Shown here: piece after piece, positions 1 through 64,000 of the stretch | Numbering within the stretch: the stretch's first letter is position 1 | How the letters are laid out: the number at the start of each line of letters is the position of its first letter | The notes under the pieces: model-generated | Databases searched by the model: none | What the model saw: the letters and a program-made list of their open reading frames with translations, nothing else | Told to the model about the DNA's origin: nothing | Made by a program: the position numbers and the translations under genes | From: a virus | Taxonomy: Duplodnaviria > Caudoviricetes | Virus record (IMG/VR): IMGVR_UViG_3300042914_002678 | Length of the DNA: 64,000 bases | Reading direction: 5' to 3' (one strand)

Positions 1-210
1 CAGAAACAAGTGGAAATGAGTATCCACGTCTGGGATCAGTGGAAAATAGATAATCCGGAATGGATTCGTGACTGGTCGGATCCTTCTACTTGCCCTTCTC
101 CTGGAGAAGTTGGTGAGTGGAGAGATAAACTTGTCAACAAACATCCTGGGTGGAATGATGTTCTTGCAAAAGCAAGTAAAGCACCAAAATCAACCGTAAA
201 AAAACTCTAA
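1..210 (+). CDS. Small conserved T4-like cyanophage protein upstream of phoH, 5' truncated by the window edge
   Basis: Frame is open from base 1 (QKQVEMSIHVWDQWK...). Typical position directly before phoH. Confidence 0.6.
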   Translation, partial: QKQVEMSIHVWDQWKIDNPEWIRDWSDPSTCPSPGEVGEWRDKLVNKHPGWNDVLAKASKAPKSTVKKL

Positions 211-216
211 TAAAAT

Positions 217-972
217 ATGGCAACTAGAAAGAGAAAGAACGAATCTCCAATTGGAATTGGTATGACTGCCAAGCAAATGAGAAGAAAAAAACCAATCAAT
301 AATGATATGTTGATTGATATTGATCCTCTTACAGAGAATCAAAAACGTCTTTTTGATTCATATTCTCAAGGAAAACATTTAGTTGCATACGGTTGTGCAG
401 GAACAGGAAAAACATTCATTACTCTTTACAATGCTTTAATGGATGTTCTTGATGAAAGGACCCCATATGAAAAAGTTTATTTGGTTCGTTCATTAGTTGC
501 TACAAGAGAGATTGGATTCCTTCCCGGAACACACGACGATAAGGCAGATATTTACCAAATTCCTTATAAGAATATGGTGAAATATATGTTCCAAATGCCT
601 TCTGATGCAGAATTTGAAATGCTTTATGGAAATCTTAAATCGCAAGAAACAATTAAATTTTGGTCAACTTCTTTTCTTCGTGGAACAACCTTAGATAATG
701 CAATTATTATTGTAGACGAATTTCAAAATTTGAATTTTCATGAACTTGATAGTATAATTACTCGTGTTGGTGAAAATAGCAAAATTTGTTTCTGTGGTGA
801 TGCCACTCAATCAGATTTGCAAAAAACTAATGAGCGAAATGGAATTATTGATTTTATGAAAGTTTTAAGATCTATGCCTTCAATCGACATTATTGAATTT
901 GGTGTAGATGATATTGTACGTTCTGGATTTGTTAAGGAATACATTATTGCAAAAATTGAGTCGGGATTTTAA
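217..972 (+). CDS. phoH: PhoH-family ATPase
   Basis: Walker A GCAGTGKT; RSLVATREIGFLPG, LRGTTLDNAIIIVDEFQN, ITRVGENSKICFCGDATQSDL are PhoH motifs. Confidence 0.95.
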   Translation: MATRKRKNESPIGIGMTAKQMRRKKPINNDMLIDIDPLTENQKRLFDSYSQGKHLVAYGCAGTGKTFITLYNALMDVLDERTPYEKVYLVRSLVATREIGFLPGTHDDKADIYQIPYKNMVKYMFQMPSDAEFEMLYGNLKSQETIKFWSTSFLRGTTLDNAIIIVDEFQNLNFHELDSIITRVGENSKICFCGDATQSDLQKTNERNGIIDFMKVLRSMPSIDIIEFGVDDIVRSGFVKEYIIAKIESGF

Positions 973-1649
973 TGTTTAAACATATTGATTTGAATTTACC
1001 TCAACTTGAGAGGGAGACTATAGACGGTGTTCGTTATTATAAAGTACCAGATCTTGAACAACTACTTAGGCTTGTTTCAATTACTTCAGTAACCAGTCAT
1101 AAAAATCGCCAGTTTTTTGCTAACTGGCGTAAAAAAGTGGGTGAGGAAGAAGCAAATAAAATTACCAAACAAGCAACTAGTCGTGGTACTGATATGCATA
1201 CTTTGGTAGAACACCACCTTAAGAATGAAAATTTACCAGATGTTCAACCACTGTCAGAATTTTTGTTTAAAATTTCTAAACCAGATTTAAATCGTATAAA
1301 TAATGTTTATGCTCTTGAAAGTTCCTTATACAGCAAAATTCTTGGAGTAGCAGGAACTGTAGATTGTATTGCAGAGTTTGACGGTGAATTAGCAATAATA
1401 GACTTTAAAACATCTAAAAAACCAAAACCACGGGAATGGATTGAACATTATTTTGTTCAGTGTGTTGCTTATGCATGTATGTTCTATGAACTTACTGAAA
1501 TTCCCGTAAAAAAACTTGTAATTATTATGGCTTGCGAAAATGGAGAATGCGTCGTTTATGAAGAAAGAGACAAATCAAAGTACATCAAACTACTCACCCA
1601 ATATATTAGAGAGTTTGTTAGAGATAAATTGGAATCATATGGAACATAA
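972..1649 (+). CDS. PD-(D/E)XK exonuclease (Cas4-like fold)
   Basis: RGTDMH, AGTVDCIAE, IIDFKTS and QCVAYA motifs; usual neighbour of phoH in T4-like phages. Confidence 0.85.
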   Translation: MFKHIDLNLPQLERETIDGVRYYKVPDLEQLLRLVSITSVTSHKNRQFFANWRKKVGEEEANKITKQATSRGTDMHTLVEHHLKNENLPDVQPLSEFLFKISKPDLNRINNVYALESSLYSKILGVAGTVDCIAEFDGELAIIDFKTSKKPKPREWIEHYFVQCVAYACMFYELTEIPVKKLVIIMACENGECVVYEERDKSKYIKLLTQYIREFVRDKLESYGT

Positions 1650-1899
1650 TAAAGAATTAGAACAAGCAATAGATAATAAGTTTTTAACGCCTTCAAAATT
1701 TGCACTAGAAATTGAAAAAATAGTGTCTGAAGAAAATATTAATTACATTGACGCTATAGTTCATTACTGCGAACTTAACACTCTTGATGTGGAGTCTGTT
1801 GCAAAACTTATTTCAAAACCTTTAAAAGAAAGGTTAAAGTGGGACGCAACTCGTCTTAACTTTATGAAAAAAACATCGCGTGCTAAATTGCCTTTATGA
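1639..1899 (+). CDS. 33: Late-transcription co-activator gp33
   Basis: FALEIEKIV...NYIDAIVHYCE...LISKPLKERLKWDA..LNFMKK. Start moved from 1540 to the in-frame ATG at 1639, overlapping the upstream stop region. Confidence 0.85.
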   Translation: MEHNKELEQAIDNKFLTPSKFALEIEKIVSEENINYIDAIVHYCELNTLDVESVAKLISKPLKERLKWDATRLNFMKKTSRAKLPL

Positions 1900-2492
1900 T
1901 TGTGACTCCTTTTGAAACTTATCAACATTATTTGTCACTCAAAAATCATTTTACAAATCCAAAATACGACTTCTTTAAATATGGTGCTAAGACTCGTGCC
2001 AGTATCACTTCGTTCAACAAGCGTCGTGACAAATACTGGTTTGAAAAAACAAGTCGCAAGTATAAGGACGAAGAAATTGTTAATTTCTTGGTTGCAAACT
2101 TTGTAGAATCTACTAGCGTAAATCAAATATGGATTGGAGAAATTATCAATTCTGGAGAAAGGACTTACGCAGATTGGATGCGGAGACAACAGAGTTTGAC
2201 TTACTTGTTCAAAGAGCAAAGCAACGAATTGTTCTCGGAGATCAAATTAGAGGATGTCTTGAACTGTTCCAAAGGACATCCACCAGTTCTCAAAAGATTT
2301 CTAAGCGGGAAGTTGTCGTTAGAAACTTTAACTATCTACGAAAAAATATTCCATTTCTCAACAGATTTTGATAAAAATCTTCTTGACCCAGTATGGGAAA
2401 CCGTAAGTTTAAAAATCAAAAAATATTCTCCTTTTCTAAATATAGACGTATTCCAATTTAAACGCATTTTACGGGAAATTGTAAATGAGTAA
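1896..2492 (+). CDS. 59: Helicase loader gp59
   Basis: YLSLKNHFTNPKYDFFKY N-terminus; position between gp33 and gp32. Confidence 0.85.
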   Translation: MIVTPFETYQHYLSLKNHFTNPKYDFFKYGAKTRASITSFNKRRDKYWFEKTSRKYKDEEIVNFLVANFVESTSVNQIWIGEIINSGERTYADWMRRQQSLTYLFKEQSNELFSEIKLEDVLNCSKGHPPVLKRFLSGKLSLETLTIYEKIFHFSTDFDKNLLDPVWETVSLKIKKYSPFLNIDVFQFKRILREIVNE

Positions 2493-2814
2493 CTTTTTTG
2501 ATTCTGATATTATTCAAGAAGAACTGAAAGAAATTAACAAGTTACAAGAACAGATTTACGGAAGTATTCTCACTTTCGGTATAATGCCCCGTGAAGACAA
2601 ACTGGAACACATTGAAAAACTGTCCCTCTTGCTAGAAAAGCAGAGAGTGATGTATACTAGGTTATCTCTCTCAGACGACCCTAAAGCGGTTGAGATGAAA
2701 GAGAATCTACGCAAATCAGTTGCAATCATGGGATTTTCCCCTGAAACTGATATGCAAGTTTTATTCACTAGTATGACAAAAACAATTGAATCCCTCAAGA
2801 AGTACCTTGACTGA
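2485..2814 (+). CDS. DUF1825-like helical protein
   Basis: FFDSDIIQEEL...LLEKQRVMYTRLSLSDDPKA resembles the family found between gp59 and gp32 in cyanophages. Confidence 0.65.
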   Translation: MSNFFDSDIIQEELKEINKLQEQIYGSILTFGIMPREDKLEHIEKLSLLLEKQRVMYTRLSLSDDPKAVEMKENLRKSVAIMGFSPETDMQVLFTSMTKTIESLKKYLD

Positions 2815-2835
2815 TCCCCCAAATCCTGTTATACT
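2807..2835 (+). promoter_or_regulatory. Sigma70-type promoter for gp32
   Basis: TTGACT-17 nt-TATACT. Confidence 0.7.
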
Positions 2836-2877
2836 ATCCGAGTAATCCCCCGAATCCAAACTATCCGAGGTATCTAA

Positions 2878-3798
2878 ATGGCATTTGCCGATCTTAAAAA
2901 GCAATCTAAACTTGGTTCTCTCACCGAAAAACTGGTGAAAGAAGTCGAAAAAATGAATAGTTCTGGCAGTTCTTCCGACGAACGTGTATGGAAGTTAGAC
3001 TGTGATAAGAGTGGGAATGGATATGCAGTAATCCGATTCCTTCCTGCTCCCGATGGAGAAGATCTTCCTTTTGTGAAGGTTTATTCTCACGCATTCCAAG
3101 GTCCTGGTGGTTGGTTGATTGACAACTGCCTGACAAGTATCAATCAAAAGTGTCCCGTCTGTGAGCACAACTCTGGTCTCTGGAACAATGGTACTGATGC
3201 TGGTAAAGAAGTTGCTCGTAAGCAGAAGCGCAAACTGACCTATGTGTCTAACATCTATGTGGTAAAGGATCCTGCTAATCCTTCCAATGAGGGTAAGGTG
3301 TTCCTCTTCAAGTACGGTAAGAAAATCTTTGATAAGATTACCGAAGCAATGCAACCTGAGTTTGAAGATGAATCTCCCATTGATCCCTTTGACTTCTGGC
3401 AAGGTGCTAACTTCAAACTGAAGGCAAAGAACGTTGCTGGTTATCGTAACTATGATTCCAGTGAATTTGCTTCTCAAAGTGCTCTTCTTGATGATGATGA
3501 CGCAATGGAAGCAATCTGGAAGAAGCAGTATTCTCTCGCAGATTTCATGTCTCCTAGTGAATTCAAGACTTATGAGGAACTGAAAAAGCGTCTTAGTTCT
3601 GTCCTTGGAACCAAGAATACACGTATTGCTGAAGAAGTTGAAGATGAAGATGATTATCGTGGTTCTACAAAAGAACTTGATGATGATCTTCGTGCAGAAC
3701 TTAACAATCTTCAACCTACCCGTCGTGCTACTGCACCCGTAGAAGATAATGAGGATGATGATGCACTTTCCTACTTCGCTCGCTTGGCAGAAGACTGA
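2878..3798 (+). CDS. 32: Single-stranded DNA-binding protein gp32
   Basis: GNGYAVIRFLPAPDGEDLP, HAFQGPGGW, Zn-type CLTSINQKCPVCE, acidic C-terminal tail ending SYFARLAED. Confidence 0.95.
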   Translation: MAFADLKKQSKLGSLTEKLVKEVEKMNSSGSSSDERVWKLDCDKSGNGYAVIRFLPAPDGEDLPFVKVYSHAFQGPGGWLIDNCLTSINQKCPVCEHNSGLWNNGTDAGKEVARKQKRKLTYVSNIYVVKDPANPSNEGKVFLFKYGKKIFDKITEAMQPEFEDESPIDPFDFWQGANFKLKAKNVAGYRNYDSSEFASQSALLDDDDAMEAIWKKQYSLADFMSPSEFKTYEELKKRLSSVLGTKNTRIAEEVEDEDDYRGSTKELDDDLRAELNNLQPTRRATAPVEDNEDDDALSYFARLAED

Positions 3799-3812
3799 TT
3801 ATCTGCTATAAT
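3784..3812 (+). promoter_or_regulatory. Sigma70-type promoter for the mom-like gene
   Basis: TTGGCA-17 nt-TATAAT overlapping the gp32 stop. Confidence 0.6.
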
Positions 3813-3815
3813 ACT

Positions 3816-3842
3816 GGGGAGGCAACGGTCTCCCCTTTTTTT
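3816..3842 (+). terminator. Intrinsic terminator after gp32
   Basis: GGGGAG-loop-CTCCCC followed by T7. Confidence 0.8.
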
Positions 3843-4430
3843 ATGAAATCTGACTATTATATTGACCGTATCGCAAAAAAGCAGGCAGAAGAACTTCTAC
3901 TAACTTATCATTATCTAAAAGATTTTTCTAAGGGATTTAAGTCTGGTTATAACTACGGTCTCTTTAAGAAGAATGAGTTTTCACCCCTAAACATTGGTGG
4001 ATTGTTGGGTGTTTGTATTTTTACTGGACTTCCAGTACCTGAAGTAGCACAAGGAGCATTTGGATTAGAAAGAAATGAGCAAGAAGGATTATTTGAACTT
4101 TCACGACTTTGCATCCACCCCGAAACTCAAGGAAACGAGTATAATATCACTTCTTGGTTTATTTCAAGATCGATTAGACAGTTACGGAAGGATACTGAAG
4201 TTAAAGCAATCATCTCTTACGCTGATAGTGATTTCCATAATGGTACAATCTATCGCGCTTGTAACTTTAAGTATTGTGGACTCACAGACGCAAAAAAAGA
4301 TTTCTACTATGCAGACGGAACTAAACACTCTAGAGGCAAAATTAAAGGTGCTGAAGGAGAATGGAAAGACCGCTCCCGCAAGCACCGATATGTGATGGTT
4401 TTTGATAAGAATCTAGAACTCTTATGGTGA
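3843..4430 (+). CDS. Mom-like GNAT-fold DNA modification protein
   Basis: HYL near the N-terminus, ELSRLC, WFISRSIRQL, ISYAD..HNGTIYRACNFKYCG pattern of Mu Mom-related proteins. Confidence 0.7.
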   Translation: MKSDYYIDRIAKKQAEELLLTYHYLKDFSKGFKSGYNYGLFKKNEFSPLNIGGLLGVCIFTGLPVPEVAQGAFGLERNEQEGLFELSRLCIHPETQGNEYNITSWFISRSIRQLRKDTEVKAIISYADSDFHNGTIYRACNFKYCGLTDAKKDFYYADGTKHSRGKIKGAEGEWKDRSRKHRYVMVFDKNLELLW

Positions 4431-5123
4431 TTTAATTCTAATATTATCTGCTCTTTTTAATCTATCATCAACATATTGAGTTGAATCGGAATATAACATT
4501 AATTTTCTACTATCATTTAAAAATTGTTGTAGATATTCTCTTCTCAAAACAAATATATTTCTTTTATCGTCATTTTTTCTAACTTCATGCTCATAGTTTG
4601 TAACTAAAGTGGTAACATTATATTTTGTTATGATTGTTTTTAATCCACTATCATAAAATTTCACATAAGAAGTATTTGGTTCAATATCAGTCGATGGTCT
4701 TGGAGATTTGAAGTTTTTATCTACAATTAATTTTTCTGGTAAAATTAATCTACCTTTAGAATCTTTTACTTCTATTGTCTCATAGAATCTGGCATCATTT
4801 AAAGAATTGCCATAAATTTTTTCAGCGTAAAGAAAAATATCCTTGTCTGATAAAGGCCATTGATCCCGAATATTGCGAATATCTGCACTAATTAAAACCA
4901 CCCAATCAAGATCAGAATCTCCATATAATTCTTCTGCAACATTATCTGGACGATCTCCGTCTCTGATTATATACTTGTTAAATGCAGTTATATAGTTTTG
5001 AATATCTTCTCTAATTTTAACTCTTTTAAATATATTTTTTACAGTAATATATTCTGAAGAAGAATTTCTATCAGATAAAGGTGAGAGATATTCTAAATCT
5101 GGAAGTTCTCTGAAGTATCCCAT
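4422..5123 (-). CDS. 53: Baseplate wedge subunit gp53
   Basis: YFRELPDLEY, LysM-like IRDGDRPDNVAEELYGDSDLDWVVL, DQWPLS. Confidence 0.85.
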   Translation of the reverse strand: MGYFRELPDLEYLSPLSDRNSSSEYITVKNIFKRVKIREDIQNYITAFNKYIIRDGDRPDNVAEELYGDSDLDWVVLISADIRNIRDQWPLSDKDIFLYAEKIYGNSLNDARFYETIEVKDSKGRLILPEKLIVDKNFKSPRPSTDIEPNTSYVKFYDSGLKTIITKYNVTTLVTNYEHEVRKNDDKRNIFVLRREYLQQFLNDSRKLMLYSDSTQYVDDRLKRADNIRIKSP

Positions 5124-5124
5124 T

Positions 5125-6075
5125 TTAGTATCCTACTCCTTTTGTTCCACCAGACCTCTTATACGTTAAGTCTGTTCCAGAAATTGGTTTATCTGTTGCT
5201 TCATCGTTATAATCACTATCATAAATTGGAGATAGTTCTTTAAATGTCAAATCCATAATTATAGAGATTGGAGTTCCATCTGCATAAGTTGCATAAACAT
5301 TTTCACCAGTGTAGTTTACACCCATATCAGTTAAAGCACATTCTTTAAATTTATTTAAAAATGGATGATCAGTATTTCCTTTTCTATAAGTAAGTTCAAA
5401 AATATTTGGAGTTTCTAAAAATGCAGCATAAACTTTTGGTGCCATATTTCTTTTAAAAGATCTTATGATAGATTTTATTTGAAGAGATTCATTTTCATCT
5501 CTTGGAGTCATTTTAAAAGAAAATCTAAAAGATCTAAGAGTTACATTGTTAAAAAGTAACTCCATATTTGGATTAAATATTCTACCTACCGATCTTGCTA
5601 ATATTTGATCCGGTGAAACATTTGCACCAAAAACATTTACCGCTTGAGAGGCAAAATATCTGTTAACTGCTAATCTTGCATCATCATCTTCAATAAGAGT
5701 ATTTAATGTAAGACCAGCATTTGCTCCTATTTGATCGACTAATTTTTCTGGAGCTATAATGTTTCCTTCATTTATAGTCTTACTAACCAATCCTGCTGCT
5801 GCTGCTGCATAAGAATTTATAGTATCGTCACCATATCCAACAGAATTACTATCTTGAATATTTGAAGGCATAGGCAATAAAATAATTCCGTCATCAACTA
5901 ATTCTGCTACAGACGAAGCAGTTGCTCCAACATCTGTCGCTTTTCCTATTCTTCTTCTAGAACTAGGACTTGTTAGTGTAGGTAATCCTCCAGCAACGTA
6001 TTTTTTAATTGCAATTTGCAAATAATCTGTTGTTTCGGTTATTGCTTCGTAAGGATATCTTAGAACAGTAGTCAT
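5125..6075 (-). CDS. 48: Baseplate tail-tube cap gp48
   Basis: LPMPSNIQDSNSV, NPNMELLFNNVTLRSFRFSFKMTPRDENES, CALTDMGVNYT. Confidence 0.85.
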   Translation of the reverse strand: MTTVLRYPYEAITETTDYLQIAIKKYVAGGLPTLTSPSSRRRIGKATDVGATASSVAELVDDGIILLPMPSNIQDSNSVGYGDDTINSYAAAAAGLVSKTINEGNIIAPEKLVDQIGANAGLTLNTLIEDDDARLAVNRYFASQAVNVFGANVSPDQILARSVGRIFNPNMELLFNNVTLRSFRFSFKMTPRDENESLQIKSIIRSFKRNMAPKVYAAFLETPNIFELTYRKGNTDHPFLNKFKECALTDMGVNYTGENVYATYADGTPISIIMDLTFKELSPIYDSDYNDEATDKPISGTDLTYKRSGGTKGVGY

Positions 6076-6084
6076 TATCCTTTT

Positions 6085-6480
6085 TTAATTATTTAGTCTG
6101 ATTTTTTTAAAAGGAAGAGCTTGTGCGTCTTTTAGTTCTTCTGGATAAATTATATGCAAAGGACCAATTATTTCGTTCCATGTATATTGTCTATGTCCCC
6201 CCCAATGAAAATTAATTCCTTTAAATCCCCATTGAAACAATTCAGTAATTGCAACTAGTGGATATTCGTCATATCTAATGTTTGAAGTTTTGGGGCGATA
6301 TACAAACGTGTAAAATTTTCCTACACTTGGACTTGTTGTTGTTTCTTTAAGGACTTCTAATAAACTTAACATTATATCATCAGGATCTTCAGTGCCAATT
6401 AGATCGTCATAATTTTTACGAAGACGATTGTTTTTATCGTCAGTTGGATTATTTCTTTCTTTTAAAGTTTTTCTTGGCAT
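6085..6480 (-). CDS. gp2-like DNA end protector (short form)
   Basis: GKFYTFVYRPKT, YDEYPLVAI, GFKGINFHW resemble the gp2 core; adjacent to gp4. Confidence 0.55.
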   Translation of the reverse strand: MPRKTLKERNNPTDDKNNRLRKNYDDLIGTEDPDDIMLSLLEVLKETTTSPSVGKFYTFVYRPKTSNIRYDEYPLVAITELFQWGFKGINFHWGGHRQYTWNEIIGPLHIIYPEELKDAQALPFKKIRLNN

Positions 6481-6917
6481 TATTTAATACCTAATTCATT
6501 TTCGGTTAAAACTTTAAATTCGTATCCACGATCTAAACACCAGTCTTTTGCCGCTTCCCATTTTGCTTGATTTTTTGCATATTCATAAACTTCATATAAG
6601 TATCCTTTTGTTTGTCTTTTTGGTTTTGGTGGAGGAGTCATTTGCTTTTTTGGTTTAATCTCAATCATATACTTTTTAATTGAACTATTTTCTTCTTTTA
6701 CTTTAATAAGAAAATCTGGAAAATACCTATGAGGTTTATTGTCTAATGGAGATCTATACCAAACAAACATTTCTTCATTAGACCATTCTAAAACATTTTC
6801 ATTTGTGTCACAATAGACCATGAATTTTCTTTCCCACAAAGATCTGTATATAATATTTGTGGGATCTCCAGCGTATTTGTTGGGATATGTTGGTTTATAT
6901 TTTCCTTTATATGACAT
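6480..6917 (-). CDS. 4: Head completion protein gp4
   Basis: YKGKYKP.YP.KY.GDP..IIYRSLWERKFM, HRYFPDF, EIKPKKQ, NQAKWEAA. Confidence 0.9.
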   Translation of the reverse strand: MSYKGKYKPTYPNKYAGDPTNIIYRSLWERKFMVYCDTNENVLEWSNEEMFVWYRSPLDNKPHRYFPDFLIKVKEENSSIKKYMIEIKPKKQMTPPPKPKRQTKGYLYEVYEYAKNQAKWEAAKDWCLDRGYEFKVLTENELGIK

Positions 6918-6953
6918 CTAAATAACATTAATAGACCAATATTAGGTATTTAG
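6918..6953. promoter_or_regulatory. Pair of oppositely oriented T4-type late promoters
   Basis: CTAAATA on + at 6918-6924 (toward 6956) and TATTTAG at 6947-6953 (CTAAATA on -, toward gp4). Confidence 0.6.
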
Positions 6954-6955
6954 AA

Positions 6956-7798
6956 ATGCCAATCCCGTCAATTAATGCTCTCACAATGCTAAGTGGTAGA
7001 GAGCAATTTGGCAACGTTGCGAGAACTAATCAATTTCAAGTTTTTATTGAAAATGGATGGGGAACTAGTGGTTCTACAACACCTTTTTTAGAACACCTAA
7101 AAAATACCACTTTGTATTATGGAATTGATTGGACTGCAACATTTAAGAAAAAACTTTCTTTATTGTGTTTTGACGCAAATCTTCCTGCCTCTACTTATGC
7201 AACTGCAGAAGTAAAAGATAATTTTATGGGAGTTGCTCAAGAATTTGCACATACTAGAATTAATACCGATATTGATTTTAGTTTTTATGTTGATAGTAAC
7301 TATTATGTTTTAACATTTTTTGAGGCATGGATGGATTATGTTTCTGGAGGAAATAGCAAAAAGGATCCATCAACTGGAGATCCTGTTCCAGATGAACCAA
7401 GTTTATACGATAATAATATTAATCCTTATTATAGAAGATTTAATTATCCAAAATTTTATAAAAATCAATCTGGAGTTTATATTAAAAAGTTTGAAAATAA
7501 CTGGGATGTTGAAGGAACCACAAATATAACATATCAATTAATTAATGCATTTCCAAAATCTATTGCCTCTATTCCTGTTACTTATGGTGAAGCAGAAGTT
7601 ATGAAAGTAACGGTAACAATGAATTATGATCGTTATAGATTGTATAGAGAAATTGCAGGACCGCCAGTTGTTGGTGGTGCTCTTAAAAATTCTGATGGAA
7701 CTTGGACAGTTCAACTTATCATTGCTGGAGATGTTATTACTAAAACAGTAAGCAATACGGTATATCAGACTAAATATGCTTTACCACCAGTACCATAA
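6956..7798 (+). CDS. Tail tube-like / baseplate-tube initiator protein (gp54/gp19 fold)
   Basis: ARTNQFQV, LLCFDANLP, FSFYVD...FFEAWMDY, LINAFPKSI, VTVTMNYDRY. Confidence 0.7.
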   Translation: MPIPSINALTMLSGREQFGNVARTNQFQVFIENGWGTSGSTTPFLEHLKNTTLYYGIDWTATFKKKLSLLCFDANLPASTYATAEVKDNFMGVAQEFAHTRINTDIDFSFYVDSNYYVLTFFEAWMDYVSGGNSKKDPSTGDPVPDEPSLYDNNINPYYRRFNYPKFYKNQSGVYIKKFENNWDVEGTTNITYQLINAFPKSIASIPVTYGEAEVMKVTVTMNYDRYRLYREIAGPPVVGGALKNSDGTWTVQLIIAGDVITKTVSNTVYQTKYALPPVP

Positions 7799-7827
7799 AT
7801 AATTGCAACTGATTTGTGTAGGAAATT

Positions 7828-8550
7828 ATGCCTTTACCAAAAATTACAACACCAACTTATGAGTTGGAAATTCCCTCTACTGGAAAAAAGATTAAATATC
7901 GTCCTTTTTTGGTAAGAGAAGAAAAAATTCTAATCATGGCATTAGAATCTGAAGATATGAAATCAATCACAGATTCTATTGTCCAGATACTAAGCGAATG
8001 TATTCAAACAAAAGGTATAAGTATATCAGAACTTGCAACTTTTGATATTGAATACATTTTCTTAAACGTTAGAGCAAAATCAATTGGTGAAAAAATAGAA
8101 GTTAATGTAACCTGTCCAGACGATGGAGAAACACAAGTATCTACTGAAATTGATTTAGATACGATTAAAGTTCACAAAGAAAAAAATCATTCTAATATCA
8201 TTAAGATAGACGATGAATTGTCAATGAAGATGAAGTATCCTTCATTGGAACAATTTGTTGAAAATAATTTTGAATTTCAAGAATCTAATATTGATGTAGA
8301 TAAATCTTTGAATATGATTGTTTCTTGCATTGATATGGTATATACACCAGAGGAGTGTTGGTCGGCTTCTGATTGTACCAAGAAAGAATTGGTAGAATTT
8401 GTAGAGCAAATGAATACCAAACAGTTTAAAGAAATTGAATCTTTCTTTACAACTATGCCAAAGTTAACTCATAAGGTAGTAATTAAAAATCCCAAAACTA
8501 AAAAGGACAATGAAATCGTATTGGAAGGGTTAGCAAGTTTTTTCAGCTAA
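7828..8550 (+). CDS. 26: Baseplate hub assembly protein gp26
   Basis: MPLPKITTPTYELEIPSTGKKIKYRPFLVREEKIL, LATFDIEYIFLNVRAKSIGE, ends EGLASFFS. Confidence 0.9.
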   Translation: MPLPKITTPTYELEIPSTGKKIKYRPFLVREEKILIMALESEDMKSITDSIVQILSECIQTKGISISELATFDIEYIFLNVRAKSIGEKIEVNVTCPDDGETQVSTEIDLDTIKVHKEKNHSNIIKIDDELSMKMKYPSLEQFVENNFEFQESNIDVDKSLNMIVSCIDMVYTPEECWSASDCTKKELVEFVEQMNTKQFKEIESFFTTMPKLTHKVVIKNPKTKKDNEIVLEGLASFFS

Positions 8551-8720
8551 TGATGTCTCATACTAGTCTTGAGGCATATTATAGAATTAATTTTTCCTTG
8601 ATGCAGCATCATAAATACTCTTTGACAGAACTTGATAACATGATTCCTTGGGAAAGAGAAGTTTATGTATCTCTCCTTCAACAATATATTGAAGAAGAAA
8701 ACGCAAAGCAGAGGCAGTAA
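8550..8720 (+). CDS. 51: gp51-like baseplate hub assembly protein (56 aa, below the ORF-track cutoff)
   Basis: Translated by hand: MMSHTSLEAYYRINFSLMQHHKYSLTELDNMIPWEREVYVSLLQQYIEEENAKQRQ. Confidence 0.85.
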   Translation: MMSHTSLEAYYRINFSLMQHHKYSLTELDNMIPWEREVYVSLLQQYIEEENAKQRQ

Positions 8721-10994
8721 GTGGCAATAGGAAAACAACCATTTTTTAAAGCACCATCAGTACCTAAAATGGGGAAGAAGACAGTTTCTTCTTCTGTGTT
8801 TTCCAACGTTTCTCAACAAGTAGAGCAGAAATTTAAAATATCACCTTTTAGATTTCTTCAACCAAAGCAACAAAATATTGTTGCTCAAACTGAGTTATTG
8901 CAAACTAAAGTAGAACAATCTACAAAAAATGATGGAATTATAAATTCTACTTTAACAATAACAAATAGAGTTTTAGAAGGAGTACAAAAACAACTTTTCT
9001 CATATTTTTCATCAATAGAAGCAGAAAAGAAACAAGCACTCGCTGCGTCAAAAGCTTCCGCTAAAAAAAGAAGAATAGGAGCAAAAGAACAGAGTATTGA
9101 AGAACCAAATAAAATTAATCAAATAATTGGAAAAGCTTTTAGTAAAGTAACTGCACCAGCAAGATCTATATTTAGTAAAATACTTGAATTTTTTAGTATT
9201 CTTCTTACTGGAATACTCGTTAATAGTGCTTGGAAATGGTTACAAGATCCAAAAAATCGTGAAAAAGTAGGAAAATTTTTCAGTTTTATTGCAGAGCACT
9301 GGAGATGGATTGTTAGAGTATTAGTTCTTGGTAAATTATTAGGATTTTTATATAAAGTTTATCGAGTTGTAAGTGGTCTTAAAAAAGGTGTTGATTTATT
9401 AAGGAAAGGTTGGGATCTTCTTAATAAAAGTAAAAAAACTAGTGGTCCTGGTGGCGGTGGAGGAGGTGATCCTTGTAGACCATTACTACAGTGCATGGGA
9501 AATCCTGCTTTCTCTGCTAGATTTGTTGCTGCTTCAATCGCAGCATTTATTGCTAATCAGCAATTAACAAATCATATTAAAAATGTAGCAAAAGGATTAC
9601 TTGTTCCAGCACCTCCAACTCCAATACCTGCTGTTCCGCCAGTAGTACCACCTACAACTCAAAGACCAACATTACAACAACAATATCGTCAATCAAGGCA
9701 AGGTGCTCCTGCTGGTGGTTATTCTGCAACAAACGTGCAAGCGGCCCAGCAGGCAGCAGGATCAACTCCCGCACAAAGTTCTCAGCAACTATCAAAAACA
9801 TGGGATCAAGTTAGATCATTATCAAATGATCCGGAAATTCAAGTAATTCTAAAAACATCTGCTTTATTAACTTTTCTAGACGGACCAGTTCCATTTGGTG
9901 ACCCCCTTGCCGTAGGAAATCTATTAAGGATATTACCAAAATTAATTCAGGTAATGACAAGACGCGGCATGGCAGTTGCTGCGTCAAAAGGTGGAACAAT
10001 ACCAAAAGAAGCACCAAAGAAAAAGTGTGATACTTGTTCATTATTACCAACTTTCTCCCAAGGAGGAACAGTGGGTGGTCCAGGATCTGGAAATGTAGAT
10101 AGTGTTCCAACTATGCTTGCTCCTGGTGAAGAGGTTATTCGTACTTCTGCTGCAATGTTATTCAGACCACTATTGAAAGATATTAATGATAACGCTGGTA
10201 GAATGTGGCAGGCATTTCAGTCTGCTATTGACCTACAAGAAAGAAATAATTTTTCTCAACTTTCAACTACTGAAAAATTTAATAAATTACTAGATGCTTT
10301 TAATAAAGAATTAAAAGGTTTAATTCAAAAAGAAAAAGTTAAAGAATTAAAAAACAATTCAAGTATTTTTGGTCCAGGAAAAACTGGTAATATTCCAGCA
10401 CAAGAAGGAACTGGAAAGGAAGGACCATCTGATATTCCGCCAGGAGATTCTAGATTAAACGAATTAATTGAACCAGTAAGTAAAGATTCCCCTTTACCTT
10501 CACCAACTACTTCTCCATCAACTCCTTCTCCTTCTTCTTCACCTTCTCCTTCCCCAACCAATACTCAACCTACAGGAGAATCCAGACAATCACAAGAACC
10601 TTCTACAAAACCAACACCAAGAATTCCTACAGTTTTCCAACCAACCCCTCCACAAACACCATTAGAACCAGTAAAACCTCAGCCACTTCAAGTTATACCT
10701 TATAAATCACAGGAACAATCTTTTATAAATGTTGATCAAACTGTAAATAAATTTGTTACTGCAAAATCAAAGCAAATATCTCCAGAAACTTTTAAAAAAC
10801 CAGTTAAGAAAACTAATATTTTACCATTCCAAATGCCACCAATTAATTTGGCAGGGAATGTACAAAATAATATGAAAGGTTCTATGCCAGATCCTTCTAG
10901 TGGTTCTGCAACAGACGTTCCTTCAATATCTTCCTTTGATCCTAACAATTTTTATGTATCTTGGACTCCATATGAATACGGTATGATAACTTAA
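8721..10994 (+). CDS. Large tail protein, tape-measure-like
   Basis: Helical N-half with hydrophobic segment; FSQGGTVGGPGSGNVDSVPTMLAPGEEV motif typical of tape-measure C-terminal regions; Pro/Ser-rich tail; GTG start. Confidence 0.55.
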   Translation: MAIGKQPFFKAPSVPKMGKKTVSSSVFSNVSQQVEQKFKISPFRFLQPKQQNIVAQTELLQTKVEQSTKNDGIINSTLTITNRVLEGVQKQLFSYFSSIEAEKKQALAASKASAKKRRIGAKEQSIEEPNKINQIIGKAFSKVTAPARSIFSKILEFFSILLTGILVNSAWKWLQDPKNREKVGKFFSFIAEHWRWIVRVLVLGKLLGFLYKVYRVVSGLKKGVDLLRKGWDLLNKSKKTSGPGGGGGGDPCRPLLQCMGNPAFSARFVAASIAAFIANQQLTNHIKNVAKGLLVPAPPTPIPAVPPVVPPTTQRPTLQQQYRQSRQGAPAGGYSATNVQAAQQAAGSTPAQSSQQLSKTWDQVRSLSNDPEIQVILKTSALLTFLDGPVPFGDPLAVGNLLRILPKLIQVMTRRGMAVAASKGGTIPKEAPKKKCDTCSLLPTFSQGGTVGGPGSGNVDSVPTMLAPGEEVIRTSAAMLFRPLLKDINDNAGRMWQAFQSAIDLQERNNFSQLSTTEKFNKLLDAFNKELKGLIQKEKVKELKNNSSIFGPGKTGNIPAQEGTGKEGPSDIPPGDSRLNELIEPVSKDSPLPSPTTSPSTPSPSSSPSPSPTNTQPTGESRQSQEPSTKPTPRIPTVFQPTPPQTPLEPVKPQPLQVIPYKSQEQSFINVDQTVNKFVTAKSKQISPETFKKPVKKTNILPFQMPPINLAGNVQNNMKGSMPDPSSGSATDVPSISSFDPNNFYVSWTPYEYGMIT

Positions 10995-10995
10995 T

Positions 10996-13488
10996 ATGGA
11001 CTTAAAATCAGTTAAAAAACTAAAATTAAACGTTACTAATATTCGAAGTACTTTATTCTCTTATAATAAGAGTTTAAAGAAACTTAGATTAGATCAATCT
11101 TCTTTTGCAAGAAATGAATTAATAAAACAAAAAAGAGCAGAAAAAGAGCAAAACATAGAAAAAAAACCGTCAAGATTATCAACAGCAATTGAATTTGCAA
11201 AATCAAGATTACTTAGCGCACCTATTAGTATTTTTGATAAAATTAAAGAATTTTTTGGTGTTGTTTTAATAGGATTGTTAATTAGCAATCTTCCAAGAAT
11301 TATTAAAGGATTGCAGAAGTTTTTTGGTGATAATCCATGGATTATAACTGGAATAAAAGAAACGATTAATAATGTTGGAATTGGATTATCTAAACTTATT
11401 GAAGTTGTTCAAATGATAGCAGAACCAACATATAAATTTGTGGCAAGAAATAGAAACGAAATTGAAGGATTAATTAATAATATTGATTCTCTTCTTACTA
11501 ATATTGAAAATGGATTAATAGGTCTAGTTGGGAATGCCATTATGGGACCTCCACCTCCAACTGTAAATAGTCCTAATTATTCTAGTTTTGTTGCTGGTGG
11601 AGGAAAAGCATCTGTTAAACAAGGAAGATCAGTTTCTCAAGTTATTAAACAAGGACAGCAGAATATTTCTAGGTTTAATTCTGGTCCAAGAGCACCAACT
11701 CCTGCACCTTCTTTACCATCACCTGTAGCTCCACCTGCACTACCAATTCAGTCTTTTGCAAAAGGAGGAACAGTTCAACCAGTTTCTTCAAATGTAAAAT
11801 CACGAGGAAAAGTTTCTTCTCAAACTAAAAAATCACCATTCAGTAAACCTGGAGGAACACCAAGTGGGAGAAAGGCAATAAAATCCACAGAATCTTTTGA
11901 AAAATTTAAATCAAATACTGTAAATAAATTAACTGACATAAAAGTTCAAAAAGATAATAATAATCTTTTTGAAGGTTTGATTGAAAAATTTAGACAATTA
12001 AAATCATTAAAAGGAGATAAGGATACAAAAGGTGGTGGAGGTGGCGGCGGCGGTGGTGGTCCTAGTGGCGGAGATTATCAGGGTGAAGTAAGTGTTTCAA
12101 GTGATAGTCCAGATTTTTGGTTACTATCTACCGTTGCTTTATTTGAAAGATCAAGTCCACAAGGAGCTGCTGATGTTGCACAAGCAACATATAATAGAGT
12201 TGCCGCACCTGGTGATCCTTGGAAAACTGGTGGTAGTATAAGAACTGCTCTTTTAGATCCTGGTCAATATACTCCCGTGAGCAATTATGGTGGACCATCT
12301 GCTTGGGGAAAAATAGTTGATAAAAAATCTGCGGTGGAGTTTGTTGAAAAAAATGGGAAAAATAAAAAACAGTTAGAAACAGTATCTTCTGCTTTATTGG
12401 ATTCTAGTAGACAATCTTCTGCAAGAACATTTGTTGGACCAAGAGACAGTTTTAGAGCAACAACAAGCGAAAATATAAAGTATGATCAATTAGCAAATGA
12501 CACTGAAGTTAAAAGAGATGGTCATATTTTTGGATTTGAGCCTGGTGGAGCGCAAATTGAAAAGTTTAGACAAGGAAAATTACAACCAGCTGTTGTTAAC
12601 AAACAAGTCAGAGGAACTGTAACACCAACTGCACCACCACCAAAGCAAAAGGGTGATATAATATCAAAAGATAAAACTGTTGTTGTCGAAGGTGAGTTTA
12701 GATTAAGACCAGATGCTGCTGCTGCATATAAGAGAATGAAAGCAGATGCTAAAAAAGAAGGTGTAAATATTAGTTTAGAGTCTGCTTGGAGAGATAGTAG
12801 TGTCCAAGCATATCTTTATGATTTATTCATAAGAGGATTGGGAAATCTGGCAGCTCCTCCTGGTTCATCCGATCATGAAAGAGGAATTGCTATTGATCTT
12901 AGAGATGGAATTCCTTGGGCACAAAAAAATTGTCTTAAATATGGTTGGTATAATTCTGGAATGAATTTTTCACAAAAAGAACCTTGGCATTTTGATTATC
13001 GTGGAGGAGGAATAACACAACCACAGCAACAAAAACCAAAAATAGTATCAACAGTTAAACAACAAGAATTAGATAAGTTAAAAACAGTAATTCAGTCTAA
13101 ACCTGGAAGTAAAAAATCAGTAAATATAGATGGGGTTGGAACTTACATACGAGGAACAAATGTATTCGGAATGCCAGAAGACAAATATTTTGATGATAGT
13201 GGAAAACCAATAACAAAGGATGAGTTTTATAATAGACTTGAGAAAGCAAAGAAAAATAGCAATTTAATTTCTAGTTCTTCTGTTCCATTTGATGTAAAAC
13301 AACTTGAAAGAAATAATTTGCAAATGGAAGAGGAAGATGGATCTTCTAATATTTTGATTGCTCAGCAACCAATTTATCTTCCTGGACAACCAATACCAAT
13401 GCCATATCCAGTTGTTCAAAAAACTATATCTTCTTCAAATACAGTATCATATAATCCAGAATCTTTAGTAGCAAGGGGTTTAGTATAA
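10996..13488 (+). CDS. Tape-measure-like tail protein with putative cell-wall hydrolase and M15B (VanY-like) peptidase domains
   Basis: N-terminal architecture like the preceding gene; SAWR, SDHERGIAID and EPWH M15B motifs; central ADVAQATYNRV segment. Confidence 0.75.
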   Translation: MDLKSVKKLKLNVTNIRSTLFSYNKSLKKLRLDQSSFARNELIKQKRAEKEQNIEKKPSRLSTAIEFAKSRLLSAPISIFDKIKEFFGVVLIGLLISNLPRIIKGLQKFFGDNPWIITGIKETINNVGIGLSKLIEVVQMIAEPTYKFVARNRNEIEGLINNIDSLLTNIENGLIGLVGNAIMGPPPPTVNSPNYSSFVAGGGKASVKQGRSVSQVIKQGQQNISRFNSGPRAPTPAPSLPSPVAPPALPIQSFAKGGTVQPVSSNVKSRGKVSSQTKKSPFSKPGGTPSGRKAIKSTESFEKFKSNTVNKLTDIKVQKDNNNLFEGLIEKFRQLKSLKGDKDTKGGGGGGGGGGPSGGDYQGEVSVSSDSPDFWLLSTVALFERSSPQGAADVAQATYNRVAAPGDPWKTGGSIRTALLDPGQYTPVSNYGGPSAWGKIVDKKSAVEFVEKNGKNKKQLETVSSALLDSSRQSSARTFVGPRDSFRATTSENIKYDQLANDTEVKRDGHIFGFEPGGAQIEKFRQGKLQPAVVNKQVRGTVTPTAPPPKQKGDIISKDKTVVVEGEFRLRPDAAAAYKRMKADAKKEGVNISLESAWRDSSVQAYLYDLFIRGLGNLAAPPGSSDHERGIAIDLRDGIPWAQKNCLKYGWYNSGMNFSQKEPWHFDYRGGGITQPQQQKPKIVSTVKQQELDKLKTVIQSKPGSKKSVNIDGVGTYIRGTNVFGMPEDKYFDDSGKPITKDEFYNRLEKAKKNSNLISSSSVPFDVKQLERNNLQMEEEDGSSNILIAQQPIYLPGQPIPMPYPVVQKTISSSNTVSYNPESLVARGLV

Positions 13489-13489
13489 A

Positions 13490-14797
13490 ATGTTAAATGC
13501 TTCAAAATCTTCCAGATATTCTGAAATTAAAATTAATAAAAATGGTAAAGAAGTTTCCTTAGAAGGTAGGACGGTTAGTTTTAGTTACTATGAGAGTTTA
13601 CTTTCTCCACATATAACTGCAAAAATAGTTTTTGTAGATTCTGGAAATGCATTGCAGGCAGAAAAAAAATATGATACTCAAGAAAGATATGGAACAATAG
13701 TATCTTCATTACCAGTAAGAGGAAGTGGAGATGAAGAAGTTTCTTTTAAAATAGAAAGCAAACTTGGCAATTTAGATTTTACTTCTTATCCATTGATAAT
13801 AAATTCTAAACCATCTCCAGCACAAGAATCTACCAGACAAGTTGTTACATTGAATTTAGTTTCAAAATATGCGATTGATAATGAAAATACTAATATTTAC
13901 TCCAAATATTACAATAGCATATCAGATTCCGTAAAACAAATAATTACTAATGATTTAAAAATTCCTTCTACTAAAATATCTCAAATAGAAACGACAAAAA
14001 ATTCAAATGCATTTAGTGGAAATTCAAGAAGAGCATTTGACGTTATAATATCATTGTGTCCAAAATCAATACCAATAGATGGAAGTGCTGGATACTTTTT
14101 TTGGGAAACTCAAGAAGGATTCAATTTTAGATCAATTGATAGTTTAGTTTCTTCTCCTGCAGTTGAAACTTATCAATATTATAATGTTGGAAATGCAAGT
14201 TTGGATAATGACGATAATGATTATAGAATTTTAACTCAACCACAATTTGTAAAAGATCAAAATCTTCTTGATTTGCTGAGATCTGGAACATTAAGATCAA
14301 AAAATATTTTTCTAGATCTTTCTACAGGAAAATATGAAGAGATATTTACAAATATAAGTGGATCTGGAATCAAGGTTCTTGGTGGAAATCAAGAATATTC
14401 TTCAAATTTATATCCAACTTCTGATAAAAAAGTGTTTAGTAGAACTAATCATTTTATTTTAGATACTGGTAATATGGAAAAGGAATTAAGTACAAAACTT
14501 AATAATGATCCTCGTCAGTATCTTGCAGTTTCTGCTATGAAATATAATATTACAATAAGTCAAGTTTTAAATGTCATTGTACCATGCAATCCTAATTTAA
14601 AAGCAGGAAATGTAATTAACTGTGAATTTGAAAAGATAACACCGAGCAGTAAAAATTCTGGATCAATAGATGAATCTCAAAGTGGAAAATATTTAATTCT
14701 TCATTTGTGTCATAATTTTGATCCAAATAGATCTTTTACTTCACTTACTTTAGTTCGAGATACATATGGAATATATACAAGTGGAGGGAAAATATAA
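13490..14797 (+). CDS. Baseplate hub protein (gp27-like)
   Basis: YYESLLSPHITA, YFFWETQEGFNFRSIDSL, VPCNPNLKAGNVI, SGKYLILHLCH...TSLTLVRDTYG; lies directly before gp5. Confidence 0.6.
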   Translation: MLNASKSSRYSEIKINKNGKEVSLEGRTVSFSYYESLLSPHITAKIVFVDSGNALQAEKKYDTQERYGTIVSSLPVRGSGDEEVSFKIESKLGNLDFTSYPLIINSKPSPAQESTRQVVTLNLVSKYAIDNENTNIYSKYYNSISDSVKQIITNDLKIPSTKISQIETTKNSNAFSGNSRRAFDVIISLCPKSIPIDGSAGYFFWETQEGFNFRSIDSLVSSPAVETYQYYNVGNASLDNDDNDYRILTQPQFVKDQNLLDLLRSGTLRSKNIFLDLSTGKYEEIFTNISGSGIKVLGGNQEYSSNLYPTSDKKVFSRTNHFILDTGNMEKELSTKLNNDPRQYLAVSAMKYNITISQVLNVIVPCNPNLKAGNVINCEFEKITPSSKNSGSIDESQSGKYLILHLCHNFDPNRSFTSLTLVRDTYGIYTSGGKI

Positions 14798-14802
14798 AAA
14801 TA

Positions 14803-15291
14803 ATGTTTAAACCAGGATTTTTTGGTAAAAACCCCCCAAGATGGTGGATTGGTCAGGTTCCATTGGGACAGACTGATAATAAAACGGAATCTATAAAATG
14901 GGGAGACAGAGTTCAAGTTAGAATAGTTGGATATCATCCAATGGAGGGTAATATTCTTCCAGATGAAGATCTCCCTTGGGCAATTATTTTAAAACCCTCT
15001 TCCCAAGGTACACTAAATAGAGGATCAACCGCTATTATAGGTGGTGAATGGGTAGTTGGTATTTTTCTAGATGACGATTGTGAAAGACCTTTAATTATAG
15101 GTGTAATTGGAAGATCTAATCCTGGATATGAATGCACCCTTTCTGATCAACAATCTCAAAAAAGTACAGAGTTTAAAACAACATTATCATATTGGGGTTC
15201 AATAGTAGCGCAACCATATCATTTAGCTTCTGGTCAAAAACCTTCCGATAAACCTCTTGTTCCACCTGAAAATTTATTTCCTGGTAAGTAA
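14803..15291 (+). CDS. 5: gp5 N-terminal OB-fold (spike base) as a stand-alone ORF
   Basis: WWIGQV, RVQVRIVGYHP, DEDLPWAIIL, GEWVVGIFLD...PLIIG. Confidence 0.75.
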   Translation: MFKPGFFGKNPPRWWIGQVPLGQTDNKTESIKWGDRVQVRIVGYHPMEGNILPDEDLPWAIILKPSSQGTLNRGSTAIIGGEWVVGIFLDDDCERPLIIGVIGRSNPGYECTLSDQQSQKSTEFKTTLSYWGSIVAQPYHLASGQKPSDKPLVPPENLFPGK

Positions 15292-15293
15292 TT

Positions 15294-18200
15294 ATGGCAG
15301 AATTAATCCCAAATGCACTTAATTCAGATCTTCCAAATTATTGGAAAGATCTAAGTGGGATTGATTTTAATGTCAAGATAGACGAAACTTTTTATGGAAA
15401 AACCCAGCATTATTATACAACTGCTTCATATGAACAGTTTAAAATTCTTTCAGAATATGAATGGAATTTAGGTGATCCTTGTGGAGAAGGAACACTTGGA
15501 GAATTAAGTGTAAATTTAAACAACTTTTTTACTTTTTTAAGAGGCATACAGCAATATAGTAGTACTTATATTAGAGGATCAATTAATATGATCCAAAATG
15601 TTGCTGCAGAAATATCCAAAGTATCCGAAGCAATTGCAGCAATTTTAAAAACTTTAATTCAAAGAGTTAGAAACTGGATATTAAATAAAATTAGGGAGTT
15701 AATTGACAAAGCATTAGAGTCTCTTTTAACTCCTAGAACAAGACAAATAAAAGAAGGTCTTTTACAACAAATAATAGAGCAACTTGCATGTTCTTTTGAC
15801 GATATTATTGATGGATTAGTTGATTTTGTTGGAGACTTTTTATATGCATTAGTCGGACAAATCATTCAAACACCATTATGTGCAGTTGAAAATTACTTAA
15901 ATGCAATGTTGAATAGACTTTCATCTGACATTGAAGATTCTATTCAACCATTTTTAAATCAATTAAATGATGTTTTAGGACAAGCTTTAAGTATTGTTGG
16001 ACAAGTAGATAGTATTATTAATAAAATTCTTGGATATGAAGCATTTTTCTGTGCTCGCCCAGAATGTCCAGAGGTAAAAAACTTTAAAGCAAGTATTTGG
16101 GGAGGACCAACTCCTTCTGCAATTGCAAACTTTTCAAAATTTACAGCTTCTCCTACTGGTTTTGTTGATACTGCAACGACAAAAGCAGAAGAATGGTTAG
16201 CAGACTTTTTTGGTCCAGATTCAAACACATCACAATCCCCTGGAGCATGTTATACTGGAACGTTTAAATGTGGATTGCCTCAAGTTGTTATATTTGGTGG
16301 AGGTGGATCAGGAGCAGCTGCAAATGCAGTTGTGAATGCAATTGGAGAAGTTATTGGAGTTAATTTATTAGATGGTGGATCTGGTTATACCTCCCCTCCT
16401 TTTGTTTCTATAGTTGATCCAGGTGGTTGTGGGATTAATGCAAGTGCAACTGCCATATTGTGCCCACCGTCTTCAACATCTAAGTCTTCTGTTGTTAGTG
16501 GATATCGTGGTCCTGGCATTTACTTAAATTTAATAAGTGCTAAATCTTCAACAGTTGTTACTGGATGGAATGGTGCAGGAATTTATTTAGATTTAACTTC
16601 TGCAACTCCAATTGATTCTGTAGGAACAGTTGTTGTAACATTTACTTTGACCAAATCAGCATTATTTGTATATTCAGTTAGTATTCCTGGAACTACAATT
16701 AGTGGAGCTAAAATTCCACCTCTCCCATATCCCTCAGCAGATAATGTTCCAGTGCAAATATCTATGAATTTAAAAGCTGGTGAAATTTATGGACCAATTG
16801 TTAAAACAGGTGATCCTGGAACATTGTATGTTGGGGATCAAGTTGTTGCTGGAGTTATCAATAGTGGATCATTAACGAACACAAGCATTGTGGTTGAGAC
16901 AGGTGGTGACGATTGGAATGATTATGTTATTTCAACAAACGGAGGGTTTTTTGCCTCATACTCTACGCCACCTCCAGCACCAACAACAACTACTACAAGC
17001 ACTGCTCCAATAAATGTTATATTTACTACAACTGGAAGTGAAGTCGGATATTCTGTAGATTTACCAATTTCAAAAACAACGAAGCAAACTTTGACTGGTC
17101 CTGGATTTCCTGGAAACCGGATACAAAGATCAGTTAGTTTAGTTCCTGGAAAAATTTATGGACCTCTTTCAATATCTTCTGGATCTGGAAAATTATACGT
17201 CGGAAATGAAAAAGTTGCTAAAATATCATCCAGTGGATCTTTATCTAACACATCTGTAGTTATTGAAAAAGGTGGTGATGATTGGGATGATTATATTCTT
17301 TCCACCAATCATGGATTTTTTGAGACCTATAATACTTCTCCAAATTCAAAGAAAAAGGCAAAATCATCAAAGAGAAAAAGATCAGTTTGTAGTATTGGTT
17401 TAAACAATCCTGGAAGTAATTATAGTAATTCCTCATCTAATGGATCCCCAGTAATTCAAGTTTTTACTGGATCTCCAAATCCAGTTGATACAAATAATAC
17501 AATTACCTTATCTTGGTCCATACTAAATGCTACGTCTGCTTCTTTAAATGTACCAGGATTTAATAATATTCCATTAGTTGGAAATGCAAGCATTCTTGTA
17601 AACCCTACATTTCCAGTAGGAAAAGATCAAACAACAATTACATATACTATAACCGCTACTAATAATCAACCAAGTTCAACTCCTTATACAGTTACAAAAG
17701 ATTTTATTCTTACTGTTAACAAACCTTTTGCGGCTAGTGGATTTAAAAACGTACCTCCAGTATTAAATACAAATACACCAACTATAGATAGATTTGATGC
17801 AAATCCAACAAAACTTTCTGTTGGGCAAGTTGTAAACATAACCTGGGAAACCACTGATGCTAAATTTGCTTCATTATCTGCAACAGGATTTAAAGCTCCT
17901 TTGGTAGGATATTCTTCTATTCCGGAAGACGGAACATTGAGTTTTGTTATGCCTTCAGATATTCCATTTCCTGCTGGAGGAGATGCTACCATTGAATATG
18001 AATTAATTGCAACTAATCCAGATGCTTCAGGTGCTAAAACAGATACTGATAAGATTTCTATAACAGTTAGCCCCACACCAGCACCTCCCGGACCAGCAGC
18101 GCCAGGTCCAGGACCAGCAGCACCAGCTCCAGGTCCAGTTCCTCCTATCGCAAATCCCTTTGTTTGTACTCCAAGTGCAACAATTGTTAATGAAGGTGAT

Positions 18201-19175
18201 ACTGTGAATTTTACAGTTACTAATACTGATCCCGCAGACAATGGAACTTTTTATTATGAAATAATTTCTATATCTGGATCAGTAACTGACTCAGATTTTA
18301 GTGATAATACTTTAACAGGATCATTTACAATTGCGGGAAATAGAGGAACTATAAGTAAAACTATTTCCAATGACTTGCTTACTGAAGGAGTAGAACAATT
18401 TAACTTACTCATAAAAAGAGATCCATTACTATCTGCATTTGTTGCAACTAGTGGAGGAATAATAATAAATGATACATCTTCTACTCCTATTGCTCCAGGA
18501 GCTTTATCTAAGTTTACATGTACTCCAAGTACAAGACTTGCCAATGAGGGAGATACGATAGATTTTGATGTAACTACAACAGATCCAGCAGATAATGGTA
18601 TATTTTATTATCAAATAATACCTTTGGCAGGATCTGTTACTGCCTCCGATTTTACTGACCTTATTTTAAGTGGATCATTTACAATTACAAGCAATAAAGG
18701 AACTATAAGTAAAACTATTTCCAATGATGCTTTAACAGAGGGAACGGAAGAATTCCAATTAGTTATAAAAAGAGATTTAAAAGATTCTTTCTATCAAGCA
18801 ACAAGTGGTTCAATAACTATAAAGGATACCTCCCTCAGTCCTCCTGGAACGCCAGCAATAGCTGTAATTGGTTCAGTTCTCGTAATTGCTCCTGGAAGCG
18901 GATATCCAGCAGGAACAACAATAACTGCCCCTGGGGGCGCAATTTTGAAACCAATAATCACTCCATCTGGTTCTATTGGCGGAGTTACTGTAGTAAATCC
19001 AGGATATGGATTTACAAGAATACCAGAATTGCAAATAAATAGTAGAGAAGGTTTAGGTGCTAAATTGCGAGTAAATTTGGAATTTATTCCATTAGATCAA
19101 TTTTTACGTGATAAAAATTTAGAATCAGTTGATCCATCTAAACTTGTACGAATTATAGATTGCGTTTCCAGATAA
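15294..19175 (+). CDS. gp5-associated baseplate protein with inserted Ig/PKD-like and two Calx-beta-like domains
   Basis: Helical N-terminus; GGGGSGAAANAVV..GEVIGVNLLDGGSGY repeat type; two VNEGDT...ND.LTEG.E.F domains; ends RIIDCV. Confidence 0.6.
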   Translation: MAELIPNALNSDLPNYWKDLSGIDFNVKIDETFYGKTQHYYTTASYEQFKILSEYEWNLGDPCGEGTLGELSVNLNNFFTFLRGIQQYSSTYIRGSINMIQNVAAEISKVSEAIAAILKTLIQRVRNWILNKIRELIDKALESLLTPRTRQIKEGLLQQIIEQLACSFDDIIDGLVDFVGDFLYALVGQIIQTPLCAVENYLNAMLNRLSSDIEDSIQPFLNQLNDVLGQALSIVGQVDSIINKILGYEAFFCARPECPEVKNFKASIWGGPTPSAIANFSKFTASPTGFVDTATTKAEEWLADFFGPDSNTSQSPGACYTGTFKCGLPQVVIFGGGGSGAAANAVVNAIGEVIGVNLLDGGSGYTSPPFVSIVDPGGCGINASATAILCPPSSTSKSSVVSGYRGPGIYLNLISAKSSTVVTGWNGAGIYLDLTSATPIDSVGTVVVTFTLTKSALFVYSVSIPGTTISGAKIPPLPYPSADNVPVQISMNLKAGEIYGPIVKTGDPGTLYVGDQVVAGVINSGSLTNTSIVVETGGDDWNDYVISTNGGFFASYSTPPPAPTTTTTSTAPINVIFTTTGSEVGYSVDLPISKTTKQTLTGPGFPGNRIQRSVSLVPGKIYGPLSISSGSGKLYVGNEKVAKISSSGSLSNTSVVIEKGGDDWDDYILSTNHGFFETYNTSPNSKKKAKSSKRKRSVCSIGLNNPGSNYSNSSSNGSPVIQVFTGSPNPVDTNNTITLSWSILNATSASLNVPGFNNIPLVGNASILVNPTFPVGKDQTTITYTITATNNQPSSTPYTVTKDFILTVNKPFAASGFKNVPPVLNTNTPTIDRFDANPTKLSVGQVVNITWETTDAKFASLSATGFKAPLVGYSSIPEDGTLSFVMPSDIPFPAGGDATIEYELIATNPDASGAKTDTDKISITVSPTPAPPGPAAPGPGPAAPAPGPVPPIANPFVCTPSATIVNEGDTVNFTVTNTDPADNGTFYYEIISISGSVTDSDFSDNTLTGSFTIAGNRGTISKTISNDLLTEGVEQFNLLIKRDPLLSAFVATSGGIIINDTSSTPIAPGALSKFTCTPSTRLANEGDTIDFDVTTTDPADNGIFYYQIIPLAGSVTASDFTDLILSGSFTITSNKGTISKTISNDALTEGTEEFQLVIKRDLKDSFYQATSGSITIKDTSLSPPGTPAIAVIGSVLVIAPGSGYPAGTTITAPGGAILKPIITPSGSIGGVTVVNPGYGFTRIPELQINSREGLGAKLRVNLEFIPLDQFLRDKNLESVDPSKLVRIIDCVSR

Positions 19176-19759
19176 TGCCACAGTCAGCCCCAGACTATAC
19201 TATTGCAAATAACTCGCATTGTTTTATGCATTGTGGGCCCATTGGACCAGAATCAATCGACGATGGTAGAGATTTAACAATCATCACCTCTGCTGATTCT
19301 CAAGTGGTGTATGGTAAAAGTGGAAATAAAGTTGAACATATAATGCGTAGTAATTATGAGACTTGTGGACATCAAACAGATCCTGAAGAAAATGGTGGAA
19401 TAGCACGATCTATTTGTGCAAAAAATGGAGATATTGCATTAATTGCCGAAAACGGAAGCATTAGATTAAAAGCAAAAAATATTTACATAGAGACAAGCGG
19501 CCCGTCTGGATCTGGTAATATTTTAGCTTCTGCAAATGGTCAAATAATACTTGCCACTGGTGATCAAATAAAATTAGCTGGAGGTAAAAATGTTTGCATT
19601 CATGGTGAAGGTGGAGTCACAATATCGTCACCAGCTTTTATAAAAAATGCAGGTAAAGTGATTGACGGTGGAGTTGCTTCTACTGGAAGTTTAATTTCTA
19701 GTGTCCTTGCTGGAAATTGGGGATCAATATTGCAAGGACTATCTAATTCATGTAAGTAA
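19175..19759 (+). CDS. Baseplate spike-region beta-helix protein
   Basis: I.A.NGDI.L.AENG.IRLKAKNI beta-strand pattern; likely start at ATG 19175 coupled to the upstream stop. Confidence 0.55.
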   Translation: MPQSAPDYTIANNSHCFMHCGPIGPESIDDGRDLTIITSADSQVVYGKSGNKVEHIMRSNYETCGHQTDPEENGGIARSICAKNGDIALIAENGSIRLKAKNIYIETSGPSGSGNILASANGQIILATGDQIKLAGGKNVCIHGEGGVTISSPAFIKNAGKVIDGGVASTGSLISSVLAGNWGSILQGLSNSCK

Positions 19760-19770
19760 GGAGAAATTAT

Positions 19771-20667
19771 ATGGCATCTTCAGATGGAGCAGGCGCAGGT
19801 TTACTAGACGTTATTCACGGATTATTTGGTACTTCCTTAGAATTACCTCAAGTTTTTAGGCAACCAGGAACTGCAAGTATATACCAAGCATATTTTGGCA
19901 TGGGACATACTGGAATGGATTTTTCATCTGTTACTATTAAACCAGGTCCTACGGCTCCAGTTAGTTTGACAGTATATGGAATATCAGATACTTTTGGATT
20001 TCATAATGTAAAAGGTGCAGTTGTTCATGATGGAACTACTTTGTGTGATGGTGTTTCATTTAAATCAATATGCACAGATAATTCTTTTCTTGGAGCTTCA
20101 TTTTCAGTAACTTCTGGTGGAGATAATTCAATCACAGCAGCTGGATCGAATGAAATTACTGCTCCAGCAACTACCATTAATAGTGAAATAACCACAATTA
20201 GTGGATTTGTTTTTATTGACGGAATTGGTGCAGATTTAGCAACTGCTATCAATAGTAAAAAAGGATTTGATATTCCTCACCCAAATAAACCTAATCATAG
20301 ATTGAGACACATTTGTGTAGAAGGTCCAGAATCTGCAATTTATATAAGAGGAAAATTACAAGGAAAAAATGTTATTGAATTGCCAGACTACTGGGAAGGT
20401 TTAATTGATCCAGAAACTATCAGCGTTAATTTGACACAAATTGGGCATAGTCAAGATTTAATTGTAGAATCAATTGAATGGGGAAAAAGAATAAGAATTA
20501 AATCTGGAAATGGAACTGCCATTAATTGTTATTATCAAGTTTGGGCAGATCGTTTAGGTGAAAAATTAATTGTTGAATATGAAGGGAAAACTCCCAATGA
20601 TTACCCAGGAGATAATAGCGAATACTCTCTTGCAGGATGGAACTACGACAGGAGAAACAATAAATGA
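19771..20667 (+). CDS. gp5 C-terminal-like spike protein with chaperone-type C-terminal domain
   Basis: KKGFDIPHPNKPNHRLRHICVEGPESAIYIRGKL...IELPDYWEGL; SD-like AGGAG upstream. Confidence 0.6.
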   Translation: MASSDGAGAGLLDVIHGLFGTSLELPQVFRQPGTASIYQAYFGMGHTGMDFSSVTIKPGPTAPVSLTVYGISDTFGFHNVKGAVVHDGTTLCDGVSFKSICTDNSFLGASFSVTSGGDNSITAAGSNEITAPATTINSEITTISGFVFIDGIGADLATAINSKKGFDIPHPNKPNHRLRHICVEGPESAIYIRGKLQGKNVIELPDYWEGLIDPETISVNLTQIGHSQDLIVESIEWGKRIRIKSGNGTAINCYYQVWADRLGEKLIVEYEGKTPNDYPGDNSEYSLAGWNYDRRNNK

Positions 20668-23600
20668 CCAGAATTAGAATCTATTATACAGATAGACCAC
20701 CTGAGGAAATTAATGACTTAGAAGTCAACACAATTAGTGTTGGTGGTACTATTAGTATTGGTGGAACTTCTATTACTGGTGTTGGCGGATCTGTTGGTAT
20801 TGGATCTACTCTTCCACGTTATAATTTAGATGTTGGTGGAGACATTAATTTTTCTGGTAGTCTTTATCAAAATGGCACTCTTTTCTCTGGTGGTGGAGGA
20901 GGTGGTGGTTTACAGGTGTCTCAAGGACTTCAAGGATCTTTAAGTAATTTTCAAGGAACTCAAGGACCTTTAAGTAATTTTCAAGGAACACAAGGACTCC
21001 AAGGAGCACAAGGACGCCAAGGATCTCAAGGGGCACAGAGTCTTCAAGGATCTTTAAGTAATTTTCAAGGAACTCAAGGTACTCAAGGACTTCAAGGAAA
21101 TCAAGGACTTCAAGGAAATCAAGGACTTCAGGGTCTTCAAGGATCTTTAAGTAATTTTCAAGGTACTCAAGGTCTTCAAGGGAACCAAGGATTACAGGGA
21201 ACCCAAGGTCTTCAAGGTAATCAAGGTCTTCAAGGTAATCAAGGTCTTCAAGGTAATCAAGGTCTTCAAGGTAATCAAGGACTTCAAGGGAACCAAGGAT
21301 TACAGGGAACTCAAGGTCGTCAAGGACTTCAAGGAAATCAAGGACTTCAAGGAAATCAAGGACTTCAAGGAAATCAAGGACTTCAAGGAAATCAAGGACT
21401 TCAGGGTCTTCAAGGATCTTTAAGTAATTTTCAAGGTACTCAAGGGGCACAGGGTCTTCAAGGATCTTTAAGTAATTTTCAAGGTACTCAAGGGGCACAA
21501 GGAACCCAAGGTCTTCAAGGGGCACAAGGTACTCAAGGTCTTCAAGGTAATCAAGGTCTTCAAGGACATCAAGGAACCCAAGGTCTTCAAGGTAATCAAG
21601 GTCTTCAAGGTAATCAAGGTCTTCAAGGACATCAAGGAACCCAAGGTCTTCAAGGCAATCAAGGTCTTCAAGGAGATCAAGGAACTCAAGGTAATCAAGG
21701 TCTTCAAGGACATCAAGGAACTCAAGGTCTTCAGGGAAACCAAGGATTGCAGGGAGATCAAGGCACTCAAGGAACACAAGGTCTTCAGGGAGATCAAGGT
21801 ACTCAAGGAACCCAAGGTCTTCAAGGACATCAAGGTCTTCAAGGTAATCAAGGTCTTCAAGGACATCAAGGAACCCAAGGTCTTCAAGGTAATCAAGGTA
21901 CTCAAGGATTGCAAGGAAATCAGGGTCTTCAGGGGAACCAAGGATTACAAGGAAATCAGGGTCTTCAGGGGAACCAAGGATTACAAGGAAATCAAGGATT
22001 ACAAGGACATCAAGGTACTCAAGGATTACAAGGAAATCAGGGTCTTCAGGGTGATCAAGGAACTCAGGGAACACAAGGTCTTCAGGGTGATCAAGGTACT
22101 CAAGGTCTTCAAGGTAATCAAGGTCTTCAAGGACTTCAAGGTAATCAAGGTCTTCAAGGTAATCAAGGTCTTCAAGGTTTAAGTAATCAAGGAACACAAG
22201 GTCTTCAAGGTACTCAAGGACTTCAAGGTACTCAAGGTCTTCAAGGTAATCAAGGTCTTCAAGGTTTAAGTAATCAAGGAACACAAGGTCTTCAAGGTAC
22301 TCAAGGACTTCAAGGTACTCAAGGTCTTCAAGGCACTCAAGGTCTTCAAGGTTTAAGTAATCAAGGAACCCAAGGTCTTCAAGGCACTCAAGGTCTTCAA
22401 GGTACTCAAGGTCTTCAAGGTTTAAGTAATCAAGGAACACAAGGTCTCCAAGGACTTCAAGGTGATCAAGGCACTCAAGGTCTTCAAGGCACTCAAGGTC
22501 TTCAAGGTACTCAAGGACTTCAAGGTACTCAAGGTCTTCAAGGCACTCAAGGTCTTCAAGGCACTCAAGGTCTTCAAGGCACTCAAGGTCTTCAAGGTAC
22601 TCAAGGACTTCAAGGTACTCAAGGTCTTCAAGGTAATCAAGGTAATCAAGGTCTTCAAGGTAATCAAGGTCTTCAAGGACATCAAGGAACCCAAGGTCTT
22701 CAGGGGAACCAAGGATTACAGGGACAACAAGGAACTCAGGGAGCAGGATTCGATAAAATTTTTAATGACCTTACAAGTAATGAAATAAAATATGTTGGAT
22801 TTTTAACACAAAGTAGTGGATCTATATCAACAATATTCACTTCTTCGGAAAAATTAACATTCATACCTTCATCTGGTAGTCTTGGAGTAGGAACTTCTAG
22901 TCCATATTCAAACACTTCATTAACTGTTGTTGGAACTGCAACTGCTACAAATTATCTTGGTGATGGATCTGGATTAGTTGGAATTGTAACTCAATTAGTT
23001 TCTGGAATAGGCATTGATCTTAATCCAACTAATGGTAAAGGTAAAGTATCAATAACCTCTTATAAACCAATTGGAAAAACCATTTATGTTTCTCAAACTG
23101 GAAATGATAGTAACACTGGACTAGCAGAAAATCATCCAAAAAGAACGATTAAAAATGCAGCAGGAATTGCAAGTTCTGGCGATACGATTAAAGTTTTTCC
23201 AGGTGTATATGTTGAAGATAATCCAGTAATCTTACAAAAAACAGTTTCTGTTGAAGGAACAGAACTTAGAAATTGTATGATTACTCCACAAAATTCTGGA
23301 TTAGATTTGTTCTATGTTAATAATGGTTGTCATTTAACAGATTTAAGTTTTGTTGGTCCAGAATCAACTAATGGTGCGGCAATTGTTGCTTTCCAACCGT
23401 TGGCAGGAGTTTCTTCTGATAGATTTTTTGACGGCGCAAGAATGATTCGTATGAATCTAGATTTCATTGCTTCCGAAGCAGTTGGATATTTAACAAGTAC
23501 AAATTATAAAAATCCAGCGTTTGTTGTCCCAACAGGAAATCCAAATGATTGTAAAGATGATGTAAAAGATGTGTTCAGAGCAGTCTGTCATGACATTACA

Positions 23601-25151
23601 AGAGGTGGAAATTCAAAATGTGTTGGTGCTGGAAAGTCTTATTATAATGGTGCAACTCTTCTTCATATTACTGGAACAGATACGAATGGTTATAGTGTTA
23701 AAGACGCAACAATTGATACTTTAAAATATGCGATTGGAATTGCCTTCTCGTGTATTAATAATGTTTTATGGACTGGAAATCATCAAAGTGTGAATACTCA
23801 AATAAGAGATTTAAGTATTCAATCTGATGGAGCAACAAATTATAATTTATTAAATTGTTCTAATGTTCTTTCTGCAGTCCATACTTGTGTCGGTGTTGTC
23901 ACTACGATTATCAGAGATGGATTATCTGGTTCTGGAATTAATACAACATATCCGTCAGATTATGACGGTCAAACTGGAAATAATTGGTCCTTAAGTAAAA
24001 TTGGATTGACAACTTACTCTCCTGGGGTTGGAAATATCACACAAGGCCCTTATGTAAGAAACTGTACAAACTTTATACCAAATAGTATTGGACTGAAAGT
24101 TGACGGATTTCACGCAGAACCTGGAGATTTGGATGATTTTGGTGTCACAGGATCCATGTCCGTTGACTCTTATACTCAATATAATCAGGGTGGAATTGGC
24201 GTTTCAATTACAAACGGCGCTTATGCTCAGTTAGTTTCAATTTTCACGATATGTAATGATATAGGGCACTGGACTTCTGGTGGTGGACAATGTGATATTA
24301 CAAACTCAAATTGTTCTTTTGGAAATAAAGGTTTAGTTTCTAATGGAGTCGGTGATGCAGAATCTAGATCAATTTATCGTTATACTGGAAATGTAGTAAA
24401 TGAAGTAATATTTGATAGTGATAATTCAGATACGGTTGTAATTTCTGGGGTTGGAAATAATCGTCCGTATGATGGTCAGGCAATATATTTTGATAAACTA
24501 TATTATCAGGTTCAATCAATTCAAGTTACAAATAATGGTTCTGGATATTCGCCAACAAATCCCCCAACCATTGTATTTTCAAATCCGACAGGAGAAAATG
24601 GACTTACTGCAGAAGCTTCTGTGAATGTTTCTAATAATGGAACGATTATTTCAATAGACGTTAATAATACTGGTTCCCAATATCTAATGAATCCAGGATA
24701 CTCCATTAATCATAATGGTGGAGTTGGTCTCGCATTTACAACAACTCTATACCCAATTTTTTATGGAATAGAAAGTGCTTCATTGCCAGTGTCTGGAATT
24801 TCTACTGTAGTTTTACAACAGAATCTAAATAATACAGTCAGTACTGGAACTACTGTTTATTTTTCAAGATTAAGTTTACAACTTGCAACTACAATTTCTT
24901 TAGAGTGGGTTGGTAGCGGAATTGATATTAATACTGCAAAACCTTCTTTAGGTGGTGTTACAATTCCAGAAAATGAATTTGTAATGTTAGATGGTGGTAA
25001 AATTATATTTACTGGTACAAATCAATCTGGAAACTTTAGAATCGGACCAGACGTAACTATAAATCAGCTTACGGGAACAATCAGTGGAAGAGCGTTCAAT
25101 CAAAGTTTGTTAAATACAGTAACACCTTTAATTATTGCATTAGGAATATAA
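20664..25151 (+). CDS. Collagen-like tail fibre (1495 aa) with beta-helix C-terminal domain
   Basis: Long G-X-Q run; then IYVSQTGNDSNTG...PKRTIKNA and GDTIKVFPGVYVEDNP, a parallel beta-helix entry motif. Confidence 0.8.
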   Translation: MTRIRIYYTDRPPEEINDLEVNTISVGGTISIGGTSITGVGGSVGIGSTLPRYNLDVGGDINFSGSLYQNGTLFSGGGGGGGLQVSQGLQGSLSNFQGTQGPLSNFQGTQGLQGAQGRQGSQGAQSLQGSLSNFQGTQGTQGLQGNQGLQGNQGLQGLQGSLSNFQGTQGLQGNQGLQGTQGLQGNQGLQGNQGLQGNQGLQGNQGLQGNQGLQGTQGRQGLQGNQGLQGNQGLQGNQGLQGNQGLQGLQGSLSNFQGTQGAQGLQGSLSNFQGTQGAQGTQGLQGAQGTQGLQGNQGLQGHQGTQGLQGNQGLQGNQGLQGHQGTQGLQGNQGLQGDQGTQGNQGLQGHQGTQGLQGNQGLQGDQGTQGTQGLQGDQGTQGTQGLQGHQGLQGNQGLQGHQGTQGLQGNQGTQGLQGNQGLQGNQGLQGNQGLQGNQGLQGNQGLQGHQGTQGLQGNQGLQGDQGTQGTQGLQGDQGTQGLQGNQGLQGLQGNQGLQGNQGLQGLSNQGTQGLQGTQGLQGTQGLQGNQGLQGLSNQGTQGLQGTQGLQGTQGLQGTQGLQGLSNQGTQGLQGTQGLQGTQGLQGLSNQGTQGLQGLQGDQGTQGLQGTQGLQGTQGLQGTQGLQGTQGLQGTQGLQGTQGLQGTQGLQGTQGLQGNQGNQGLQGNQGLQGHQGTQGLQGNQGLQGQQGTQGAGFDKIFNDLTSNEIKYVGFLTQSSGSISTIFTSSEKLTFIPSSGSLGVGTSSPYSNTSLTVVGTATATNYLGDGSGLVGIVTQLVSGIGIDLNPTNGKGKVSITSYKPIGKTIYVSQTGNDSNTGLAENHPKRTIKNAAGIASSGDTIKVFPGVYVEDNPVILQKTVSVEGTELRNCMITPQNSGLDLFYVNNGCHLTDLSFVGPESTNGAAIVAFQPLAGVSSDRFFDGARMIRMNLDFIASEAVGYLTSTNYKNPAFVVPTGNPNDCKDDVKDVFRAVCHDITRGGNSKCVGAGKSYYNGATLLHITGTDTNGYSVKDATIDTLKYAIGIAFSCINNVLWTGNHQSVNTQIRDLSIQSDGATNYNLLNCSNVLSAVHTCVGVVTTIIRDGLSGSGINTTYPSDYDGQTGNNWSLSKIGLTTYSPGVGNITQGPYVRNCTNFIPNSIGLKVDGFHAEPGDLDDFGVTGSMSVDSYTQYNQGGIGVSITNGAYAQLVSIFTICNDIGHWTSGGGQCDITNSNCSFGNKGLVSNGVGDAESRSIYRYTGNVVNEVIFDSDNSDTVVISGVGNNRPYDGQAIYFDKLYYQVQSIQVTNNGSGYSPTNPPTIVFSNPTGENGLTAEASVNVSNNGTIISIDVNNTGSQYLMNPGYSINHNGGVGLAFTTTLYPIFYGIESASLPVSGISTVVLQQNLNNTVSTGTTVYFSRLSLQLATTISLEWVGSGIDINTAKPSLGGVTIPENEFVMLDGGKIIFTGTNQSGNFRIGPDVTINQLTGTISGRAFNQSLLNTVTPLIIALGI
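20907..22743 (+). repeat. 9-bp-unit collagen repeat (GLQ/GNQ/GTQ)
   Basis: Tandem caaggtctt/caaggtaat/caaggtact units with GLSNQ and GSLSNFQ interruptions. Confidence 0.95.
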
Positions 25152-25152
25152 A

Positions 25153-25500
25153 ATGGCAGTAGTTGCACTTAATAAATTTAGAACAATAAGATATAATTTA
25201 ACAACCGCAAATGTTGGAATATATACATGTCCCGCTGGAGTAGCATCGATTATTATTTTATCTCAAGTATCAAATACTTCTTCGGGTATTGTATCAGTAA
25301 CTGCATATCATTCTAGAACTTCAGAGTCTCCAAGTGATACTAGTTTAAGTGCTCAGGTTCCAATACCACCAAAAGACGGTTATAATATAGTTTCTGACGG
25401 CAGACTTGTTTTAGAAACTAATGATATTTTCAAAGTTCAAGCGAGTGAAAATAACGCCTTAACTTTAGTATTAAGTGTTTTAGAAACTGCAAAACAGTGA
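25153..25500 (+). CDS. Small beta-rich virion/fibre-associated protein
   Basis: 115 aa; VALNKFRTI, IYTCPAGV, LVLETND, LSVLETAKQ; directly follows the fibre gene. Confidence 0.6.
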   Translation: MAVVALNKFRTIRYNLTTANVGIYTCPAGVASIIILSQVSNTSSGIVSVTAYHSRTSESPSDTSLSAQVPIPPKDGYNIVSDGRLVLETNDIFKVQASENNALTLVLSVLETAKQ

Positions 25501-25510
25501 TAAAGATAAA

Positions 25511-27793
25511 ATGGTAAAATATAATTCTGGTAGAGTAAGAAGATTTGATCAAACTGGAATAACTTCTGATAGATATGAGTTTTTATCATTAGAACAAGCA
25601 GAACCAGATTTAGGTGATCCTAAAGTTGGTATTGCATCTACTACTGTAAATCCAAAACCAGTTGGTCAAACTTTTATCTTGGCTGCTGTTGATGGGCATG
25701 TTGGAAAAAGATATTGGTTGCCCATTTCTGAAGAAGGTTCTGGAATTGATTTAAAAGGTCTCCAAGGATCACAAGGACTTCAGGGAAACCAAGGATTACA
25801 GGGAAATCAGGGTCTTCAAGGATTCTCAGGAGGAACTGGAACTGAGGGAGATCAGGGTGCTCAAGGTCTTCAGGGAGATCAAGGTACTCAAGGAACCCAA
25901 GGACTTCAGGGGAACCAAGGATTGCAGGGAAATCAGGGTCTTCAAGGTAATCAAGGTCTTCAAGGTTTAAGTAATCAAGGTACTCAAGGACTTCAAGGTA
26001 CTCAAGGTTTTCAAGGTACTCAAGGTCTTCAGGGTGGTGGGTCTCAGGGCAATCAAGGTCTTCAAGGACATCAAGGAATCCAAGGTCTTCAAGGTAATCA
26101 GGGACTTCAAGGTTTAAGTAATCAAGGTCTTCAAGGACTTCAAGGCACTCAAGGACTTCAAGGTACTCAAGGTCTTCAAGGAGCACAAGGTCTTCAAGGA
26201 TTCGCAGGAGGAACTGGAACTGAGGGAGATCAGGGTGCTCAAGGTCTTCAGGGAGATCAAGGTACTCAAGGAACACAAGGTCTTCAAGGAACACAGGGAA
26301 TAGGTGGACAACCAGCTTCTTGGGTAAGAAAAACTATTTTAAATGATAATGATTTATTAGTAGATGGTAGTCAAGTAATATCGGATACAACTTCTGGATC
26401 TTTTACCTTAAAGTTACCACTTAGTCCTCCACCTGGAGCAATAGTGAGAATAGCTGATGGTGGAAATTGGTTTGTAAATAATCTAACATTAGATAGAAAT
26501 GGAAGCACTATTGAGGGTTATTCTGAAGATTTAATTATTGATATTTCAAATACTATTTTAGATATAATTTATGAAGATGAAGGTGGAACTGGTACTTGGC
26601 ATGTATTTTCTTCTTTAGGTAGTCAAGGAACACAGGGGGTTCAAGGATTACAGGGAAATCAAGGTCTTCAAGGACATCAAGGAACCCAAGGTCTTCAAGG
26701 CAATCAAGGTCTTCAAGGCAATCAAGGTCTTCAAGGCAATCAAGGTCTTCAAGGCAATCAAGGACTTCAAGGGAACCAAGGATTACAGGGAACTCAAGGT
26801 CTTCAAGGCAATCAAGGTCTTCAAGGTAATCAAGGACTTCAAGGGAACCAAGGATTACAGGGAACTCAAGGTCTTCAAGGCAATCAAGGTCTTCAAGGCA
26901 ATCAAGGTCTTCAAGGTGATCAAGGCACTCAAGGACTTCAAGGTGTTCAAGGACTTCAAGGTGTTCAAGGACTTCAAGGTGTTCAAGGACTTCAAGGATT
27001 ACAGGGAGCTCAAGGTCTTCAAGGAACACAAGGTCTTCAGGGAAACCAAGGATTACAGGGAAATCAGGGTCTTCAGGGAAACCAAGGATTACAGGGAAAT
27101 CAGGGTCTTCAAGGTACTCAAGGTCTTCAAGGTCGCCAAGGTCTTCAAGGTCGCCAAGGTCTTCAAGGTAATCAAGGTCTTCAAGGACATCAAGGAATCC
27201 AAGGTCTTCAAGGTTTAAGTAATCAAGGCACTCAAGGACTTCAAGGACATCAAGGGGTTCAAGGTCTTCAGGGAGATCAAGGAACTCAGGGAACGCAAGG
27301 TCTTCAAGGAAATCAAGGAACACAAGGTCTTCAAGGTTTAAGTAATCAAGGTCGCCAAGGTCTTCAAGGTAATCAAGGTCTTCAAGGTAATCAAGGTCTT
27401 CAAGGTACTCAAGGAACACAAGGTCTTCAAGGTACTCAAGGTCTTCAAGGTAATCAAGGTCTTCAAGGTAATCAAGGTCTTCAAGGTAATCAAGGTCTTC
27501 AAGGACATCAAGGTAATCAAGGTCTTCAAGGTCTTCAAGGTAATCAAGGTCTTCAAGGTAATCAAGGTCTTCAAGGACATCAAGGAACCCAAGGTCTTCA
27601 AGGTAATCAAGGTCTTCAAGGTAATCAAGGTCTTCAAGGACATCAAGGAACCCAAGGTCTTCAAGGTAATCAAGGTTTAAGTAATCAAGGCACTCAAGGT
27701 CTTCAAGGTAATCAAGGTCTTCAGGGAACAAGGCTCCAAGGAACTGCAGGTTCTGATGATGTGAGTTTAGTTATTTTGGCTATGTTATTTTGA
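25511..27793 (+). CDS. Second collagen-like fibre (760 aa) with an internal globular domain
   Basis: Two G-X-Q tracts flanking DTTSGSFTLKLPLSPPPG...NNLTLDRNGSTIEG. Confidence 0.8.
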   Translation: MVKYNSGRVRRFDQTGITSDRYEFLSLEQAEPDLGDPKVGIASTTVNPKPVGQTFILAAVDGHVGKRYWLPISEEGSGIDLKGLQGSQGLQGNQGLQGNQGLQGFSGGTGTEGDQGAQGLQGDQGTQGTQGLQGNQGLQGNQGLQGNQGLQGLSNQGTQGLQGTQGFQGTQGLQGGGSQGNQGLQGHQGIQGLQGNQGLQGLSNQGLQGLQGTQGLQGTQGLQGAQGLQGFAGGTGTEGDQGAQGLQGDQGTQGTQGLQGTQGIGGQPASWVRKTILNDNDLLVDGSQVISDTTSGSFTLKLPLSPPPGAIVRIADGGNWFVNNLTLDRNGSTIEGYSEDLIIDISNTILDIIYEDEGGTGTWHVFSSLGSQGTQGVQGLQGNQGLQGHQGTQGLQGNQGLQGNQGLQGNQGLQGNQGLQGNQGLQGTQGLQGNQGLQGNQGLQGNQGLQGTQGLQGNQGLQGNQGLQGDQGTQGLQGVQGLQGVQGLQGVQGLQGLQGAQGLQGTQGLQGNQGLQGNQGLQGNQGLQGNQGLQGTQGLQGRQGLQGRQGLQGNQGLQGHQGIQGLQGLSNQGTQGLQGHQGVQGLQGDQGTQGTQGLQGNQGTQGLQGLSNQGRQGLQGNQGLQGNQGLQGTQGTQGLQGTQGLQGNQGLQGNQGLQGNQGLQGHQGNQGLQGLQGNQGLQGNQGLQGHQGTQGLQGNQGLQGNQGLQGHQGTQGLQGNQGLSNQGTQGLQGNQGLQGTRLQGTAGSDDVSLVILAMLF
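25757..26305 (+). repeat. Collagen repeat tract 1 of the second fibre
   Basis: G-X-Q units; the block GGTGTEGDQGAQGLQGDQGTQGTQGLQG occurs twice. Confidence 0.9.
26618..27747 (+). repeat. Collagen repeat tract 2 of the second fibre
   Basis: Tandem caaggtcttcaaggtaat-type units. Confidence 0.95.
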
Positions 27794-27835
27794 AAAATAA
27801 ACAAATAAATAAAATTAATAAGATTTATTTGAAAA

Positions 27836-28213
27836 ATGACAGCACCAAATATCAGAAATCCAAGCTTTATTGTTGGTAATACTACAGGAACTACTTTAAC
27901 TACAACAAATTTAACTACAGTATTATCAAATCTAGCAAATAGTGGAAAAGTTTTTAAAATTAATAGTATTTTTGCGGCTAATATTGACGGCATAACTGCA
28001 GCTTCAATAAGTATTGCAATAAATTACAACGGTGCTGCATCAGACATATACCTAGCATACACTATTGAAGTTCCACCAGATTCTACGCAGGTTATATCAA
28101 CAAAAGAAACATATTTTTATTTGCAAGAGAACTGTTCTATAAAGGCACAGGCATCTGTTGCAAATGATATTGCCGTAACTATTTCATATGAAGACATTTT
28201 TGAACAATTATGA
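27836..28213 (+). CDS. Small beta-rich virion/fibre-associated protein
   Basis: 125 aa; SGKVFKINSIFAANIDG, YLAYTIEVPPDST, ISYE; follows the fibre gene and an ATAAATA late promoter. Confidence 0.6.
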   Translation: MTAPNIRNPSFIVGNTTGTTLTTTNLTTVLSNLANSGKVFKINSIFAANIDGITAASISIAINYNGAASDIYLAYTIEVPPDSTQVISTKETYFYLQENCSIKAQASVANDIAVTISYEDIFEQL

Positions 28214-29406
28214 AATTAGGTTTACTTGGATATACCTCTGGTTCAATTTTTAATCGAACTGCCAAAATTGGGGTTAGTGGACTTGAGCAAAGCACTCTAG
28301 GATTAACTGCCAATAGAACTTCTACATCCACAAGAACTAGAAAATCTGGAGTTTTTAGACCAGAAGATAATGGTACTAAACAATATTATAAGGGAGATCT
28401 TCAATCTTTTTTCTCCTCTGCAACAAATAATTTGTCTTATAGTTCATTGCAACCATCTGGATTAGAAGTACGACCAAATGATAGAGTTATATATGGCATA
28501 AGCGGACGTAGTGATACATTTGGATCTACTGGTTATGATGTAAATGAGATAACTCTCAGAACAGCAGGAAATTTAAACTCAGTTTCACTAGCACAAAGAT
28601 CGTTACTTTGGAGACTCTCCACCAATAGCAGTAATTATTATCCCAATATGCAGGGTATGACGTTTAGATCTGATGGGTTAAGATTATTCGGAGCTGGCAC
28701 ATTAAGAAGAGATTTTAGTGGTACTAGTACATATTATGGGAGTATTTTTTATCTTTGGACTCTAGGATTTGCTTTCGATCTAACAAATCTTATTTCTTCT
28801 ACTACCGTTCCTGGACAATTAATTACCGGAAATGGAGGAACAGGAGTATGGCCACAATATTTTGTGATTAATGTGAATGGAGATAATCCTTCTTCAACTC
28901 CCATTGATGATTCCGATATTTCAAATGGTCCAACGGGTGCTGCAGGACATAGAATTAAAGATACTTTTATGCACCCTGATGGACTCATATTTTATTACTT
29001 ATCAAATGATATCATTTATCAAGGTTCTTTATCCTCTGCATGGCGATTGGGATTTGGAACTGGACTTGGAACTGACGTATTATCTTTAAATACTTCTTCA
29101 CTCACTGTTACTCCAAATGATTATTCGGTAAATGCATTCACTTTCAATTCTACTGGTACAAAATTATTTACATTTGCAACAACAAATAATAGAATACAAC
29201 AATATAATTTAGGAACCGCTTGGCAATTATCATCTGCCACATTGTCAACCAGTTTAGATGTAACTGTTTCTGGAGGTAATAAAAGAATTGGAATTAAAAT
29301 GCTTAGAGATCAATCAACAATTGTCGCACTTTCTAGAAATGTTACTACTAGTAGTAGTTTTTCTAGTAATGGGTTTCTTCACGAAATTAACCAAGCATTA
29401 TATTAA
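28210..29406 (+). CDS. Putative beta-propeller virion protein
   Basis: Recurrent blade-like motifs GMTFRSDGLRLF, FMHPDGLIFY, FTFNSTGTKLF, QYNLGTAWQLSS. Confidence 0.5.
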   Translation: MKLGLLGYTSGSIFNRTAKIGVSGLEQSTLGLTANRTSTSTRTRKSGVFRPEDNGTKQYYKGDLQSFFSSATNNLSYSSLQPSGLEVRPNDRVIYGISGRSDTFGSTGYDVNEITLRTAGNLNSVSLAQRSLLWRLSTNSSNYYPNMQGMTFRSDGLRLFGAGTLRRDFSGTSTYYGSIFYLWTLGFAFDLTNLISSTTVPGQLITGNGGTGVWPQYFVINVNGDNPSSTPIDDSDISNGPTGAAGHRIKDTFMHPDGLIFYYLSNDIIYQGSLSSAWRLGFGTGLGTDVLSLNTSSLTVTPNDYSVNAFTFNSTGTKLFTFATTNNRIQQYNLGTAWQLSSATLSTSLDVTVSGGNKRIGIKMLRDQSTIVALSRNVTTSSSFSSNGFLHEINQALY

Positions 29407-29476
29407 TTTTATCCAAATAAATTTAAAGTTATAAAAAGTTAATTCTAAATATTTAAAATCTTGATTTGAGAAAATA

Positions 29477-31123
29477 ATGCCAGTAGACGTAAATCAAGCT
29501 TCAGCTTTTAATTTATTAAAAAATTTAGAAAATCAATATACAAAATATGATAACCAAGATAGAGATACTTTAGCAGAAACTAATACTACTTTACCAGAAG
29601 TTGTTAGAAAAAGAGATGTAACTCAAAATTCCAATGGTAGTTGGAATATGGTGACTGCAGATGATCCAAAACCATTTACTTCACCAACTTCATTATATAA
29701 AGGTGTTGTTGATGAAATAGATGATAATATAAAACAGTACAAAAAAATTCTTAGACCTTTTGACGAGCAATTTTATAATCTTAATCAAGAAATTAATAGC
29801 AAAAAATCATTAATTATATCATTAGTAAATACTGCAATATCTTCTGGTTGCACATATCTTCCAGGGGATGCTGGAAATATTGGGGGAATTGCCTGTGGAA
29901 TTGGATCAACAATTTACAACGATTCTGCATCTGTAACTTATTATCCAAATTTAACACGAGATTCTGCACCTGCTTCTAAAATATTTAAAAGAAAAACAGA
30001 ACCATTAGAACCTTCATTGTTTACAAAGGGATTTGAAAACACGTATAAAAACAATTCTGGAGGTTCTGTTGGGGATTATTACTATATCCCAGAAGATCCA
30101 AATTTACACATTTTCTTATCATTCCCACTATTAACAACTGCTCAACGACAAACCTGTGCTGGATATGGAGTTTCTATTGTAAATATTGCTCAAGAATTAG
30201 TTGATTTAAGATCAAAAAGAAATTCTCTTATATCAGAAATTAACAGTTTAAAAGAAGATAAAACTTCTGAGGAAATAGTTGATTGGGGAGCTAATAGGCA
30301 AAAAAATAATGCCAAGTCTGCTAAAAAGAAATTAACTCGTCAAATTAATAATATAAGAAAATACTTGGATAATATAGTTTCGGAAGATTTAGTTATTCAT
30401 TTAAATGCAACTAAAGATTATGGTATTACTTATTATGTTCAAAACACAACTGGTGTTGGAATTGTAAGTAGTTTTTTAAATTTAAGCAAAGAAGGATCTT
30501 CTCCTGTTGCAATTAACAATCCAACTTACGTTGGATTTTCTGAACAAACAACAGGAATTACAGTTCCTTCGGTCAATCTAAATGGCACCAATCAATATTT
30601 TGTAATCGATAAAGATTATATTAGTGATGTTAATGGAATACCAGATGGAGATACTTCTTATAGTATTGAATCTTGGTTTAAAGTATTAAGCGACTCAAAT
30701 CTGTCAACTTCACCTACTTCTGGAGGTGCTGCTATTGTTGGAATCAATTCTATTCACGGAATAGGATTGCAAGTTTATAAACCGAGTTCAGGTCTTACGG
30801 TTAATTTTGGATCTCGTGATAGTGGAAGCATTGACGCTGGAATAACATTATCTTTAGATACTTGGTATCATGTCGTTGCAGTTCGTGAGAAAAATGTAAA
30901 TAGTAGGATTTATGTAAATTCTGGTATTACTAGTTCCTCTACAACTGCTGGATTAAGCGTAATTACCACACCAGGTTTAATGCAAATTGGTTATGCTGGC
31001 ACACACATAAGTCAATATTTCTCTGGAAATATTGGAGTTGTTAGAATTTATAAAAAAGCATTAAGTGATGTGGAAGTGTTAAGAAACTTCGATGCAGACA
31101 AAGAAGGATTCGGATACGCTTGA
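29477..31123 (+). CDS. Virion protein with C-terminal LamG/concanavalin-like domain
   Basis: YSIESWFK, TWYHVVAV, IYVNSG, FSGNIGVVRIYKKALSDVEVLRNF. Confidence 0.7.
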   Translation: MPVDVNQASAFNLLKNLENQYTKYDNQDRDTLAETNTTLPEVVRKRDVTQNSNGSWNMVTADDPKPFTSPTSLYKGVVDEIDDNIKQYKKILRPFDEQFYNLNQEINSKKSLIISLVNTAISSGCTYLPGDAGNIGGIACGIGSTIYNDSASVTYYPNLTRDSAPASKIFKRKTEPLEPSLFTKGFENTYKNNSGGSVGDYYYIPEDPNLHIFLSFPLLTTAQRQTCAGYGVSIVNIAQELVDLRSKRNSLISEINSLKEDKTSEEIVDWGANRQKNNAKSAKKKLTRQINNIRKYLDNIVSEDLVIHLNATKDYGITYYVQNTTGVGIVSSFLNLSKEGSSPVAINNPTYVGFSEQTTGITVPSVNLNGTNQYFVIDKDYISDVNGIPDGDTSYSIESWFKVLSDSNLSTSPTSGGAAIVGINSIHGIGLQVYKPSSGLTVNFGSRDSGSIDAGITLSLDTWYHVVAVREKNVNSRIYVNSGITSSSTTAGLSVITTPGLMQIGYAGTHISQYFSGNIGVVRIYKKALSDVEVLRNFDADKEGFGYA

Positions 31124-31148
31124 CAGAATCGTCAAGACTCCCTATAAT
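31120..31148 (+). promoter_or_regulatory. Consensus sigma70 promoter for the small-gene/tRNA island
   Basis: TTGACA-17 nt-TATAAT. Confidence 0.9.
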
Positions 31149-31173
31149 GACGGGGTAATCAAAAAAATCCCGA

Positions 31174-31365
31174 ATGCCTTCCAACACTGAAGAATATCTG
31201 TCACGTTGTGTCATTGATACTCTTGCTCGTAAATTTTATCTTTATTCAAGTGAAGGTGGTGAAAGAGTTGTAGAGTGTGAAACTGTTGAGCAGTTTATGA
31301 ATGTACTGGAAGTGGTACGCACTCAAGTAAGCGAAGATTGTCTTGCATACAGTAGTCCTTTTTGA
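31174..31365 (+). CDS. Conserved small phage protein
   Basis: 63-aa ORF directly behind the strong promoter. Confidence 0.6.
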   Translation: MPSNTEEYLSRCVIDTLARKFYLYSSEGGERVVECETVEQFMNVLEVVRTQVSEDCLAYSSPF

Positions 31366-31368
31366 AAA

Positions 31369-31542
31369 ATGGAAGTTTTTACCGTGGAAGAATTTCAAGA
31401 ACGTTTCGATGAACTTATAGAACGAGTTGAGAATGGAGAAAAATTAGGTATAATTAACGAGAATGGGCAAGCAGCAGTTATGATGCCCGCAGATGACGAA
31501 CTCATACGAATACACACAGAACTAAATAACGAAGCACCCTGA
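31369..31542 (+). CDS. Phd/YefM-like antitoxin-fold protein (57 aa, not in ORF track)
   Basis: Translated by hand: MEVFTVEEFQERFDELIERVENGEKLGIINENGQAAVMMPADDELIRIHTELNNEAP. Confidence 0.6.
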   Translation: MEVFTVEEFQERFDELIERVENGEKLGIINENGQAAVMMPADDELIRIHTELNNEAP

Positions 31543-31557
31543 TAAACGGGGTTTTTT

Positions 31558-31629
31558 GGGAGTATAGCTTAATGGTTAGAGCGGGCTCCTTATAAGGGCT
31601 TAGTCTGGGTTCAACTCCCAGTATTCCCA
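31558..31629 (+). tRNA. tRNA-Ile (anticodon TAT)
   Basis: Acceptor GGGAGTA/TATTCCC, D arm, anticodon loop CT-TAT-AA, T loop GTTCAAC; no encoded CCA. Confidence 0.85.
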
Positions 31630-31631
31630 TC

Positions 31632-31704
31632 GCTCCTTTAGCAATCTGGTGAATGCAGCGAACTCATAATTCGCCTGAGGCGTGTTCGATCCACGCAAGG
31701 AGCA
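31632..31704 (+). tRNA. tRNA with CAT anticodon (Ile2 more likely than Met)
   Basis: Acceptor GCTCCTT/AAGGAGC, anticodon arm GCGAA-CTCATAA-TTCGC, T loop TTCGATC. G1-C72 excludes initiator; C4-G69 and C5-G68 are present. Confidence 0.85.
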
Positions 31705-31735
31705 TAAAATAAATATAAGATATGGGAAAATCCCT

Positions 31736-32041
31736 ATGTCTTATCGTATCGATCACGCATACTGTTGGTATGACAATGGCAGTATGATTGTGAAAATGTA
31801 TTTCATAAATCATGTTCCTTTTACTTTTGATGAAATGCCAGACGGACACTTGTATGATCACGATCTTTGTAGGGCAGCGGACAGAGAAAGAACATTTGAA
31901 CCAGAAGATTTATACAAATCTTCATTCTATTTAATTGACGAACAATGCCATCCTTGTTTGTTCCCAATTGAGTTAGAAAACCCTGAAGATATGCCAGACG
32001 AAGACTATTACATTTTTGACGAAGAGGATTTGCTGAACTAA
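31736..32041 (+). CDS. Conserved acidic phage protein
   Basis: Start moved to ATG 31736 (MSYRIDHAYCWY) because the track start lies inside the tRNA; ATAAATA upstream. Confidence 0.6.
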   Translation: MSYRIDHAYCWYDNGSMIVKMYFINHVPFTFDEMPDGHLYDHDLCRAADRERTFEPEDLYKSSFYLIDEQCHPCLFPIELENPEDMPDEDYYIFDEEDLLN

Positions 32042-32076
32042 ATAAAACATAGAAATATTTTTGTTCATATAATCCA

Positions 32077-35000
32077 ATGCCTCTTAATAAGTTAGAGAAC
32101 TTTATAAAGAACTATGAAGGTAGAATTCTTTATGTTAATTCAAATGATCTTGACGCAACTGATAGTATCACCAATCAGGGTAACTCTCTTACAAAACCTT
32201 TTAAGACTATTCAGAGAGCACTTCTTGAGTCTGCAAGATTTTCATTTGTTGCTGGGAATAACAACGATAGGAACGATAGAACTACAATTTTAGTATATCC
32301 AGGTGAGCATGTAATTGACAATAGACCTGGTTATGGCATTAAAAAAATTGGCACTGCTTTAGCACAATCTGTTGCTCCAGATGGATCGGTAACAATACCA
32401 GCAAGTGACGAACTCACATTAACATTAGAATCTAATTTTGATTTAACACAAGAGGATAATATACTTTATAAATTTAATAGTGTTAATGGTGGTGTTATTC
32501 TACCAAGAGGAACTTCTATTGTAGGATTAGACCTTAGAAAGACTAAAATTAGACCAAAATACGTTCCAAACCCAACAGATTCTGATGTACCATCATCTTC
32601 TATATTCAGAATTACTGGTAATTGTTACTTCTGGAATTTCTCTTTCTTTGACGCAAGTGAAAGTGAACTAGTTTATACTAATAATAGAATTTTTACCAGC
32701 GGTACTGGAAATCAATCAACCCCAACATTTTCTCATCATAAACTAACTTGTTTCGAATATGCGGATGGTGTCAATGTACCAACTGGATATGATATTACTG
32801 ACTTGGATATGTATTATGCAAAAATTAGTAATGCCTTTAATGAAGGTTCTGGAAGACAAATTCCTGCTGCTCAAAAATTCCCATTAGCACCACAAGCTTT
32901 CTCCAAAGAACGTCCAGAATGGGAAATTGTTGGTGCATTTGGATCAGATCCAATTATCATATCTAGTCTATTTTCTGGAGACTCTGCAACACCAAGTCCT
33001 ATTGTAACAGTAAATACTCTTACTGATCACGAATTAACTGCAGGAACTCCTATTAAGATTAGAGGAGCAAATGTTAAGGATTATAATATAACAACGACTG
33101 TACAAACTGTTATTGGACCAAAGAGTTTTACTTATCTTTTACCATTTGTAAGAAGCGATCTTAATGCAAATCCAAGTGGATCTGCGTCAGTTACTATTGA
33201 AACTGATACCGTAAAAGGTTCTTCACCATATATCTTTAATATTTCTTTACGTTCTGTTTATGGTATGAACGGAATGCACGCCGATGGAAGCAAGGCGTCT
33301 GGATTCCGTTCCATGGTTGTCGCACAATTCACCGCAGTTTCCCTTCAAAAAGATGACAGGGCTTTTGTAAAGTATAATCCAATTACGAGAACTTATTCGG
33401 GAATTCCGGTTACAAAAACTCTTGGGACACTTCTCTCATCTGGATCTTCGTCTACAGATAATGATACCATTTATCACTTGGATGCTGATGCAATTTATAG
33501 AACAGGATGGGAAACTTCACACATTAAATGTTCTAATGATTCTGTCATTCAGGTAGTTTCTGTTTTTGCAATTGGATTTAATAGACATTTTGTTGCAGAA
33601 TCTGGTGGTGACCAATCTATTACCAACTCTAACTCAAACTTTGGACAAATTTCTTTATCTGCAAGTGGATTTAAAAAAGAAGCATTTAGTAAAGATGATT
33701 ATGGTTATATTACTTCTATTATTACTCCAAGATCAGTTATATCTCCAGAGTCAAAAATTGATTGGATTCCAATTGATGTTGGATTAACAACTTCAGTTGG
33801 AATTTCAAGTCATTTATATCTTTTTGGATTTAATTCTCAAGATAATGTTCCACCAAATCTTATACAAGGATATCGAGTAGGTGCAAGAAAAGAAGATAAA
33901 TTATATCTTGAACTTCCTAATAGAGATATAAAATCCGCTAAAATTTTAATGACAGATACTACACTTGTATCTGGTGGTTCATCTACTGTGAGTGGAACTA
34001 ACTCTGCAGTAAAAGAATACGTAGTTGGAAGTTTAACCTCTGCACCTAATTACGATACCATTCAATTTACCACAACACATAAATTACAAAATGGCGAAAA
34101 AATAATTATTATTAGTGATACTGGAGACCTTCCAGAAAACATAACAGAAAATAAAACATATTACACAATTGTAGTAGATAATACTAGAATTAAATTAGCA
34201 TCTTCATTTACTAACGCACAAAATAATGTTTCATTAAAAATGTATGGTGGATCTCAACTGAAAATTCAAAGTAGAGTTTCTGATAGAGATGCTGGACAAT
34301 TAGGATCTCCAATTCAATTCGACCCAAATCATAATAATTGGTTTGTATATGTTGAAAGAGATAATGATATATACAGTTCTATTGCTTCTCTTGGTGTTGT
34401 AGGGTTTGAAGAACCCAGAACAGGCGTATCTTACTTCAGCAGAATTGCAGATTCTCGTAGTTTAGATGAAAAAATTTATAAGGTTAGAATTGTAATTCCA
34501 AAAGAAGCACCTAATGGTAAAGATCCACAAGACGGATTTGTAATTCAAGAATCAAGTACTACTGGAGCTATTACTGATTCTGATTTTTCATTGAGTTCAA
34601 TTGATACTAGTAATTACAATTTCCAGAGAAATTATAGATTTATTAGTACATGCACAGAATCAAGTGGAACAGTAACTGTCATTACTGAACTTCCACATAA
34701 TTTAACTCAAGGCGATAGAGTATTAATTAAAAATGTCAAGTCTTCTACTAATTTATCTGGAGTTGGAGTAACTGGTTTTAACGGTGATTTTATTGTTTCT
34801 AGTGTCCCAGATGCAAATACTTTTAGTTATTCTACAACCGATTATAATTCAATAATACATAATGTTGGTATTTTTTCTGGTCCAACATCTAGAAGCACTA
34901 CGTTACCTAGATTTGAAAGAAATGACTTACAATCTAATTTCTTTATTTACAGATCGGAAACTATTTCCCCATATATTTTCAATGTTCAAGACGGTATTTA

Positions 35001-38000
35001 TCATGCTTATGTTCTAAAATCTGATAATGCAGTACCAGATCATTTTACAGATTACAAATATAATCAAAATATCGTAGATCTTTATCCACAGCAAGATAGA
35101 GATAATTATGATGATAATCCACCATCTGCCGTAACTTTTGCAAAAAGATCTCCAATTGGAGATGTGGTAACCAATGATCTTAAGAAAAGTATTACAAGAG
35201 AAACTGTAGATTCTCTTGTCAAAAAACTTGGGGTTACTCCAATAATTCAAAGTGTATCTCCTCTAATTGCAGGTGTAACAACAGTTACAACTACTCGTGA
35301 ACATGGATTTAATGGCGTAGTTGGATTTGCTACATTAACAAGTGGAACTGGATATAATAGTGGAACATATTATAATGTTAAACTTTTAAATTCGGACGAT
35401 AGTTGGAATGGTGCAAGAGCAACAGTTGTTATTTCTGGAGTTGCAAATTCAATTACTTCTCTCAATGTAACTTCACCTGGATCTGGATATAATGATGGTG
35501 TTTCTTTGAAAGTAGATGGATTCAGTGGATCTACAATTGGAATTACAACCACGACAATTTCATATTTAAATGATAATTCTTTACAGATAACAGGACTTGG
35601 AACTGCAACTGACGGACTGTATAGAGTTATTAGAGTTCCTTCAAAGAATCAAATTGCAATTGCAAGAACAACTGGAGATCCAGCAATTAATCCAAATCAA
35701 TATGTATTTAATGTTGCACCAAGCACTCAAATAACAAGTGTTGTTTATAATTCTACTGTTGGAATTTCCACTATTACGTGTTTCTCTGCTCATGGATTAG
35801 TTGCTGGCAATAGGTTTAGAGTTTTAGATACTAATAATAATAATCTAGGAGATCATATTGTAAATGATACTGTAGGTGTAACTACCTTTACAGTTTCTGG
35901 AAGTGTTAACACAAATTCTACCAGAATTCTAAAGCATGGATTATCTTCAAATAATTTAATTTCTGATGCTGGAAGTGAAAACTTAGCAGCAAGAGGAATT
36001 TCCTTCTACGATAATGAGTCTGCTATTCTTATAACAGACATAGCAACAGATACTACATCAGGAATTGCAACTTTCCCAATTAGATTAGTCAATTCTGGTA
36101 TTTCAACTGTAACTAGATTCCCAATTGGTAGTTTCATTCAAGTTGACAATGAAATTATGAGGGTTTCAAAAAGTACCCTGACTGGTTCTGGAAACAATGA
36201 AATTACAGTTCTTCGTGGTTATTTGGGAACTCAAAAAGAAACTCACTTAGCAAATTCTTTAATTAAAAAGATTAAACCACTTGCAATTGAGTTACGCAGA
36301 CCTTCAATTTTAAGAGCATCTGGTCATACTTTTGAATATCTTGGTTATGGTCCTGGAAACTATTCAACTGGTTTACCACAAATTCAAGTTAAGACCCTGA
36401 CAGAAAGAGAAGATTTCTTATCACAATCTCAGGAAAGATCTTGTGGAAGTGTTGTTTATACTGGAATGAACAGTGATGGAGACTTCTTCATTGGAAATAC
36501 CAAATACTCTTCAGCTTCTGGTCAACAAACAACTTTTGATATTCCAATTCCAACTGTCACTGGACAAGATCCTTCAAGACTTAGTGTTGTATTTGACGAA
36601 GTTATTGTTAAGGAAAGAATTCTTGTAGAAGGTGGCAAATCAAAACAAATTCTTTCACAATTTGACGGACCAACTACATTCAACAACAATGCAATCTTGA
36701 ATGGTGAAACTAAAATTAATGGTGAAGTTATTCTATCTAATATTTTAAGACAGAATAATAATACAGATTCTACTGCTGTAAATAATGGTTCAATTGTCTC
36801 AAAAGGTGGAGTTGGAATTTTAAGAAACTTAAATGTTGGTGGTAATGTAAGTATTTCTGGAACAGCAACATTTAATGGTCAAGTTCAATTTAACACAGGT
36901 CTTGTTCCAGATTCTATAGAAGATGCTTATGTTGGTTCTTCTACTAAACCATGGGCTTCTGGTTGGTTTGGTGGAATTGGAATTTCAACAGAGGGAACTC
37001 CTGGTGGAACAGAAATTGAAGATAGGAGAATTACTGGTTGGACTGGTGATTTAGTATTGAATAGTATAGGTGCTGGAACTTCTGTCAGAATAGAAAATAC
37101 AAGTTTTTATGCAGAAAATAATGCAATTATTGCAGGTATTTTAACTGTAGGAAGAACTTCAATTACTATTGATGGATCTTCAAACACTATTGCTGTTGGA
37201 AAAACTGCTTCTATAACTTTATCACCAGCAGGATCTCTTGTATTATCTTCAATTAATGGTGCTCCTCATGAATTTGATAATGTTAAGATAACCAACACCC
37301 TTGAAACTGTAGGAATAGCAACATTCAGAAGTTCTGTTGTTGTTGATAGTCAATTAACCGCAAAATCTAATTTAAATGTAACTGGTGTAACTACGTCTTC
37401 CACTGGATTCTTCCCATTAACAGATTCTGGTGCTCCTCTTGGATCATTACCACTATCATTCTCAGAAGCATTTGTTGATAATCTAAAACTTGATGGAAAT
37501 ACATTAAGCTCTACAAACACAAATGGAAATATTACGTTCAGTGCAAATGGAACTGGTGTTGTAGAAACTGTTAATGACGTAAACTTTGGAACCTCAGGTG
37601 ATAATTCAACTTTAACTGTTGTTGGACAACTAAATGCAGACAATTTAAGATTAGATACAAATAGCATTACTTCAACAGATTCAAATGGAAATATTATTCT
37701 TGACGCAAATGGAACTGGTATTATTGATATTAATTCTCCAATTGACGTTGAAGGTCATGCTAACTTCCAGAGTACTTCTAATTTTGTAGGTGAAGTTACA
37801 GTAGAAACTGGAATTATTCCAGATACTGCAGGAGACGCAGCTTATCTTGGATCAAACGCACGACCATTCTCTTCTGCATTCATTGGAAACATTCGAATAG
37901 CAGAGGGAACAGCGGTTGGAGATGACAATACAATTACAACTTCCAGTGGTGATTTAAACATTGATGCCTTTAGTAATAATATCAATATTAAAGGAAATCT

Positions 38001-38874
38001 AAATGTTGATAATGTTGCTACTTTTAATGATAATGTTATTATTCAAGGATCTGCTAAAACATTTAGTGTAAAAGATAGTTCATCATCTAGTAAATTTAGT
38101 ATTGCTTCTGATACTGGAAATACAATAATTGAAGGAACTTTAACTCTTAATGGTGGTCTCACACTTAATGGAAAACTTGGTATAACAAATACTACAGATT
38201 CTAGTAGCTCTACAGATACTAACGCTTCATTCTATACTTCTGGTGGCGGTTCAATTGCTAAAAAACTTTTTGTCGGTGGAACTTTAGCAGCAGCAGATAG
38301 AATAACAGCAAGCAATGGTTTGACAGTAACTACTGGTGGTTTAACTGTATCTGCTGGTGGGATTGATGCCGCTGGTCAAACAGTTACGGCAACTACATTT
38401 ACTGGCAATGCTGCGTCTGCCACTATAGCTACAAATGTTTCAGGCGGCAGTGGTAGAATATTATATAATAGCGGAACTGACTCAACAACAACTTCTGGTA
38501 ATTTAACTTTTGATGGAACAAACTTAACAGTTGGTGGAGAAATTAGATCAACAAGTGATATTGTTGCATACTACAGCTCAGATGAAAGATTAAAAACAAA
38601 TATTTCATTAATTGAAAATGCACTAACAAAAGTTTCTGAGATTTCTGGTGTAACTTATAATTGGAATGATTTAGCAATAGGCAAAGATCAAAATATTCGT
38701 GAAGCAGGTGTTATTGCACAAGAAATTGAGAAAGTTTTACCAGAAGTTGTAACTGAAAGAGATAATGGTTTCCTTGCGGTTAAATATGAAAAACTTGTTC
38801 CCCTGTTAATTGAGGCAATCAAAGAACTGAACATTAAGGTTCAAGATATTGAACAAAAATTAACAGATAAATAA
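32077..38874 (+). CDS. Giant tail fibre/structural protein (2265 aa) with C-terminal peptidase S74 intramolecular chaperone
   Basis: ILYVNSND...KPFKTIQRAL entry motif; several T..H.L..G repeats; SSDERLKTNI...GVTYNW...AGVIAQEIEKVLPEVV...VKYEKLVPLLIEAIKEL. Confidence 0.85.
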   Translation: MPLNKLENFIKNYEGRILYVNSNDLDATDSITNQGNSLTKPFKTIQRALLESARFSFVAGNNNDRNDRTTILVYPGEHVIDNRPGYGIKKIGTALAQSVAPDGSVTIPASDELTLTLESNFDLTQEDNILYKFNSVNGGVILPRGTSIVGLDLRKTKIRPKYVPNPTDSDVPSSSIFRITGNCYFWNFSFFDASESELVYTNNRIFTSGTGNQSTPTFSHHKLTCFEYADGVNVPTGYDITDLDMYYAKISNAFNEGSGRQIPAAQKFPLAPQAFSKERPEWEIVGAFGSDPIIISSLFSGDSATPSPIVTVNTLTDHELTAGTPIKIRGANVKDYNITTTVQTVIGPKSFTYLLPFVRSDLNANPSGSASVTIETDTVKGSSPYIFNISLRSVYGMNGMHADGSKASGFRSMVVAQFTAVSLQKDDRAFVKYNPITRTYSGIPVTKTLGTLLSSGSSSTDNDTIYHLDADAIYRTGWETSHIKCSNDSVIQVVSVFAIGFNRHFVAESGGDQSITNSNSNFGQISLSASGFKKEAFSKDDYGYITSIITPRSVISPESKIDWIPIDVGLTTSVGISSHLYLFGFNSQDNVPPNLIQGYRVGARKEDKLYLELPNRDIKSAKILMTDTTLVSGGSSTVSGTNSAVKEYVVGSLTSAPNYDTIQFTTTHKLQNGEKIIIISDTGDLPENITENKTYYTIVVDNTRIKLASSFTNAQNNVSLKMYGGSQLKIQSRVSDRDAGQLGSPIQFDPNHNNWFVYVERDNDIYSSIASLGVVGFEEPRTGVSYFSRIADSRSLDEKIYKVRIVIPKEAPNGKDPQDGFVIQESSTTGAITDSDFSLSSIDTSNYNFQRNYRFISTCTESSGTVTVITELPHNLTQGDRVLIKNVKSSTNLSGVGVTGFNGDFIVSSVPDANTFSYSTTDYNSIIHNVGIFSGPTSRSTTLPRFERNDLQSNFFIYRSETISPYIFNVQDGIYHAYVLKSDNAVPDHFTDYKYNQNIVDLYPQQDRDNYDDNPPSAVTFAKRSPIGDVVTNDLKKSITRETVDSLVKKLGVTPIIQSVSPLIAGVTTVTTTREHGFNGVVGFATLTSGTGYNSGTYYNVKLLNSDDSWNGARATVVISGVANSITSLNVTSPGSGYNDGVSLKVDGFSGSTIGITTTTISYLNDNSLQITGLGTATDGLYRVIRVPSKNQIAIARTTGDPAINPNQYVFNVAPSTQITSVVYNSTVGISTITCFSAHGLVAGNRFRVLDTNNNNLGDHIVNDTVGVTTFTVSGSVNTNSTRILKHGLSSNNLISDAGSENLAARGISFYDNESAILITDIATDTTSGIATFPIRLVNSGISTVTRFPIGSFIQVDNEIMRVSKSTLTGSGNNEITVLRGYLGTQKETHLANSLIKKIKPLAIELRRPSILRASGHTFEYLGYGPGNYSTGLPQIQVKTLTEREDFLSQSQERSCGSVVYTGMNSDGDFFIGNTKYSSASGQQTTFDIPIPTVTGQDPSRLSVVFDEVIVKERILVEGGKSKQILSQFDGPTTFNNNAILNGETKINGEVILSNILRQNNNTDSTAVNNGSIVSKGGVGILRNLNVGGNVSISGTATFNGQVQFNTGLVPDSIEDAYVGSSTKPWASGWFGGIGISTEGTPGGTEIEDRRITGWTGDLVLNSIGAGTSVRIENTSFYAENNAIIAGILTVGRTSITIDGSSNTIAVGKTASITLSPAGSLVLSSINGAPHEFDNVKITNTLETVGIATFRSSVVVDSQLTAKSNLNVTGVTTSSTGFFPLTDSGAPLGSLPLSFSEAFVDNLKLDGNTLSSTNTNGNITFSANGTGVVETVNDVNFGTSGDNSTLTVVGQLNADNLRLDTNSITSTDSNGNIILDANGTGIIDINSPIDVEGHANFQSTSNFVGEVTVETGIIPDTAGDAAYLGSNARPFSSAFIGNIRIAEGTAVGDDNTITTSSGDLNIDAFSNNINIKGNLNVDNVATFNDNVIIQGSAKTFSVKDSSSSSKFSIASDTGNTIIEGTLTLNGGLTLNGKLGITNTTDSSSSTDTNASFYTSGGGSIAKKLFVGGTLAAADRITASNGLTVTTGGLTVSAGGIDAAGQTVTATTFTGNAASATIATNVSGGSGRILYNSGTDSTTTSGNLTFDGTNLTVGGEIRSTSDIVAYYSSDERLKTNISLIENALTKVSEISGVTYNWNDLAIGKDQNIREAGVIAQEIEKVLPEVVTERDNGFLAVKYEKLVPLLIEAIKELNIKVQDIEQKLTDK

Positions 38875-38890
38875 TTAAAAACTATAGGAA

Positions 38891-41800
38891 ATGGCAAATT
38901 ATAATAAGTCATTTAATTTTAGGAATGGTGTACAAGTTGATGAAGATAATTTTTTAGTTGCTTCCACTGGATTGGTTGGAATTGGAACAACAATTCCAAG
39001 ATATGATTTAGATGTTTATGGAAATACAAATGTAGTAGGACTTATTACAAGTAAAAATTTAGTTGTTTCTGGAATAGCATCATTCACAGAAGTAATCATT
39101 GGAACTGGTATCACTATTTACGGTAATACTGGTATTATTAGTGCCACTTTTTATGGCGATGGATCAAATTTATTTGGTGTCCCAACTTCACAATGGGTTG
39201 ACGTTGACGTTGGACTTGGATTTACTAGCATATACGCTGCAGGAAATGTTGGTATTGCTACAACAAATCCTTCAAGGATTAATTCACTTCAAATTGGAGG
39301 GAGACCAGAATTAGGACAGTCTGGTGTTGGAATTAATTCAATTGGAAATATTAGAGCTTCTGGAATTATCACATCATCTTATTTTGATGGTGATGGATCT
39401 TCCTTAACAAACTTAAATGCAAGTAATATTTCTTCTGGAACCATAAGTAATTCTAGATTACCATCTAATATATTAGTTGGATTTGTATCAGCGACTAACT
39501 TTTTAAGTGGTGTTTCAACAATTGGATTTTTAACAGCAACCAATGCTTATTTGGGAGTTGCAACTGTAGGATTTTCTACAATTTCAAATCTTTACTCCGG
39601 AATTGGCACAATAGTTAACTTTAGTTCTACTTTGGTTTCTATTGGTGAAACTATAACTTCCAAAAAATCAGTAACCACTACTGGAATAGTAACAAATTTA
39701 ACTGTAGTTTCTGGAATTGTTACCTCATTAACTTCCACATTTTCAAACAGTGGTGTTGGAACTGTTGGAATTTTTACAGCAACTCACGCAAACATAGGAG
39801 TTGCTACAATCAGTACTTTGTATATTCAGTCGGGAATTACAAGTTCTTTAACATCCGAGTATGCCAACATTGGAATTGCAACTGTAGGATTTTCAACGGC
39901 GACCTATTCAAATATTGGAATATCAACTGCTTCTAAAATCAATGTTAGTAATGTTCAAATCGCAGTTTCTGGGAATACGGAAATTGACACTGTAAGTGGA
40001 GAATTAGTTTTAGATTCAAATTCTGGAACAGTAAGAATTGATGATAGATTAATTGTCACTGGCATAAGCACACTTCAAGGATCAGTAACTGTTGAAACTG
40101 GAATTGTTCCAGATGTTAAAAATGGTGCTTATCTTGGGTCTTCAGCACTACCATTTTCCGATGCTTATATTTCAAGTATTAGAATTGGATATGCTGGTGT
40201 TACTGAAATTGATACAACTAATGGTAATCTTATATTAAGTTCTCAAGAAGGATTTGTAAACGTAAGCGATAATTTTTATGTAAGTGGAATTTCTACATTA
40301 ACTGGAGAGGTAACTTTAAATACTGGAATTGTTCCAGATGTAGATTTTGATTCTTATATTGGATCTAATACAAAGTCATTCACAAATGCATATATTGGTG
40401 ATATAAGAATTGGAACAGCATCTAGTAATACAATTACAACTAGATCAAAAGAATTAATTTTAGACTCTAATTCTGGAAATACTAAGGTTAATGATAATTT
40501 AACAGTAACTGGATTTACTTCTATAACAGGAGGTGCATTAAATGTTTCAAGTGGAAACATTTATTCTAGTGGAATTATAAGTGCATTTAGTGGATTTTTA
40601 CCATTTGATAATCAAACTTCTCCGCTTGGATCTTCTACTAAAAAGTTTAGTGAAGTTTATGTTGATAACATTAATATAGGAGTTGGATCTGATAACAAAA
40701 TAGCATCAAGTAGTGGAGATATTCAATTATCACCTTCAAGTGGAGTTGTTGATCTTGTAGGACAACTAAAAGTTTCAAATGGAGCAATAATATCAGGAGT
40801 AACGACAGTTAATTCTTCATTAGTTCCAAATGTTGATATAACTTCTAACTTGGGGAGTTTAACAAAAGCATTCTCACAGTCATACTTAAATGGCATAACT
40901 GTTGGTGTTGCTGGAACGACTACAATTAGTACTCGTGGTGGTAATCTAGTATTAGATTCTAACACAGATCAAGTTATTGTCAATAACAATTTACAAGTGA
41001 TTGAAGAATTAACAGTAAATGGTTCATTTGTTGTTGAAACTCAAGGTGGATCAAACATAATCAATATTAATGCAACAGATTCTGTAATTGGAATAGGAAC
41101 AACAAATCCTTATGTTCTTTCACCAAATAGTAATTTATTAATTTATGATACTGTTACATCTCAACTTGATTTATATTCAACTTCAAGTACTGGAGAATCT
41201 GCCATACAATTTATTACTAATGGTGGAGTAGAAGGTAGATTAGGATTTAGTACTTCGGGTGATTTTACATTAAAAAGTAATGATCCTAGAGGAAATATTA
41301 GTTTTATATTAAATAATTCTGCTTTTTCCGGAATTAGTAGTGGCAATTTTTATTGGGAAAATGAGTATTATGGCAATAATTTAGCTACACTTACTTGGGA
41401 TGGAAAATTTGGCGTTAATAATGATGAACCACAGTTTACATTAGACGTTGTTGGAACTTCTTCAATTACTGACAATTCCTATTTTGGTAATAACGTTACA
41501 ATATCTGGAAATCTTATTGTTAATGGAACGGCAACATTTTCTTCGGGAATTACTTTAACAAATGATAGTTTACCAAATATAATTACTAAAAACATTAATG
41601 TAACAAGTGGTGTTTCTACTTTTAATACAATTCATTCAAATATCATTGGAATTGGAACAACTACAACTGGATTATTATTAAATTTAATAGATATAGATGC
41701 TAAAAATTCAAAAGCTTTATTCCAATCAATTGGTATAGGAACAACAGGTATAACAGAAAATACTTACAGTGATGTTGGATTATTAATATCAGGTAAAATG

Positions 41801-42175
41801 ATTGTTGATTCTAGTTCATATATTGGAATTGGAACAACCACAAAATTCTATCCTGGCGGAGATCCTGAATTTATTACTCCATCTGGATTAGAAGGTGATA
41901 TTCAAATCTTTGATCATGGTGTAGATTTATATAATACTTATGTAAATATATACAAACAATCTTCAGTAGGATTTAATACAGATCTTCCGAGAGGTGTATT
42001 AGATTTTGGATATGCCGATGATACTGCTAATTTTTATCCAGTTGTAATTCTACCAAATATAAATGATACTGCAAGAAATGGTATTGGAGATACAGCAACT
42101 GGAGCAGTAATTTTTAACACTAGTTCAAATACATTCCAAGGATGGACTGGTAGTGCTTGGGTAAACTTTCACTAA
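38891..42175 (+). CDS. Tail fibre-like structural protein (1094 aa)
   Basis: VGIGTT repeats, SGIITS..F.GDGS.LT motif, repeated GIVPD...Y.GS...F..AYI shaft units. Confidence 0.75.
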   Translation: MANYNKSFNFRNGVQVDEDNFLVASTGLVGIGTTIPRYDLDVYGNTNVVGLITSKNLVVSGIASFTEVIIGTGITIYGNTGIISATFYGDGSNLFGVPTSQWVDVDVGLGFTSIYAAGNVGIATTNPSRINSLQIGGRPELGQSGVGINSIGNIRASGIITSSYFDGDGSSLTNLNASNISSGTISNSRLPSNILVGFVSATNFLSGVSTIGFLTATNAYLGVATVGFSTISNLYSGIGTIVNFSSTLVSIGETITSKKSVTTTGIVTNLTVVSGIVTSLTSTFSNSGVGTVGIFTATHANIGVATISTLYIQSGITSSLTSEYANIGIATVGFSTATYSNIGISTASKINVSNVQIAVSGNTEIDTVSGELVLDSNSGTVRIDDRLIVTGISTLQGSVTVETGIVPDVKNGAYLGSSALPFSDAYISSIRIGYAGVTEIDTTNGNLILSSQEGFVNVSDNFYVSGISTLTGEVTLNTGIVPDVDFDSYIGSNTKSFTNAYIGDIRIGTASSNTITTRSKELILDSNSGNTKVNDNLTVTGFTSITGGALNVSSGNIYSSGIISAFSGFLPFDNQTSPLGSSTKKFSEVYVDNINIGVGSDNKIASSSGDIQLSPSSGVVDLVGQLKVSNGAIISGVTTVNSSLVPNVDITSNLGSLTKAFSQSYLNGITVGVAGTTTISTRGGNLVLDSNTDQVIVNNNLQVIEELTVNGSFVVETQGGSNIININATDSVIGIGTTNPYVLSPNSNLLIYDTVTSQLDLYSTSSTGESAIQFITNGGVEGRLGFSTSGDFTLKSNDPRGNISFILNNSAFSGISSGNFYWENEYYGNNLATLTWDGKFGVNNDEPQFTLDVVGTSSITDNSYFGNNVTISGNLIVNGTATFSSGITLTNDSLPNIITKNINVTSGVSTFNTIHSNIIGIGTTTTGLLLNLIDIDAKNSKALFQSIGIGTTGITENTYSDVGLLISGKMIVDSSSYIGIGTTTKFYPGGDPEFITPSGLEGDIQIFDHGVDLYNTYVNIYKQSSVGFNTDLPRGVLDFGYADDTANFYPVVILPNINDTARNGIGDTATGAVIFNTSSNTFQGWTGSAWVNFH

Positions 42176-42185
42176 TTAATCCATT

Positions 42186-43847
42186 ATGGCACATCAAACT
42201 GCTCTAGCACCTCTCTTCACGTCTGGTGAAATTAAATTTAGTAAAATTAGAGATAGTTTTGGATTTTCAAGTGGAGAATTAAGAGCTTCTAATTTTATTA
42301 GAGATACTGACGTTAATAATACAAATCCAAAAATACCAGATGCTACTGAAAATTCAAATATTCCAACTAGTTCTACATCTCAATGGAAAGCATCCTATTT
42401 TAGGAATACTCTTAAAAATTATGAAGTTATTCAATATGACACTGATACAAATCTTTCACTTTCTAGCGTTGGTTCTTGGAATTCAAATCTAGGTAAAAAT
42501 ATTCAAAAAATTTATAATATAGGTGGAAGAATTAATGGAACAACTTCTAATGGATATGCATTAACTCTAGATGGAACTACTTATAATCTAACAGTTGAAG
42601 TCAGGGGTTATGTTCTTGGATATGGTGGTGCTGGAGGTGTTAGAGGAGCTTCTGGAGTCACAGAAACTGTTAGTTCTAATGTAAGTGCTAATATTAACAT
42701 ATTTGATAATGACAGAGACAATGAAATTGTAAATTTACAGACAAGTGGAACTGGTACTGCAACAGTGCAGATGTATGCAGGAATGAGAGATTATAGCAAC
42801 GGTGATAAAAGACCATGGAGATATATTTATTTTGGAGATGATAATGGTGTTCAATCAGTTTATGTAGATCCTGGACCATCAGGTTCATCTTCAAATAGAG
42901 AACAAGATTTTTATATTAATCTTGCAGTGACGGCAAACCGATCATATAGTATTAATGTTACAAATTTACAAAAAGCACTTTCTTGGTTTACAGACTATGG
43001 AAAAAGTAGTACTGCTATTCCAGATGGAACAGTTGTTAGTGGATTTTCTATGAGAGATGCTGATAATAATATTTGTAGAGGTCAGGTTAAAATAAATGGT
43101 ATAACTCAAGGGTCCTATTCAAGAGAACGCCTAGGAACAAATGGTGAAGATGGTGGTCATGCTATAAGTGTTCTTTCTTCTGGATCCAAAATTAAAATAG
43201 TTGAACTATCTGGAGGGAATAGAATTCGTGGTGGTGGAGGTGGTGGAGGTGCTGGAAAAGATGGAGTTGCTGGTACTGGTGGTCTCTGCGATACATATGA
43301 TGAAGCTGTAAATAATAGAACTTCTACTACACGTTGTAGAGCAAGTAATATGGATTCTGCTAGAGCAAAAGAAATTTGTAGTGGATTAGGATATTCGTCA
43401 TCTAGTAGAGATAATAGTAGTAAATGTTGTGAAAGAGACCCAGAGTATATAACAGTTTGTCTTAGACGGAACGCAAAAGGAGTATGTAAACAACCAGAGA
43501 TAAGACCAGGACCATGTATAAAATGGATTACATACGTATATTGTTGGAATAACTATACAAGTAGTGGTGGTGCAGCAGGATTAGGTGGTAATGGTGGGCA
43601 TGGCAGGGGATCCAATTGGAATCAACTTGATGGATCAACAGATAAACCTATTACAGCACCAGATTATGGTGCTATGGCTGGACCAACAAGAGGTGGTGCT
43701 GGTGGTGGTTGCGGAGCAACAAGTGGAACTGATGGTGTTAAAGGTGGTGATGGTGGTCCTTGGAATACAGCAGGACAAAGTGTTTCAGGTGCAGGGTCAG
43801 GTGGTACAGCAGGAATCAAAATATCCGGAACCAACTGGACTTATTGA
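42186..43847 (+). CDS. Glycine-rich adhesin (gp38-like tip protein)
   Basis: Glycine-rich motifs GYGGAGG, GEDGGHAI, RGGGGGGGAGKDG, GGAGGG, GGDGG flanking variable segments. Confidence 0.6.
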   Translation: MAHQTALAPLFTSGEIKFSKIRDSFGFSSGELRASNFIRDTDVNNTNPKIPDATENSNIPTSSTSQWKASYFRNTLKNYEVIQYDTDTNLSLSSVGSWNSNLGKNIQKIYNIGGRINGTTSNGYALTLDGTTYNLTVEVRGYVLGYGGAGGVRGASGVTETVSSNVSANINIFDNDRDNEIVNLQTSGTGTATVQMYAGMRDYSNGDKRPWRYIYFGDDNGVQSVYVDPGPSGSSSNREQDFYINLAVTANRSYSINVTNLQKALSWFTDYGKSSTAIPDGTVVSGFSMRDADNNICRGQVKINGITQGSYSRERLGTNGEDGGHAISVLSSGSKIKIVELSGGNRIRGGGGGGGAGKDGVAGTGGLCDTYDEAVNNRTSTTRCRASNMDSARAKEICSGLGYSSSSRDNSSKCCERDPEYITVCLRRNAKGVCKQPEIRPGPCIKWITYVYCWNNYTSSGGAAGLGGNGGHGRGSNWNQLDGSTDKPITAPDYGAMAGPTRGGAGGGCGATSGTDGVKGGDGGPWNTAGQSVSGAGSGGTAGIKISGTNWTY

Positions 43848-43878
43848 AAATAAATAAATTTGAATTATATTTAATAAT

Positions 43879-44196
43879 ATGAATGAAGAAAATTTTTCCA
43901 ATTTAACCTGGGAATTGCTTAAATATTTTGCATTTAATTATGATGAAATGCTTGATTGCTCTCAAGAAGTTTATAAAAGTAGAATAAGTATTTGCAAATC
44001 TTGTGATCAATTTGATGACATTGAAAAAGTTTGTATGGCCTGTGGTTGTAAATTAGGATCTAAAGCAAGAGCAATTATTGAGTCTTGCCCATTATCAAAA
44101 TGGGATGTTGATAAATCTGATTGGTCAGAAAGAATGAAAAAAGTAGAAGAAATTAATATTCAACTAAGTCTTGACAATAATAAGGAATCTGAGTAG
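43879..44196 (+). CDS. Small Cys-rich protein
   Basis: R..ICKSC...C.ACGC...KAR...SCP..KW metal-binding pattern. Confidence 0.6.
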   Translation: MNEENFSNLTWELLKYFAFNYDEMLDCSQEVYKSRISICKSCDQFDDIEKVCMACGCKLGSKARAIIESCPLSKWDVDKSDWSERMKKVEEINIQLSLDNNKESE

Positions 44197-44199
44197 ACT
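44171..44199 (+). promoter_or_regulatory. Sigma70-type promoter
   Basis: TTGACA-17 nt-TAGACT. Confidence 0.6.
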
Positions 44200-44239
44200 A
44201 CCTTTGTCCTGGTTGAAGATAAGGATCTAAGTTCTTTAA

Positions 44240-44295
44240 GACACTTGAGGAACTGGCATAATGGACTTGATTTTTGATTGAGAGTGCCCTACAAT
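44240..44295 (+). promoter_or_regulatory. Early-promoter cassette copy 1
   Basis: GACACTTGAGGAACTGGCA, then TTGATT-17 nt-TACAAT. Confidence 0.65.
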
Positions 44296-44317
44296 ATTTT
44301 TATTGAATTGATTGACA

Positions 44318-45544
44318 ATGTTTCAACTCCGCCCTCACCAGCAACATGCTTTGGATGCTCTTATTCAGCATCTTAAAGGTATTCTTGTGATGCCTACAGG
44401 TGCTGGAAAAACTAATGTAGGAATCTTTGATGCTATTCATCAATTTTCTAACTTTGAATCACAGACTGTTATTGTAGTTAGTCCCCGCATCCTCTTGGCA
44501 GAGCAGTTGTCAAGTGAGTACCTTGAGTTTATCACAAATGCTCATGTGATGCACGTTCATACAGGTGAAACGCACCACTTCAGCAGCACTCGCCCTAACG
44601 TTATCCGTGCCTGGTGTGAGCAAGTGGAAGGTCACAAACTGATCTTCACCACTTACAACTCTCTGCAGCAACTGCAACGTGCAGGCATTGCCGTAGATAC
44701 TATCTACTTTGACGAAGCACACAATTCTGTTCGCCGTGACTTCTTTCCTGCTGTAGAGCATTTCTCTTCAGAAGCAAAGCGTTGCTACTTCTTTACTGCA
44801 ACTCCCAAGTATTCTTCTGTGGTTGGCAAACCTGGTATGAATGACGTTGATGTTTATGGTCAAATCATTGCTAAGGTTCCTGCTCCAGATCTTGTGCAGG
44901 GTGGTTACATCATTCCCCCCAAAGTTATGATGAAGGAGATGCGCCTCTCCATCAAGGGTGAGGACATTGCCCAGCGTGATTGTGAGTATCTTCTGCAAAC
45001 GATTGCAGATCATCCTGTCAATAAGATTCTGATCTGTGCCAAGGCAACTAAACACATTATTGGTTTGCTTTCTGAAACTGATTTTGCAAATCAACTTGCA
45101 GAACAGGGTTACTCTGTAATGCACATTACTTCTAAGCATGGTGCTTTTATTGACGGACAGCATGTGAATCGTGAAGTATTCTTTGACACTATTAACAAGT
45201 GGGGCAAAGACTCTGACAAGAAGTTTGTGGTTCTGCACCACAGCATTCTGGCAGAAGGAATCAACATTTCTGCTCTGGAGGCAGTGGTATTCATGCGCTC
45301 TATGGACGTTGTGGGGATCGGGCAGACCGTTGGACGCACTCTGCGTCTTCACCCCCAGGACGCTGCTGGGATCCGCTCTGGTGCCCTTCAGGCGGGCAAT
45401 CTGGAGGCATACACCAAATCCTATGGATTGGTGATCTGCCCCACCTTTGACAAGGCATCTACTAGCACTGCAAAGGCAGTGCAAAACGTGGTAGACATTA
45501 TCTTTAAACAAGGTGATGTCGCCATTAGCGTTATCCGACGCTGA
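44318..45544 (+). CDS. SF2 DEAD/DEAH-like helicase
   Basis: LRPHQ, MPTGAGKT, DEAH, TATP, AEGINI, GQTVGRTLR. Confidence 0.9.
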   Translation: MFQLRPHQQHALDALIQHLKGILVMPTGAGKTNVGIFDAIHQFSNFESQTVIVVSPRILLAEQLSSEYLEFITNAHVMHVHTGETHHFSSTRPNVIRAWCEQVEGHKLIFTTYNSLQQLQRAGIAVDTIYFDEAHNSVRRDFFPAVEHFSSEAKRCYFFTATPKYSSVVGKPGMNDVDVYGQIIAKVPAPDLVQGGYIIPPKVMMKEMRLSIKGEDIAQRDCEYLLQTIADHPVNKILICAKATKHIIGLLSETDFANQLAEQGYSVMHITSKHGAFIDGQHVNREVFFDTINKWGKDSDKKFVVLHHSILAEGINISALEAVVFMRSMDVVGIGQTVGRTLRLHPQDAAGIRSGALQAGNLEAYTKSYGLVICPTFDKASTSTAKAVQNVVDIIFKQGDVAISVIRR

Positions 45545-45579
45545 TTTCTTTCCAATTAATTTACACAGGAGATTTTCAA

Positions 45580-45720
45580 ATGAAGTACGTTGTTCAACTC
45601 TACGTCGCTGGCAAAGTTTTTAACGAAGAGGTGCAAGCATCCAATCCACAAGACGCTCGTGCTACTGCAATTGCACGAAACCCTTCTGCTAAAGTAGTTG
45701 GTGTGAACGTTAAATTCTGA
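45580..45720 (+). CDS. Small hypothetical protein (46 aa)
   Basis: AGGAG SD; MKYVVQLYVAGKVFNEEVQASNPQDARATAIARNP; stop overlaps the next start. Confidence 0.6.
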   Translation: MKYVVQLYVAGKVFNEEVQASNPQDARATAIARNPSAKVVGVNVKF

Positions 45721-45953
45721 TGACTAATGTTCAAAACGAAGGCATTCTAAATCCCACTCCAGGGAGTCCAAACGGATATGTGACTAAAAACATGGAGTGG
45801 GCAGCAATTCCTTGGGGCAAGAAATTTATTATTGTTCATAAGGGACAGCAAGTGCATACTGCAAACAACTATAAGAGTGCCGTATCCTATATTGAAAAAG
45901 AAGTCAAAGCACTCAAAAGAAACACTAATGGACCTTTGGACAAATTCCTATGA
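45720..45953 (+). CDS. Hypothetical protein
   Basis: Coupled ORF in operon. Confidence 0.6.
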   Translation: MTNVQNEGILNPTPGSPNGYVTKNMEWAAIPWGKKFIIVHKGQQVHTANNYKSAVSYIEKEVKALKRNTNGPLDKFL

Positions 45954-46168
45954 CTCAATTATTTACTTGCACATCCGATTCTCCTTATGATAGGCACACC
46001 TATGAAGTTGTGCTTAAAAGTGGTAAAAACGTAATTTTTGAGAACTGGGAGGACACTCAGAGGTATTGGTTTGAGCACAGTCAGATTCCTGATTTTTTGG
46101 ATCTTATAATCGTAAAGGACAAAAAGAAAAGTAAAGAAAAAGTAAAGAGTGGTGGATTTGGTCAATAA
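45950..46168 (+). CDS. Hypothetical protein
   Basis: ATGA-coupled ORF. Confidence 0.6.
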   Translation: MTQLFTCTSDSPYDRHTYEVVLKSGKNVIFENWEDTQRYWFEHSQIPDFLDLIIVKDKKKSKEKVKSGGFGQ

Positions 46169-46192
46169 ATAATTTTAATCATAGAGAAACTT

Positions 46193-46366
46193 ATGACTCC
46201 TTTGTTTCTCGTAACAATTTTATCTTGTTCTGATATTGTGTTGATTGCGAATAGATTGGTAAATGTTAGACTATTGACACCAGAACAAAAAATAGAAATT
46301 CTTCGGGAACTTAAAAAAGTAGTTCCTTCCTGTCCTTTGATTATTAAACCAAATGGAACAAAATGA
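46193..46366 (+). CDS. Small hypothetical protein (57 aa)
   Basis: MTPLFLVTILSCSD...VPSCPLIIK; ATAAATA at 46165. Confidence 0.45.
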   Translation: MTPLFLVTILSCSDIVLIANRLVNVRLLTPEQKIEILRELKKVVPSCPLIIKPNGTK

Positions 46367-46529
46367 ATCACAAACTGATAAATGGGATCGAGGTCTAACT
46401 CTTTTTGAGGAGAGTGTATTAAAACCTGATCCAGAACTTCGTCAGTGTGCTCACAATCAAAAGTGTTACAATGAACTCATGGCAGTGCGTGAGCATGTGT
46501 TAGAATACCTCAAAACTTTAAGACAATGA
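46353..46529 (+). CDS. Small hypothetical protein (58 aa)
   Basis: KWDRGLTLFEESVLKPDPELRQCAHNQKCYNELM; coupled to the next gene. Confidence 0.55.
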   Translation: MEQNESQTDKWDRGLTLFEESVLKPDPELRQCAHNQKCYNELMAVREHVLEYLKTLRQ

Positions 46530-46765
46530 GTTCCACTTACATATACTTTGTTATCTTTTTTTGTATTGCTTACTTAATTGTTACCGATCAATCCATAGCG
46601 AGGGCATTTTATATGCTGACTCAACTTGCTCAAGTACAATATGAAAAAACAAAGTGGTGGATAATTCACTCACCAGATAATATCATAGTTAAATGGTTGA
46701 TTTACAGAAAATCTATGAAGATGGCGAAAGAACTGATGGGAGAATTGGAAAAGAAGAATAAATAA
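46526..46765 (+). CDS. Small membrane protein
   Basis: N-terminal hydrophobic helix; ATGA coupling. Confidence 0.55.
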   Translation: MSSTYIYFVIFFCIAYLIVTDQSIARAFYMLTQLAQVQYEKTKWWIIHSPDNIIVKWLIYRKSMKMAKELMGELEKKNK

Positions 46766-46865
46766 TAATGCTTTTATGTGTGGTAACTAAAAGCAAAAGG
46801 GGGGATCCCCCCCCTTTTTTACTGCGTAATTCGTATAAATAGTATTACCACACATAAAAAGCAGT
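46758..46865 (+). ncRNA. Structured regulatory cassette 1 upstream of a GIY-YIG gene (candidate sRNA plus leader)
   Basis: ATAAATA, hairpin GCTTTTA/TAAAAGC, G6/C-rich terminator with T6, TATAAATA, then a leader complementary to 46770-46786. Confidence 0.6.
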
Positions 46866-47480
46866 ATGAATACTCTACGCATATACACTTATCGTATATC
46901 CTTTGAGGAAGTGCCGTATTATTATTATGGGGTCCATAAAGAAAAAAATTTTAACGAAGAGTATTATGGGTCTCCTGTAACCAACAGATGGTGCTGGGAA
47001 ACTTATACTCCAAAGAAACAGATATTAGAATATTTTGTTGATTGGGAAGAAGCGCAAAGAGTAGAAGCAAGAATAATAAAAGAGTTTTATAATAAAGATA
47101 AGTGGTGTCTAAATGAAAATTGTGCTGGGTATATATCCTTACAGAAAAGAAGTGAGGCAGGAAAAGTTGGAGGTAAAAGGGGGTCGGCAAAATGTAAAGA
47201 AATGGGAATCGGAATATTTGGGATGTCCTCAGAAAAAAGAACTGAAACTGCTAAAAAATCTGTTAAACAGGCAAAGAAAAATAAAACTGGTATATTTGCT
47301 CTAACAAAAGAGCAATTAGTTGAGAATGGAAAAAAAGGTGGTATAATATCTTCTAAAAAGTTAAACTCTCAAAAGTGGATGTGTTTGGAAACTGGTATGG
47401 TATCTACCATAGGTCCTCTTACAAGGTATCAAAAAGTGAGGGGTATTGATACTTCTAAAAAAGTAAAAATAAATAACTAA
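46866..47480 (+). CDS. GIY-YIG (Seg-like) putative homing endonuclease
   Basis: IYTY..ISF...YYYYGVH, YYGSP, catalytic-type EARII, CLNEN; basic repeated C-terminus. Confidence 0.7.
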   Translation: MNTLRIYTYRISFEEVPYYYYGVHKEKNFNEEYYGSPVTNRWCWETYTPKKQILEYFVDWEEAQRVEARIIKEFYNKDKWCLNENCAGYISLQKRSEAGKVGGKRGSAKCKEMGIGIFGMSSEKRTETAKKSVKQAKKNKTGIFALTKEQLVENGKKGGIISSKKLNSQKWMCLETGMVSTIGPLTRYQKVRGIDTSKKVKINN

Positions 47481-47499
47481 AACGGGGGTAAAACAAAAA

Positions 47500-47820
47500 A
47501 TGTTAAGCACTGCTTATAGGTTGAGATTGGAAGAAATCTGTGAAAAAATTGTAAAAGGAGAAACTGTAGAATTAAACGAAATCATCTGGGCAGAGAAACT
47601 TGCAAAAGCAAATCGTAGTGCTGGTACAATGCTCCGTCAGGCAAGAAGAAAAGCAGAAAATCCTGACATGGTTGAAGGAGACTTAGATGATTTCATGAAT
47701 CAGTTGGACTTGGGTGGTTTGGGGCATGAAGGCAAGGGAATTTCTAGATTTAATAGTATTGATGAAATTATAGATTTCTTTACAGAGGAAAAACCAGAAG
47801 ATTGGAGACAGCGTGACTGA
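47500..47820 (+). CDS. Conserved hypothetical protein
   Basis: MLSTAYRLRLEEICEKI...DWRQRD; GGGG SD-like element upstream. Confidence 0.6.
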   Translation: MLSTAYRLRLEEICEKIVKGETVELNEIIWAEKLAKANRSAGTMLRQARRKAENPDMVEGDLDDFMNQLDLGGLGHEGKGISRFNSIDEIIDFFTEEKPEDWRQRD

Positions 47821-47920
47821 TCTCATACAATTTGCCTCTCATGAACTTTACTTATTTGTTGCGTTTATGTGTGGTCTTGTGCTAGGATACGTCGTAGGTA
47901 AACGTGAGGGTAATGACTGA
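47813..47920 (+). CDS. Tiny membrane peptide (35 aa)
   Basis: GTG start overlapping the upstream stop; LYLFVAFMCGLVLGYVVG. Confidence 0.4.
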   Translation: MTDLIQFASHELYLFVAFMCGLVLGYVVGKREGND

Positions 47921-48293
47921 ACAACAACCCAATGAATTTGGTAAAGCACTTCAAGAGTGGTGGGATTCTGATTCATTCAAAGAAATGGAAAAGAAAAATC
48001 AAGAAGATCTAGAACGTGCAGTAGGAAAGTATTTTATGCTTTCTGAATCAGACAAACTTGATATGCTTCAGGCAATCTGCCACATTATGTGCAAGGCAGA
48101 ACAGGAAGGAACTAGTCATCGTGGTCTTCAAGATGCTCTTGGAGTTTATCCTGTTGGTTTCTGGGTGACAGAACTTATGGATGTTCATAATGCTCTCTGG
48201 TCTTATTATCATGATCAGAAGCAAGAGCAAGAACTTAAAGACGATTTAGAATCTCTTGAAAAATTTATAGATAAGAATGTAGAGTCTAACTAA
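47913..48293 (+). CDS. Hypothetical protein
   Basis: ORF track 47904; ATG at 47913 preferred. Confidence 0.55.
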   Translation: MTEQQPNEFGKALQEWWDSDSFKEMEKKNQEDLERAVGKYFMLSESDKLDMLQAICHIMCKAEQEGTSHRGLQDALGVYPVGFWVTELMDVHNALWSYYHDQKQEQELKDDLESLEKFIDKNVESN

Positions 48294-48297
48294 CTCC

Positions 48298-48774
48298 ATG
48301 GATTACTTAAGAATTGAACCTGGAAAATCTGTTTTAGTTTTAAATTCCAGTTATGAACCACTTAACATTACAAGTTGGAAGAGAGCAATAGTTTTACTTC
48401 TCAAAGAAAAAGCACAAATTCTTTCAACTCAAGTAATCAGATTATTAGATTATGTGAAAGTTCCACTTTCAAAAATTATGTCACATAGACCATCAAAAAC
48501 GATGATCTATAAGCGTGATAGTAATTCTTGTCAGTATTGTGGATCTACCAGAAATCTAACCATAGATCATATCATTCCAAAATGTCGAGGTGGTGAAGAT
48601 ACTTGGGAAAATCTTGTAGTTGCATGTAGTTCATGTAATACAAAAAAAGGTAATACATTATTGGAGCAAACTGGAATGAAATTGAGAAAAAAACCCAGAC
48701 CTCCATTAAACAAAATGCAGTTTACTCTGCACAGTTCAAATATCCAAGAATGGAAATTATACACTTATTCGTAA
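48298..48774 (+). CDS. HNH endonuclease
   Basis: VLVLNSSYEPL N-terminus; RDSNSCQYCG, TIDHIIPK..GG..TWENLV.ACSSCN..KG. Confidence 0.9.
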   Translation: MDYLRIEPGKSVLVLNSSYEPLNITSWKRAIVLLLKEKAQILSTQVIRLLDYVKVPLSKIMSHRPSKTMIYKRDSNSCQYCGSTRNLTIDHIIPKCRGGEDTWENLVVACSSCNTKKGNTLLEQTGMKLRKKPRPPLNKMQFTLHSSNIQEWKLYTYS

Positions 48775-48780
48775 TTAATC

Positions 48781-48966
48781 ATGAAACCCAACTTTCGTAA
48801 AGTATTAGAAATGGCACTTGAAGAAGGTGTTCGTTTCGGTTATAATAGAGCACATAAACATGTAGAGAACCCACACGAAGATGCTGTGGTTGATCTTGTA
48901 GTAGAGGGTGCCATGAACTCTCTATACGAATGGTTTGATTTTCCAGAGGAGAAAACAATTGACTGA
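48781..48966 (+). CDS. Hypothetical protein
   Basis: ORF in operon. Confidence 0.55.
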   Translation: MKPNFRKVLEMALEEGVRFGYNRAHKHVENPHEDAVVDLVVEGAMNSLYEWFDFPEEKTID

Positions 48967-49153
48967 AAGATCGCAAGCATTTATGAATGCTATATGGGAA
49001 GCACGGAACGCTGGTGCTGATACTGAAGAGAAACTAGTTGCAGCAATTCTTAAAGTTGCTGCAGAGAATATTCAGTTTTATAATGCTCAAAATAACTTGA
49101 TTGTTTTGGACAAAAATGATATGCTACAACTAGCACAGGAATTAGAGGAATGA
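48959..49153 (+). CDS. Hypothetical protein
   Basis: TTG start with GAGGAG SD; coupled. Confidence 0.5.
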   Translation: MTERSQAFMNAIWEARNAGADTEEKLVAAILKVAAENIQFYNAQNNLIVLDKNDMLQLAQELEE

Positions 49154-49428
49154 AAATCTTTCAAGTTGCAAAATGGTATGTGAGAGAAGATTATGGCAAA
49201 GAATATTGCCTGACGCTTTTCTTTAACGAAAGGCAAGCACTTCTTCAAGTTGCAGTTGATATTGGGGATTATGGTTCTTGGTTTGACTGGCCCTATCTGC
49301 AAATTTCTATGGGATATGGAAGGTTATTTTCTTTCCTATTTTCTCTTGGTAAGATAGGATTTACTTTTGATATTGCTGGTCGTAACTGGCGTGATGAATT
49401 ATTTTATGTAAAAGAGGTGAAGGAATGA
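49150..49428 (+). CDS. Hypothetical protein
   Basis: ATGA coupling, GAGG SD. Confidence 0.55.
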   Translation: MKIFQVAKWYVREDYGKEYCLTLFFNERQALLQVAVDIGDYGSWFDWPYLQISMGYGRLFSFLFSLGKIGFTFDIAGRNWRDELFYVKEVKE

Positions 49429-50006
49429 CTATTTCACAAGGATTAGTATCAGAAGAAAACGAAGATCCTGGATTTGAAATAATTCATCTATCCTTTCGTA
49501 AGAGAGAGTCCACCCATCTTTATGGTGGTCCAGTAGATTATTATATTGGTAACATCGTATTTCGTCTGACGGACCCAGATGCAAGGGGTCGAATGGAATA
49601 TTACATGAGAGAGAATGAAGAGATTCGTGTAGCACCAGACCTTGAGTTGATGGAAAAGTATTACGAAGACCTTCACTTTGTATTTGATGATCCAGAAGAA
49701 CTTGATGAAGAACATGATGGAGAAAAATATACTCCACTTCAAATTCTAAACAAAAATGGTATCAAGGATGAAGATGTATTCATTCGTGCTCATCGTCGCA
49801 ATACTGCACCACTCCATGACTTTATTCAATATAATGAAAAGTTTGATTGTTACCGAATGCACGAATACTTCCAAGACACTCCCGTGGTTCGTGGTATAAT
49901 GCAGTATCTACAAGACATGAAGGATGGAAAACCAAATCCTAGTAGAACTGTTTATCATGAACAGTTCATTAATACACTTGAAAACCTTTGCTGGTGGTGG
50001 GACTGA
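49425..50006 (+). CDS. Hypothetical protein (193 aa)
   Basis: ATGA coupling, GAGG SD. Confidence 0.6.
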   Translation: MTISQGLVSEENEDPGFEIIHLSFRKRESTHLYGGPVDYYIGNIVFRLTDPDARGRMEYYMRENEEIRVAPDLELMEKYYEDLHFVFDDPEELDEEHDGEKYTPLQILNKNGIKDEDVFIRAHRRNTAPLHDFIQYNEKFDCYRMHEYFQDTPVVRGIMQYLQDMKDGKPNPSRTVYHEQFINTLENLCWWWD

Positions 50007-50191
50007 TGAAAGAATTTCCTGATAAACTACAACTTGATATAATGTGGACTGTTGCCACCTCATCCAGTATTGAAACTGGCACAAGACCCCAGTACGGGTT
50101 CGCCCAGATGCTGTATGATTACATCACAGACAAAAAACCTCTTGTTGAACTCGATTATGACTTACAAAGCAACCCTGAAAGTTCAGTTTGA
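50006..50191 (+). CDS. Hypothetical protein
   Basis: TGATG coupling. Confidence 0.45.
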   Translation: MKEFPDKLQLDIMWTVATSSSIETGTRPQYGFAQMLYDYITDKKPLVELDYDLQSNPESSV

Positions 50192-50561
50192 TAGTGAATG
50201 GACTTCCACTAGTTACAGTAGTGGTTTTGATGATACAGTGCTCCCCGAAGAGCATTACACTTTTCAGGTTCCTGCCGAAGACCTTAATGTTCATCAACTG
50301 TTTCGCTTCTTTGCAACTGTTGCTCGCGCAATGGGACACGATGAGGTCAACATTATGAAAGGTGCTTGTGGTGTTGCATTTGCTGAGGATAAAAGTGTAG
50401 TGAATATGCGTAAGGTTGCTGATGAGTTTGAACTGACTTTGGGTGAGGACTTGAAGAAGAAGTTTGATGATATGCGAGAAGCAGAAGCAGAGTGGGCACG
50501 ACTGAAGAAAGGTCCGATGGGAACTGTTCTCTCTGATGAGAAAGACCAATGCGACGAGTAA
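50157..50561 (+). CDS. Hypothetical protein
   Basis: In-frame ATG (MTYKATLKVQF) inside track ORF 50052-50561. Confidence 0.55.
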   Translation: MTYKATLKVQFDSEWTSTSYSSGFDDTVLPEEHYTFQVPAEDLNVHQLFRFFATVARAMGHDEVNIMKGACGVAFAEDKSVVNMRKVADEFELTLGEDLKKKFDDMREAEAEWARLKKGPMGTVLSDEKDQCDE

Positions 50562-50761
50562 TCGTAAAACCTAAATCTAGCAAGGCAAAGAATCGTCTTG
50601 CTAACATTATGGAAAACAATCCTGTCTGTATTGTAGAACAGGATACTGGTGGTGAGTTATTCTTAGCATCAGAAAATCGCAAATACTTTATGTGGGTTAG
50701 TACTCGTACTGGTACTAACCGTTTTGGTGACAAATCTGACGCACATTGGGAGGTTATTTAA
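50549..50761 (+). CDS. Hypothetical protein
   Basis: VKPKSSKAKNRLANIM; coupled. Confidence 0.6.
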   Translation: MRRVIVKPKSSKAKNRLANIMENNPVCIVEQDTGGELFLASENRKYFMWVSTRTGTNRFGDKSDAHWEVI

Positions 50762-51042
50762 TGAGTTTTTCTAAGACTGTTTCTGTTTTTGCTGCTCTCG
50801 CAAGTATCTTTGCTGCTGGTGCTACTGGTTGGAAACTTGCAGATTCTCAAAAAGAAGTTCCTCTGAGTCCATTAGACCAAAAGGTTATGGAGTTGGAGAA
50901 GAAACTGGATCAAGCACAACAACCTCAAGTTGCTCCAGAACCTGTAAATCTCCCACAACCTACAGTTCAAACAGCACCACAACTTAACGTACTTCCTGCT
51001 CCAACACCACCTCCTCCTGTTCCCGAAAATGCCACTCCTTGA
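50761..51042 (+). CDS. Membrane-anchored Pro-rich protein
   Basis: Hydrophobic N-terminus, coiled coil, Pro-rich tail; GGAGG SD. Confidence 0.55.
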   Translation: MSFSKTVSVFAALASIFAAGATGWKLADSQKEVPLSPLDQKVMELEKKLDQAQQPQVAPEPVNLPQPTVQTAPQLNVLPAPTPPPPVPENATP

Positions 51043-51220
51043 TACTCTCAACTACTTCATACAAGACCAAGAAGGGCACCTACAATGTCTTGAATGGGAC
51101 ATTAGGGAAGAAACCAATTATGAGAACAATGACATTGATTGGTATTGTGAACAGTATGATGAAGCAAAACAACGAATAGAAGACCTCAAACAAATCAAAA
51201 CCATTATTGAAAATCAATGA
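51029..51220 (+). CDS. Hypothetical protein
   Basis: ORF in operon. Confidence 0.5.
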   Translation: MPLLDTLNYFIQDQEGHLQCLEWDIREETNYENNDIDWYCEQYDEAKQRIEDLKQIKTIIENQ

Positions 51221-51657
51221 AAACCTACAATCTCACTATCACTGAAAAGCAGGCACGAGCACTTGTAGATGCTACTGATTTGCTTCAACGAGTTCAACTT
51301 GGTCAGTGGAGAGAAATTCAAGATAATCTACCTCTTCAAAAACCAATTGACTATGAGGAATTTCATCAGGATATGAGAATTATTGGAGCAATTCTATCCA
51401 AACATATGATTGATGGTATTGATGGTGGTGCTTCCTCACTTGGAGTAGGACATCCAGACCTTCCAGAAAGCAATGGTATTCTTTATGACCTTCATCGGGT
51501 AATTCGTAGGAAACTTTCTGTGGAACGAGCAGTAGAACAGGGCATTATTGAGAATGAAAATGTTTCCAGAAATGAAATGCCTATCACAGTAGATTTTGAT
51601 TTACCTATGAAATGGGGAACCGAACCACTTGCTCAAATGGAGAGAGTAAATGAATAA
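51217..51657 (+). CDS. Hypothetical protein
   Basis: ATGA coupling. Confidence 0.6.
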   Translation: MKTYNLTITEKQARALVDATDLLQRVQLGQWREIQDNLPLQKPIDYEEFHQDMRIIGAILSKHMIDGIDGGASSLGVGHPDLPESNGILYDLHRVIRRKLSVERAVEQGIIENENVSRNEMPITVDFDLPMKWGTEPLAQMERVNE

Positions 51658-51901
51658 GGACGCATACTACGACTGGATTGCTGAAAACGATACTTATCCA
51701 GAACATTCTCATAAGTGGATAGTGGGACTTTATACTCCTGATGGTGGTAGATTTGATATGCTACACCGATACTTTGGAACATTTGATACAAGAGAAGACG
51801 CAAAGGTATTCGCAGCAGATTATAAGGACAAATATACAAAACCAGGATTTATTTCCAGAACCAAAATCTTTCCATTATGTGAGGTATTAAAGGACACTTG
51901 A
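51650..51901 (+). CDS. Hypothetical protein
   Basis: Ends inside the promoter cassette (KDT-stop). Confidence 0.55.
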   Translation: MNKDAYYDWIAENDTYPEHSHKWIVGLYTPDGGRFDMLHRYFGTFDTREDAKVFAADYKDKYTKPGFISRTKIFPLCEVLKDT

Positions 51902-51948
51902 AGAACTGGCACAGGGTATCTCCACAGGTGCCCTTTTTGCCATATAAT
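51892..51948 (+). promoter_or_regulatory. Early-promoter cassette copy 2
   Basis: GGACACTTGAAGAACTGGCAC, stem GGGTATC/GGTGCCC, TATAAT at 51943. Confidence 0.75.
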
Positions 51949-51969
51949 AACTTCAGTTCAAACAAAGCG

Positions 51970-52128
51970 ATGACCACCATCACTCAAGAGCACTGGGACA
52001 CACTCTACACCAAACTCTATGAGGCGTATGAAGAGTGCAGCAAAAACTATGATGAGACTTACCGACAAATGATCGGTCAAGTTCTGGATCACATGATCTA
52101 CAACAAACCTTATCTGAACATCAAATGA
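51970..52128 (+). CDS. Hypothetical protein
   Basis: First ATG after the promoter (MTTITQEHW). Confidence 0.55.
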   Translation: MTTITQEHWDTLYTKLYEAYEECSKNYDETYRQMIGQVLDHMIYNKPYLNIK

Positions 52129-52298
52129 TCAGAGCAATCCTCAATCAGTTTCCAGTTAAGTATGGAACTTACACTGCTGAAAACAACAAGATCCGCCGAA
52201 CATTTTCCAACGGTTTCAGTTACATCGTAGAAGAATTTAACTCACCAGAAGAAGCACAACGTATCGTCAGTGACCTCAACTATCTTACAGGCAAATGA
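52125..52298 (+). CDS. Small hypothetical protein (57 aa)
   Basis: ATGA coupling on both sides; fills the gap in the ORF track. Confidence 0.5.
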   Translation: MIRAILNQFPVKYGTYTAENNKIRRTFSNGFSYIVEEFNSPEEAQRIVSDLNYLTGK

Positions 52299-52582
52299 CT
52301 GAAACCAAAACCTATCCCTACCTCAAATACATTCCACATTGGTTTGCTCTTCGTTTTATTACATTTGCTCCACTTGCGGTCGTCCAATCAACAGTAGATT
52401 TTATTTCTATTTCTTTGGATAAACTTTATGATAAAATGGATAAAGTTCTTCCGCAAGCATATGTTGAAAAGCAAGTAGAATGGGATCAGTTGCCCAAACG
52501 AAATCAAGAGGCGATTGAGTATCTTGCAAAAAAGCGTGATACTACCAAAGAACGAATTCTCATTCAAACTGTGAAACCATGA
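52295..52582 (+). CDS. Hypothetical protein
   Basis: ATGA coupling. Confidence 0.55.
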   Translation: MTETKTYPYLKYIPHWFALRFITFAPLAVVQSTVDFISISLDKLYDKMDKVLPQAYVEKQVEWDQLPKRNQEAIEYLAKKRDTTKERILIQTVKP

Positions 52583-52863
52583 CTGACCACGAAGAACTCC
52601 CAGTATCAAACGAATTCGTCACATTTGTAAGAATTCAACTTGACCACGAACAAAGACAACAACTCCGTCGTTATCTAAATCTTCATTATCTTGGTGATGT
52701 GAATTGTAATGAGTATGATGAGAACTTCAAACTTGTTCCCAAATACCCAGAGAAAGAAACACAAGAGTTCAAAGATGCTATGTGGAGAGCAGATATGTCA
52801 GTAGATTATCAAGTCAAAGTGGTTTATGATGTGAATGGTAAATGTAAAATGGAGTTGCTATGA
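52579..52863 (+). CDS. Hypothetical protein
   Basis: ATGA coupling. Confidence 0.55.
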   Translation: MTDHEELPVSNEFVTFVRIQLDHEQRQQLRRYLNLHYLGDVNCNEYDENFKLVPKYPEKETQEFKDAMWRADMSVDYQVKVVYDVNGKCKMELL

Positions 52864-53087
52864 AACCTTATCTTTTGATTGTTGGGGACAACTACTACCC
52901 TTCTGCTTATACTGGTGATTGGGTTGCTTGTTATTCTACCGAAGAAGAAGCAAAAGAAAAATGGGAAGAACTATCTAAAGATAAGTATAGTAATGATTGG
53001 TATGAAATCGTTGATTTGAGGGAATGGATGGAAGATACTACATTTGATACTTTTGGACCTACTGGACTTATTGGAGACCCACAATAG
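52860..53087 (+). CDS. Hypothetical protein
   Basis: ATGA coupling, GGAG SD. Confidence 0.55.
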   Translation: MKPYLLIVGDNYYPSAYTGDWVACYSTEEEAKEKWEELSKDKYSNDWYEIVDLREWMEDTTFDTFGPTGLIGDPQ

Positions 53088-53091
53088 TAGA

Positions 53092-53197
53092 ATAAATAGA
53101 AGTGTCTGTTTGGACGGCAATCTCTACAGACAAAAGATTAGGTGCTTTCGGGCACCTTTTCTATTATAAATAATAATGCCGTCCAAATAGAATAGAA
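53092..53197 (+). ncRNA. Structured regulatory cassette 2 upstream of a GIY-YIG gene (candidate sRNA plus leader)
   Basis: ATAAATA, hairpin GTCTGT/ACAGAC, terminator AGGTGC/GCACCT plus T-tract, TATAAATA, then a leader complementary to 53106-53119. Confidence 0.6.
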
Positions 53198-53863
53198 ATG
53201 ACTAAAAATAGTCCTAGAATTTACACATATAAGGTTACCTTTGAAGAAGTTCCTTATTACTATTATGGTAGTAAAAAAGAAAGGTATTTTGATGAAGAGT
53301 ATTGGGGTTCTCCCGTAGCAAACAAATGGTGTTGGGGACTTTATACTCCAAAGAAACAGATATTGGAATATTTTGAGTTTAGTGATGAAGGATATATCAA
53401 AGCACAAGAAGTTGAAGGGAGATTAATTAACCCAGTATATAATACCGATAAATGGTGCTTAAATGAAAGTTGCTTGGGAGTTTTTTCTTTAGAGCAAAAA
53501 AGTAAAGCAGGAAAAAAAGCATATGAACTTAAATTAGGGGTTCATTCAAGAAGTAAAGACCAAATGAGTAAAGATGGTAAAAAAGGTGGAAACAGCAATA
53601 GAGAAAATAAAACTGGAATTTGTGGAAGAAGTTTGGAAGAAATGATTGAACACGGCAGAATAACTGGTTATAAAAAGAAAGAATTAAATATCGGTGTTTG
53701 TGGTTTATCAAAAGAACAGAGAATTGAAAATTCTAAAATAACTAATTCTCAAAGATGGAAATGTTGTATAAGTGGTTATGTATCTACTGCTTCTGGTGTA
53801 GTTCAGCATCAAAAAGGAAAAGGAATAGATACATCAAAAAGTAATAGACGCAGAATAGCATAG
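53198..53863 (+). CDS. GIY-YIG (Seg-like) putative homing endonuclease, paralog of 46866-47480
   Basis: RIYTYKVTFEEVPYYYYGSKKE, YWGSP, EGRLI, CLNES; three C-terminal repeats. Confidence 0.7.
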   Translation: MTKNSPRIYTYKVTFEEVPYYYYGSKKERYFDEEYWGSPVANKWCWGLYTPKKQILEYFEFSDEGYIKAQEVEGRLINPVYNTDKWCLNESCLGVFSLEQKSKAGKKAYELKLGVHSRSKDQMSKDGKKGGNSNRENKTGICGRSLEEMIEHGRITGYKKKELNIGVCGLSKEQRIENSKITNSQRWKCCISGYVSTASGVVQHQKGKGIDTSKSNRRRIA

Positions 53864-53920
53864 GACACTTCTCAAACTGGAACAAGGGCACTTGAAAACG
53901 GGTGCCCTTTGTCGTATAAT
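53863..53920 (+). promoter_or_regulatory. Early-promoter cassette copy 3
   Basis: GGACACTTCTCAAACTGGAAC, stem AAGGGCAC/GTGCCCTT enclosing TTGAAA, 17 nt to TATAAT. Confidence 0.8.
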
Positions 53921-53941
53921 GACTTCATAAGAAACAAACCG

Positions 53942-54208
53942 ATGAAACCACTTAAACTCTTTCAATACGATAAAAAAGTTTGGGATGATGGTGATGCCGA
54001 CTACACTTGGCAGTTCGGTATCATCAACAACAAAACATTATTCTGGGTTCATTATGAAAATCCCAGTCGTTTAGTTTTTAGTGATGGTGGATTACACATC
54101 CTATTCTCATTCTTTACTAATTCTTTATTTGGAGTAGATTTTCAACTTGGTAAGGTTGGTTTGAGTTTCAATTTTTTCACAGAATACTTTGATGGGTGGG
54201 AAGAATGA
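53942..54208 (+). CDS. Hypothetical protein
   Basis: First ATG after the promoter (MKPLKLFQ). Confidence 0.55.
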   Translation: MKPLKLFQYDKKVWDDGDADYTWQFGIINNKTLFWVHYENPSRLVFSDGGLHILFSFFTNSLFGVDFQLGKVGLSFNFFTEYFDGWEE

Positions 54209-54429
54209 CTAACCAACAACGAGCAGAAGAACTCCTAAAAGTTATTTGTAAAAGTGAAGCACACAATACTGCTTGGATGCTTCAAGAGGTTCTTCAACAA
54301 CTTCGTAAGCAACTATCAGGAACTAATAAGATTGATTTTACTGATGAACTGGATGTGATGTTTAATGCTGGATGGGATGAATGTCTCAAAGAGATTGATG
54401 CTATTTGTGATGAACTTTTAGAACTATGA
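54205..54429 (+). CDS. Small helical hypothetical protein
   Basis: ATGA coupling; ends CDELLEL. Confidence 0.55.
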   Translation: MTNQQRAEELLKVICKSEAHNTAWMLQEVLQQLRKQLSGTNKIDFTDELDVMFNAGWDECLKEIDAICDELLEL

Positions 54430-54635
54430 TGACTAACACAGCACACCAAATCTGGGAAGCATTCAAAGCAGAACTTACACAACCAGCAACAGATGATATG
54501 AAGGAAGCACTTGCTACTGCTATTCGTGTGATTTCTTCTCTAATTTATAGAGATGGAGTGCTTGCAAATGAACCTTGGCTTACTCATACTGCTCAAGAAC
54601 TAAATGAAATTGCTGGTGATGTGGAGGCACTCTAA
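54426..54635 (+). CDS. Small helical hypothetical protein
   Basis: Ends GDVEAL. Confidence 0.55.
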   Translation: MMTNTAHQIWEAFKAELTQPATDDMKEALATAIRVISSLIYRDGVLANEPWLTHTAQELNEIAGDVEAL

Positions 54636-54832
54636 TGTCTATTGAAGATGGATTGACTTATCGGCACAAAGCATATGCTAATTCTATGAAAGCATATCGT
54701 CAGGCAAATCCCGATTGGAAAGAACAACAACTCGCAAGTGAAGAGTATGCTAAAAAATGGATGGAAACATCTGCTCGTGCTTATCAAATAGCACAAGAAA
54801 AACTTGCTGAATTGAATTTGGAGGCATTATGA
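54635..54832 (+). CDS. Small helical hypothetical protein
   Basis: GGAGG SD; ends LNLEAL. Confidence 0.55.
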   Translation: MSIEDGLTYRHKAYANSMKAYRQANPDWKEQQLASEEYAKKWMETSARAYQIAQEKLAELNLEAL

Positions 54833-55020
54833 AAGAACAAGCAAAGAAAATAGATGATGCCTACTGGAGAGCAATAACTAATGTTCCCGATATTTACACA
54901 AAGGGTCGGGTGCGTTTTGCTGCTGGTCTCCGTGAAACTATCAACCAACTCCAACAAAGCCCTGGTGTGATTATGTGTGCTGATGTGTTAGAATTGTGTG
55001 ATGAATTGGAGGCACTATGA
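54829..55020 (+). CDS. Small helical hypothetical protein
   Basis: GGAGG SD; ends CDELEAL. Confidence 0.55.
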   Translation: MKEQAKKIDDAYWRAITNVPDIYTKGRVRFAAGLRETINQLQQSPGVIMCADVLELCDELEAL

Positions 55021-55193
55021 TTGAACTTCGTATCGTTGAAAATGAACTGGCAATGAAACCAGACATTCAGTATCGTTTTATGTTGTTTTCTGTTGATGCT
55101 TCTGGTGCTTTGTGCCCACCAAATCCTGATATGAAATGGTCTGAATGGAGAACTGCCGAATATGTGAAGGCAGAGGAGATTGTAAATGACTAA
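55017..55193 (+). CDS. Small hypothetical protein (58 aa)
   Basis: GGAGG SD and ATGA coupling; MIELRIVENEL. Confidence 0.55.
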   Translation: MIELRIVENELAMKPDIQYRFMLFSVDASGALCPPNPDMKWSEWRTAEYVKAEEIVND

Positions 55194-55338
55194 AACTCAA
55201 TCAGCATTAGAACGAGTTATTATTGAACTTGATAGTTGGTGTGATAATTGGACACCAACATCTTATAATGACCCTCGTATTAGTTTGAGACAGATTGCTG
55301 ACCGTGCCCGTGATGTTTTAGAACAGGAAGATGACTGA
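55186..55338 (+). CDS. Small hypothetical protein (50 aa)
   Basis: GAGGAG SD; fills the gap before 55331. Confidence 0.45.
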   Translation: MTKTQSALERVIIELDSWCDNWTPTSYNDPRISLRQIADRARDVLEQEDD

Positions 55339-55888
55339 ACCATTAAATCATAAACTTGATGTAAGTAAAATCAAAACACTCACAGATGTAAAGAATGTCT
55401 TTGAGTGTATGTGTTTGATTACTAATGCGAGTGAAGGATACGAAAAGTATGAACTCATCAAAGAATACTTCACTATTCCAAATGAGCCACAAGAACTTAC
55501 TGGATTTAAACTACCACGCAAGTCATTAGAAGAAATCTCACAAGAGTTTGATGAGAAAATTGATAAACAGATTGAGGATGTAGAGTATAAGTTCGCACAA
55601 CTCAAACATTATCAAGAGTATCAGTTTAGTAAAAAGATTACCAGGATTATTGAAGATATTGAACACGCAAAAAAATATGGTAGTTTTCCAGCAAAATTAG
55701 ATTACTCTAAACTTACTGCGACTGGTGGCAATATTACTTCCAATTTTGTAATCAAATCAGGTGGTAAAGAAGTTGGGTATTATACATTCGGTAATGGATA
55801 TTTGAGGTATCATATGGATAAAAAACCGACTGCGATTGTTCGGTTCTTTATGAATAAACTTTTAGATTTCCGTTGGATAGACACTTGA
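55331..55888 (+). CDS. Hypothetical protein (185 aa)
   Basis: Ends inside the promoter cassette (IDT-stop). Confidence 0.6.
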   Translation: MTEPLNHKLDVSKIKTLTDVKNVFECMCLITNASEGYEKYELIKEYFTIPNEPQELTGFKLPRKSLEEISQEFDEKIDKQIEDVEYKFAQLKHYQEYQFSKKITRIIEDIEHAKKYGSFPAKLDYSKLTATGGNITSNFVIKSGGKEVGYYTFGNGYLRYHMDKKPTAIVRFFMNKLLDFRWIDT

Positions 55889-55935
55889 AGAACTGGCACA
55901 GGAGCATCCCACAGGTGCTCCTTTTGCCCTATAAT
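55880..55935 (+). promoter_or_regulatory. Early-promoter cassette copy 4
   Basis: GACACTTGAAGAACTGGCAC, stem AGGAGCAT/GTGCTCCT, TATAAT at 55930. Confidence 0.75.
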
Positions 55936-55958
55936 GACTTCATACACACAGACACCTG

Positions 55959-56189
55959 ATGAAACGCAACAACTTTGATTTTATGGATGCTTGGATTGCT
56001 GTGATTGCTGGTGGTGCTGTTTTGGTTTTTCTTGCTGCTCCCATCACAGGAATTATGAATGTCATTACAACTCAACAAGCACTCAACGAACAGTGTGGGA
56101 CTAACTACAACTTCTTCCAAGTTGCTACTGCGGGTGATAATCTTTCCCGTCTTTGTCAAATCAAAAATCAAACGGTGACGATTAAATGA
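55959..56189 (+). CDS. Small membrane protein
   Basis: Hydrophobic helix AWIAVIAGGAVLVFLAAP; two Cys. Confidence 0.55.
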   Translation: MKRNNFDFMDAWIAVIAGGAVLVFLAAPITGIMNVITTQQALNEQCGTNYNFFQVATAGDNLSRLCQIKNQTVTIK

Positions 56190-56371
56190 CTGAACGAGTA
56201 AAATTCACACAAGTCTCTAGAGTAATCTGTCCAAAGACAGGTGTGCATTATCTTGATGCAGTTGATATGAATGGGATTCACTGGATGGCACAAATGGAAA
56301 CTGGTGTAGAAAAGTGGATTACATATAAAAAAGTTTGGTATAAAGACCCACAGCAACCTTATGACGTTTGA
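56186..56371 (+). CDS. Hypothetical protein
   Basis: ATGA coupling. Confidence 0.55.
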   Translation: MTERVKFTQVSRVICPKTGVHYLDAVDMNGIHWMAQMETGVEKWITYKKVWYKDPQQPYDV

Positions 56372-56630
56372 AGAAATCCTAGAAGAATACGGACAGGAAG
56401 TATTAGACATATACTACGAACTCTTCCCAGATAAAAGTATCTCAAAGTTTCCTGACCGTTTCTGTGGTTTTGTTGGTGAATATCATGATTTTGTGTTAGA
56501 CTGTTATCATTCAACTGGTAGTGATGAACTGGAAACACTTGAAGACTTTATGAATGGTGTATTTCAAGAGTATTATTACTATTGCGAAAAGACAGCAACA
56601 GGATTTATATTTTATAATGAAGACCGATGA
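56361..56630 (+). CDS. Acidic hypothetical protein
   Basis: ORF in operon. Confidence 0.55.
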   Translation: MTFEEILEEYGQEVLDIYYELFPDKSISKFPDRFCGFVGEYHDFVLDCYHSTGSDELETLEDFMNGVFQEYYYYCEKTATGFIFYNEDR

Positions 56631-57139
56631 CTGAGACCGACATCTCAAAAGTTCTCATAGAAGGAGAATACGCAACCATTATGGGAGTGAAGTATAAGAG
56701 AGTGGAAGAACCAAAGACAGCAGTAGAAGAAGCATATAAAGAAGTTTTCGGCAAGTATCCTGAAACTGGTTCAGATGCAACTAAATTTGATATTCAATCC
56801 TGGAATATCTTTCGGTATGGTTGGAATGCAGCAAAGGAAGATGGAGTGGTTGATGAACCAGAGTATTATGATGAAGTAGAGTGGGATGAGAAAGATAATC
56901 CAAAACCTATGGATGAAGTAGTTGATAAGTTGATAAAAGAACAACAAGCACAAAAACTCTACAATAGATTGTATGATGAACTTGGTTATGATTTTGATGC
57001 TTGTAATGATGTTGTAGATTTGGTGGAGGACTGGTTGCCGAAAGAACAATCAGCAGCAGGAAGTCAAAATGTTTATGTGGAGTGTAGTGTAGAAGGTTTT
57101 AATGATTGTCTCACAAAAATCAAGGGGATGTTACGATGA
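56627..57139 (+). CDS. Hypothetical protein (170 aa)
   Basis: ATGA coupling. Confidence 0.6.
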   Translation: MTETDISKVLIEGEYATIMGVKYKRVEEPKTAVEEAYKEVFGKYPETGSDATKFDIQSWNIFRYGWNAAKEDGVVDEPEYYDEVEWDEKDNPKPMDEVVDKLIKEQQAQKLYNRLYDELGYDFDACNDVVDLVEDWLPKEQSAAGSQNVYVECSVEGFNDCLTKIKGMLR

Positions 57140-57327
57140 CTCAACGCAACTTTGAAAAAGAACTTTTCTATTCCCGATATATTGATATGGAAGATGGGAA
57201 TGATAGTGAAACCATTTATTATCCTTCTTTGATTGGTATTATCACAGAGTTGTGTGATAGAATTGAGAAACTTGAAAAGAAGTTAGAAAAACAAGAAGAG
57301 TATGTTGCAGAGCAAAATGAACGATGA
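57136..57327 (+). CDS. Hypothetical protein
   Basis: ATGA coupling; C-terminal coiled coil. Confidence 0.5.
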   Translation: MTQRNFEKELFYSRYIDMEDGNDSETIYYPSLIGIITELCDRIEKLEKKLEKQEEYVAEQNER

Positions 57328-57856
57328 TATGCCGTGGGTTAATCTCACACAAGAGGAAGTAGAAGAACTCCGCAGTAAGAAACAAGAACTCACTGAATAC
57401 GGCAAAGAGAAATTGAGGAAACTTATGAACCAACCTATTGAAGCAAAAGTATCCGAAGAAGATTTTAATAAGATTGTGGATCTTATGAATAATCCACAAC
57501 CATATCCAGATTCTATGTTTGAGGAAGCAGAGCGTCGTGAAGCAGCAAACAGAGAACTTGCAAAGGAAGAATGGGAACGTAGAGAACGTGCTGATACTGT
57601 CCTGCGACGATATAATCACTTCTATAATGAAGAATGTTCTGGTCTTCCCCATGGAACACCAATCACACCAGAACATATGCAGGCAATGACACTTGAATGT
57701 ATGATTGATGCTCTCCGTTGTGAGAATATGAATGTAGAGTATGATGTGATTGCTGTTGACGACATCAAGGATTTGATTGAAGGATTGTATCGGCAAAGTA
57801 ATGAGTTTCTAAAGAGAGTGGAAGAGTTTAAAGATAGTGCTGATGGAGTAGCATAA
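57317..57856 (+). CDS. Mosaic hypothetical protein
   Basis: In-frame ATG (MNDDMPW); internal VSEEDFNKIVDLMNNP segment. Confidence 0.55.
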   Translation: MNDDMPWVNLTQEEVEELRSKKQELTEYGKEKLRKLMNQPIEAKVSEEDFNKIVDLMNNPQPYPDSMFEEAERREAANRELAKEEWERRERADTVLRRYNHFYNEECSGLPHGTPITPEHMQAMTLECMIDALRCENMNVEYDVIAVDDIKDLIEGLYRQSNEFLKRVEEFKDSADGVA

Positions 57857-58035
57857 TGAACCTTACATTTAAACAACATATTCTCTTGTTAGCAGGACTT
57901 ACATTGTTGTGTGATGAATCTGTAAAGGTTAATAACTCTGAAATGCAACACGAAATTCTAGAACTTTCTGCTATTGTTCAAGAGTATGCTGAAAGGAGGC
58001 AAAGGGCAGATGAACGACGAAAAAAACTATCATGA
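57856..58035 (+). CDS. Small hypothetical protein (59 aa)
   Basis: TAATG coupling, GGAG SD. Confidence 0.45.
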   Translation: MNLTFKQHILLLAGLTLLCDESVKVNNSEMQHEILELSAIVQEYAERRQRADERRKKLS

Positions 58036-58217
58036 GTAGATTTACTGAAAATCCTGACGAAATTGTGCTGGAAGATGTGAAGATGTTTCACCTTGAAAGT
58101 ATGAATGAGCGCAGTTTGTGGGTGGGCATTTACACACAAAACGGCAAGACTTACCACTTGAATATTCACGCTGATGGTGATAAACTTAAATACTATTGGA
58201 GTAACGAAACAATCTAA
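58032..58217 (+). CDS. Hypothetical protein
   Basis: ATGA coupling. Confidence 0.55.
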   Translation: MSRFTENPDEIVLEDVKMFHLESMNERSLWVGIYTQNGKTYHLNIHADGDKLKYYWSNETI

Positions 58218-58238
58218 AACTCAAAGGAGAACACTAAA

Positions 58239-58406
58239 ATGAAACTCTGCAACGTTATCTTTTTCTCACTCATTGGTGTTTGTGTTGCTGGTATGGTGTA
58301 TGCTAATACTACGGTAGAAAGGACATCACAACATACATCTACCATTTCTGGAACATCTGGCGATTTGAATTGTTCTGGAACATCCTGTGTTGTAAAAGAA
58401 AAATGA
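58239..58406 (+). CDS. Small secreted/membrane peptide (55 aa)
   Basis: AAGGAG SD; signal-like N-terminus; C-terminal CSGTSC. Confidence 0.5.
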   Translation: MKLCNVIFFSLIGVCVAGMVYANTTVERTSQHTSTISGTSGDLNCSGTSCVVKEK

Positions 58407-58756
58407 GATTTGAAAACCCAACAAAATGGGAACTCTTCCTTGATGGTTTCCGCAATATTCTGTATATTCTTGACTGTTATGATGACGGTGATGAATGGGG
58501 TTATGGTGAGTTCTGGGAGAGTTTGAGTATCGGTTGGTTTGAGGAATACATCTATCCTTATGATGACCCATACAATCTAACCATCAGTCCAGAACGTAAG
58601 TTGAGGTTAGCACAAGAACTACCAAAGATTACTCTATCAGTAGAGGACTATGATGAACTTGTGCGAAAAATCAATGAACCACAAGATCCTGCTGTGGTGG
58701 AAAGAATTAAAGAACTGATGAGTAGGAAAGCCCCCTGGGATGATAATGATGACTGA
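58403..58756 (+). CDS. Hypothetical protein with DUF1778-like C-terminal segment
   Basis: ATGA-coupled start (MRFENPTKW); tail ITLSVEDYDELVRKINEP...LMSRKAPW. Confidence 0.55.
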   Translation: MRFENPTKWELFLDGFRNILYILDCYDDGDEWGYGEFWESLSIGWFEEYIYPYDDPYNLTISPERKLRLAQELPKITLSVEDYDELVRKINEPQDPAVVERIKELMSRKAPWDDNDD

Positions 58757-58982
58757 AGAAGATAAGTATGCTCTCAAAGAGTTGCTCCGTGGTTTTGGTG
58801 TATTTGCTGGTGCCTCTGTTGTATTCATTGTTATTCTGATTGTACTTGCTTATTTTGCCTCAGGTGGTAAACCATTGAGTTCATCATTTGAAATGGTTGA
58901 CAAATACAAAGAATGTGATGTAGTACGCTATGCCCCACATCAGGTTGCAGAATACAAATATTTTTTATATTGTCCGAAATGA
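58740..58982 (+). CDS. Small membrane protein
   Basis: Long hydrophobic helix; two Cys. Confidence 0.55.
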   Translation: MIMMTEEDKYALKELLRGFGVFAGASVVFIVILIVLAYFASGGKPLSSSFEMVDKYKECDVVRYAPHQVAEYKYFLYCPK

Positions 58983-59155
58983 CTGAGAAATCTAAAATCT
59001 TCTATGACATCTGGAAATGTGCTTATCAACGTAGATTCCTATATAAAGGAACTGTAAGAGAGCACAGAGAGCATGAAACTGTGCGTATGTGTCTTGATAT
59101 GAAAGACGTGAAGTTCTATGAGTTTGATACAGACAAACCGCATTATCTACGATGA
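58979..59155 (+). CDS. Hypothetical protein
   Basis: ATGA coupling; similar to 61747-61920. Confidence 0.5.
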   Translation: MTEKSKIFYDIWKCAYQRRFLYKGTVREHREHETVRMCLDMKDVKFYEFDTDKPHYLR

Positions 59156-59496
59156 CTTGGGCAGAGTATATCTTTCAACATCTCATTCCTACTTGGTTTC
59201 ATTCTTTTGGATGTAACTTCCGTATGTGGAGGGACTTGATGACTGGAAACTATGAGAATTATGCTCTACTGAAAGATGATGACCCATTCCAAGAATGTTA
59301 TGAATGGTTCTGGACTTCTATTAACTTGGATGAAACTTACCCTAAAGAGTTTCTTGAGTATTTGCAGCAGATGGTTGATGATATAGAATCTGGCAAAGTA
59401 AAAACATATCCACTTGATGAGGTTATGGATAGAATGAAAGAACTTGTGGGAGATATTATAGATACTGTAGATTTAGATGAGACATTAGATGAGTGA
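59152..59496 (+). CDS. Hypothetical protein
   Basis: ATGA coupling. Confidence 0.55.
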   Translation: MTWAEYIFQHLIPTWFHSFGCNFRMWRDLMTGNYENYALLKDDDPFQECYEWFWTSINLDETYPKEFLEYLQQMVDDIESGKVKTYPLDEVMDRMKELVGDIIDTVDLDETLDE

Positions 59497-59962
59497 AGTT
59501 ACTTTTAAGAAACATAGAGTATTCCGTGAAACAGATGCAGTTGTTTTCTATGATATCTCGGTGGATGGGTCAAACGCTCAGGACCTTGTGGTACATTCTG
59601 GTCCTGCTATCAGTCCTCCTGATGATATTGTAGGAGCAAAGCAGTTTTATATTCACTATCATCAAATAGATCACAATCGTGTTCTATCTGGACTTCGCAC
59701 ATTTGAACTTGTAAATCCAGAGTGGCGTTATCCTTATCATATCGTTCATCTTAATCGTTCTTCTGGTGCATTGGTTATTCCTAAGATGACTTACCATCGT
59801 TCTTATTCTGGTGCCGATGGTTCTATTGTTATCAATCAAGCAATTCGTGATGGTGAGTTTGATCCTGAAACAGAATTTGTGCCAGTATCAGCAGCAAAAG
59901 ATAGTAAACTGTATCATATCCTTGCACACGAAAAACCAGTGATTCATACGCTTGGAGAATAA
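59489..59962 (+). CDS. Cupin-like (RmlC-type) protein
   Basis: FYIHYHQIDHNRVLSGLRTFELV...LVIPKMTYHRS: two-motif cupin pattern with His ligands. Confidence 0.55.
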   Translation: MSEVTFKKHRVFRETDAVVFYDISVDGSNAQDLVVHSGPAISPPDDIVGAKQFYIHYHQIDHNRVLSGLRTFELVNPEWRYPYHIVHLNRSSGALVIPKMTYHRSYSGADGSIVINQAIRDGEFDPETEFVPVSAAKDSKLYHILAHEKPVIHTLGE

Positions 59963-59964
59963 CT

Positions 59965-60360
59965 ATGGGGATGTTTGATTATGTCCGTTCTTCATATGAT
60001 TTGGGAGAACAGTTCACAAATGTAACTTGTCAGACAAAAGATATTGAAGAATGTTATAGTGGTACTATGACACACTTTTGGATTGACCCCAAAGGTGTTT
60101 TGTGGTGTCCTGATTATAAAGGTACAAGCACCTTTGAGATTATAGAAAAGGATGATCCTAGATATAATCCTAAGCATCTATTCTTGAACTATGAGTGGAT
60201 ACCTACGGGGCAACATGGAAAGTATCAAGTTCATCCAATCACAAAGTATATTGAAATCTACCCTGAAAGTTGGAAAGGCGAATGGGAAGATTGGCCCCGA
60301 TTGCGATTACACTTTAAGAATGGTGTGTTACAAGATTATGAGGATGTGACAGGGCGATGA
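59965..60360 (+). CDS. Conserved hypothetical protein
   Basis: GGAG SD; MGMFDYV...CQTKDIE. Confidence 0.6.
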   Translation: MGMFDYVRSSYDLGEQFTNVTCQTKDIEECYSGTMTHFWIDPKGVLWCPDYKGTSTFEIIEKDDPRYNPKHLFLNYEWIPTGQHGKYQVHPITKYIEIYPESWKGEWEDWPRLRLHFKNGVLQDYEDVTGR

Positions 60361-60485
60361 GTGACAAGGTTAAGGTGGTCATTATGTTAAGTGTCCTGGT
60401 GGCACTTGACTTGTGCATCATTGGTGGGATATTATGGAAGGGTCACGCAAACTTCCCTGAACTCATCAAACACCTGCACAAATGA
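60357..60485 (+). CDS. Small membrane peptide (42 aa)
   Basis: ATGA coupling on both sides; hydrophobic helix. Confidence 0.45.
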   Translation: MSDKVKVVIMLSVLVALDLCIIGGILWKGHANFPELIKHLHK

Positions 60486-60943
60486 AAGAGTTTGATTATT
60501 CACTTGATTACAAAACTTTAGATTTCACAAATTTTAGTACAAGAAAACTATATAGAATTGGACGCGGGGAGCAGGGAGTTCTCTTGTGTCGCCCATACAC
60601 CGAAGATATTTGCCAGTATTGGAGGTTCAAGGATGAGACTACTGCTCGCAAATCTGCTCTTAAGATATACGAAATGTTCTGTTCGTACAACAGGAACGAC
60701 GATTTCATTGGTATGGATATGGCACGCAAATTCCTTGAGATGGGATTTACACGGAGTCGGAGATACGCGAATCACTCTGACGGGAAAAAATACTCTGAAG
60801 ATGGTAAAGTATTACCCCAGAACAAAGATGCACTTACAAATGAGAAGGCAAGAGCGGCAACAATCTTCAAACATTTCAGAGATTTAGCAGCAAAAGACCC
60901 AAAGTATGTTATGATGCGTAAAGAGTGGAGAGCAGCAGAATGA
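60482..60943 (+). CDS. DUF4385-family protein
   Basis: YRIGRGEQGVL, DFIGMDMARKFLEMGFTRSRRYANH. Confidence 0.8.
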   Translation: MKEFDYSLDYKTLDFTNFSTRKLYRIGRGEQGVLLCRPYTEDICQYWRFKDETTARKSALKIYEMFCSYNRNDDFIGMDMARKFLEMGFTRSRRYANHSDGKKYSEDGKVLPQNKDALTNEKARAATIFKHFRDLAAKDPKYVMMRKEWRAAE

Positions 60944-61257
60944 CTGAAGCACCTTTGTTTCCCTATGAAAAGTTTGGATACAGACTTGAATTTGGTGAAA
61001 AGAAGAATACTACAATCTGCTGGTTTGAGTGTCAAGAACACCTTGACAAATACCTAGAAAGATATAAACTGGATAAGAGAACTATTAAGATTGATTATCG
61101 TGATGGAGAACCCGTTTCACCCAGTAAAAGGAACAAGAGAAGTGTGGAGCAAACACCTAAACCAAAAAGTAACAGAGGTTCAGGTGCAGTTCAAAAACGA
61201 AAGTCCAGCGTGGATTCCACTAGAAACACTGCTCGCACTACAAAGCGTAAAAAATGA
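60940..61257 (+). CDS. Hypothetical protein with basic tail
   Basis: ATGA-coupled start. Confidence 0.55.
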   Translation: MTEAPLFPYEKFGYRLEFGEKKNTTICWFECQEHLDKYLERYKLDKRTIKIDYRDGEPVSPSKRNKRSVEQTPKPKSNRGSGAVQKRKSSVDSTRNTARTTKRKK

Positions 61258-61403
61258 ACGATAAAACCAAACTCATTCTTGCTCTAATGCAAATTGATAA
61301 TCTTACAAAACTGTTGGAAGGTAATGAATATCAAAAATTTTTATATGGACATTTGATTTCAACACAAATTGAACTACAGAGGCAATTAAGTCATTATGAG
61401 TAA
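61254..61403 (+). CDS. Small hypothetical protein (49 aa)
   Basis: ATGA coupling; MNDKTKLILALMQIDNL. Confidence 0.5.
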   Translation: MNDKTKLILALMQIDNLTKLLEGNEYQKFLYGHLISTQIELQRQLSHYE

Positions 61404-61608
61404 AGAATTGATTGACGAAGCATTTTATGTAGAAGAAAAGAAATATGGACTATGGCAATCTCATTATCCTGATGGAAAAGGTATCATCACATCACTCACT
61501 GAAGAAGAATGTGTGAGAGCAACAAGATTTTATCTGAAAGGGTTGCAAGAAGGATGGGATGATGATAATATTGTAAAACACGAAGGAACTGTAGGAGGAA
61601 AACTCTAA
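61396..61608 (+). CDS. Conserved hypothetical protein
   Basis: FYVEEKKYGLWQS...ATRFYLK...VGGKL. Confidence 0.6.
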   Translation: MSKELIDEAFYVEEKKYGLWQSHYPDGKGIITSLTEEECVRATRFYLKGLQEGWDDDNIVKHEGTVGGKL

Positions 61609-61769
61609 TGGCATTACGCACTTTTACTGACAAGAATGGCAATGTTTGGGAATGGAATGAAACACCCGAAGTATTAGCAGCACTTAAAAACTTTCACGCT
61701 AGAAACTATGAAGGACCACTCTATGCCCCACATCCTGATTTGAGTAATGAAAATAAGACTAACTCCTAA
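61608..61769 (+). CDS. Small hypothetical protein (53 aa)
   Basis: GGAGG SD, TAATG coupling. Confidence 0.45.
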   Translation: MALRTFTDKNGNVWEWNETPEVLAALKNFHARNYEGPLYAPHPDLSNENKTNS

Positions 61770-61920
61770 TCAACAGATGTGGGCTAATATCTTTAAGTGT
61801 GCTGTTGAAAGGTCTAACATTTACTTCAAAGAAAAAGATCTTGATAGACACGCAAGAGAGCACACAACTGTGGTATTAGCAATACAAAAAGGTGAACAGT
61901 TTTGGAAGCAATTGTTGTGA
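61747..61920 (+). CDS. Small hypothetical protein (57 aa)
   Basis: WANIFKCAVERSNIY...HAREHTTV; similar to 58979-59155. Confidence 0.5.
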   Translation: MKIRLTPNQQMWANIFKCAVERSNIYFKEKDLDRHAREHTTVVLAIQKGEQFWKQLL

Positions 61921-62066
61921 ACTATCACGTTCTTGATGAAACAACACCTTGGTATGAGTGGTTGTGTTATTGTGAAATCTGTTATCAATTAGACGTTCCT
62001 GAGCAACCATCTCTGGGACGTTTTATGGCATATCGTAGATACTTAAAATCTATTGGAGTTTTGTAA
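61917..62066 (+). CDS. Small Cys-containing protein (49 aa)
   Basis: GTGA coupling; WYEWLCYCEIC...RFMAYRRYLK. Confidence 0.5.
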   Translation: MNYHVLDETTPWYEWLCYCEICYQLDVPEQPSLGRFMAYRRYLKSIGVL

Positions 62067-62326
62067 TGTTTAATGCTGATCCATTTTGGTTTCATAAAAA
62101 ATGGGGACTAAATGATAAATCACTTGAAGAGAGAATAACAGAATTAGAAAACCTGGTTTCTAGTCTTCAAGAGAAATATAATGAAGCCCTTGAAGATATT
62201 GAAAGGTTAAAAGAAGAAAACGTAGAAACTTCTAATTGTTTGTATGAATTGTCTAATTGTATTGATGCAGTTGATGCGCGTATAGATATTCTGACTTTGG
62301 ATAATTGGGGAAAGAAAAATGTATGA
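62066..62326 (+). CDS. Coiled-coil hypothetical protein
   Basis: Heptad pattern; TAATG coupling. Confidence 0.55.
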   Translation: MFNADPFWFHKKWGLNDKSLEERITELENLVSSLQEKYNEALEDIERLKEENVETSNCLYELSNCIDAVDARIDILTLDNWGKKNV

Positions 62327-62498
62327 ACTTGACTCCTTTGAACGCGCATTAGCACACTTTGGAACCAGAGTTGATATAATCATCGCACTAGAAATGGGAG
62401 GAAAACTTGATGCTGACTCTGCTTACAAGAATATTAAATCTGAACTTAAAGAACTCAAGCGAATCCGTAAACAATACAAAAAAGACACGGATTTGTGA
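62319..62498 (+). CDS. Small hypothetical protein (59 aa)
   Basis: MYELDSFERALAHFGTRVDIIIALEMGGKL...IKSELKELK. Confidence 0.55.
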   Translation: MYELDSFERALAHFGTRVDIIIALEMGGKLDADSAYKNIKSELKELKRIRKQYKKDTDL

Positions 62499-62615
62499 TA
62501 AATGTGGCGAGACAAAACCACTTGACATAGACCACTACCAGGTGGTAAAGTATTTCCGTGATGGTTTCTCCTACTACTGCCACGACTGCTCTAAACCCAA
62601 ACCCAGAGATTGATT

Positions 62616-63329
62616 ATGGACTATAAAAAGTATTCGCTTGAAAATCTTGAGAAGTGGATTGAAGATGCAATCAATAGTAGTGAAGCATCCCCGCAAGAGA
62701 TTTACAATGTCATCAAAAATGTAGTGGCAGATAATTATTACTGCTATAAAAATCACACTGAAAGGTGTTATGAACTTCTAGCACTTCTGAATGGTAATGG
62801 TAATTTTAATCTATCCGAAATTCTAAAAGAAAAAGAGTACTATGAAGGTTCCGAGGATGACAAGATCCTCTCTTGCAATAAAGACGACCAATCACCCGAA
62901 TGTCAAAAGTCTTGGACTGATTTTTGGAATGAGGTAGATGAAAAGCATAGTCGTGAGTATAACCTGCGTGAAGCAGAGTATTATGACAAGCGAGCACAAC
63001 TTGATGCTGAAGTAGAAGCAATCAAAAAAGCAGGTGGTTATGAATGGACACCACATACAAGTTCTGAATATACCCACGCAAAGATTCAGGCAGCATCTCC
63101 ATACAATGACGGATTTACTCAAGAATACTACCAAAACATCGTAGATAAGTATGAGGGGAAAAAAGATACAGTAGTTAAGTGGCAACTTCCCGTTGAGGTA
63201 GATGGTGCAAGTGGTGAATACTTTATTAACTTCCCAGATGATTTGCTAGAAGCAGCAAATCTAAAAGAAGGAGACCAAGTTGAGTGGGTTGCCCAAGGTA
63301 ATGGTTCATATCTGTTGAAGAAAGTGTAA
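62616..63329 (+). CDS. Mosaic protein with C-terminal AbrB/MazE-like domain
   Basis: C-terminus EYFINFPDDLLEAANLKEGDQVEWVAQGNGSYLLKKV. Confidence 0.6.
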   Translation: MDYKKYSLENLEKWIEDAINSSEASPQEIYNVIKNVVADNYYCYKNHTERCYELLALLNGNGNFNLSEILKEKEYYEGSEDDKILSCNKDDQSPECQKSWTDFWNEVDEKHSREYNLREAEYYDKRAQLDAEVEAIKKAGGYEWTPHTSSEYTHAKIQAASPYNDGFTQEYYQNIVDKYEGKKDTVVKWQLPVEVDGASGEYFINFPDDLLEAANLKEGDQVEWVAQGNGSYLLKKV

Positions 63330-63523
63330 TGCATACTCTTCAATTTCTTGCACCTATTCTTGGTGGTCTTTGTGTTAATAATTTTATGGAAAAACAAGGT
63401 GACTTCTGTAACTTTAGACAAGAACCACCATCTGCGATAAAATATTATGAACCTGGAATGTCCTGTTACAAGAATGGGATTTTCTATGAAAAATGTGAAA
63501 ATAGCCCTGAGGTTAAGTATTAA
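63329..63523 (+). CDS. Small Cys-containing protein
   Basis: TAATG coupling. Confidence 0.5.
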   Translation: MHTLQFLAPILGGLCVNNFMEKQGDFCNFRQEPPSAIKYYEPGMSCYKNGIFYEKCENSPEVKY

Positions 63524-63753
63524 TGGCACTAAGTAATTCTGTAGAAGAAAGTTTAAAAGAGGCAGAGCAAAGTTTAAGAAATGCTCTTGCCTTTGCTGCG
63601 CGACAAGAAAAACCTTTTGTTGCCCGCGAGTTGTCAGAAATGATTTGTAGGATTGATACTCTTATCAAAACAGATCAACTTTTTGATAAACTTGAGGAAC
63701 GGATGAAAAGTGATGGTGAAGACCGTGGTTCTTTTGGAACTTTCTTTGGTTAA
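63523..63753 (+). CDS. Hypothetical protein
   Basis: MALSNSVEESLKEA..SLRNALAFAARQE; TAATG coupling. Confidence 0.6.
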   Translation: MALSNSVEESLKEAEQSLRNALAFAARQEKPFVARELSEMICRIDTLIKTDQLFDKLEERMKSDGEDRGSFGTFFG

Positions 63754-63843
63754 GAGATATTAACCAACTACGAAGAAAATATTAAGTTTATAGATACTGA
63801 TGTATTGGTATGCTAACATACCATTGTTATCTGGGGACACACT

Positions 63844-64000
63844 ATGACTTATTCGGCAAAACGTAATACTAAACTTACCGATGCAGAATGGCAAGAGATG
63901 ACTGCACTTAAAAATGCAATCAATGAGCGCCCACAGTCAGTTCATCCAGATAAAATGGAAGAGTTCACTGAGTATTTGGTACGAAGTTTGAAGGAAAAGG
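63844..64000 (+). CDS. Hypothetical protein, 3' truncated
   Basis: GGGG SD-like element; frame open to the window end (LTDAEWQEMTALKNAI). Confidence 0.5.
   Translation, partial: MTYSAKRNTKLTDAEWQEMTALKNAINERPQSVHPDKMEEFTEYLVRSLKEK

Follow-up and report, generated by a model that had tools for sequence, protein, structure and literature searches.

The gp26-like gene of a T4-like myovirus and the small gp51-like open reading frame (ORF) that follows it are very probably joined by a programmed -1 ribosomal frameshift on the heptamer T_TTT_TTC, as judged from sequence comparison across related phages. The phage is present in lake-water metagenomes, and among named phages it is closest to marine and freshwater phages of the cyanophage type (Kyanoviridae); the window that we analysed is a 64,000-nucleotide stretch of its DNA. 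On our reading, the gp26-like gene and the gp51-like ORF would form one recoded gene. Most ribosomes would reach the gp26 stop and release a 240-aa short form, while a fraction would slip back one base at positions 8538–8544, where two tRNA-Phe would re-pair from UUU-UUC to UUU-UUU. The slip, whose occurrence and efficiency are predictions here, would probably be aided by an upstream GGAAGGG and a downstream hairpin, and slipped ribosomes would read 58 further codons to complete a 297-aa long form. The short form would correspond to T4 gp26 and the long form to T4 gp51.

Gene order and frameshift signal in the window

All genes of the locus lie on the forward strand. Directly 5′ of the gp26-like gene, at the position of a gp54-type tube initiator, is a tail-tube-like gene (6956–7798) that matches PF23849 (Phage_TTP_2, E = 5.9e-18) and phrog_45 (‘tail tube’, E = 6e-31); the gene that Aeromonas phage CC2 has at this position is annotated as gp54 ‘tail tube’, and that of Vibrio phage ValKK3 as ‘tail tube’. 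The gp26-like gene itself (7828–8550, with its TAA stop at 8548–8550) encodes the 240-aa product of the 0 frame, which matches PF12322 and phrog_150. It is followed by the -1 frame extension (8544–8720; 58 codons after the shift), which includes an annotatable 56-aa gp51-like ORF and would be the ‘T’ part of a G/GT-type pair. Immediately 3′ of the extension begins a gene of 757 aa (8721–10994) that is probably a tape measure, judging from weak PHROG matches to tape measure proteins and from its architecture: its N-terminal region is hydrophobic and helical, and is paralogous to that of the next gene. That second tape-measure-like gene (10996–13488, 830 aa) carries a VanY/M15 peptidase domain (PF02557 VanY, E = 5.8e-13) and matches phrog_16823, ‘tail length tape measure protein’ (E = 1.4e-13). 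The window therefore runs from a tube-like gene through gp26/51 to two tape-measure-like genes, and the place of gp26/51 between them is the classical position of a G/GT chaperone gene.

The gp26 ORF ends in AGT TTT TTC AGC TAA, which places the heptamer T_TTT_TTC at 8538–8544 in the X_XXY_YYZ register of the gp26 frame. The gp51-like ORF (8550–8720, 56 codons) lies in the -1 frame and overlaps the gp26 stop as TAATG. From position 8514 the -1 frame is free of stops through the heptamer and on to 8720, and the predicted shifted product is 297 aa long, with the junction ...LASFFQLMMSH.... An SD-like element, GGAAGGG (8523–8529), is a candidate 5′ stimulator 8 nt upstream of the heptamer. The candidate 3′ stimulator is a hairpin (8553–8577) that starts 8 nt downstream of the heptamer, in which the arms ATGTCTCA (8553–8560) and TGAGGCAT (8570–8577) form eight pairs, one of them G-U, around a 9-nt loop. 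The folding energy of the hairpin segment is -10.0 kcal/mol, with a modest z of about -1.9. The sequence-only reading of this DNA had reported the heptamer, the SD-like element, the hairpin, the -1 ORF and a fusion of about 297 aa, and all of them proved to lie at the coordinates it gave.

How unusual is such a site? In-frame X_XXY_YYZ heptamers are common in the AT-rich window, with 135 in the 17,958 codons of ORFs of at least 150 aa. Only two of the 135 are of the T_TTT_TTY type, and in a scan of the window the gp26 site alone combines a distance of four codons or fewer to the stop with a -1 extension of at least 50 codons. The run of six T residues is not an assembly error, because contigs of four independent metagenome runs span 8526–8553 with zero indels. 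Taken by itself, the window sequence is weak, suggestive evidence for frameshifting; its significance comes from conservation.

Conservation of the junction among relatives

We compared 171 loci that carry a gp26 homologue with a readable end. The set includes 79 IMG/VR relatives (74–94% amino-acid identity), 80 cyanophage-like loci (55–92% identity to the S-CAM9 query used for their retrieval) and isolates: Prochlorococcus phage P-SSM2, Synechococcus phage S-CAM9, Methylophilales phage Melnitz, Caulobacter phage Cr30, Stenotrophomonas phage Mendera, Aeromonas phage CC2 and Vibrio phage ValKK3, together with close relatives. The most distant isolates share 24–35% identity. Scans for related loci with the Vibrio and Stenotrophomonas phage queries added only four loci.

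An in-frame T_TTT_TTY stands near the gp26 stop in 170 of the 171 loci (168 with TTTTTTC, 2 with TTTTTTT), and in 169 it lies exactly one codon 5′ of that stop. Every one of the 170 heptamer loci also has a gp51-like domain of 57–68 codons in the -1 frame, with no stop in between. The sole exception is an IMG/VR copy of the Mendera locus (L092), 99.6% identical to it, that reads T5 in place of T6, most simply a homopolymer error or a mutant. The -1 phase is retained even where the two ORFs do not overlap, as in P-SSM2, in S-CAM9 and in the majority of close IMG/VR relatives. The sequence-only reading had proposed aligning homologous junctions for T_TTT_TT(C/T), for the -1 phase and for synonymous-site constraint; heptamer, phase and an open -1 frame recur together in 170 of 171 loci.

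Synonymous positions bear out the same proposal. In the cyanophage-like group, which supplies 123 distinct junctions, the third positions of NNT TTT TTC are frozen, with 0 bits of entropy at all three codons against 1.2–1.8 bits at most of the 14 preceding codons. The first heptamer codon varies among Ser, Asn, Asp and Ala, yet always ends in T, and the second Phe codon is TTC in 123 of 123 junctions. Since the amino acid of the first codon changes while its third position is fixed, the constraint acts on the nucleotides and not on Phe-Phe alone. Phe-Phe is itself a conserved amino-acid motif and accounts for part of the T-richness of the site.

The flanking elements were examined in the same 123 junctions. 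At the Glu codon within the SD-like element, 14 nt upstream, GAG outnumbers GAA by 110 to 13, and GAG together with the next Gly codon gives the family consensus GGAGG. Two other Glu columns nearby prefer GAA (69:15 and 64:20). This codon bias points to a putative stimulatory role for the SD-like element. In the window the codon is the weaker GAA, but a variant of the window phage in one metagenome has A8526G, which produces GAG.

The consensus stem has 10 bp and begins 6 nt 3′ of the heptamer, with stems of 10–11 bp in the relatives. Because RNAalifold at default settings predicted no consensus structure for the 123-sequence alignment, we tested the stem by explicit pair counts. The cells of the consensus stem are paired in 82% of cases, against 26–44% with slid partners, and the mean minimum free energy of the junctions is -11.7 kcal/mol, against -5.0 kcal/mol for shuffles. 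Exchanges of GU with UG and of UA with AU show covariation in the stem; one of the covarying exchanges couples a synonymous change of Ala GCU to GCA with a Glu-to-Val replacement on the opposite arm. In 40 maximally diverse sequences the stem is 71.5% paired, a value reached by 0 of 500 shuffles, and their covariation score is 0.156 versus 0.112, with 1 of 500 shuffles as high.

Beyond this group the stem is less regular. At the Cr30 junction there is a separate hairpin (z = -3.2), and at the ValKK3 junction a weaker one (z = -1.6); folding of the Melnitz and CC2 junctions gave no hairpin worth naming. By this comparison the heptamer is universal and the stimulators are lineage-specific. The three-part signal of the sequence-only reading thus stands in the window with two adjustments: its SD-like element is present but weaker than the family GGAGG, and its hairpin, present here, is absent or weak in some lineages. 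[quoted passage not shown]

T4 genes 26 and 51 and rival accounts of the junction

T4 provides a natural comparison. The window gp26 matches PF12322 (T4_baseplate) with 240.4 bits against a cut-off of 24.5, over profile positions 2–218 of 219, and matches phrog_150 with E = 2.6e-77. T4 gp51 (249 aa) consists of PF12322 over residues 1–201 and a C-terminal extension, and it also matches phrog_634. On phrog_150, T4 gp51 covers positions 13–280 of 282, and T4 gp26 (208 aa) ends at 235. The extension predicted in the window falls in just this interval: it matches phrog_150 positions 237–278, the C-terminal part that is present in T4 gp51 and missing from T4 gp26, and it matches phrog_634, ‘baseplate hub assembly catalyst’, with E = 7.8e-28. 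The predicted fusion aligns with T4 gp51 without a gap across the junction, at ..ASFFQLMMSHTSLEAYYRIN.. (E = 3e-10). By homology, T4 has the long form as gp51, encoded by a single ORF, and the short form as gp26.

T4 genes 26 and 51 lie on opposite strands, are divergently transcribed and have no slippery site. The heptamer is likewise missing from the end of gene 26 in all six phages examined that have a separate full-length gene 51 (T4, RB69, Acinetobacter phage Ac42, Aeromonas phage avDM1, Cronobacter phage GAP161 and Escherichia phage Makalu). Gene 26 of T4 and of RB69 retains Phe-Phe, in the codons TTC TTT. Among the sequences compared, presence of the heptamer tracks precisely the loci in which a frameshift would be required, and loci with no such requirement lack it. 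The frameshift signal proposed for the window thus recurs in the relatives, at 170 of 171 loci, and is missing from T4 itself, which has separate genes.

The most serious alternative is that no frameshift takes place. The gp26-like protein and a 56-aa peptide would then be separate products, the small ORF being translated by termination-reinitiation at TAATG and the T run being kept for Phe-Phe or as a U-rich translation enhancer. Start codons speak partly for this account. The window ORF has its own ATG, in fact two consecutive ones, that overlaps the stop as TAATG, and 115 of 127 distinct junctions (91%) have an ATG where the small ORF begins. Compact phage operons often contain TAATG and ATGA overlaps, which always place the second gene in the -1 frame, and GenBank records annotate the two ORFs apart.

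The other 12 of the 127 junctions, however, have no ATG in the four codons around the usual start, with ATT or CTN at the start position, and these start-less lineages retain an intact -1 domain. Melnitz and CC2 lack ATG, GTG and TTG alike in the conserved N-terminal stretch of their gp51 domains; the Melnitz ‘gp51’ in GenBank begins at an internal Met, and gp51 of CC2 is unannotated. With no start codon in these lineages, the full domain could be made only by reading in from gp26. In the window, too, no SD is in reach of the ATG, the GGAAGGG ending 20 nt upstream of it.

Separate translation also leaves the behaviour of the nucleotides unaccounted for. The -1 phase is held without overlap in P-SSM2, S-CAM9 and most close IMG/VR relatives; a T always fills the third position of the codon before Phe-Phe, and the invariant TTC follows; the heptamer is lost where gene 51 is separate, T4 keeping its Phe-Phe in non-slippery codons; and in T4 the only equivalent of the small ORF is found at the C-terminal end of a full-length protein of the gp26 type. 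We therefore regard two fully separate products as improbable. Translation of the 56-aa ORF from its own ATG is possible as an addition, and may coexist with frameshifting.

A second alternative, which we hold to be very unlikely, accepts the long form and attributes it to slippage of RNA polymerase on the T run, with one extra U in the mRNA, in place of ribosomal slippage. The site is a homopolymer, and with T8 in Melnitz and T7 in Cr30 it comes nearer to known slipping lengths; against this, 168 of the 170 sites are exactly T6 followed by C, and T6 is short for efficient polymerase slippage. The X_XXY_YYZ register, an SD-like element at 8–9 nt and a hairpin at 6–8 nt are features of ribosomal frameshift sites, and register is irrelevant to a polymerase, though the Phe-Phe codons fix the register anyway. 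UUUUUUU is avoided in E. coli genes, possibly on account of such slippage (PMC4066793), which lends the polymerase account some plausibility.

Finally, the idea that a homopolymer indel has split a single gp51-like ORF, as a sequencing artefact or in a decaying gene, has error-prone homopolymers and the T5 of the Mendera-like IMG/VR copy in its favour, but is scarcely credible when T6 recurs in four independent metagenome runs and at 170 of 171 loci from many studies, isolates among them, and when a pseudogene would not hold both frames under purifying selection at such depth.

Relation to known tail assembly chaperones

Programmed -1 frameshifting would give the gp26-like gene the two products expected of a tail assembly chaperone gene, and we asked what structure could say of its identity. 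The AlphaFold model of the window gp26 has a pLDDT of 86.7 and a pTM of 0.81. Exhaustive structural alignment of model residues 1–96 gave three leading matches, all with Z below 8 and so in the range of chance matches: 3fgx_B (Z = 7.7), the HK97 tail assembly chaperone 2ob9_B (Z = 7.4, rmsd 3.8, 85 residues aligned) and YqbN of a B. subtilis prophage, 3klu_A (Z = 7.2), which we take to belong to the XkdN-like tail chaperone family. The fourth match comes from a Vibrio PICI-like element and is to an ORF of unknown function (Z = 5.0), and the remaining matches score 4.5 or less. Foldseek found nothing in the PDB for the gp26 model at E ≤ 0.001, a profile built from 25 gp26 homologues matched no PDB sequence at E ≤ 10, permissive Pfam scans of 25 homologues found no tail-chaperone family, and searches of BFVD and the AlphaFold DB recovered gp26-family proteins only. 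The modelled fold is thus supportive of a link between the gp26 N-terminal domain and tail assembly chaperones, and falls short of proof.

The GenBank record of Acinetobacter phage Berthold names gp51 ‘tape measure protein assembly chaperone’. T4 gp51 is needed for assembly and is absent from the final particle; it is listed with T4 gp26 among the hub assembly chaperones, the membership of gp26 in the hub being disputed (PMC3004832). The sequence-only reading had seen in gp26 and gp51 a candidate G/GT-type chaperone pair, and it gains support from the -1 signal, its conservation and the position of the gene, with a modelled N-terminal domain that resembles chaperones.

We propose that the pair plays in the T4 superfamily the part that the G/GT chaperones play in lambda, an analogy drawn from gene position, the modelled N-terminal fold and the frameshift itself. 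The part shared by both forms would coat the tape-measure-like protein or proteins, by analogy with lambda (PMC5009743). The extension would tether the coated complex to the hub or to the tube-fold protein, and both forms would depart before the virion is complete. Chaperoning of the tape-measure-like proteins and of the hub is a prediction of this scheme.

More broadly, we lean towards the view that the -1 frameshift is the ancestral G/GT-type system of the whole T4 superfamily, that is, of cyanophages, Schizotequatroviruses, Cr30-, Mendera- and CC2-like phages and others. In T4 and the phages closest to it, a gene duplication would have taken its place, gene 26 preserving the short form and gene 51 the long one. 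The T4 exception would then be removed, and gp51, the T4 hub ‘catalyst’ that has long lacked an explanation, would be a chaperone of the tape measure (gp29) whose extension recruits hub or tube proteins.

Frameshifting of this kind has a long history. Long-tailed phages make lambda gpG and gpGT, or their equivalents, through a conserved -1 frameshift of the tail assembly chaperone genes (Levin, Hendrix & Casjens 1993; Xu, Hendrix & Duda 2004, 2013, 2014, as cited in PMC5009743). A 2016 review describes the G-T frameshift as conserved among long-tailed phages ‘except T4’ (PMC5009743). Because T4 encodes the pair as the separate genes 26 and 51, its being quoted as the exception would be explained. 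A literature search conducted mostly outside subscription journals returned no description of a gp26/gp51 frameshift, and the two ORFs are not joined in any GenBank record examined (the P-SSM2, S-CAM9, Melnitz, Cr30, Mendera, CC2 and ValKK3 set). The kind of system is thus well known; what would be new, if the frameshift is real, is the case of the T4 superfamily, with the T4 exception explained and a testable role for gp26 and gp51.

Several consequences would follow from a real frameshift. The T4 superfamily would be no exception, T4 proper having only swapped recoding for two genes, and it would be possible to test gp26 and gp51 as the two forms, short and long, of a chaperone of the tape measure or hub. 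Hundreds of public T4-like genomes, those of abundant marine and freshwater cyanophages included, would carry an unannotated recoded gene whose ‘gp51’ is now misread as a free peptide of 50–60 aa, as a truncation from an internal Met (Melnitz) or as absent (CC2). Recoding on one side and duplication on the other would also form a natural pair for studying the need for a fixed ratio of short to long form.

Set against lambda G/GT, the window gene is alike in lying between a tube-type gene and one or more tape-measure genes, in an arrangement conserved despite strong sequence divergence, and in having a T4 counterpart, gp51, that is a non-virion assembly factor (PMC3004832). It differs in family, being a PF12322 protein with no sequence link to known chaperone families, and in size, with about 145 residues beyond a chaperone-like domain of about 95. 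The heptamer is U_UUU_UUC here and G_GGA_AAG in lambda, most members of the family retain an ATG at the start of the extension, and T4 genetics implicate the baseplate hub rather than polymerisation of the tube. A tentative likeness to the HK97 and YqbN chaperones lies in the model of the gp26 N-terminal domain.

With T4 gp26 and gp51 the window pair shares PF12322, and its predicted short and long forms would match gp26 and gp51 respectively, colinear across the junction; where T4 has two divergent genes, one gene and a predicted frameshift would here supply both. With E. coli dnaX and the IS911/IS3-type elements it shares the order of an SD-like element, a heptamer and a stem-loop 6–8 nt downstream, and it departs from them in a heptamer that is U-rich instead of A_AAA_AAG, in an imperfect SD-like element and in a short stem of 8 bp.

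Sequence variation at the proposed shift site

Two sequence differences fall on the elements of the proposed -1 frameshift site. The contig of one metagenome run (X9), otherwise near-identical to the window, carries A8526G within the SD-like element. This substitution is synonymous (GAA to GAG) and converts GGAAGGG to a GGAGG-type element, the family consensus. The second lies in the slippery run: the Mendera-like IMG/VR genome L092 (L092:1338-1380) is 99.6% identical to L091 but has five Ts where L091 has six, which shifts downstream reading to the third frame. The five-T run is probably a homopolymer sequencing error, or else possibly a defective variant.

Public records annotate the gp51 part inconsistently. 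In Melnitz (L084 2194-2393), gp51 is annotated from an internal Met, cutting off ~18 conserved residues, whereas in CC2 (L087 2200-2372) the 58-codon extension has no annotation.

Surroundings of the gp26-gp51 locus

Upstream, ATAAATA is found at window 7797-7804, ~25 nt 5' of the gp26 start, with AGGAAA between it and the gp26 ATG. Judged by eye only, ATAAATA resembles the T4-type late promoter (TATAAATA).

Downstream of gp51 lie two large tape-measure-like genes, the first at window 8721-10994 and the second directly following at 10996-13488; such a tandem pair is unusual. The N-terminal ~250 residues of their products are paralogous (25% identity, E 7e-10), and each product contains hydrophobic helices as well as a poly-Gly run; a VanY/M15 peptidase domain is confined to the second. 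A terminator-like hairpin with a 10-bp stem, followed by a T-rich tail, occupies window 8771-8794, ~50 nt into the 757-aa ORF provided that this ORF starts at GTG 8721. An ATG at 8769, in frame with the 757-aa ORF, directly precedes the stem and may be the gene's actual start; the hairpin might act as a transcription attenuator downstream of the chaperone genes.

Gene 26 and gene 51 as separate genes

Where gene 26 is separate (T4 gp26 and relatives; L081, L173-L177), its product extends 3-4 residues beyond the Phe-Phe position, ending ..FFELL, ..FLKIL or ..FLKVVG. These residues are similar to those with which the -1 frame part of the long form opens (..FKLLV..), as would fit an origin of gene 26 by truncation of a copied fused gene. 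In the Pseudotevenvirus GAP161, a Cronobacter phage (L176 310-2888), gp54, the long form of gp51, a short gp26 of 185 aa and gp25 follow one another in this order on a single strand, which may represent an intermediate, post-duplication arrangement. In T4, by contrast, genes 26 and 51 are divergent, whereas GAP161 has both on one strand.

What the first reader, a model, noticed from the sequence alone, without database searches (positions are those of the whole stretch)
46758..46868. Candidate sRNA-leader control cassette on GIY-YIG endonuclease 1
Seen, in order: late promoter ATAAATA (46758); hairpin GCTTTTA-[TGTGTGGTAAC]-TAAAAGC (46770-46794); strong terminator (46795-46820); second late promoter TATAAATA (46834); leader TTACCACACATAAAAAGC (46845-46862), the reverse complement of 46770-46786 with one extra A; ATG at 46866. 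Known: T4 homing endonuclease genes use late promoters with RBS-sequestering hairpins. The separately promoted and terminated ~55-nt unit displaying the antisense seed in a loop goes beyond that. Inference: a dedicated kissing-loop antisense RNA (type I antitoxin-like) travels with the nuclease and silences its translation; alternatively the arms pair in cis on read-through RNA.
Basis: partly seen in the sequence, partly recalled or inferred. Interest (0 to 1): 0.8.

Follow-up and report, generated by a model that had tools for sequence, protein, structure and literature searches.

The report
Anti-leader control module of phage homing nucleases
Upstream of a homing-endonuclease gene in a freshwater T4-like cyanophage sits a conserved control module: a late-promoter motif, a hairpin carrying the complement of the mRNA leader, a terminator and a second late promoter. 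It extends the known T4 trick of hiding a nuclease's ribosome site and may also make a small antisense RNA.

Summary
The 15-nt perfect inverted repeat is the only one of its kind in the 64-kb window.

The same architecture recurs in 116 unique modules from lake phage contigs and from phages S-SRM01 and B23. Its order is P1 (N[A/C]TAAATA), anti-leader hairpin H1, GC-rich terminator, P2 (TATAAATA), complementary leader, ATG. It precedes at least five classes of free-standing homing endonuclease.

The arms are hypervariable but stay complementary. Cognate duplexes average -23.5 kcal/mol against -10.8 for non-cognate ones, and all 10 core pairs show double-sided changes.

The best-supported mechanism is the known T4 type (I-TevI, segB, mobE; also noted in GOS phage loci by Dassa 2009). 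RNA that contains both arms buries the leader. Only transcripts started at P2, inside the loop, are translatable.

Three features go beyond that model:
- an invariant P1 motif that travels with the cassette;
- H1 beginning at P1's predicted +1;
- a terminator between the arms.

Together they predict a discrete RNA of about 56 nt carrying the anti-leader. Action in trans is plausible (about 0.4) but untested, because no informative RNA data exist. The "type I antitoxin" label is not supported. Overall this is a new variant of a known kind.

The scan's first-stage notes already held the same idea for both cassettes of this window.

The parts
46526..46765 (+). Upstream 79-aa ORF (phrog_3344). Its last codons AAT AAA TAA form the P1 motif.
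   Evidence: In 50 unique cassette-free relatives the gene also ends ...AAT AAA TAA, followed about 22 nt later by the ATG of the phrog_507 gene.
46757..46764 (+). P1: late-promoter motif AATAAATA (NATAAATA form). Predicted +1 is G46770.
   Evidence: The core TAAATA is kept in 67/68 homologous loci while the bases upstream carry no information. It is present in all 66 pattern-derived loci. NATAAATA is the cyanomyovirus late-promoter consensus (PMC2984593). The motif occupies -13..-6 in T4, and CTAAATA is the Aeh1 form (PMC1524935).
46770..46794 (+). H1: local hairpin. The 5' strand plus loop (46770-46786) is the anti-leader, i.e. the 5' arm of the long-range helix.
   Evidence: H1 begins 5-6 nt after P1 in 59/68 loci. 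H1 has 6 pairs, 4 of them with double-sided changes, and 79.7% of cells are paired.
46795..46820 (+). Intrinsic terminator (G6/C8 stem, T6 tail; A-tract upstream, so possibly bidirectional).
   Evidence: A GC-rich hairpin plus T-run is conserved in this position in all loci and ends a median of 2 nt before P2.
46834..46841 (+). P2: consensus late promoter TATAAATA, inside the loop of the long-range helix. Predicted +1 is A46847.
   Evidence: TATAAATA is perfect in 64/68 loci, and the 6th base after the motif is G in 93%.
46845..46862 (+). Leader, i.e. the 3' arm, complementary to 46770-46786 with one bulged A. It covers the 5' UTR up to 4 nt before the ATG.
   Evidence: Cognate duplex is -24.0 kcal/mol. 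In modelled heteroduplexes, pairing runs from mRNA +1 to a median of -7 from the AUG across loci.
46866..47480 (+). 204-aa Seg-like homing endonuclease gene (nuclease 1).
   Evidence: phrog_314 homing endonuclease, E 6.6e-10. T4 SegC 29% identity, E 6e-4 to 8e-4. 1190 homologues. No Pfam GIY-YIG hit at threshold.
53091..53200 (+). Second copy of the module with an unrelated arm sequence: P1 53091-53098, H1 from about 53103, terminator, P2 53165-53172, leader, ATG 53198.
   Evidence: cognate duplex -26.4, cross-pairing with cassette 1 only -6.8 and -5.8 kcal/mol. Empty alleles of this site lack any TAAATA.
53198..53863 (+). 221-aa paralogous Seg-like endonuclease gene (nuclease 2).
   Evidence: The N-terminus carries the same RIYTYK.TFEEVPYY motif.

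Best explanation
The stretch is the 5' control module of a free-standing homing-endonuclease gene cassette in a freshwater T4-like cyanomyovirus.

Proposed mechanism:
1. An intrinsic terminator stops most transcription entering from upstream.
2. Any RNA that carries the 5' arm and still reads through folds a 15-18-bp long-range helix. That RNA may start at upstream promoters or at P1. The helix buries the leader from its first nucleotide to a few bases before the AUG, including the purine-rich Shine-Dalgarno-like tract, so the nuclease is not translated.
3. The strong late promoter P2 lies inside the loop. P2 transcripts start at the first bases of the 3' arm, lack the 5' arm and have a free leader.
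4. The nuclease is therefore made only late and only from P2 mRNA.

This is the T4 I-TevI/e/soc/segB/mobE type of control, here combined with a terminator and packaged as a portable module.

Shown:
- the elements, their order and spacing;
- their conservation in 116 unique modules;
- covariation of the arms, of H1 and of the terminator;
- their association with several nuclease families.

Inferred:
- promoter activity and start sites;
- the degree of termination;
- translational repression.
For: - The minimum-energy fold of 46755-46880 is the arm-arm helix enclosing the terminator and P2 (-42.8 kcal/mol, z -6.6).
- 68 of 70 unique upstream regions of homologous nuclease genes share the architecture.
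- Arm/leader duplexes: cognate mean -23.5 against non-cognate -10.8 kcal/mol. 98.5% of cognate pairs reach -20 or better, against 1.1% between the 15 arm types.
- RNAalifold on a plain MAFFT alignment independently picks 7 arm pairs, each with 24-30 double substitutions.
- Pair counts: 86.5% paired against 72.4% in shuffles (0/500) and 42-51% when partners are slid. All 10 core pairs have double-sided changes.
- P2 is TATAAATA in 64/68 loci and always lies between the arms.
- Among 40 loci with a 94%-identical terminator, the arms are only 44% identical yet remain complementary.
- The same module precedes HNH-like and three other GIY-YIG-like nuclease classes.
- Literature: RBS-sequestering hairpins with late promoters placed so that late RNA escapes are described for I-TevI/II/III, segB and Aeh1 mobE (PMC2988022, PMC2330249). 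Hairpins bearing TATAAATA were seen upstream of 15/16 phage-like endonuclease genes in GOS data (PMC2677866).
Against: - A conserved canonical terminator sits between the two arms, so only read-through RNA can form the cis helix. The read-through fraction is unknown.
- The AUG itself is usually unpaired, and the most perfect pairing lies at the 5' end of the leader rather than at the Shine-Dalgarno tract.
- A cis-only model does not explain three observations: a late-promoter motif is invariant directly upstream of the 5' arm; H1 is maintained by covariation; and both helix ends coincide with predicted transcription starts.
- There is no transcript or translation data for any member.
Confidence: 0.65

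Rival explanations
1. A dedicated trans-acting anti-leader RNA, which could act in addition to the cis mode or as the principal mode. P1 is an active late promoter. Its transcript starts at the base of H1 and ends at the terminator, giving a stable RNA of about 56 nt (51 nt in this window) made of two hairpins. The H1 loop and 5' strand pair with the first 14-18 nt of the P2 mRNA. This blocks ribosome access or triggers cleavage and sets a threshold on nuclease synthesis late in infection. Terminated 3' ends of upstream mRNAs carry the same anti-leader and could act likewise.
For: - The P1 core TAAATA is kept in 67/68 loci of the protein-selected set and in all 66 unique loci of the pattern-selected set, while the flanking spacer and the arms diverge.
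- Both P1 variants (NATAAATA, CTAAATA) are known late-promoter forms in T4-like phages (PMC2984593, PMC1524935).
- At insertion site 2 the empty alleles have no TAAATA, so P1 came in with the cassette.
- With the motif at -13..-6, +1 falls on the first base of H1 in 59/68 loci and is G in 76%. P2's +1 (G in 93%) falls at the start of the 3' arm, so the helix runs from one predicted start to the other.
- H1 covaries although it competes with the cis helix.
- The terminator lies between the arms.
- Modelled RNAs are 48-63 nt, and heterodimers are favoured by a mean of -13.7 kcal/mol, pairing the mRNA from +1 to -7.
- Co-resident cassettes are orthogonal in 5 of 6 genomes.
Against: - No small RNA has been observed. 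The only RNA-library contig covers the 3' end of the nuclease ORF.
- P1 lacks the -13 T (T in 35%) and has C at -12 in 21% of loci, so it may be weaker than P2. An antisense RNA in deficit would repress little.
- One genome carries two cassettes with identical arms.
- No conserved YUNR U-turn was seen in the H1 loops of the two module types inspected by eye.
- At site 1 the motif pre-exists as the end of the upstream gene.
Confidence: 0.4
2. P1 and the promoter/stem-loop layout are mainly recombination handles and stop-codon carriers for cassette mobility. This would be a late-promoter analogue of the PeSL promoter/stem-loop cassettes of T4-type phages. On this view P1 is retained because cassettes enter new sites by crossover at resident late promoters, not because its transcript matters.
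For: - At site 1, empty alleles already carry AATAAATAA, and at least three different cassettes sit at exactly that junction.
- P1 and P2 with their next 7 nt are about 15-nt direct repeats.
- The upstream ORF stops inside P1's TAA triplets in 37/68 loci.
- Identical arm cores are shared between different nuclease classes, which shows module shuffling.
- PeSL precedent: PMC2839356, PMC4122927.
Against: - This does not explain the covariation of the arms or of H1.
- It does not explain the invariance of all six TAAATA positions, including A5, which no stop codon needs.
- At site 2 the empty allele offers no promoter homology.
- PeSLs use sigma-70 early promoters, not late ones.
Confidence: 0.15
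3. The inverted repeat acts at the DNA level, for example as a cruciform, a nuclease binding site or an autorepression operator like that of I-TevI, rather than as RNA.
For: I-TevI binds an operator overlapping its late promoter (PMC2988022). The repeat flanks P2.
Against: - The arm sequences are hypervariable, and identical arms serve unrelated nuclease families with different DNA-binding modules.
- G-U pairs are tolerated in the helices, which points to RNA.
- A 58-nt spacer makes cruciform extrusion unfavourable.
Confidence: 0.03

Closest known systems
T4-type translational control of late and homing-endonuclease genes by an RBS-sequestering hairpin with an internal or adjacent late promoter (I-TevI, I-TevII, I-TevIII, segB, Aeh1 mobE; also T4 e, soc) - PMC2988022, PMC2330249
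   Same: A stable helix hides the translation-initiation region on RNAs started upstream. A TATAAATA late promoter is placed so that late RNA lacks the 5' arm. The regulated gene is a selfish nuclease in a T4-like phage.
   Different: An intrinsic terminator lies between the arms. A second late-promoter motif sits directly upstream of the 5' arm. The 5' arm is pre-folded in a covarying local hairpin. The helix spans the whole 5' UTR from the predicted +1, and the AUG is mostly unpaired. The unit is a portable module shared by several nuclease families.
5'-UTR hairpins of free-standing endonucleases in 'fractured gene' loci of marine metagenomes (Dassa et al. 2009, PMC2677866)
   Same: Phage-like GIY-YIG and other free-standing nucleases. 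15/16 have a hairpin upstream of the start codon and 10 include TATAAATA. Two conserved motifs complement each other in the stem.
   Different: The main text of that paper, searched by keyword, mentions no terminator, no second promoter and no small RNA. The present set is freshwater, much larger, and quantifies covariation and module shuffling.
Adjacent but non-overlapping antisense regulators of type I toxin-antitoxin loci (IstR-1/tisB, OrzO/zorO) - from my own knowledge
   Same: A small RNA gene next to its target, with 15-20 nt of complementarity to the target's 5' UTR, could block translation or trigger cleavage.
   Different: Here the two units are tandem on the same strand, so cis pairing is also possible. 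No toxin phenotype is known. Both promoters are phage late promoters. The small RNA itself is unobserved.
PeSL promoter(early)-stem-loop mobile regulatory cassettes of T4-type phages (PMC2839356, PMC4122927)
   Same: Short promoter plus terminator/stem-loop composites recur at gene junctions in plastic genome regions and appear to be shuffled between contexts.
   Different: PeSLs carry sigma-70 early promoters and have no anti-leader complementarity. This module carries late-promoter motifs and a covarying arm/leader pair tied to nuclease genes.
CfrI antisense RNA of cyanophage S-PM2 (Millard et al. 2010, cited in PMC2984593)
   Same: An RNA regulator associated with a homing-endonuclease gene in a T4-like cyanophage.
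   Different: CfrI is a ~225-nt true antisense transcript from the opposite strand, spanning the nuclease gene and psbA. It is not a same-strand upstream hairpin RNA.

Membership tests
T4-type late-promoter / RBS-sequestering hairpin control | Stable RNA helix that includes the Shine-Dalgarno region and/or start codon of the regulated gene | tested here: met
   The helix covers the leader to -4 of the AUG in the window and to a median of -7 across loci. It includes the purine-rich AGAG/AAGA tract, while the AUG itself is mostly unpaired. Covariation is shown.
T4-type late-promoter / RBS-sequestering hairpin control | Late promoter positioned so that late transcripts lack the 5' arm | tested here: met
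   P2 (TATAAATA in 64/68) lies between the arms in all 68 loci. Its predicted +1 falls at the start of the 3' arm.
T4-type late-promoter / RBS-sequestering hairpin control | The gene is also carried on longer upstream-initiated transcripts in which the helix forms | not testable with these tools
   A conserved terminator precedes P2, and read-through cannot be measured. The only RNA contig covers 47264-47485.
T4-type late-promoter / RBS-sequestering hairpin control | Demonstrated translational repression relieved in late RNA | not testable with these tools
   This needs reporter or infection experiments.
Adjacent trans-acting antisense sRNA (type I TA-like) | Own promoter for the small RNA | tested here: inconclusive
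   A late-promoter motif is conserved (67/68 and 66/66), with H1 at the predicted +1. Promoter activity has not been shown.
Adjacent trans-acting antisense sRNA (type I TA-like) | Discrete small transcript | not testable with these tools
   The predicted RNA is 48-63 nt. No small-RNA data exist, and the laid RNA runs do not cover the module.
Adjacent trans-acting antisense sRNA (type I TA-like) | Extended complementarity to the target mRNA translation-initiation region | tested here: met
   15-18 nt in the window. There are a median of 14 intermolecular pairs, and ddG averages -13.7 kcal/mol.
Adjacent trans-acting antisense sRNA (type I TA-like) | The target encodes a toxin whose unchecked expression harms the cell | not tested
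   No toxicity evidence exists. The target is a homing endonuclease.
GIY-YIG (Seg-like) homing endonuclease | Match to the GIY-YIG catalytic domain profile (PF01541) | tested here: not met
   The window protein gives no hit at E<=0.1. One of 29 family members hits at E 0.058, below the cut-off.
GIY-YIG (Seg-like) homing endonuclease | GIY...YIG motifs and similarity to characterised Seg proteins | tested here: inconclusive
   The IYTY...YYYG motifs are invariant. T4 SegC matches at 29% over 120 aa, E 6e-4 to 8e-4. phrog_314 homing endonuclease matches at E 6.6e-10.
GIY-YIG (Seg-like) homing endonuclease | GIY-YIG alpha/beta fold | tested here: inconclusive
   The AF2 N-domain model has pLDDT 69 and beta-beta-alpha-beta-alpha order. 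Foldseek against the PDB finds nothing significant; UvrC GIY-YIG 1yd3 ranks 3rd at E 2.5.
PeSL mobile regulatory cassette | Sigma-70 early promoter joined to a stem-loop terminator | tested here: not met
   Both promoter motifs are late-type (N)ATAAATA. No sigma-70-like site was reported in 46757-46865.
Any Rfam family | Covariance-model match at the gathering score | tested here: not met
   The best matches reach 18-22 bits against gathering scores of 42-172.

The most novel reading that the evidence does not exclude
Free-standing homing endonucleases of T4-like cyanophages travel with their own late-expressed anti-leader RNA of about 56 nt (P1-H1-terminator), which silences the nuclease mRNA in trans. 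The hypervariable but self-matched arm/leader pairs would act as specificity determinants, keeping cassettes in one genome orthogonal. Nuclease-less remnants of the module might even let a phage blunt the nuclease of a co-infecting rival. This would be a new class of portable RNA-antisense control for selfish nuclease genes in lytic phages.
Probability: 0.35. Interest if true: 0.8.

Novelty: new variant of a known kind. Interest (0 to 1): 0.6.

Why it matters
Homing endonucleases drive gene exchange among T4-like phages, and how they are kept harmless is only partly understood.

This work shows that freshwater cyanophages use one portable, modular 5' control unit for at least five nuclease classes. 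The unit's specificity segments, the arm and the leader, evolve fast but always in step.

The cis part generalises the T4 paradigm to an abundant environmental phage group. The added promoter, hairpin and terminator give a concrete, testable prediction of a late small RNA in a lytic T4-like phage, where few regulatory RNAs are known.

The natural set of orthogonal arm/leader pairs could also serve as ready-made parts for RNA-based gene control.

Tried and rejected
- **RNA evidence.** Two run searches found only metatranscriptome contigs. Laying three RNA runs gave a 222-nt contig at 47264-47485 and short, poorly matching pieces. Nothing covers 46757-46865, so this says nothing about a small RNA, read-through or start sites.
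- **Own genome.** No whole genome is held for the window.
- **Rfam.** There are no meaningful matches.
- **Cultured phages with transcriptomes.** blastn of the module against the phage collection found only S-SRM01. tblastn found full-length homologues only in S-SRM01, B3 and B23. Published Syn9 or S-PM2 start-site data therefore cannot be used.
- **GIY-YIG fold.** The full-length AF2 model was poor in the N-domain (pLDDT<50). A deeper N-domain alignment gave pLDDT 69, but Foldseek found nothing significant. The PDB profile search and an hhalign against a weak GIY-YIG relative were empty.
- **S-RIM8 as an empty site.** The junction gp135/gp136 is tight and has no late promoter. However, its upstream gene ends differently, so it is not a clean comparison.
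- **Stop-codon explanation of P1.** The upstream ORF ends inside P1 in only 37/68 loci, and the invariant A5 is not needed for any stop. This explanation is rejected as the sole cause.
- **HNH gene in the window.** The HNH gene at 48298 has no such module; it directly abuts the preceding ORF.
- **Aeh1 mobE papers.** Two papers could not be used: PMC1913452 is not held and PMC2655525 was not looked up.

Full report
**Observation**

The sequence at 46757-46868 reads, in order:
- AATAAATA (P1, 46757-46764), whose TAA at 46763-46765 is the stop of a 79-aa ORF;
- GCTTTTA-TGTGTGGTAAC-TAAAAGC (hairpin H1, 46770-46794);
- AAAAGGGGGGATCCCCCCCCTTTTTT (terminator, 46795-46820);
- TATAAATA (P2, 46834-46841);
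- TTACCACACATAAAAAGC (46845-46862);
- ATG (46866) of a 204-aa ORF.

The 15-nt arms 46772-46786 and 46845-46859 are perfectly complementary. They are the only such repeat in the window. As RNA, 46755-46880 folds at -42.8 kcal/mol (z -6.6) into the long-range arm helix enclosing the terminator and P2. The P1-to-terminator unit alone forms two hairpins. A leader started after P2 is essentially unstructured.

**Context**

The window is from a T4-like cyanomyovirus (Kyanoviridae) of lakes.

The ORF is a Seg-like homing endonuclease:
- phrog_314 matches at E 6.6e-10.
- T4 SegC matches at 29% identity, E about 6e-4 to 8e-4.
- It has 1190 homologues.

Pfam GIY-YIG is not matched, and a fold test was inconclusive. 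"GIY-YIG" therefore rests on the invariant IYTY...YYYG motifs only.

**Conservation**

I collected 80 IMG/VR loci with a profile of the protein, plus S-SRM01 and two B23 loci. Of 70 unique upstream regions, 68 have the same layout:
- P1 is N[A/C]TAAATA.
- H1 follows 5-6 nt later in 59/68.
- A GC-rich terminator ends a median of 2 nt before P2.
- P2 is TATAAATA in 64/68.
- The 3' arm follows 3-4 nt later.
- The ATG lies 23-30 nt after P2.

The arm sequences fall into 15 unrelated types but always match their own leader:
- Cognate duplexes average -23.5 kcal/mol against -10.8 for non-cognate ones.
- 98.5% of cognate duplexes reach -20 or better, against 1.1% between arm types.
- RNAalifold on a plain MAFFT alignment picks 7 arm pairs, each with 24-30 double substitutions.
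- Counted on that alignment, the arm helix plus terminator is 86.5% paired, against 72.4% in shuffles (0/500) and 42-51% with slid partners.
- All 10 core arm pairs show double-sided changes.

H1 is also supported. It has 6 pairs, 4 of them with double-sided changes (for example U-A 28 / C-G 24), and 79.7% of cells are paired.

Among 40 loci whose terminator is 94% identical, the arms are only 44% identical. Complementarity is what is selected, not sequence.

**A generic module**

An exact-pattern scan for the commonest terminator-P2 junction gave 73 usable loci. Only 20 precede this nuclease family. The rest precede an HNH-like class and three other GIY-YIG-like classes. Four of the five non-family representatives tested carry NUMOD3 motifs.

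All 66 unique loci from this scan have TAAATA upstream, H1 mostly 5-6 nt after it, and cognate duplexes of -23 to -25 kcal/mol. Ten identical arm cores are shared between different nuclease classes. In total there are 116 unique modules.

The window holds a second module at 53091-53200 before a paralogous nuclease. Its arms do not cross-pair with cassette 1: -6.8 and -5.8 against -24.0 and -26.4 kcal/mol.

**What is known**

The cis reading is textbook T4 biology.
- RBS-sequestering hairpins that form on upstream-initiated RNA, and that are escaped by transcripts from a late promoter within or next to the hairpin, are documented for I-TevI/II/III. They are proposed for segB and Aeh1 mobE, and shown for e, soc and others (PMC2988022, PMC2330249).
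- Dassa et al. 2009 saw hairpins upstream of 15/16 free-standing nuclease genes in marine metagenomic phage-like loci. Ten contained TATAAATA, and two motifs complemented each other (PMC2677866). A keyword search of that paper's main text finds no terminator and no small RNA.
- No Rfam family matches.

**What goes beyond the known**

*P1.* The conservation boundary is sharp. Information content is about 0.1-0.3 bit upstream, 1.3 at position 1 (A 54, C 14) and about 2.0 for TAAATA (67/68). The first base is free (T in 35%), unlike P2 (T in 94%).

NATAAATA is the accepted cyanomyovirus late promoter (PMC2984593). In T4 the motif lies at -13..-6. The -13 T is poorly conserved in other T4-like phages, and Aeh1 uses CTAAATA (PMC1524935). 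Both P1 variants are therefore known late-promoter forms.

The implied +1 is the sixth base after the motif. It is G in 76% of loci for P1 and 93% for P2. It coincides with the base of H1 and with the start of the 3' arm respectively. The helix thus runs from one predicted start to the other.

*Origin of P1.*
- At site 2, eight empty alleles read ...CCACAGTGAAAC... with no TAAATA. P1, preceded by TAGTAG stops, came in with the cassette.
- At site 1, 50 unique cassette-free relatives already end the upstream gene with AAT AAA TAA, about 22 nt before the next ATG. Different cassettes occupy exactly this junction. This suggests entry by crossover at a resident late promoter.

*Stop codons.* The upstream ORF stops within P1 in 37/68 loci. 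The motif doubles as a stop. Stops alone do not explain six invariant positions.

*The predicted small RNA.* Modelling P1-to-terminator RNAs gives 48-63 nt (median 56; 51 in the window). They are predicted to pair with the P2 mRNA from +1 to a median of -7 from the AUG, with ddG averaging -13.7 kcal/mol.

**Weighing**

The cis mechanism needs only read-through and is backed by strong precedent. I give it 0.65 as a real function.

The trans model explains features that the cis model leaves idle: P1, H1, the terminator between the arms, and helix ends at the predicted starts. If P1 fires, pairing is physically hard to avoid.

Against the trans model:
- No RNA has been seen.
- P1 looks weaker than P2.
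- One genome has two cassettes with identical arms.

I put the trans model at about 0.4; it is not exclusive of cis.

A PeSL-like recombination-handle role for P1 may coexist (0.15; PMC2839356, PMC4122927). A DNA-level role is unlikely, given G-U tolerance and arm sharing between unrelated nucleases (0.03).

**Verdict**

- The finding is a new variant of a known kind of control: widespread, modular and well supported by covariation. It carries a specific, untested prediction of a late anti-leader small RNA.
- The type I antitoxin label should be dropped.

Noticed in passing
window 47320-47347 (+): The best sigma-70-like promoter of the 6-kb region (TTGAGA-16 nt-TATAAT with a TG extension, 11/12) lies inside the 3' part of nuclease gene 1, about 150 nt before the next gene (47500). 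This resembles T4 seg and mob genes, which embed promoters for the downstream host gene.
   Followed up: no
window 53863-53935 (+): Directly after the stop of nuclease 2 comes a GC-rich hairpin (GGGCAC...GTGCCC plus TTT) followed by TATAAT. This is a terminator/early-promoter composite, as an earlier first-stage note also reported for 53863.
   Followed up: partly
L214-L293 (junction after the phrog_3344 gene; window 46757-46770): The same gene junction is empty in 50 unique relatives (...AAT AAA TAA, about 22 nt, then the ATG of the phrog_507 gene). In other phages it is filled by cassettes with different arms and even a different nuclease class. It looks like a hot spot for cassette entry at a resident late-promoter motif.
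   Followed up: partly
L153, L155, L135 (viral contigs): Modules with intact, still complementary arms precede truncated HNH-like ORFs of 12, 6 and 57 codons. The control module appears to outlive the nuclease gene.
   Followed up: no
window 47366-47474; S-PM2 NC_006820 137625-137732: The last ~36 residues of the nuclease (...WMCLETG...YQKVRGIDTSK) are 53% identical to a stretch in the psbA region of S-PM2 and S-RSM88. That suggests a shared C-terminal DNA-binding module with nucleases of marine cyanophages.
   Followed up: no
window 46799-46814 vs L013 98-117: A 99%-identical contig differs in the terminator. It has G9-TA-C8 (contains GGTACC) where the window has G6-AT-C8 (contains GGATCC). 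This is either a length and loop polymorphism in the homopolymer stem or an assembly artefact.
   Followed up: no
window 48298-48774 (+): A 158-aa HNH endonuclease gene (PF01844, E 2e-16) abuts the preceding ORF and has no anti-leader module. Not all nuclease genes of this phage use the module.
   Followed up: partly
window 47264-47485: A 222-nt contig from a 2016 aquatic metatranscriptome library matches the 3' end of nuclease gene 1 with one difference. This is compatible with transcription, but DNA carry-over cannot be excluded.
   Followed up: partly

Follow-up and report, generated by a model that had tools for sequence, protein, structure and literature searches.

A covarying RNA control module with two predicted late promoters accompanies mobile endonuclease genes of lake cyanomyoviruses

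Homing endonucleases are selfish genes that are tolerated when nearly silent, and their control outside the T-even phages is known in outline only. The closest described systems are the phage T4 genes I-TevI, I-TevII, I-TevIII and segB and the mobE gene of phage Aeh1, in which a helix with a late promoter sequesters the translation initiation region and only late transcripts are translated (PMC2988022, citing Gott 1988 and Gibb & Edgell 2007/2009). For 'fractured gene' loci of cyanophage-like type in ocean metagenomes, Dassa et al. (2009) reported that 15 of the 16 5' UTRs of free-standing endonuclease genes contained hairpins, ten of them with TATAAATA, noted that the motifs were complementary, and read the hairpins as sequestration of the ribosome-binding site (PMC2677866). 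T4-type phages furthermore carry PeSLs, early-promoter stem-loop units implicated in recombination (PMC2839356, PMC4122927). In cyanophage S-PM2, the antisense RNA CfrI of about 225 nt spans an endonuclease gene and psbA (Millard et al. 2010, as summarised in PMC2984593).

Here we analysed a 64 kb stretch of viral DNA (IMG/VR record IMGVR_UViG_3300042914_002678; hereafter the window), which belongs to a T4-like freshwater (lake) cyanomyovirus with the Synechococcus phages S-SRM01 and B3/B23 as nearest isolates, and which carries two nuclease cassettes, each with a control module. Boxes of the type [AC]TAAATA lie 23–38 nt 5' of late-gene ATGs in the window and have the same motif as the first promoter, P1, of the cassettes. 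Such boxes were found at positions 6919, 7796, 27806, 29446, 31710, 32039, 38868, 43851 and 46166, before structural and other genes, and likely constitute the native late promoter set of the phage. They agree with the published cyanomyovirus late consensus, NATAAATA (PMC2984593). As the late box of T4 occupies positions -13 to -6 (PMC2988020), transcription was taken to start at the sixth base 3' of a box, and the predicted starts are therefore G53104 for P1 and G53178 for the second promoter, P2, of cassette 2. The exact TATAAATA motif occurs three times in the 64 kb, two of the occurrences being the P2 boxes of the cassettes. The third (position 1295) is located within the coding sequence of an ORF (972–1649) with a PD-(D/E)XK nuclease domain (Pfam, E 2.2e-07). 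Another ORF, 48298–48774, encodes an HNH endonuclease (Pfam HNH, E 2e-16) 0.8 kb 3' of nuclease 1; it is without a control module and begins directly after the stop of the preceding gene.

Every element that a preliminary description of this DNA had listed for cassette 2 was found where that description had placed it (Table 1). The predicted P1 start coincides with the first base of hairpin 1, and the predicted P2 start with the second base of the leader arm. In the predicted fold, the loop of hairpin 1 presents the part of the anti-leader that matches the beginning of the P2 mRNA. Leader nucleotides 53177–53190 pair with 53106–53119, with one G.U pair, and RNAduplex predicts 15 bp between 53105–53119 and 53177–53191 at -26.4 kcal/mol. 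The terminator T1 thus sits within the loop of a long-range helix, which in cassette 2 spans the leader from its predicted 5' end to about -7 and leaves the AUG uncovered. The read-through RNA folds into this long helix (z = -7.0), the short RNA from P1 to T1 into two hairpins (z = -5.3), whereas the leader initiated at P2 is open and unstructured (z about 0). The module of cassette 1 (46757–46868) agrees with that of cassette 2 in order and length, and its arm sequences are unrelated, as had been proposed.

Table 1. Positions of the control modules, nuclease genes and cassette boundaries in the window
Feature	Position	Strand	Remarks
Cassette 2: P1, late-promoter box ATAAATA	53092–53098	+	cyanomyovirus type NATAAATA; predicted start G53104
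Cassette 2: hairpin 1	53104–53131	+	arms 53104–53109 and 53126–53131; begins at predicted P1 +1; fold
Cassette 2: 5' arm (anti-leader)	53105–53119	+	duplex with leader arm, covariation
Cassette 2: intrinsic terminator T1	53140–53161	+	stem 53140–53157, then T run to 53161; terminator scan
Cassette 2: P2, T4-consensus late promoter TATAAATA	53165–53172	+	between the arms; predicted start G53178
Cassette 2: leader arm (5' end of P2 mRNA)	53177–53191	+	complementary to 5' arm; ends 6 nt 5' of ATG
Nuclease gene 2, start codon ATG	53198	+	
Nuclease gene 2, 221 aa	53198–53863	+	divergent GIY-YIG-fold N-terminal domain, then helical repeats
Cassette 2: 3' end, G+C stem-loop overlapping TTGAAA-17-TATAAT	53878–53920	+	
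Cassette 2: inserted mobile cassette	53084–53954	+	about 870 bp; ends accurate to a few bases; cassette-free alleles
Cassette 1: control module	46757–46868	+	covariance-model match 70 bits; folds
Cassette 1: P1	46758–46764	+	
Cassette 1: hairpin 1	46770–46794	+	
Cassette 1: 5' arm	46770–46786	+	duplex with leader arm, -24.0 kcal/mol
Cassette 1: T1	46795–46820	+	
Cassette 1: P2	46834–46841	+	
Cassette 1: leader arm	46845–46862	+	
Cassette 1: ATG	46866	+	
Nuclease gene 1, 204 aa	46866–47480	+	paralogue of gene 2; phrog_314 homing endonuclease, E 6.6e-10
ATAAATA box	47469–47475	+	within 3' end of nuclease gene 1, 30 nt before ATG of next gene

The two nucleases share 46% identity. Sequence searches with nuclease 2 gave no Pfam match and no PDB sequence match, and a Foldseek search with it returned nothing under E 1. 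In its AlphaFold model (pLDDT 79), residues 3–92 align with the catalytic domain of I-TevI (Z 7.2, rmsd 2.6, 77 aligned residues); the next structural matches were PD-T4-3 (Z 6.5), the GIY-YIG domain of UvrC (4.8) and T4 EndoII (4.6), these Z values being moderate. Residues Y9, Y22-G24, E73 and N89 are invariant among the homologues and sit close to what we take to be the positions of the catalytic residues of I-TevI. Since the fold resembles that of I-TevI first and those of other GIY-YIG nucleases thereafter, the label 'GIY-YIG endonuclease' given to this protein in the preliminary description is reasonable by predicted fold, without a sequence match. From the fold and the polymorphism of its insertion site, nuclease 2 may reasonably be regarded as a GIY-YIG homing endonuclease with putative cleavage activity.

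The upstream regions of homologous nucleases, the collection of which had been proposed as a check, were obtained from 80 IMG/VR loci as well as from S-SRM01 and B23, and represent 67 distinct sequences. Far from being mostly absent, the two-promoter, two-hairpin layout was present throughout, with P1, 5' arm, T1, P2, complementary leader and ATG following one another in 67/67. In the alignment of these cassettes, invariant columns are confined to the ATG, a single G and the TAAATA boxes of both promoters, the P1 box being invariant in 67/67 just as that of P2. Cognate arm-leader duplexes have energies from -20.7 to -29.6 kcal/mol, compared with a mean of -11.6 ± 3.9 for non-cognate ones (RNAduplex). 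In a MAFFT alignment, 90.1% of the cells of the long helix and terminator are paired (34–49% in slid controls) and 264 cells are compensated, against 83 in shuffled alignments, a number reached by 0 of 500 shuffles. A second alignment, of 80 modules fitted to a covariance model (R1) and hence biased towards structure, gave 95.1% paired cells (38–50% in slid controls) and 454 compensated cells versus 130 after shuffling, with changes on both sides at 21 of 21 pairs; the T1 stem also covaries, with 98.7% of its cells paired in this model-fitted alignment. At least five T residues are present within the 12 nt before P2 in 63/67 cassettes. Hairpin 1 is paired in 82.5% of cells (24–50% in slid controls) and begins no more than 3 nt from the predicted P1 +1 in all 67, and the leader arm starts at the fifth nucleotide after the P2 box in 57. 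The long helix is bounded by both predicted start sites, and pairing that extends 5' of either start is seen in a minority of cassettes only and without covariation.

Throughout the duplexes, 74 G.U or U.G pairs were counted and 0 A.C mismatches, so the selected form is the plus-strand RNA and not a DNA palindrome. Selection on the arm-leader pairing as plus-strand RNA is therefore strongly supported, and the earlier claim that the structure is conserved under selection is upheld at the RNA level. The arms do form an inverted repeat flanking a promoter, and I-TevI binds an operator over its own late promoter (PMC2988022); one might accordingly see in them a protein-binding site, a cruciform or a recombination site in the DNA rather than an RNA. 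However, the arm sequences are almost wholly different between cassettes while pairing is retained, one and the same module serves unrelated nuclease families, and the asymmetry of G.U over A.C speaks for strand-specific selection on RNA. This asymmetry excludes a DNA-level palindrome, and we consider a DNA-level role in place of an RNA one hardly credible. A conserved micro-ORF between P1 and P2 was likewise ruled out, because the distances between the two promoters vary by non-multiples of three. An Rfam search with the module identified no family, the top matches being far under the threshold. In the upstream regions of seven loci (L011, L014, L037, L041, L058, L070 and L072), the P2 box is preceded, 3' of T1, by one or two additional incomplete copies of itself; these are of the TATAAAC type and form tandem repeats of about 10–11 nt.

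In searches with R1, S-SRM01 was found to have six modules and B23 three, while complete IMG/VR genomes had as many as three each. All 14 matches in S-SRM01, B23 and three IMG/VR genomes precede an endonuclease-type ORF. These ORFs belong to the nuclease family of the window and to canonical NUMOD3/GIY-YIG types, with one further ORF having a weak endonuclease VII match and one being HNH-like. The module is thus a general control unit of mobile homing endonucleases, not confined to the nuclease family of the window. No module was detected by R1 in S-PM2, P-SSM2 and S-B05, and in Syn9 and T4 the model gave only weak non-endonuclease matches between late structural genes; R1 was built from one clade and more distant versions may escape it. 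In a BLAST search of the module against isolated phages, S-SRM01 was the sole match. On four contigs, a second copy of the module was seen 1.3–1.9 kb 3' of the first (L053, 3117–3222; L028, 2799–2898; L052, 3353–3449; L021, 3344–3431), which suggests tandem endonuclease cassettes.

Comparison with cassette-free alleles, another check proposed at the outset, defined the insertion at site 2. In 8/8 related IMG/VR contigs, the upstream gene (52860–53083) is joined directly to the downstream gene through an overlapping GTGA, these empty alleles are without a TAAATA box (8/8), and a metatranscriptome contig carries an identical empty junction. The segment of about 53084–53954, with P1 inside it, is therefore an insertion of about 870 bp. 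Read from 5' to 3', it ends the upstream gene with a new stop codon, continues with P1, the short-RNA unit, P2 and the nuclease gene, and closes with a stem-loop carrying an early-type promoter and with a replacement start for the downstream gene, whose ATG now lies at 53942, just 3' of the stem-loop and promoter. The promoter, TTGAAA-17-TATAAT (11/12 match at 53892–53920), is predicted and could restore early transcription of the downstream gene that is interrupted by T1.

At site 1, 44 cassette-free loci and a few occupied ones were found. The empty alleles have a resident AAATAAATAA late box, which overlaps the upstream stop codon and lies 17–25 nt before the next gene, and in the window the position of this resident box is that of the cassette 1 P1. 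The box at 47469–47475 is probably a late promoter replacing the one cut off by the insertion of cassette 1. In the window, cassette 1 sits between two ATAAATA boxes (46758–46764 and 47469–47475), while the empty alleles (loci L106–L177) have one. Insertion of the cassette at late-promoter boxes, or recombination through them, is possible at this site. Since P1 of site 1 coincides with a resident late promoter, the presence of P1 could in part reflect the mode of cassette insertion. The cassette-free alleles of both sites bear out the earlier proposal of a family of mobile nuclease units.

These observations bear on whether control is purely in cis, as in T4 I-TevI and Aeh1 mobE, with P1 either inactive or giving a functionless short product, and kept because of stop codons that it supplies to the interrupted upstream gene, microhomology for insertion at late promoters, or occlusion of P2 by polymerases terminating at T1. 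Such a mechanism is established in relatives (PMC2988022) and was proposed for cyanophage-like endonuclease genes too (PMC2677866); cassette 1 is located exactly at a resident late promoter with a second box at its 3' end, and the boxes of site 1 fit the promoter-repeat recombination described for PeSL elements (PMC2839356, PMC4122927). However, site 2 has no resident box, and the P1 box is as invariant as that of P2 in 67 cassettes and across several nuclease families, with a fixed distance to hairpin 1. Moreover, hairpin 1, a competitor of the long helix, is itself conserved. As cis control alone leaves both the invariant P1 and hairpin 1 unexplained, we find it unlikely to be the whole account.

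The control module of a mobile cassette in which silencing in cis is bypassed by P2, complemented by an RNA transcribed from P1 to T1, is in our opinion the probable explanation of the locus as a whole. The 5' arm (53105–53119) would pair with the first ~15 nt of the nuclease leader, that is nearly the whole 5' UTR to about -7, and this pairing should block ribosome entry. Transcripts arriving from upstream would mostly end at T1, and those reading through T1 would fold into the long-range helix and be silent; the leader would be free only in transcripts started at P2, from which the 5' arm is missing. Transcription from P1 to T1 should meanwhile yield a late RNA of ~58 nt with the anti-leader in its loop, and this RNA may dampen nuclease synthesis by binding the 5' end of the P2 mRNA in trans.

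For the last step, the action of this RNA in trans, we see the chances as about evenly balanced. P1, hairpin 1 and T1 have the sequence features needed for a separate late transcription unit, and a discrete RNA of ~58 nt is predicted from the invariant P1, the terminator in the loop and the hairpin at the P1 start. In the predicted RNA, the bases matching nucleotides 1–8 of the mRNA are 73% unpaired, compared with 18% for the remainder, and this seed is at least 60% unpaired in 62/67 cassettes; if the RNA is made, pairing with the P2 mRNA would be hard to avoid. A strong T1 would leave few transcripts in need of silencing in cis, and there is no obvious timing logic in a late small RNA that represses the late mRNA of its own cassette. 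Because across cassettes the helix stops 6–16 nt short of the ATG, with no more than a weak Shine-Dalgarno-like GAG inside it, we infer the repression of translation by pairing, as we do the activity of both promoters and the shares of cis and trans action. Related cassettes are represented in RNA libraries from lakes, where metatranscriptome contigs pass T1 and continue into the ORF; as assembled contigs they permit no reading of amounts and may include DNA carry-over. One RNA contig begins 2 nt after a predicted P1 start and another reaches far upstream, the ends of contigs not being the ends of transcripts.

A stronger version of the same idea holds that P1, hairpin 1 and T1 encode a dedicated trans-acting small RNA, that each nuclease has its own orthogonal key, and that repression in trans is the main function, with pairing in cis incidental. 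It agrees with P1 being invariant and borne by the cassette, with a hairpin 1 that begins at the predicted +1 and exposes the seed in its loop (62/67 cassettes), and with complementarity that sets in where the P2 mRNA is predicted to begin (57/67). The diversity of the arm cores (0.35–0.42), moreover, is about that of 4-fold degenerate sites in the neighbouring ORF (0.43), while conservation is far higher in the unpaired middle of the module (0.12). Orthogonality is found for the two cassettes of the window, whose cross-duplexes reach -5.8 and -8.2 kcal/mol against -24 and -26.4 for the cognate ones, and most cassettes of the same genome do not cross-pair. Against this, two cassettes in one complete IMG/VR genome (L092 and L095) have identical leaders and cross-pair fully at -24 kcal/mol, and those of S-SRM01 show intermediate cross-pairing (-16 to -18.5 kcal/mol). 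Strict orthogonality is thereby excluded: a separate key for each nuclease, as the preliminary description would have it, holds for the pair in the window and for most pairs within a genome but not as a rule. Nor is overall diversifying selection on the arms apparent, their diversity being about equal to, and not above, the synonymous one; an excess of arm over synonymous differences is confined to a few close pairs (n=5 and n=20). The arms are therefore free to drift under compensation, and enforced orthogonality is unsupported. Furthermore, neither seed had additional targets in the window beyond chance, and the RNA contigs over such modules pass through T1. Taken with these objections, a dedicated small RNA with trans repression as its main function appears somewhat doubtful. 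In L092 and L095, the N-termini of the nucleases have diverged while the control modules are nearly identical, which suggests exchange of modules or gene conversion within the genome.

What the analysis provides is a covariation-backed RNA structure of a portable control module together with a base-by-base insertion unit, the module accompanying several endonuclease families in a clade of abundant lake cyanophages. If the P1–T1 small RNA is real, it would be a rare example of a trans-acting late phage RNA regulating the enzyme of a mobile element itself, and the cassettes would offer a natural set of short leader/anti-leader pairs, many without cross-pairing. If it is not, the module would represent a well-documented elaboration of the T4 I-TevI/mobE mechanism, with an invariant P1 in need of explanation.

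What the module shares with CfrI is a non-coding RNA, here a predicted one, that is associated with a homing endonuclease gene, the phage being a T4-like cyanophage in either case; CfrI, however, is a true antisense transcript, and R1 finds no module of the window type in its phage, S-PM2. Like PeSLs, the cassettes have composite terminator/promoter units flanking mobile genes: a stem-loop with TTGAAA-17-TATAAT closes cassette 2, and site 1 has boxes at both ends of the insertion. The late promoter and the leader-pairing helix, in contrast, belong to the module of the window and are not described for PeSLs. The likeness to the T4 and Aeh1 genes is the closest. In both, transcripts from farther upstream contain a segment that pairs with the initiation region of the endonuclease, TATAAATA as a late promoter (here predicted from sequence) lies inside the helix between the arms, late transcripts would lack the 5' arm, and the kind of gene and the phage superfamily are the same. 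The helix of the window differs in being long-range, its loop of about 57 nt holding a complete intrinsic terminator, and in ending at least 6 nt before the ATG; in addition, the 5' arm is immediately preceded by a second, invariant late promoter and also forms a conserved hairpin of its own. The loci of Dassa et al. resemble the present ones in that hairpins precede more than one endonuclease family, and are set apart by description, in that an internal terminator, an upstream promoter, a short RNA and covariation statistics are unmentioned in the cited part of that paper.

The module can therefore not be called an undescribed system, as the preliminary description had suggested, because its core logic is that of the established control of T4 I-TevI/segB and Aeh1 mobE (PMC2988022), and similar hairpins were reported for cyanophage-like genes in 2009 (PMC2677866). 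Not described before are the invariant P1, the terminator in the loop and the 5' hairpin that starts at the predicted P1 start. In IS10/Tn10, a stem-loop RNA, RNA-OUT, which comes from the opposite strand of the same DNA, complements with its loop the 5' end of the transposase mRNA (RNA-IN) and blocks its translation. Provided that the P1–T1 RNA acts in trans, it would resemble RNA-OUT in setting a loop against the extreme 5' end of the mRNA of the enzyme; unlike RNA-OUT, it derives from an inverted repeat located upstream on the same strand, it leaves the start codon uncovered, and it is so far predicted from sequence. We thus suggest, tentatively and with somewhat more doubt than confidence, that the cassettes carry a late-promoter-driven, same-strand RNA of ~58 nt, an RNA-OUT-like brake that travels with several endonuclease families.
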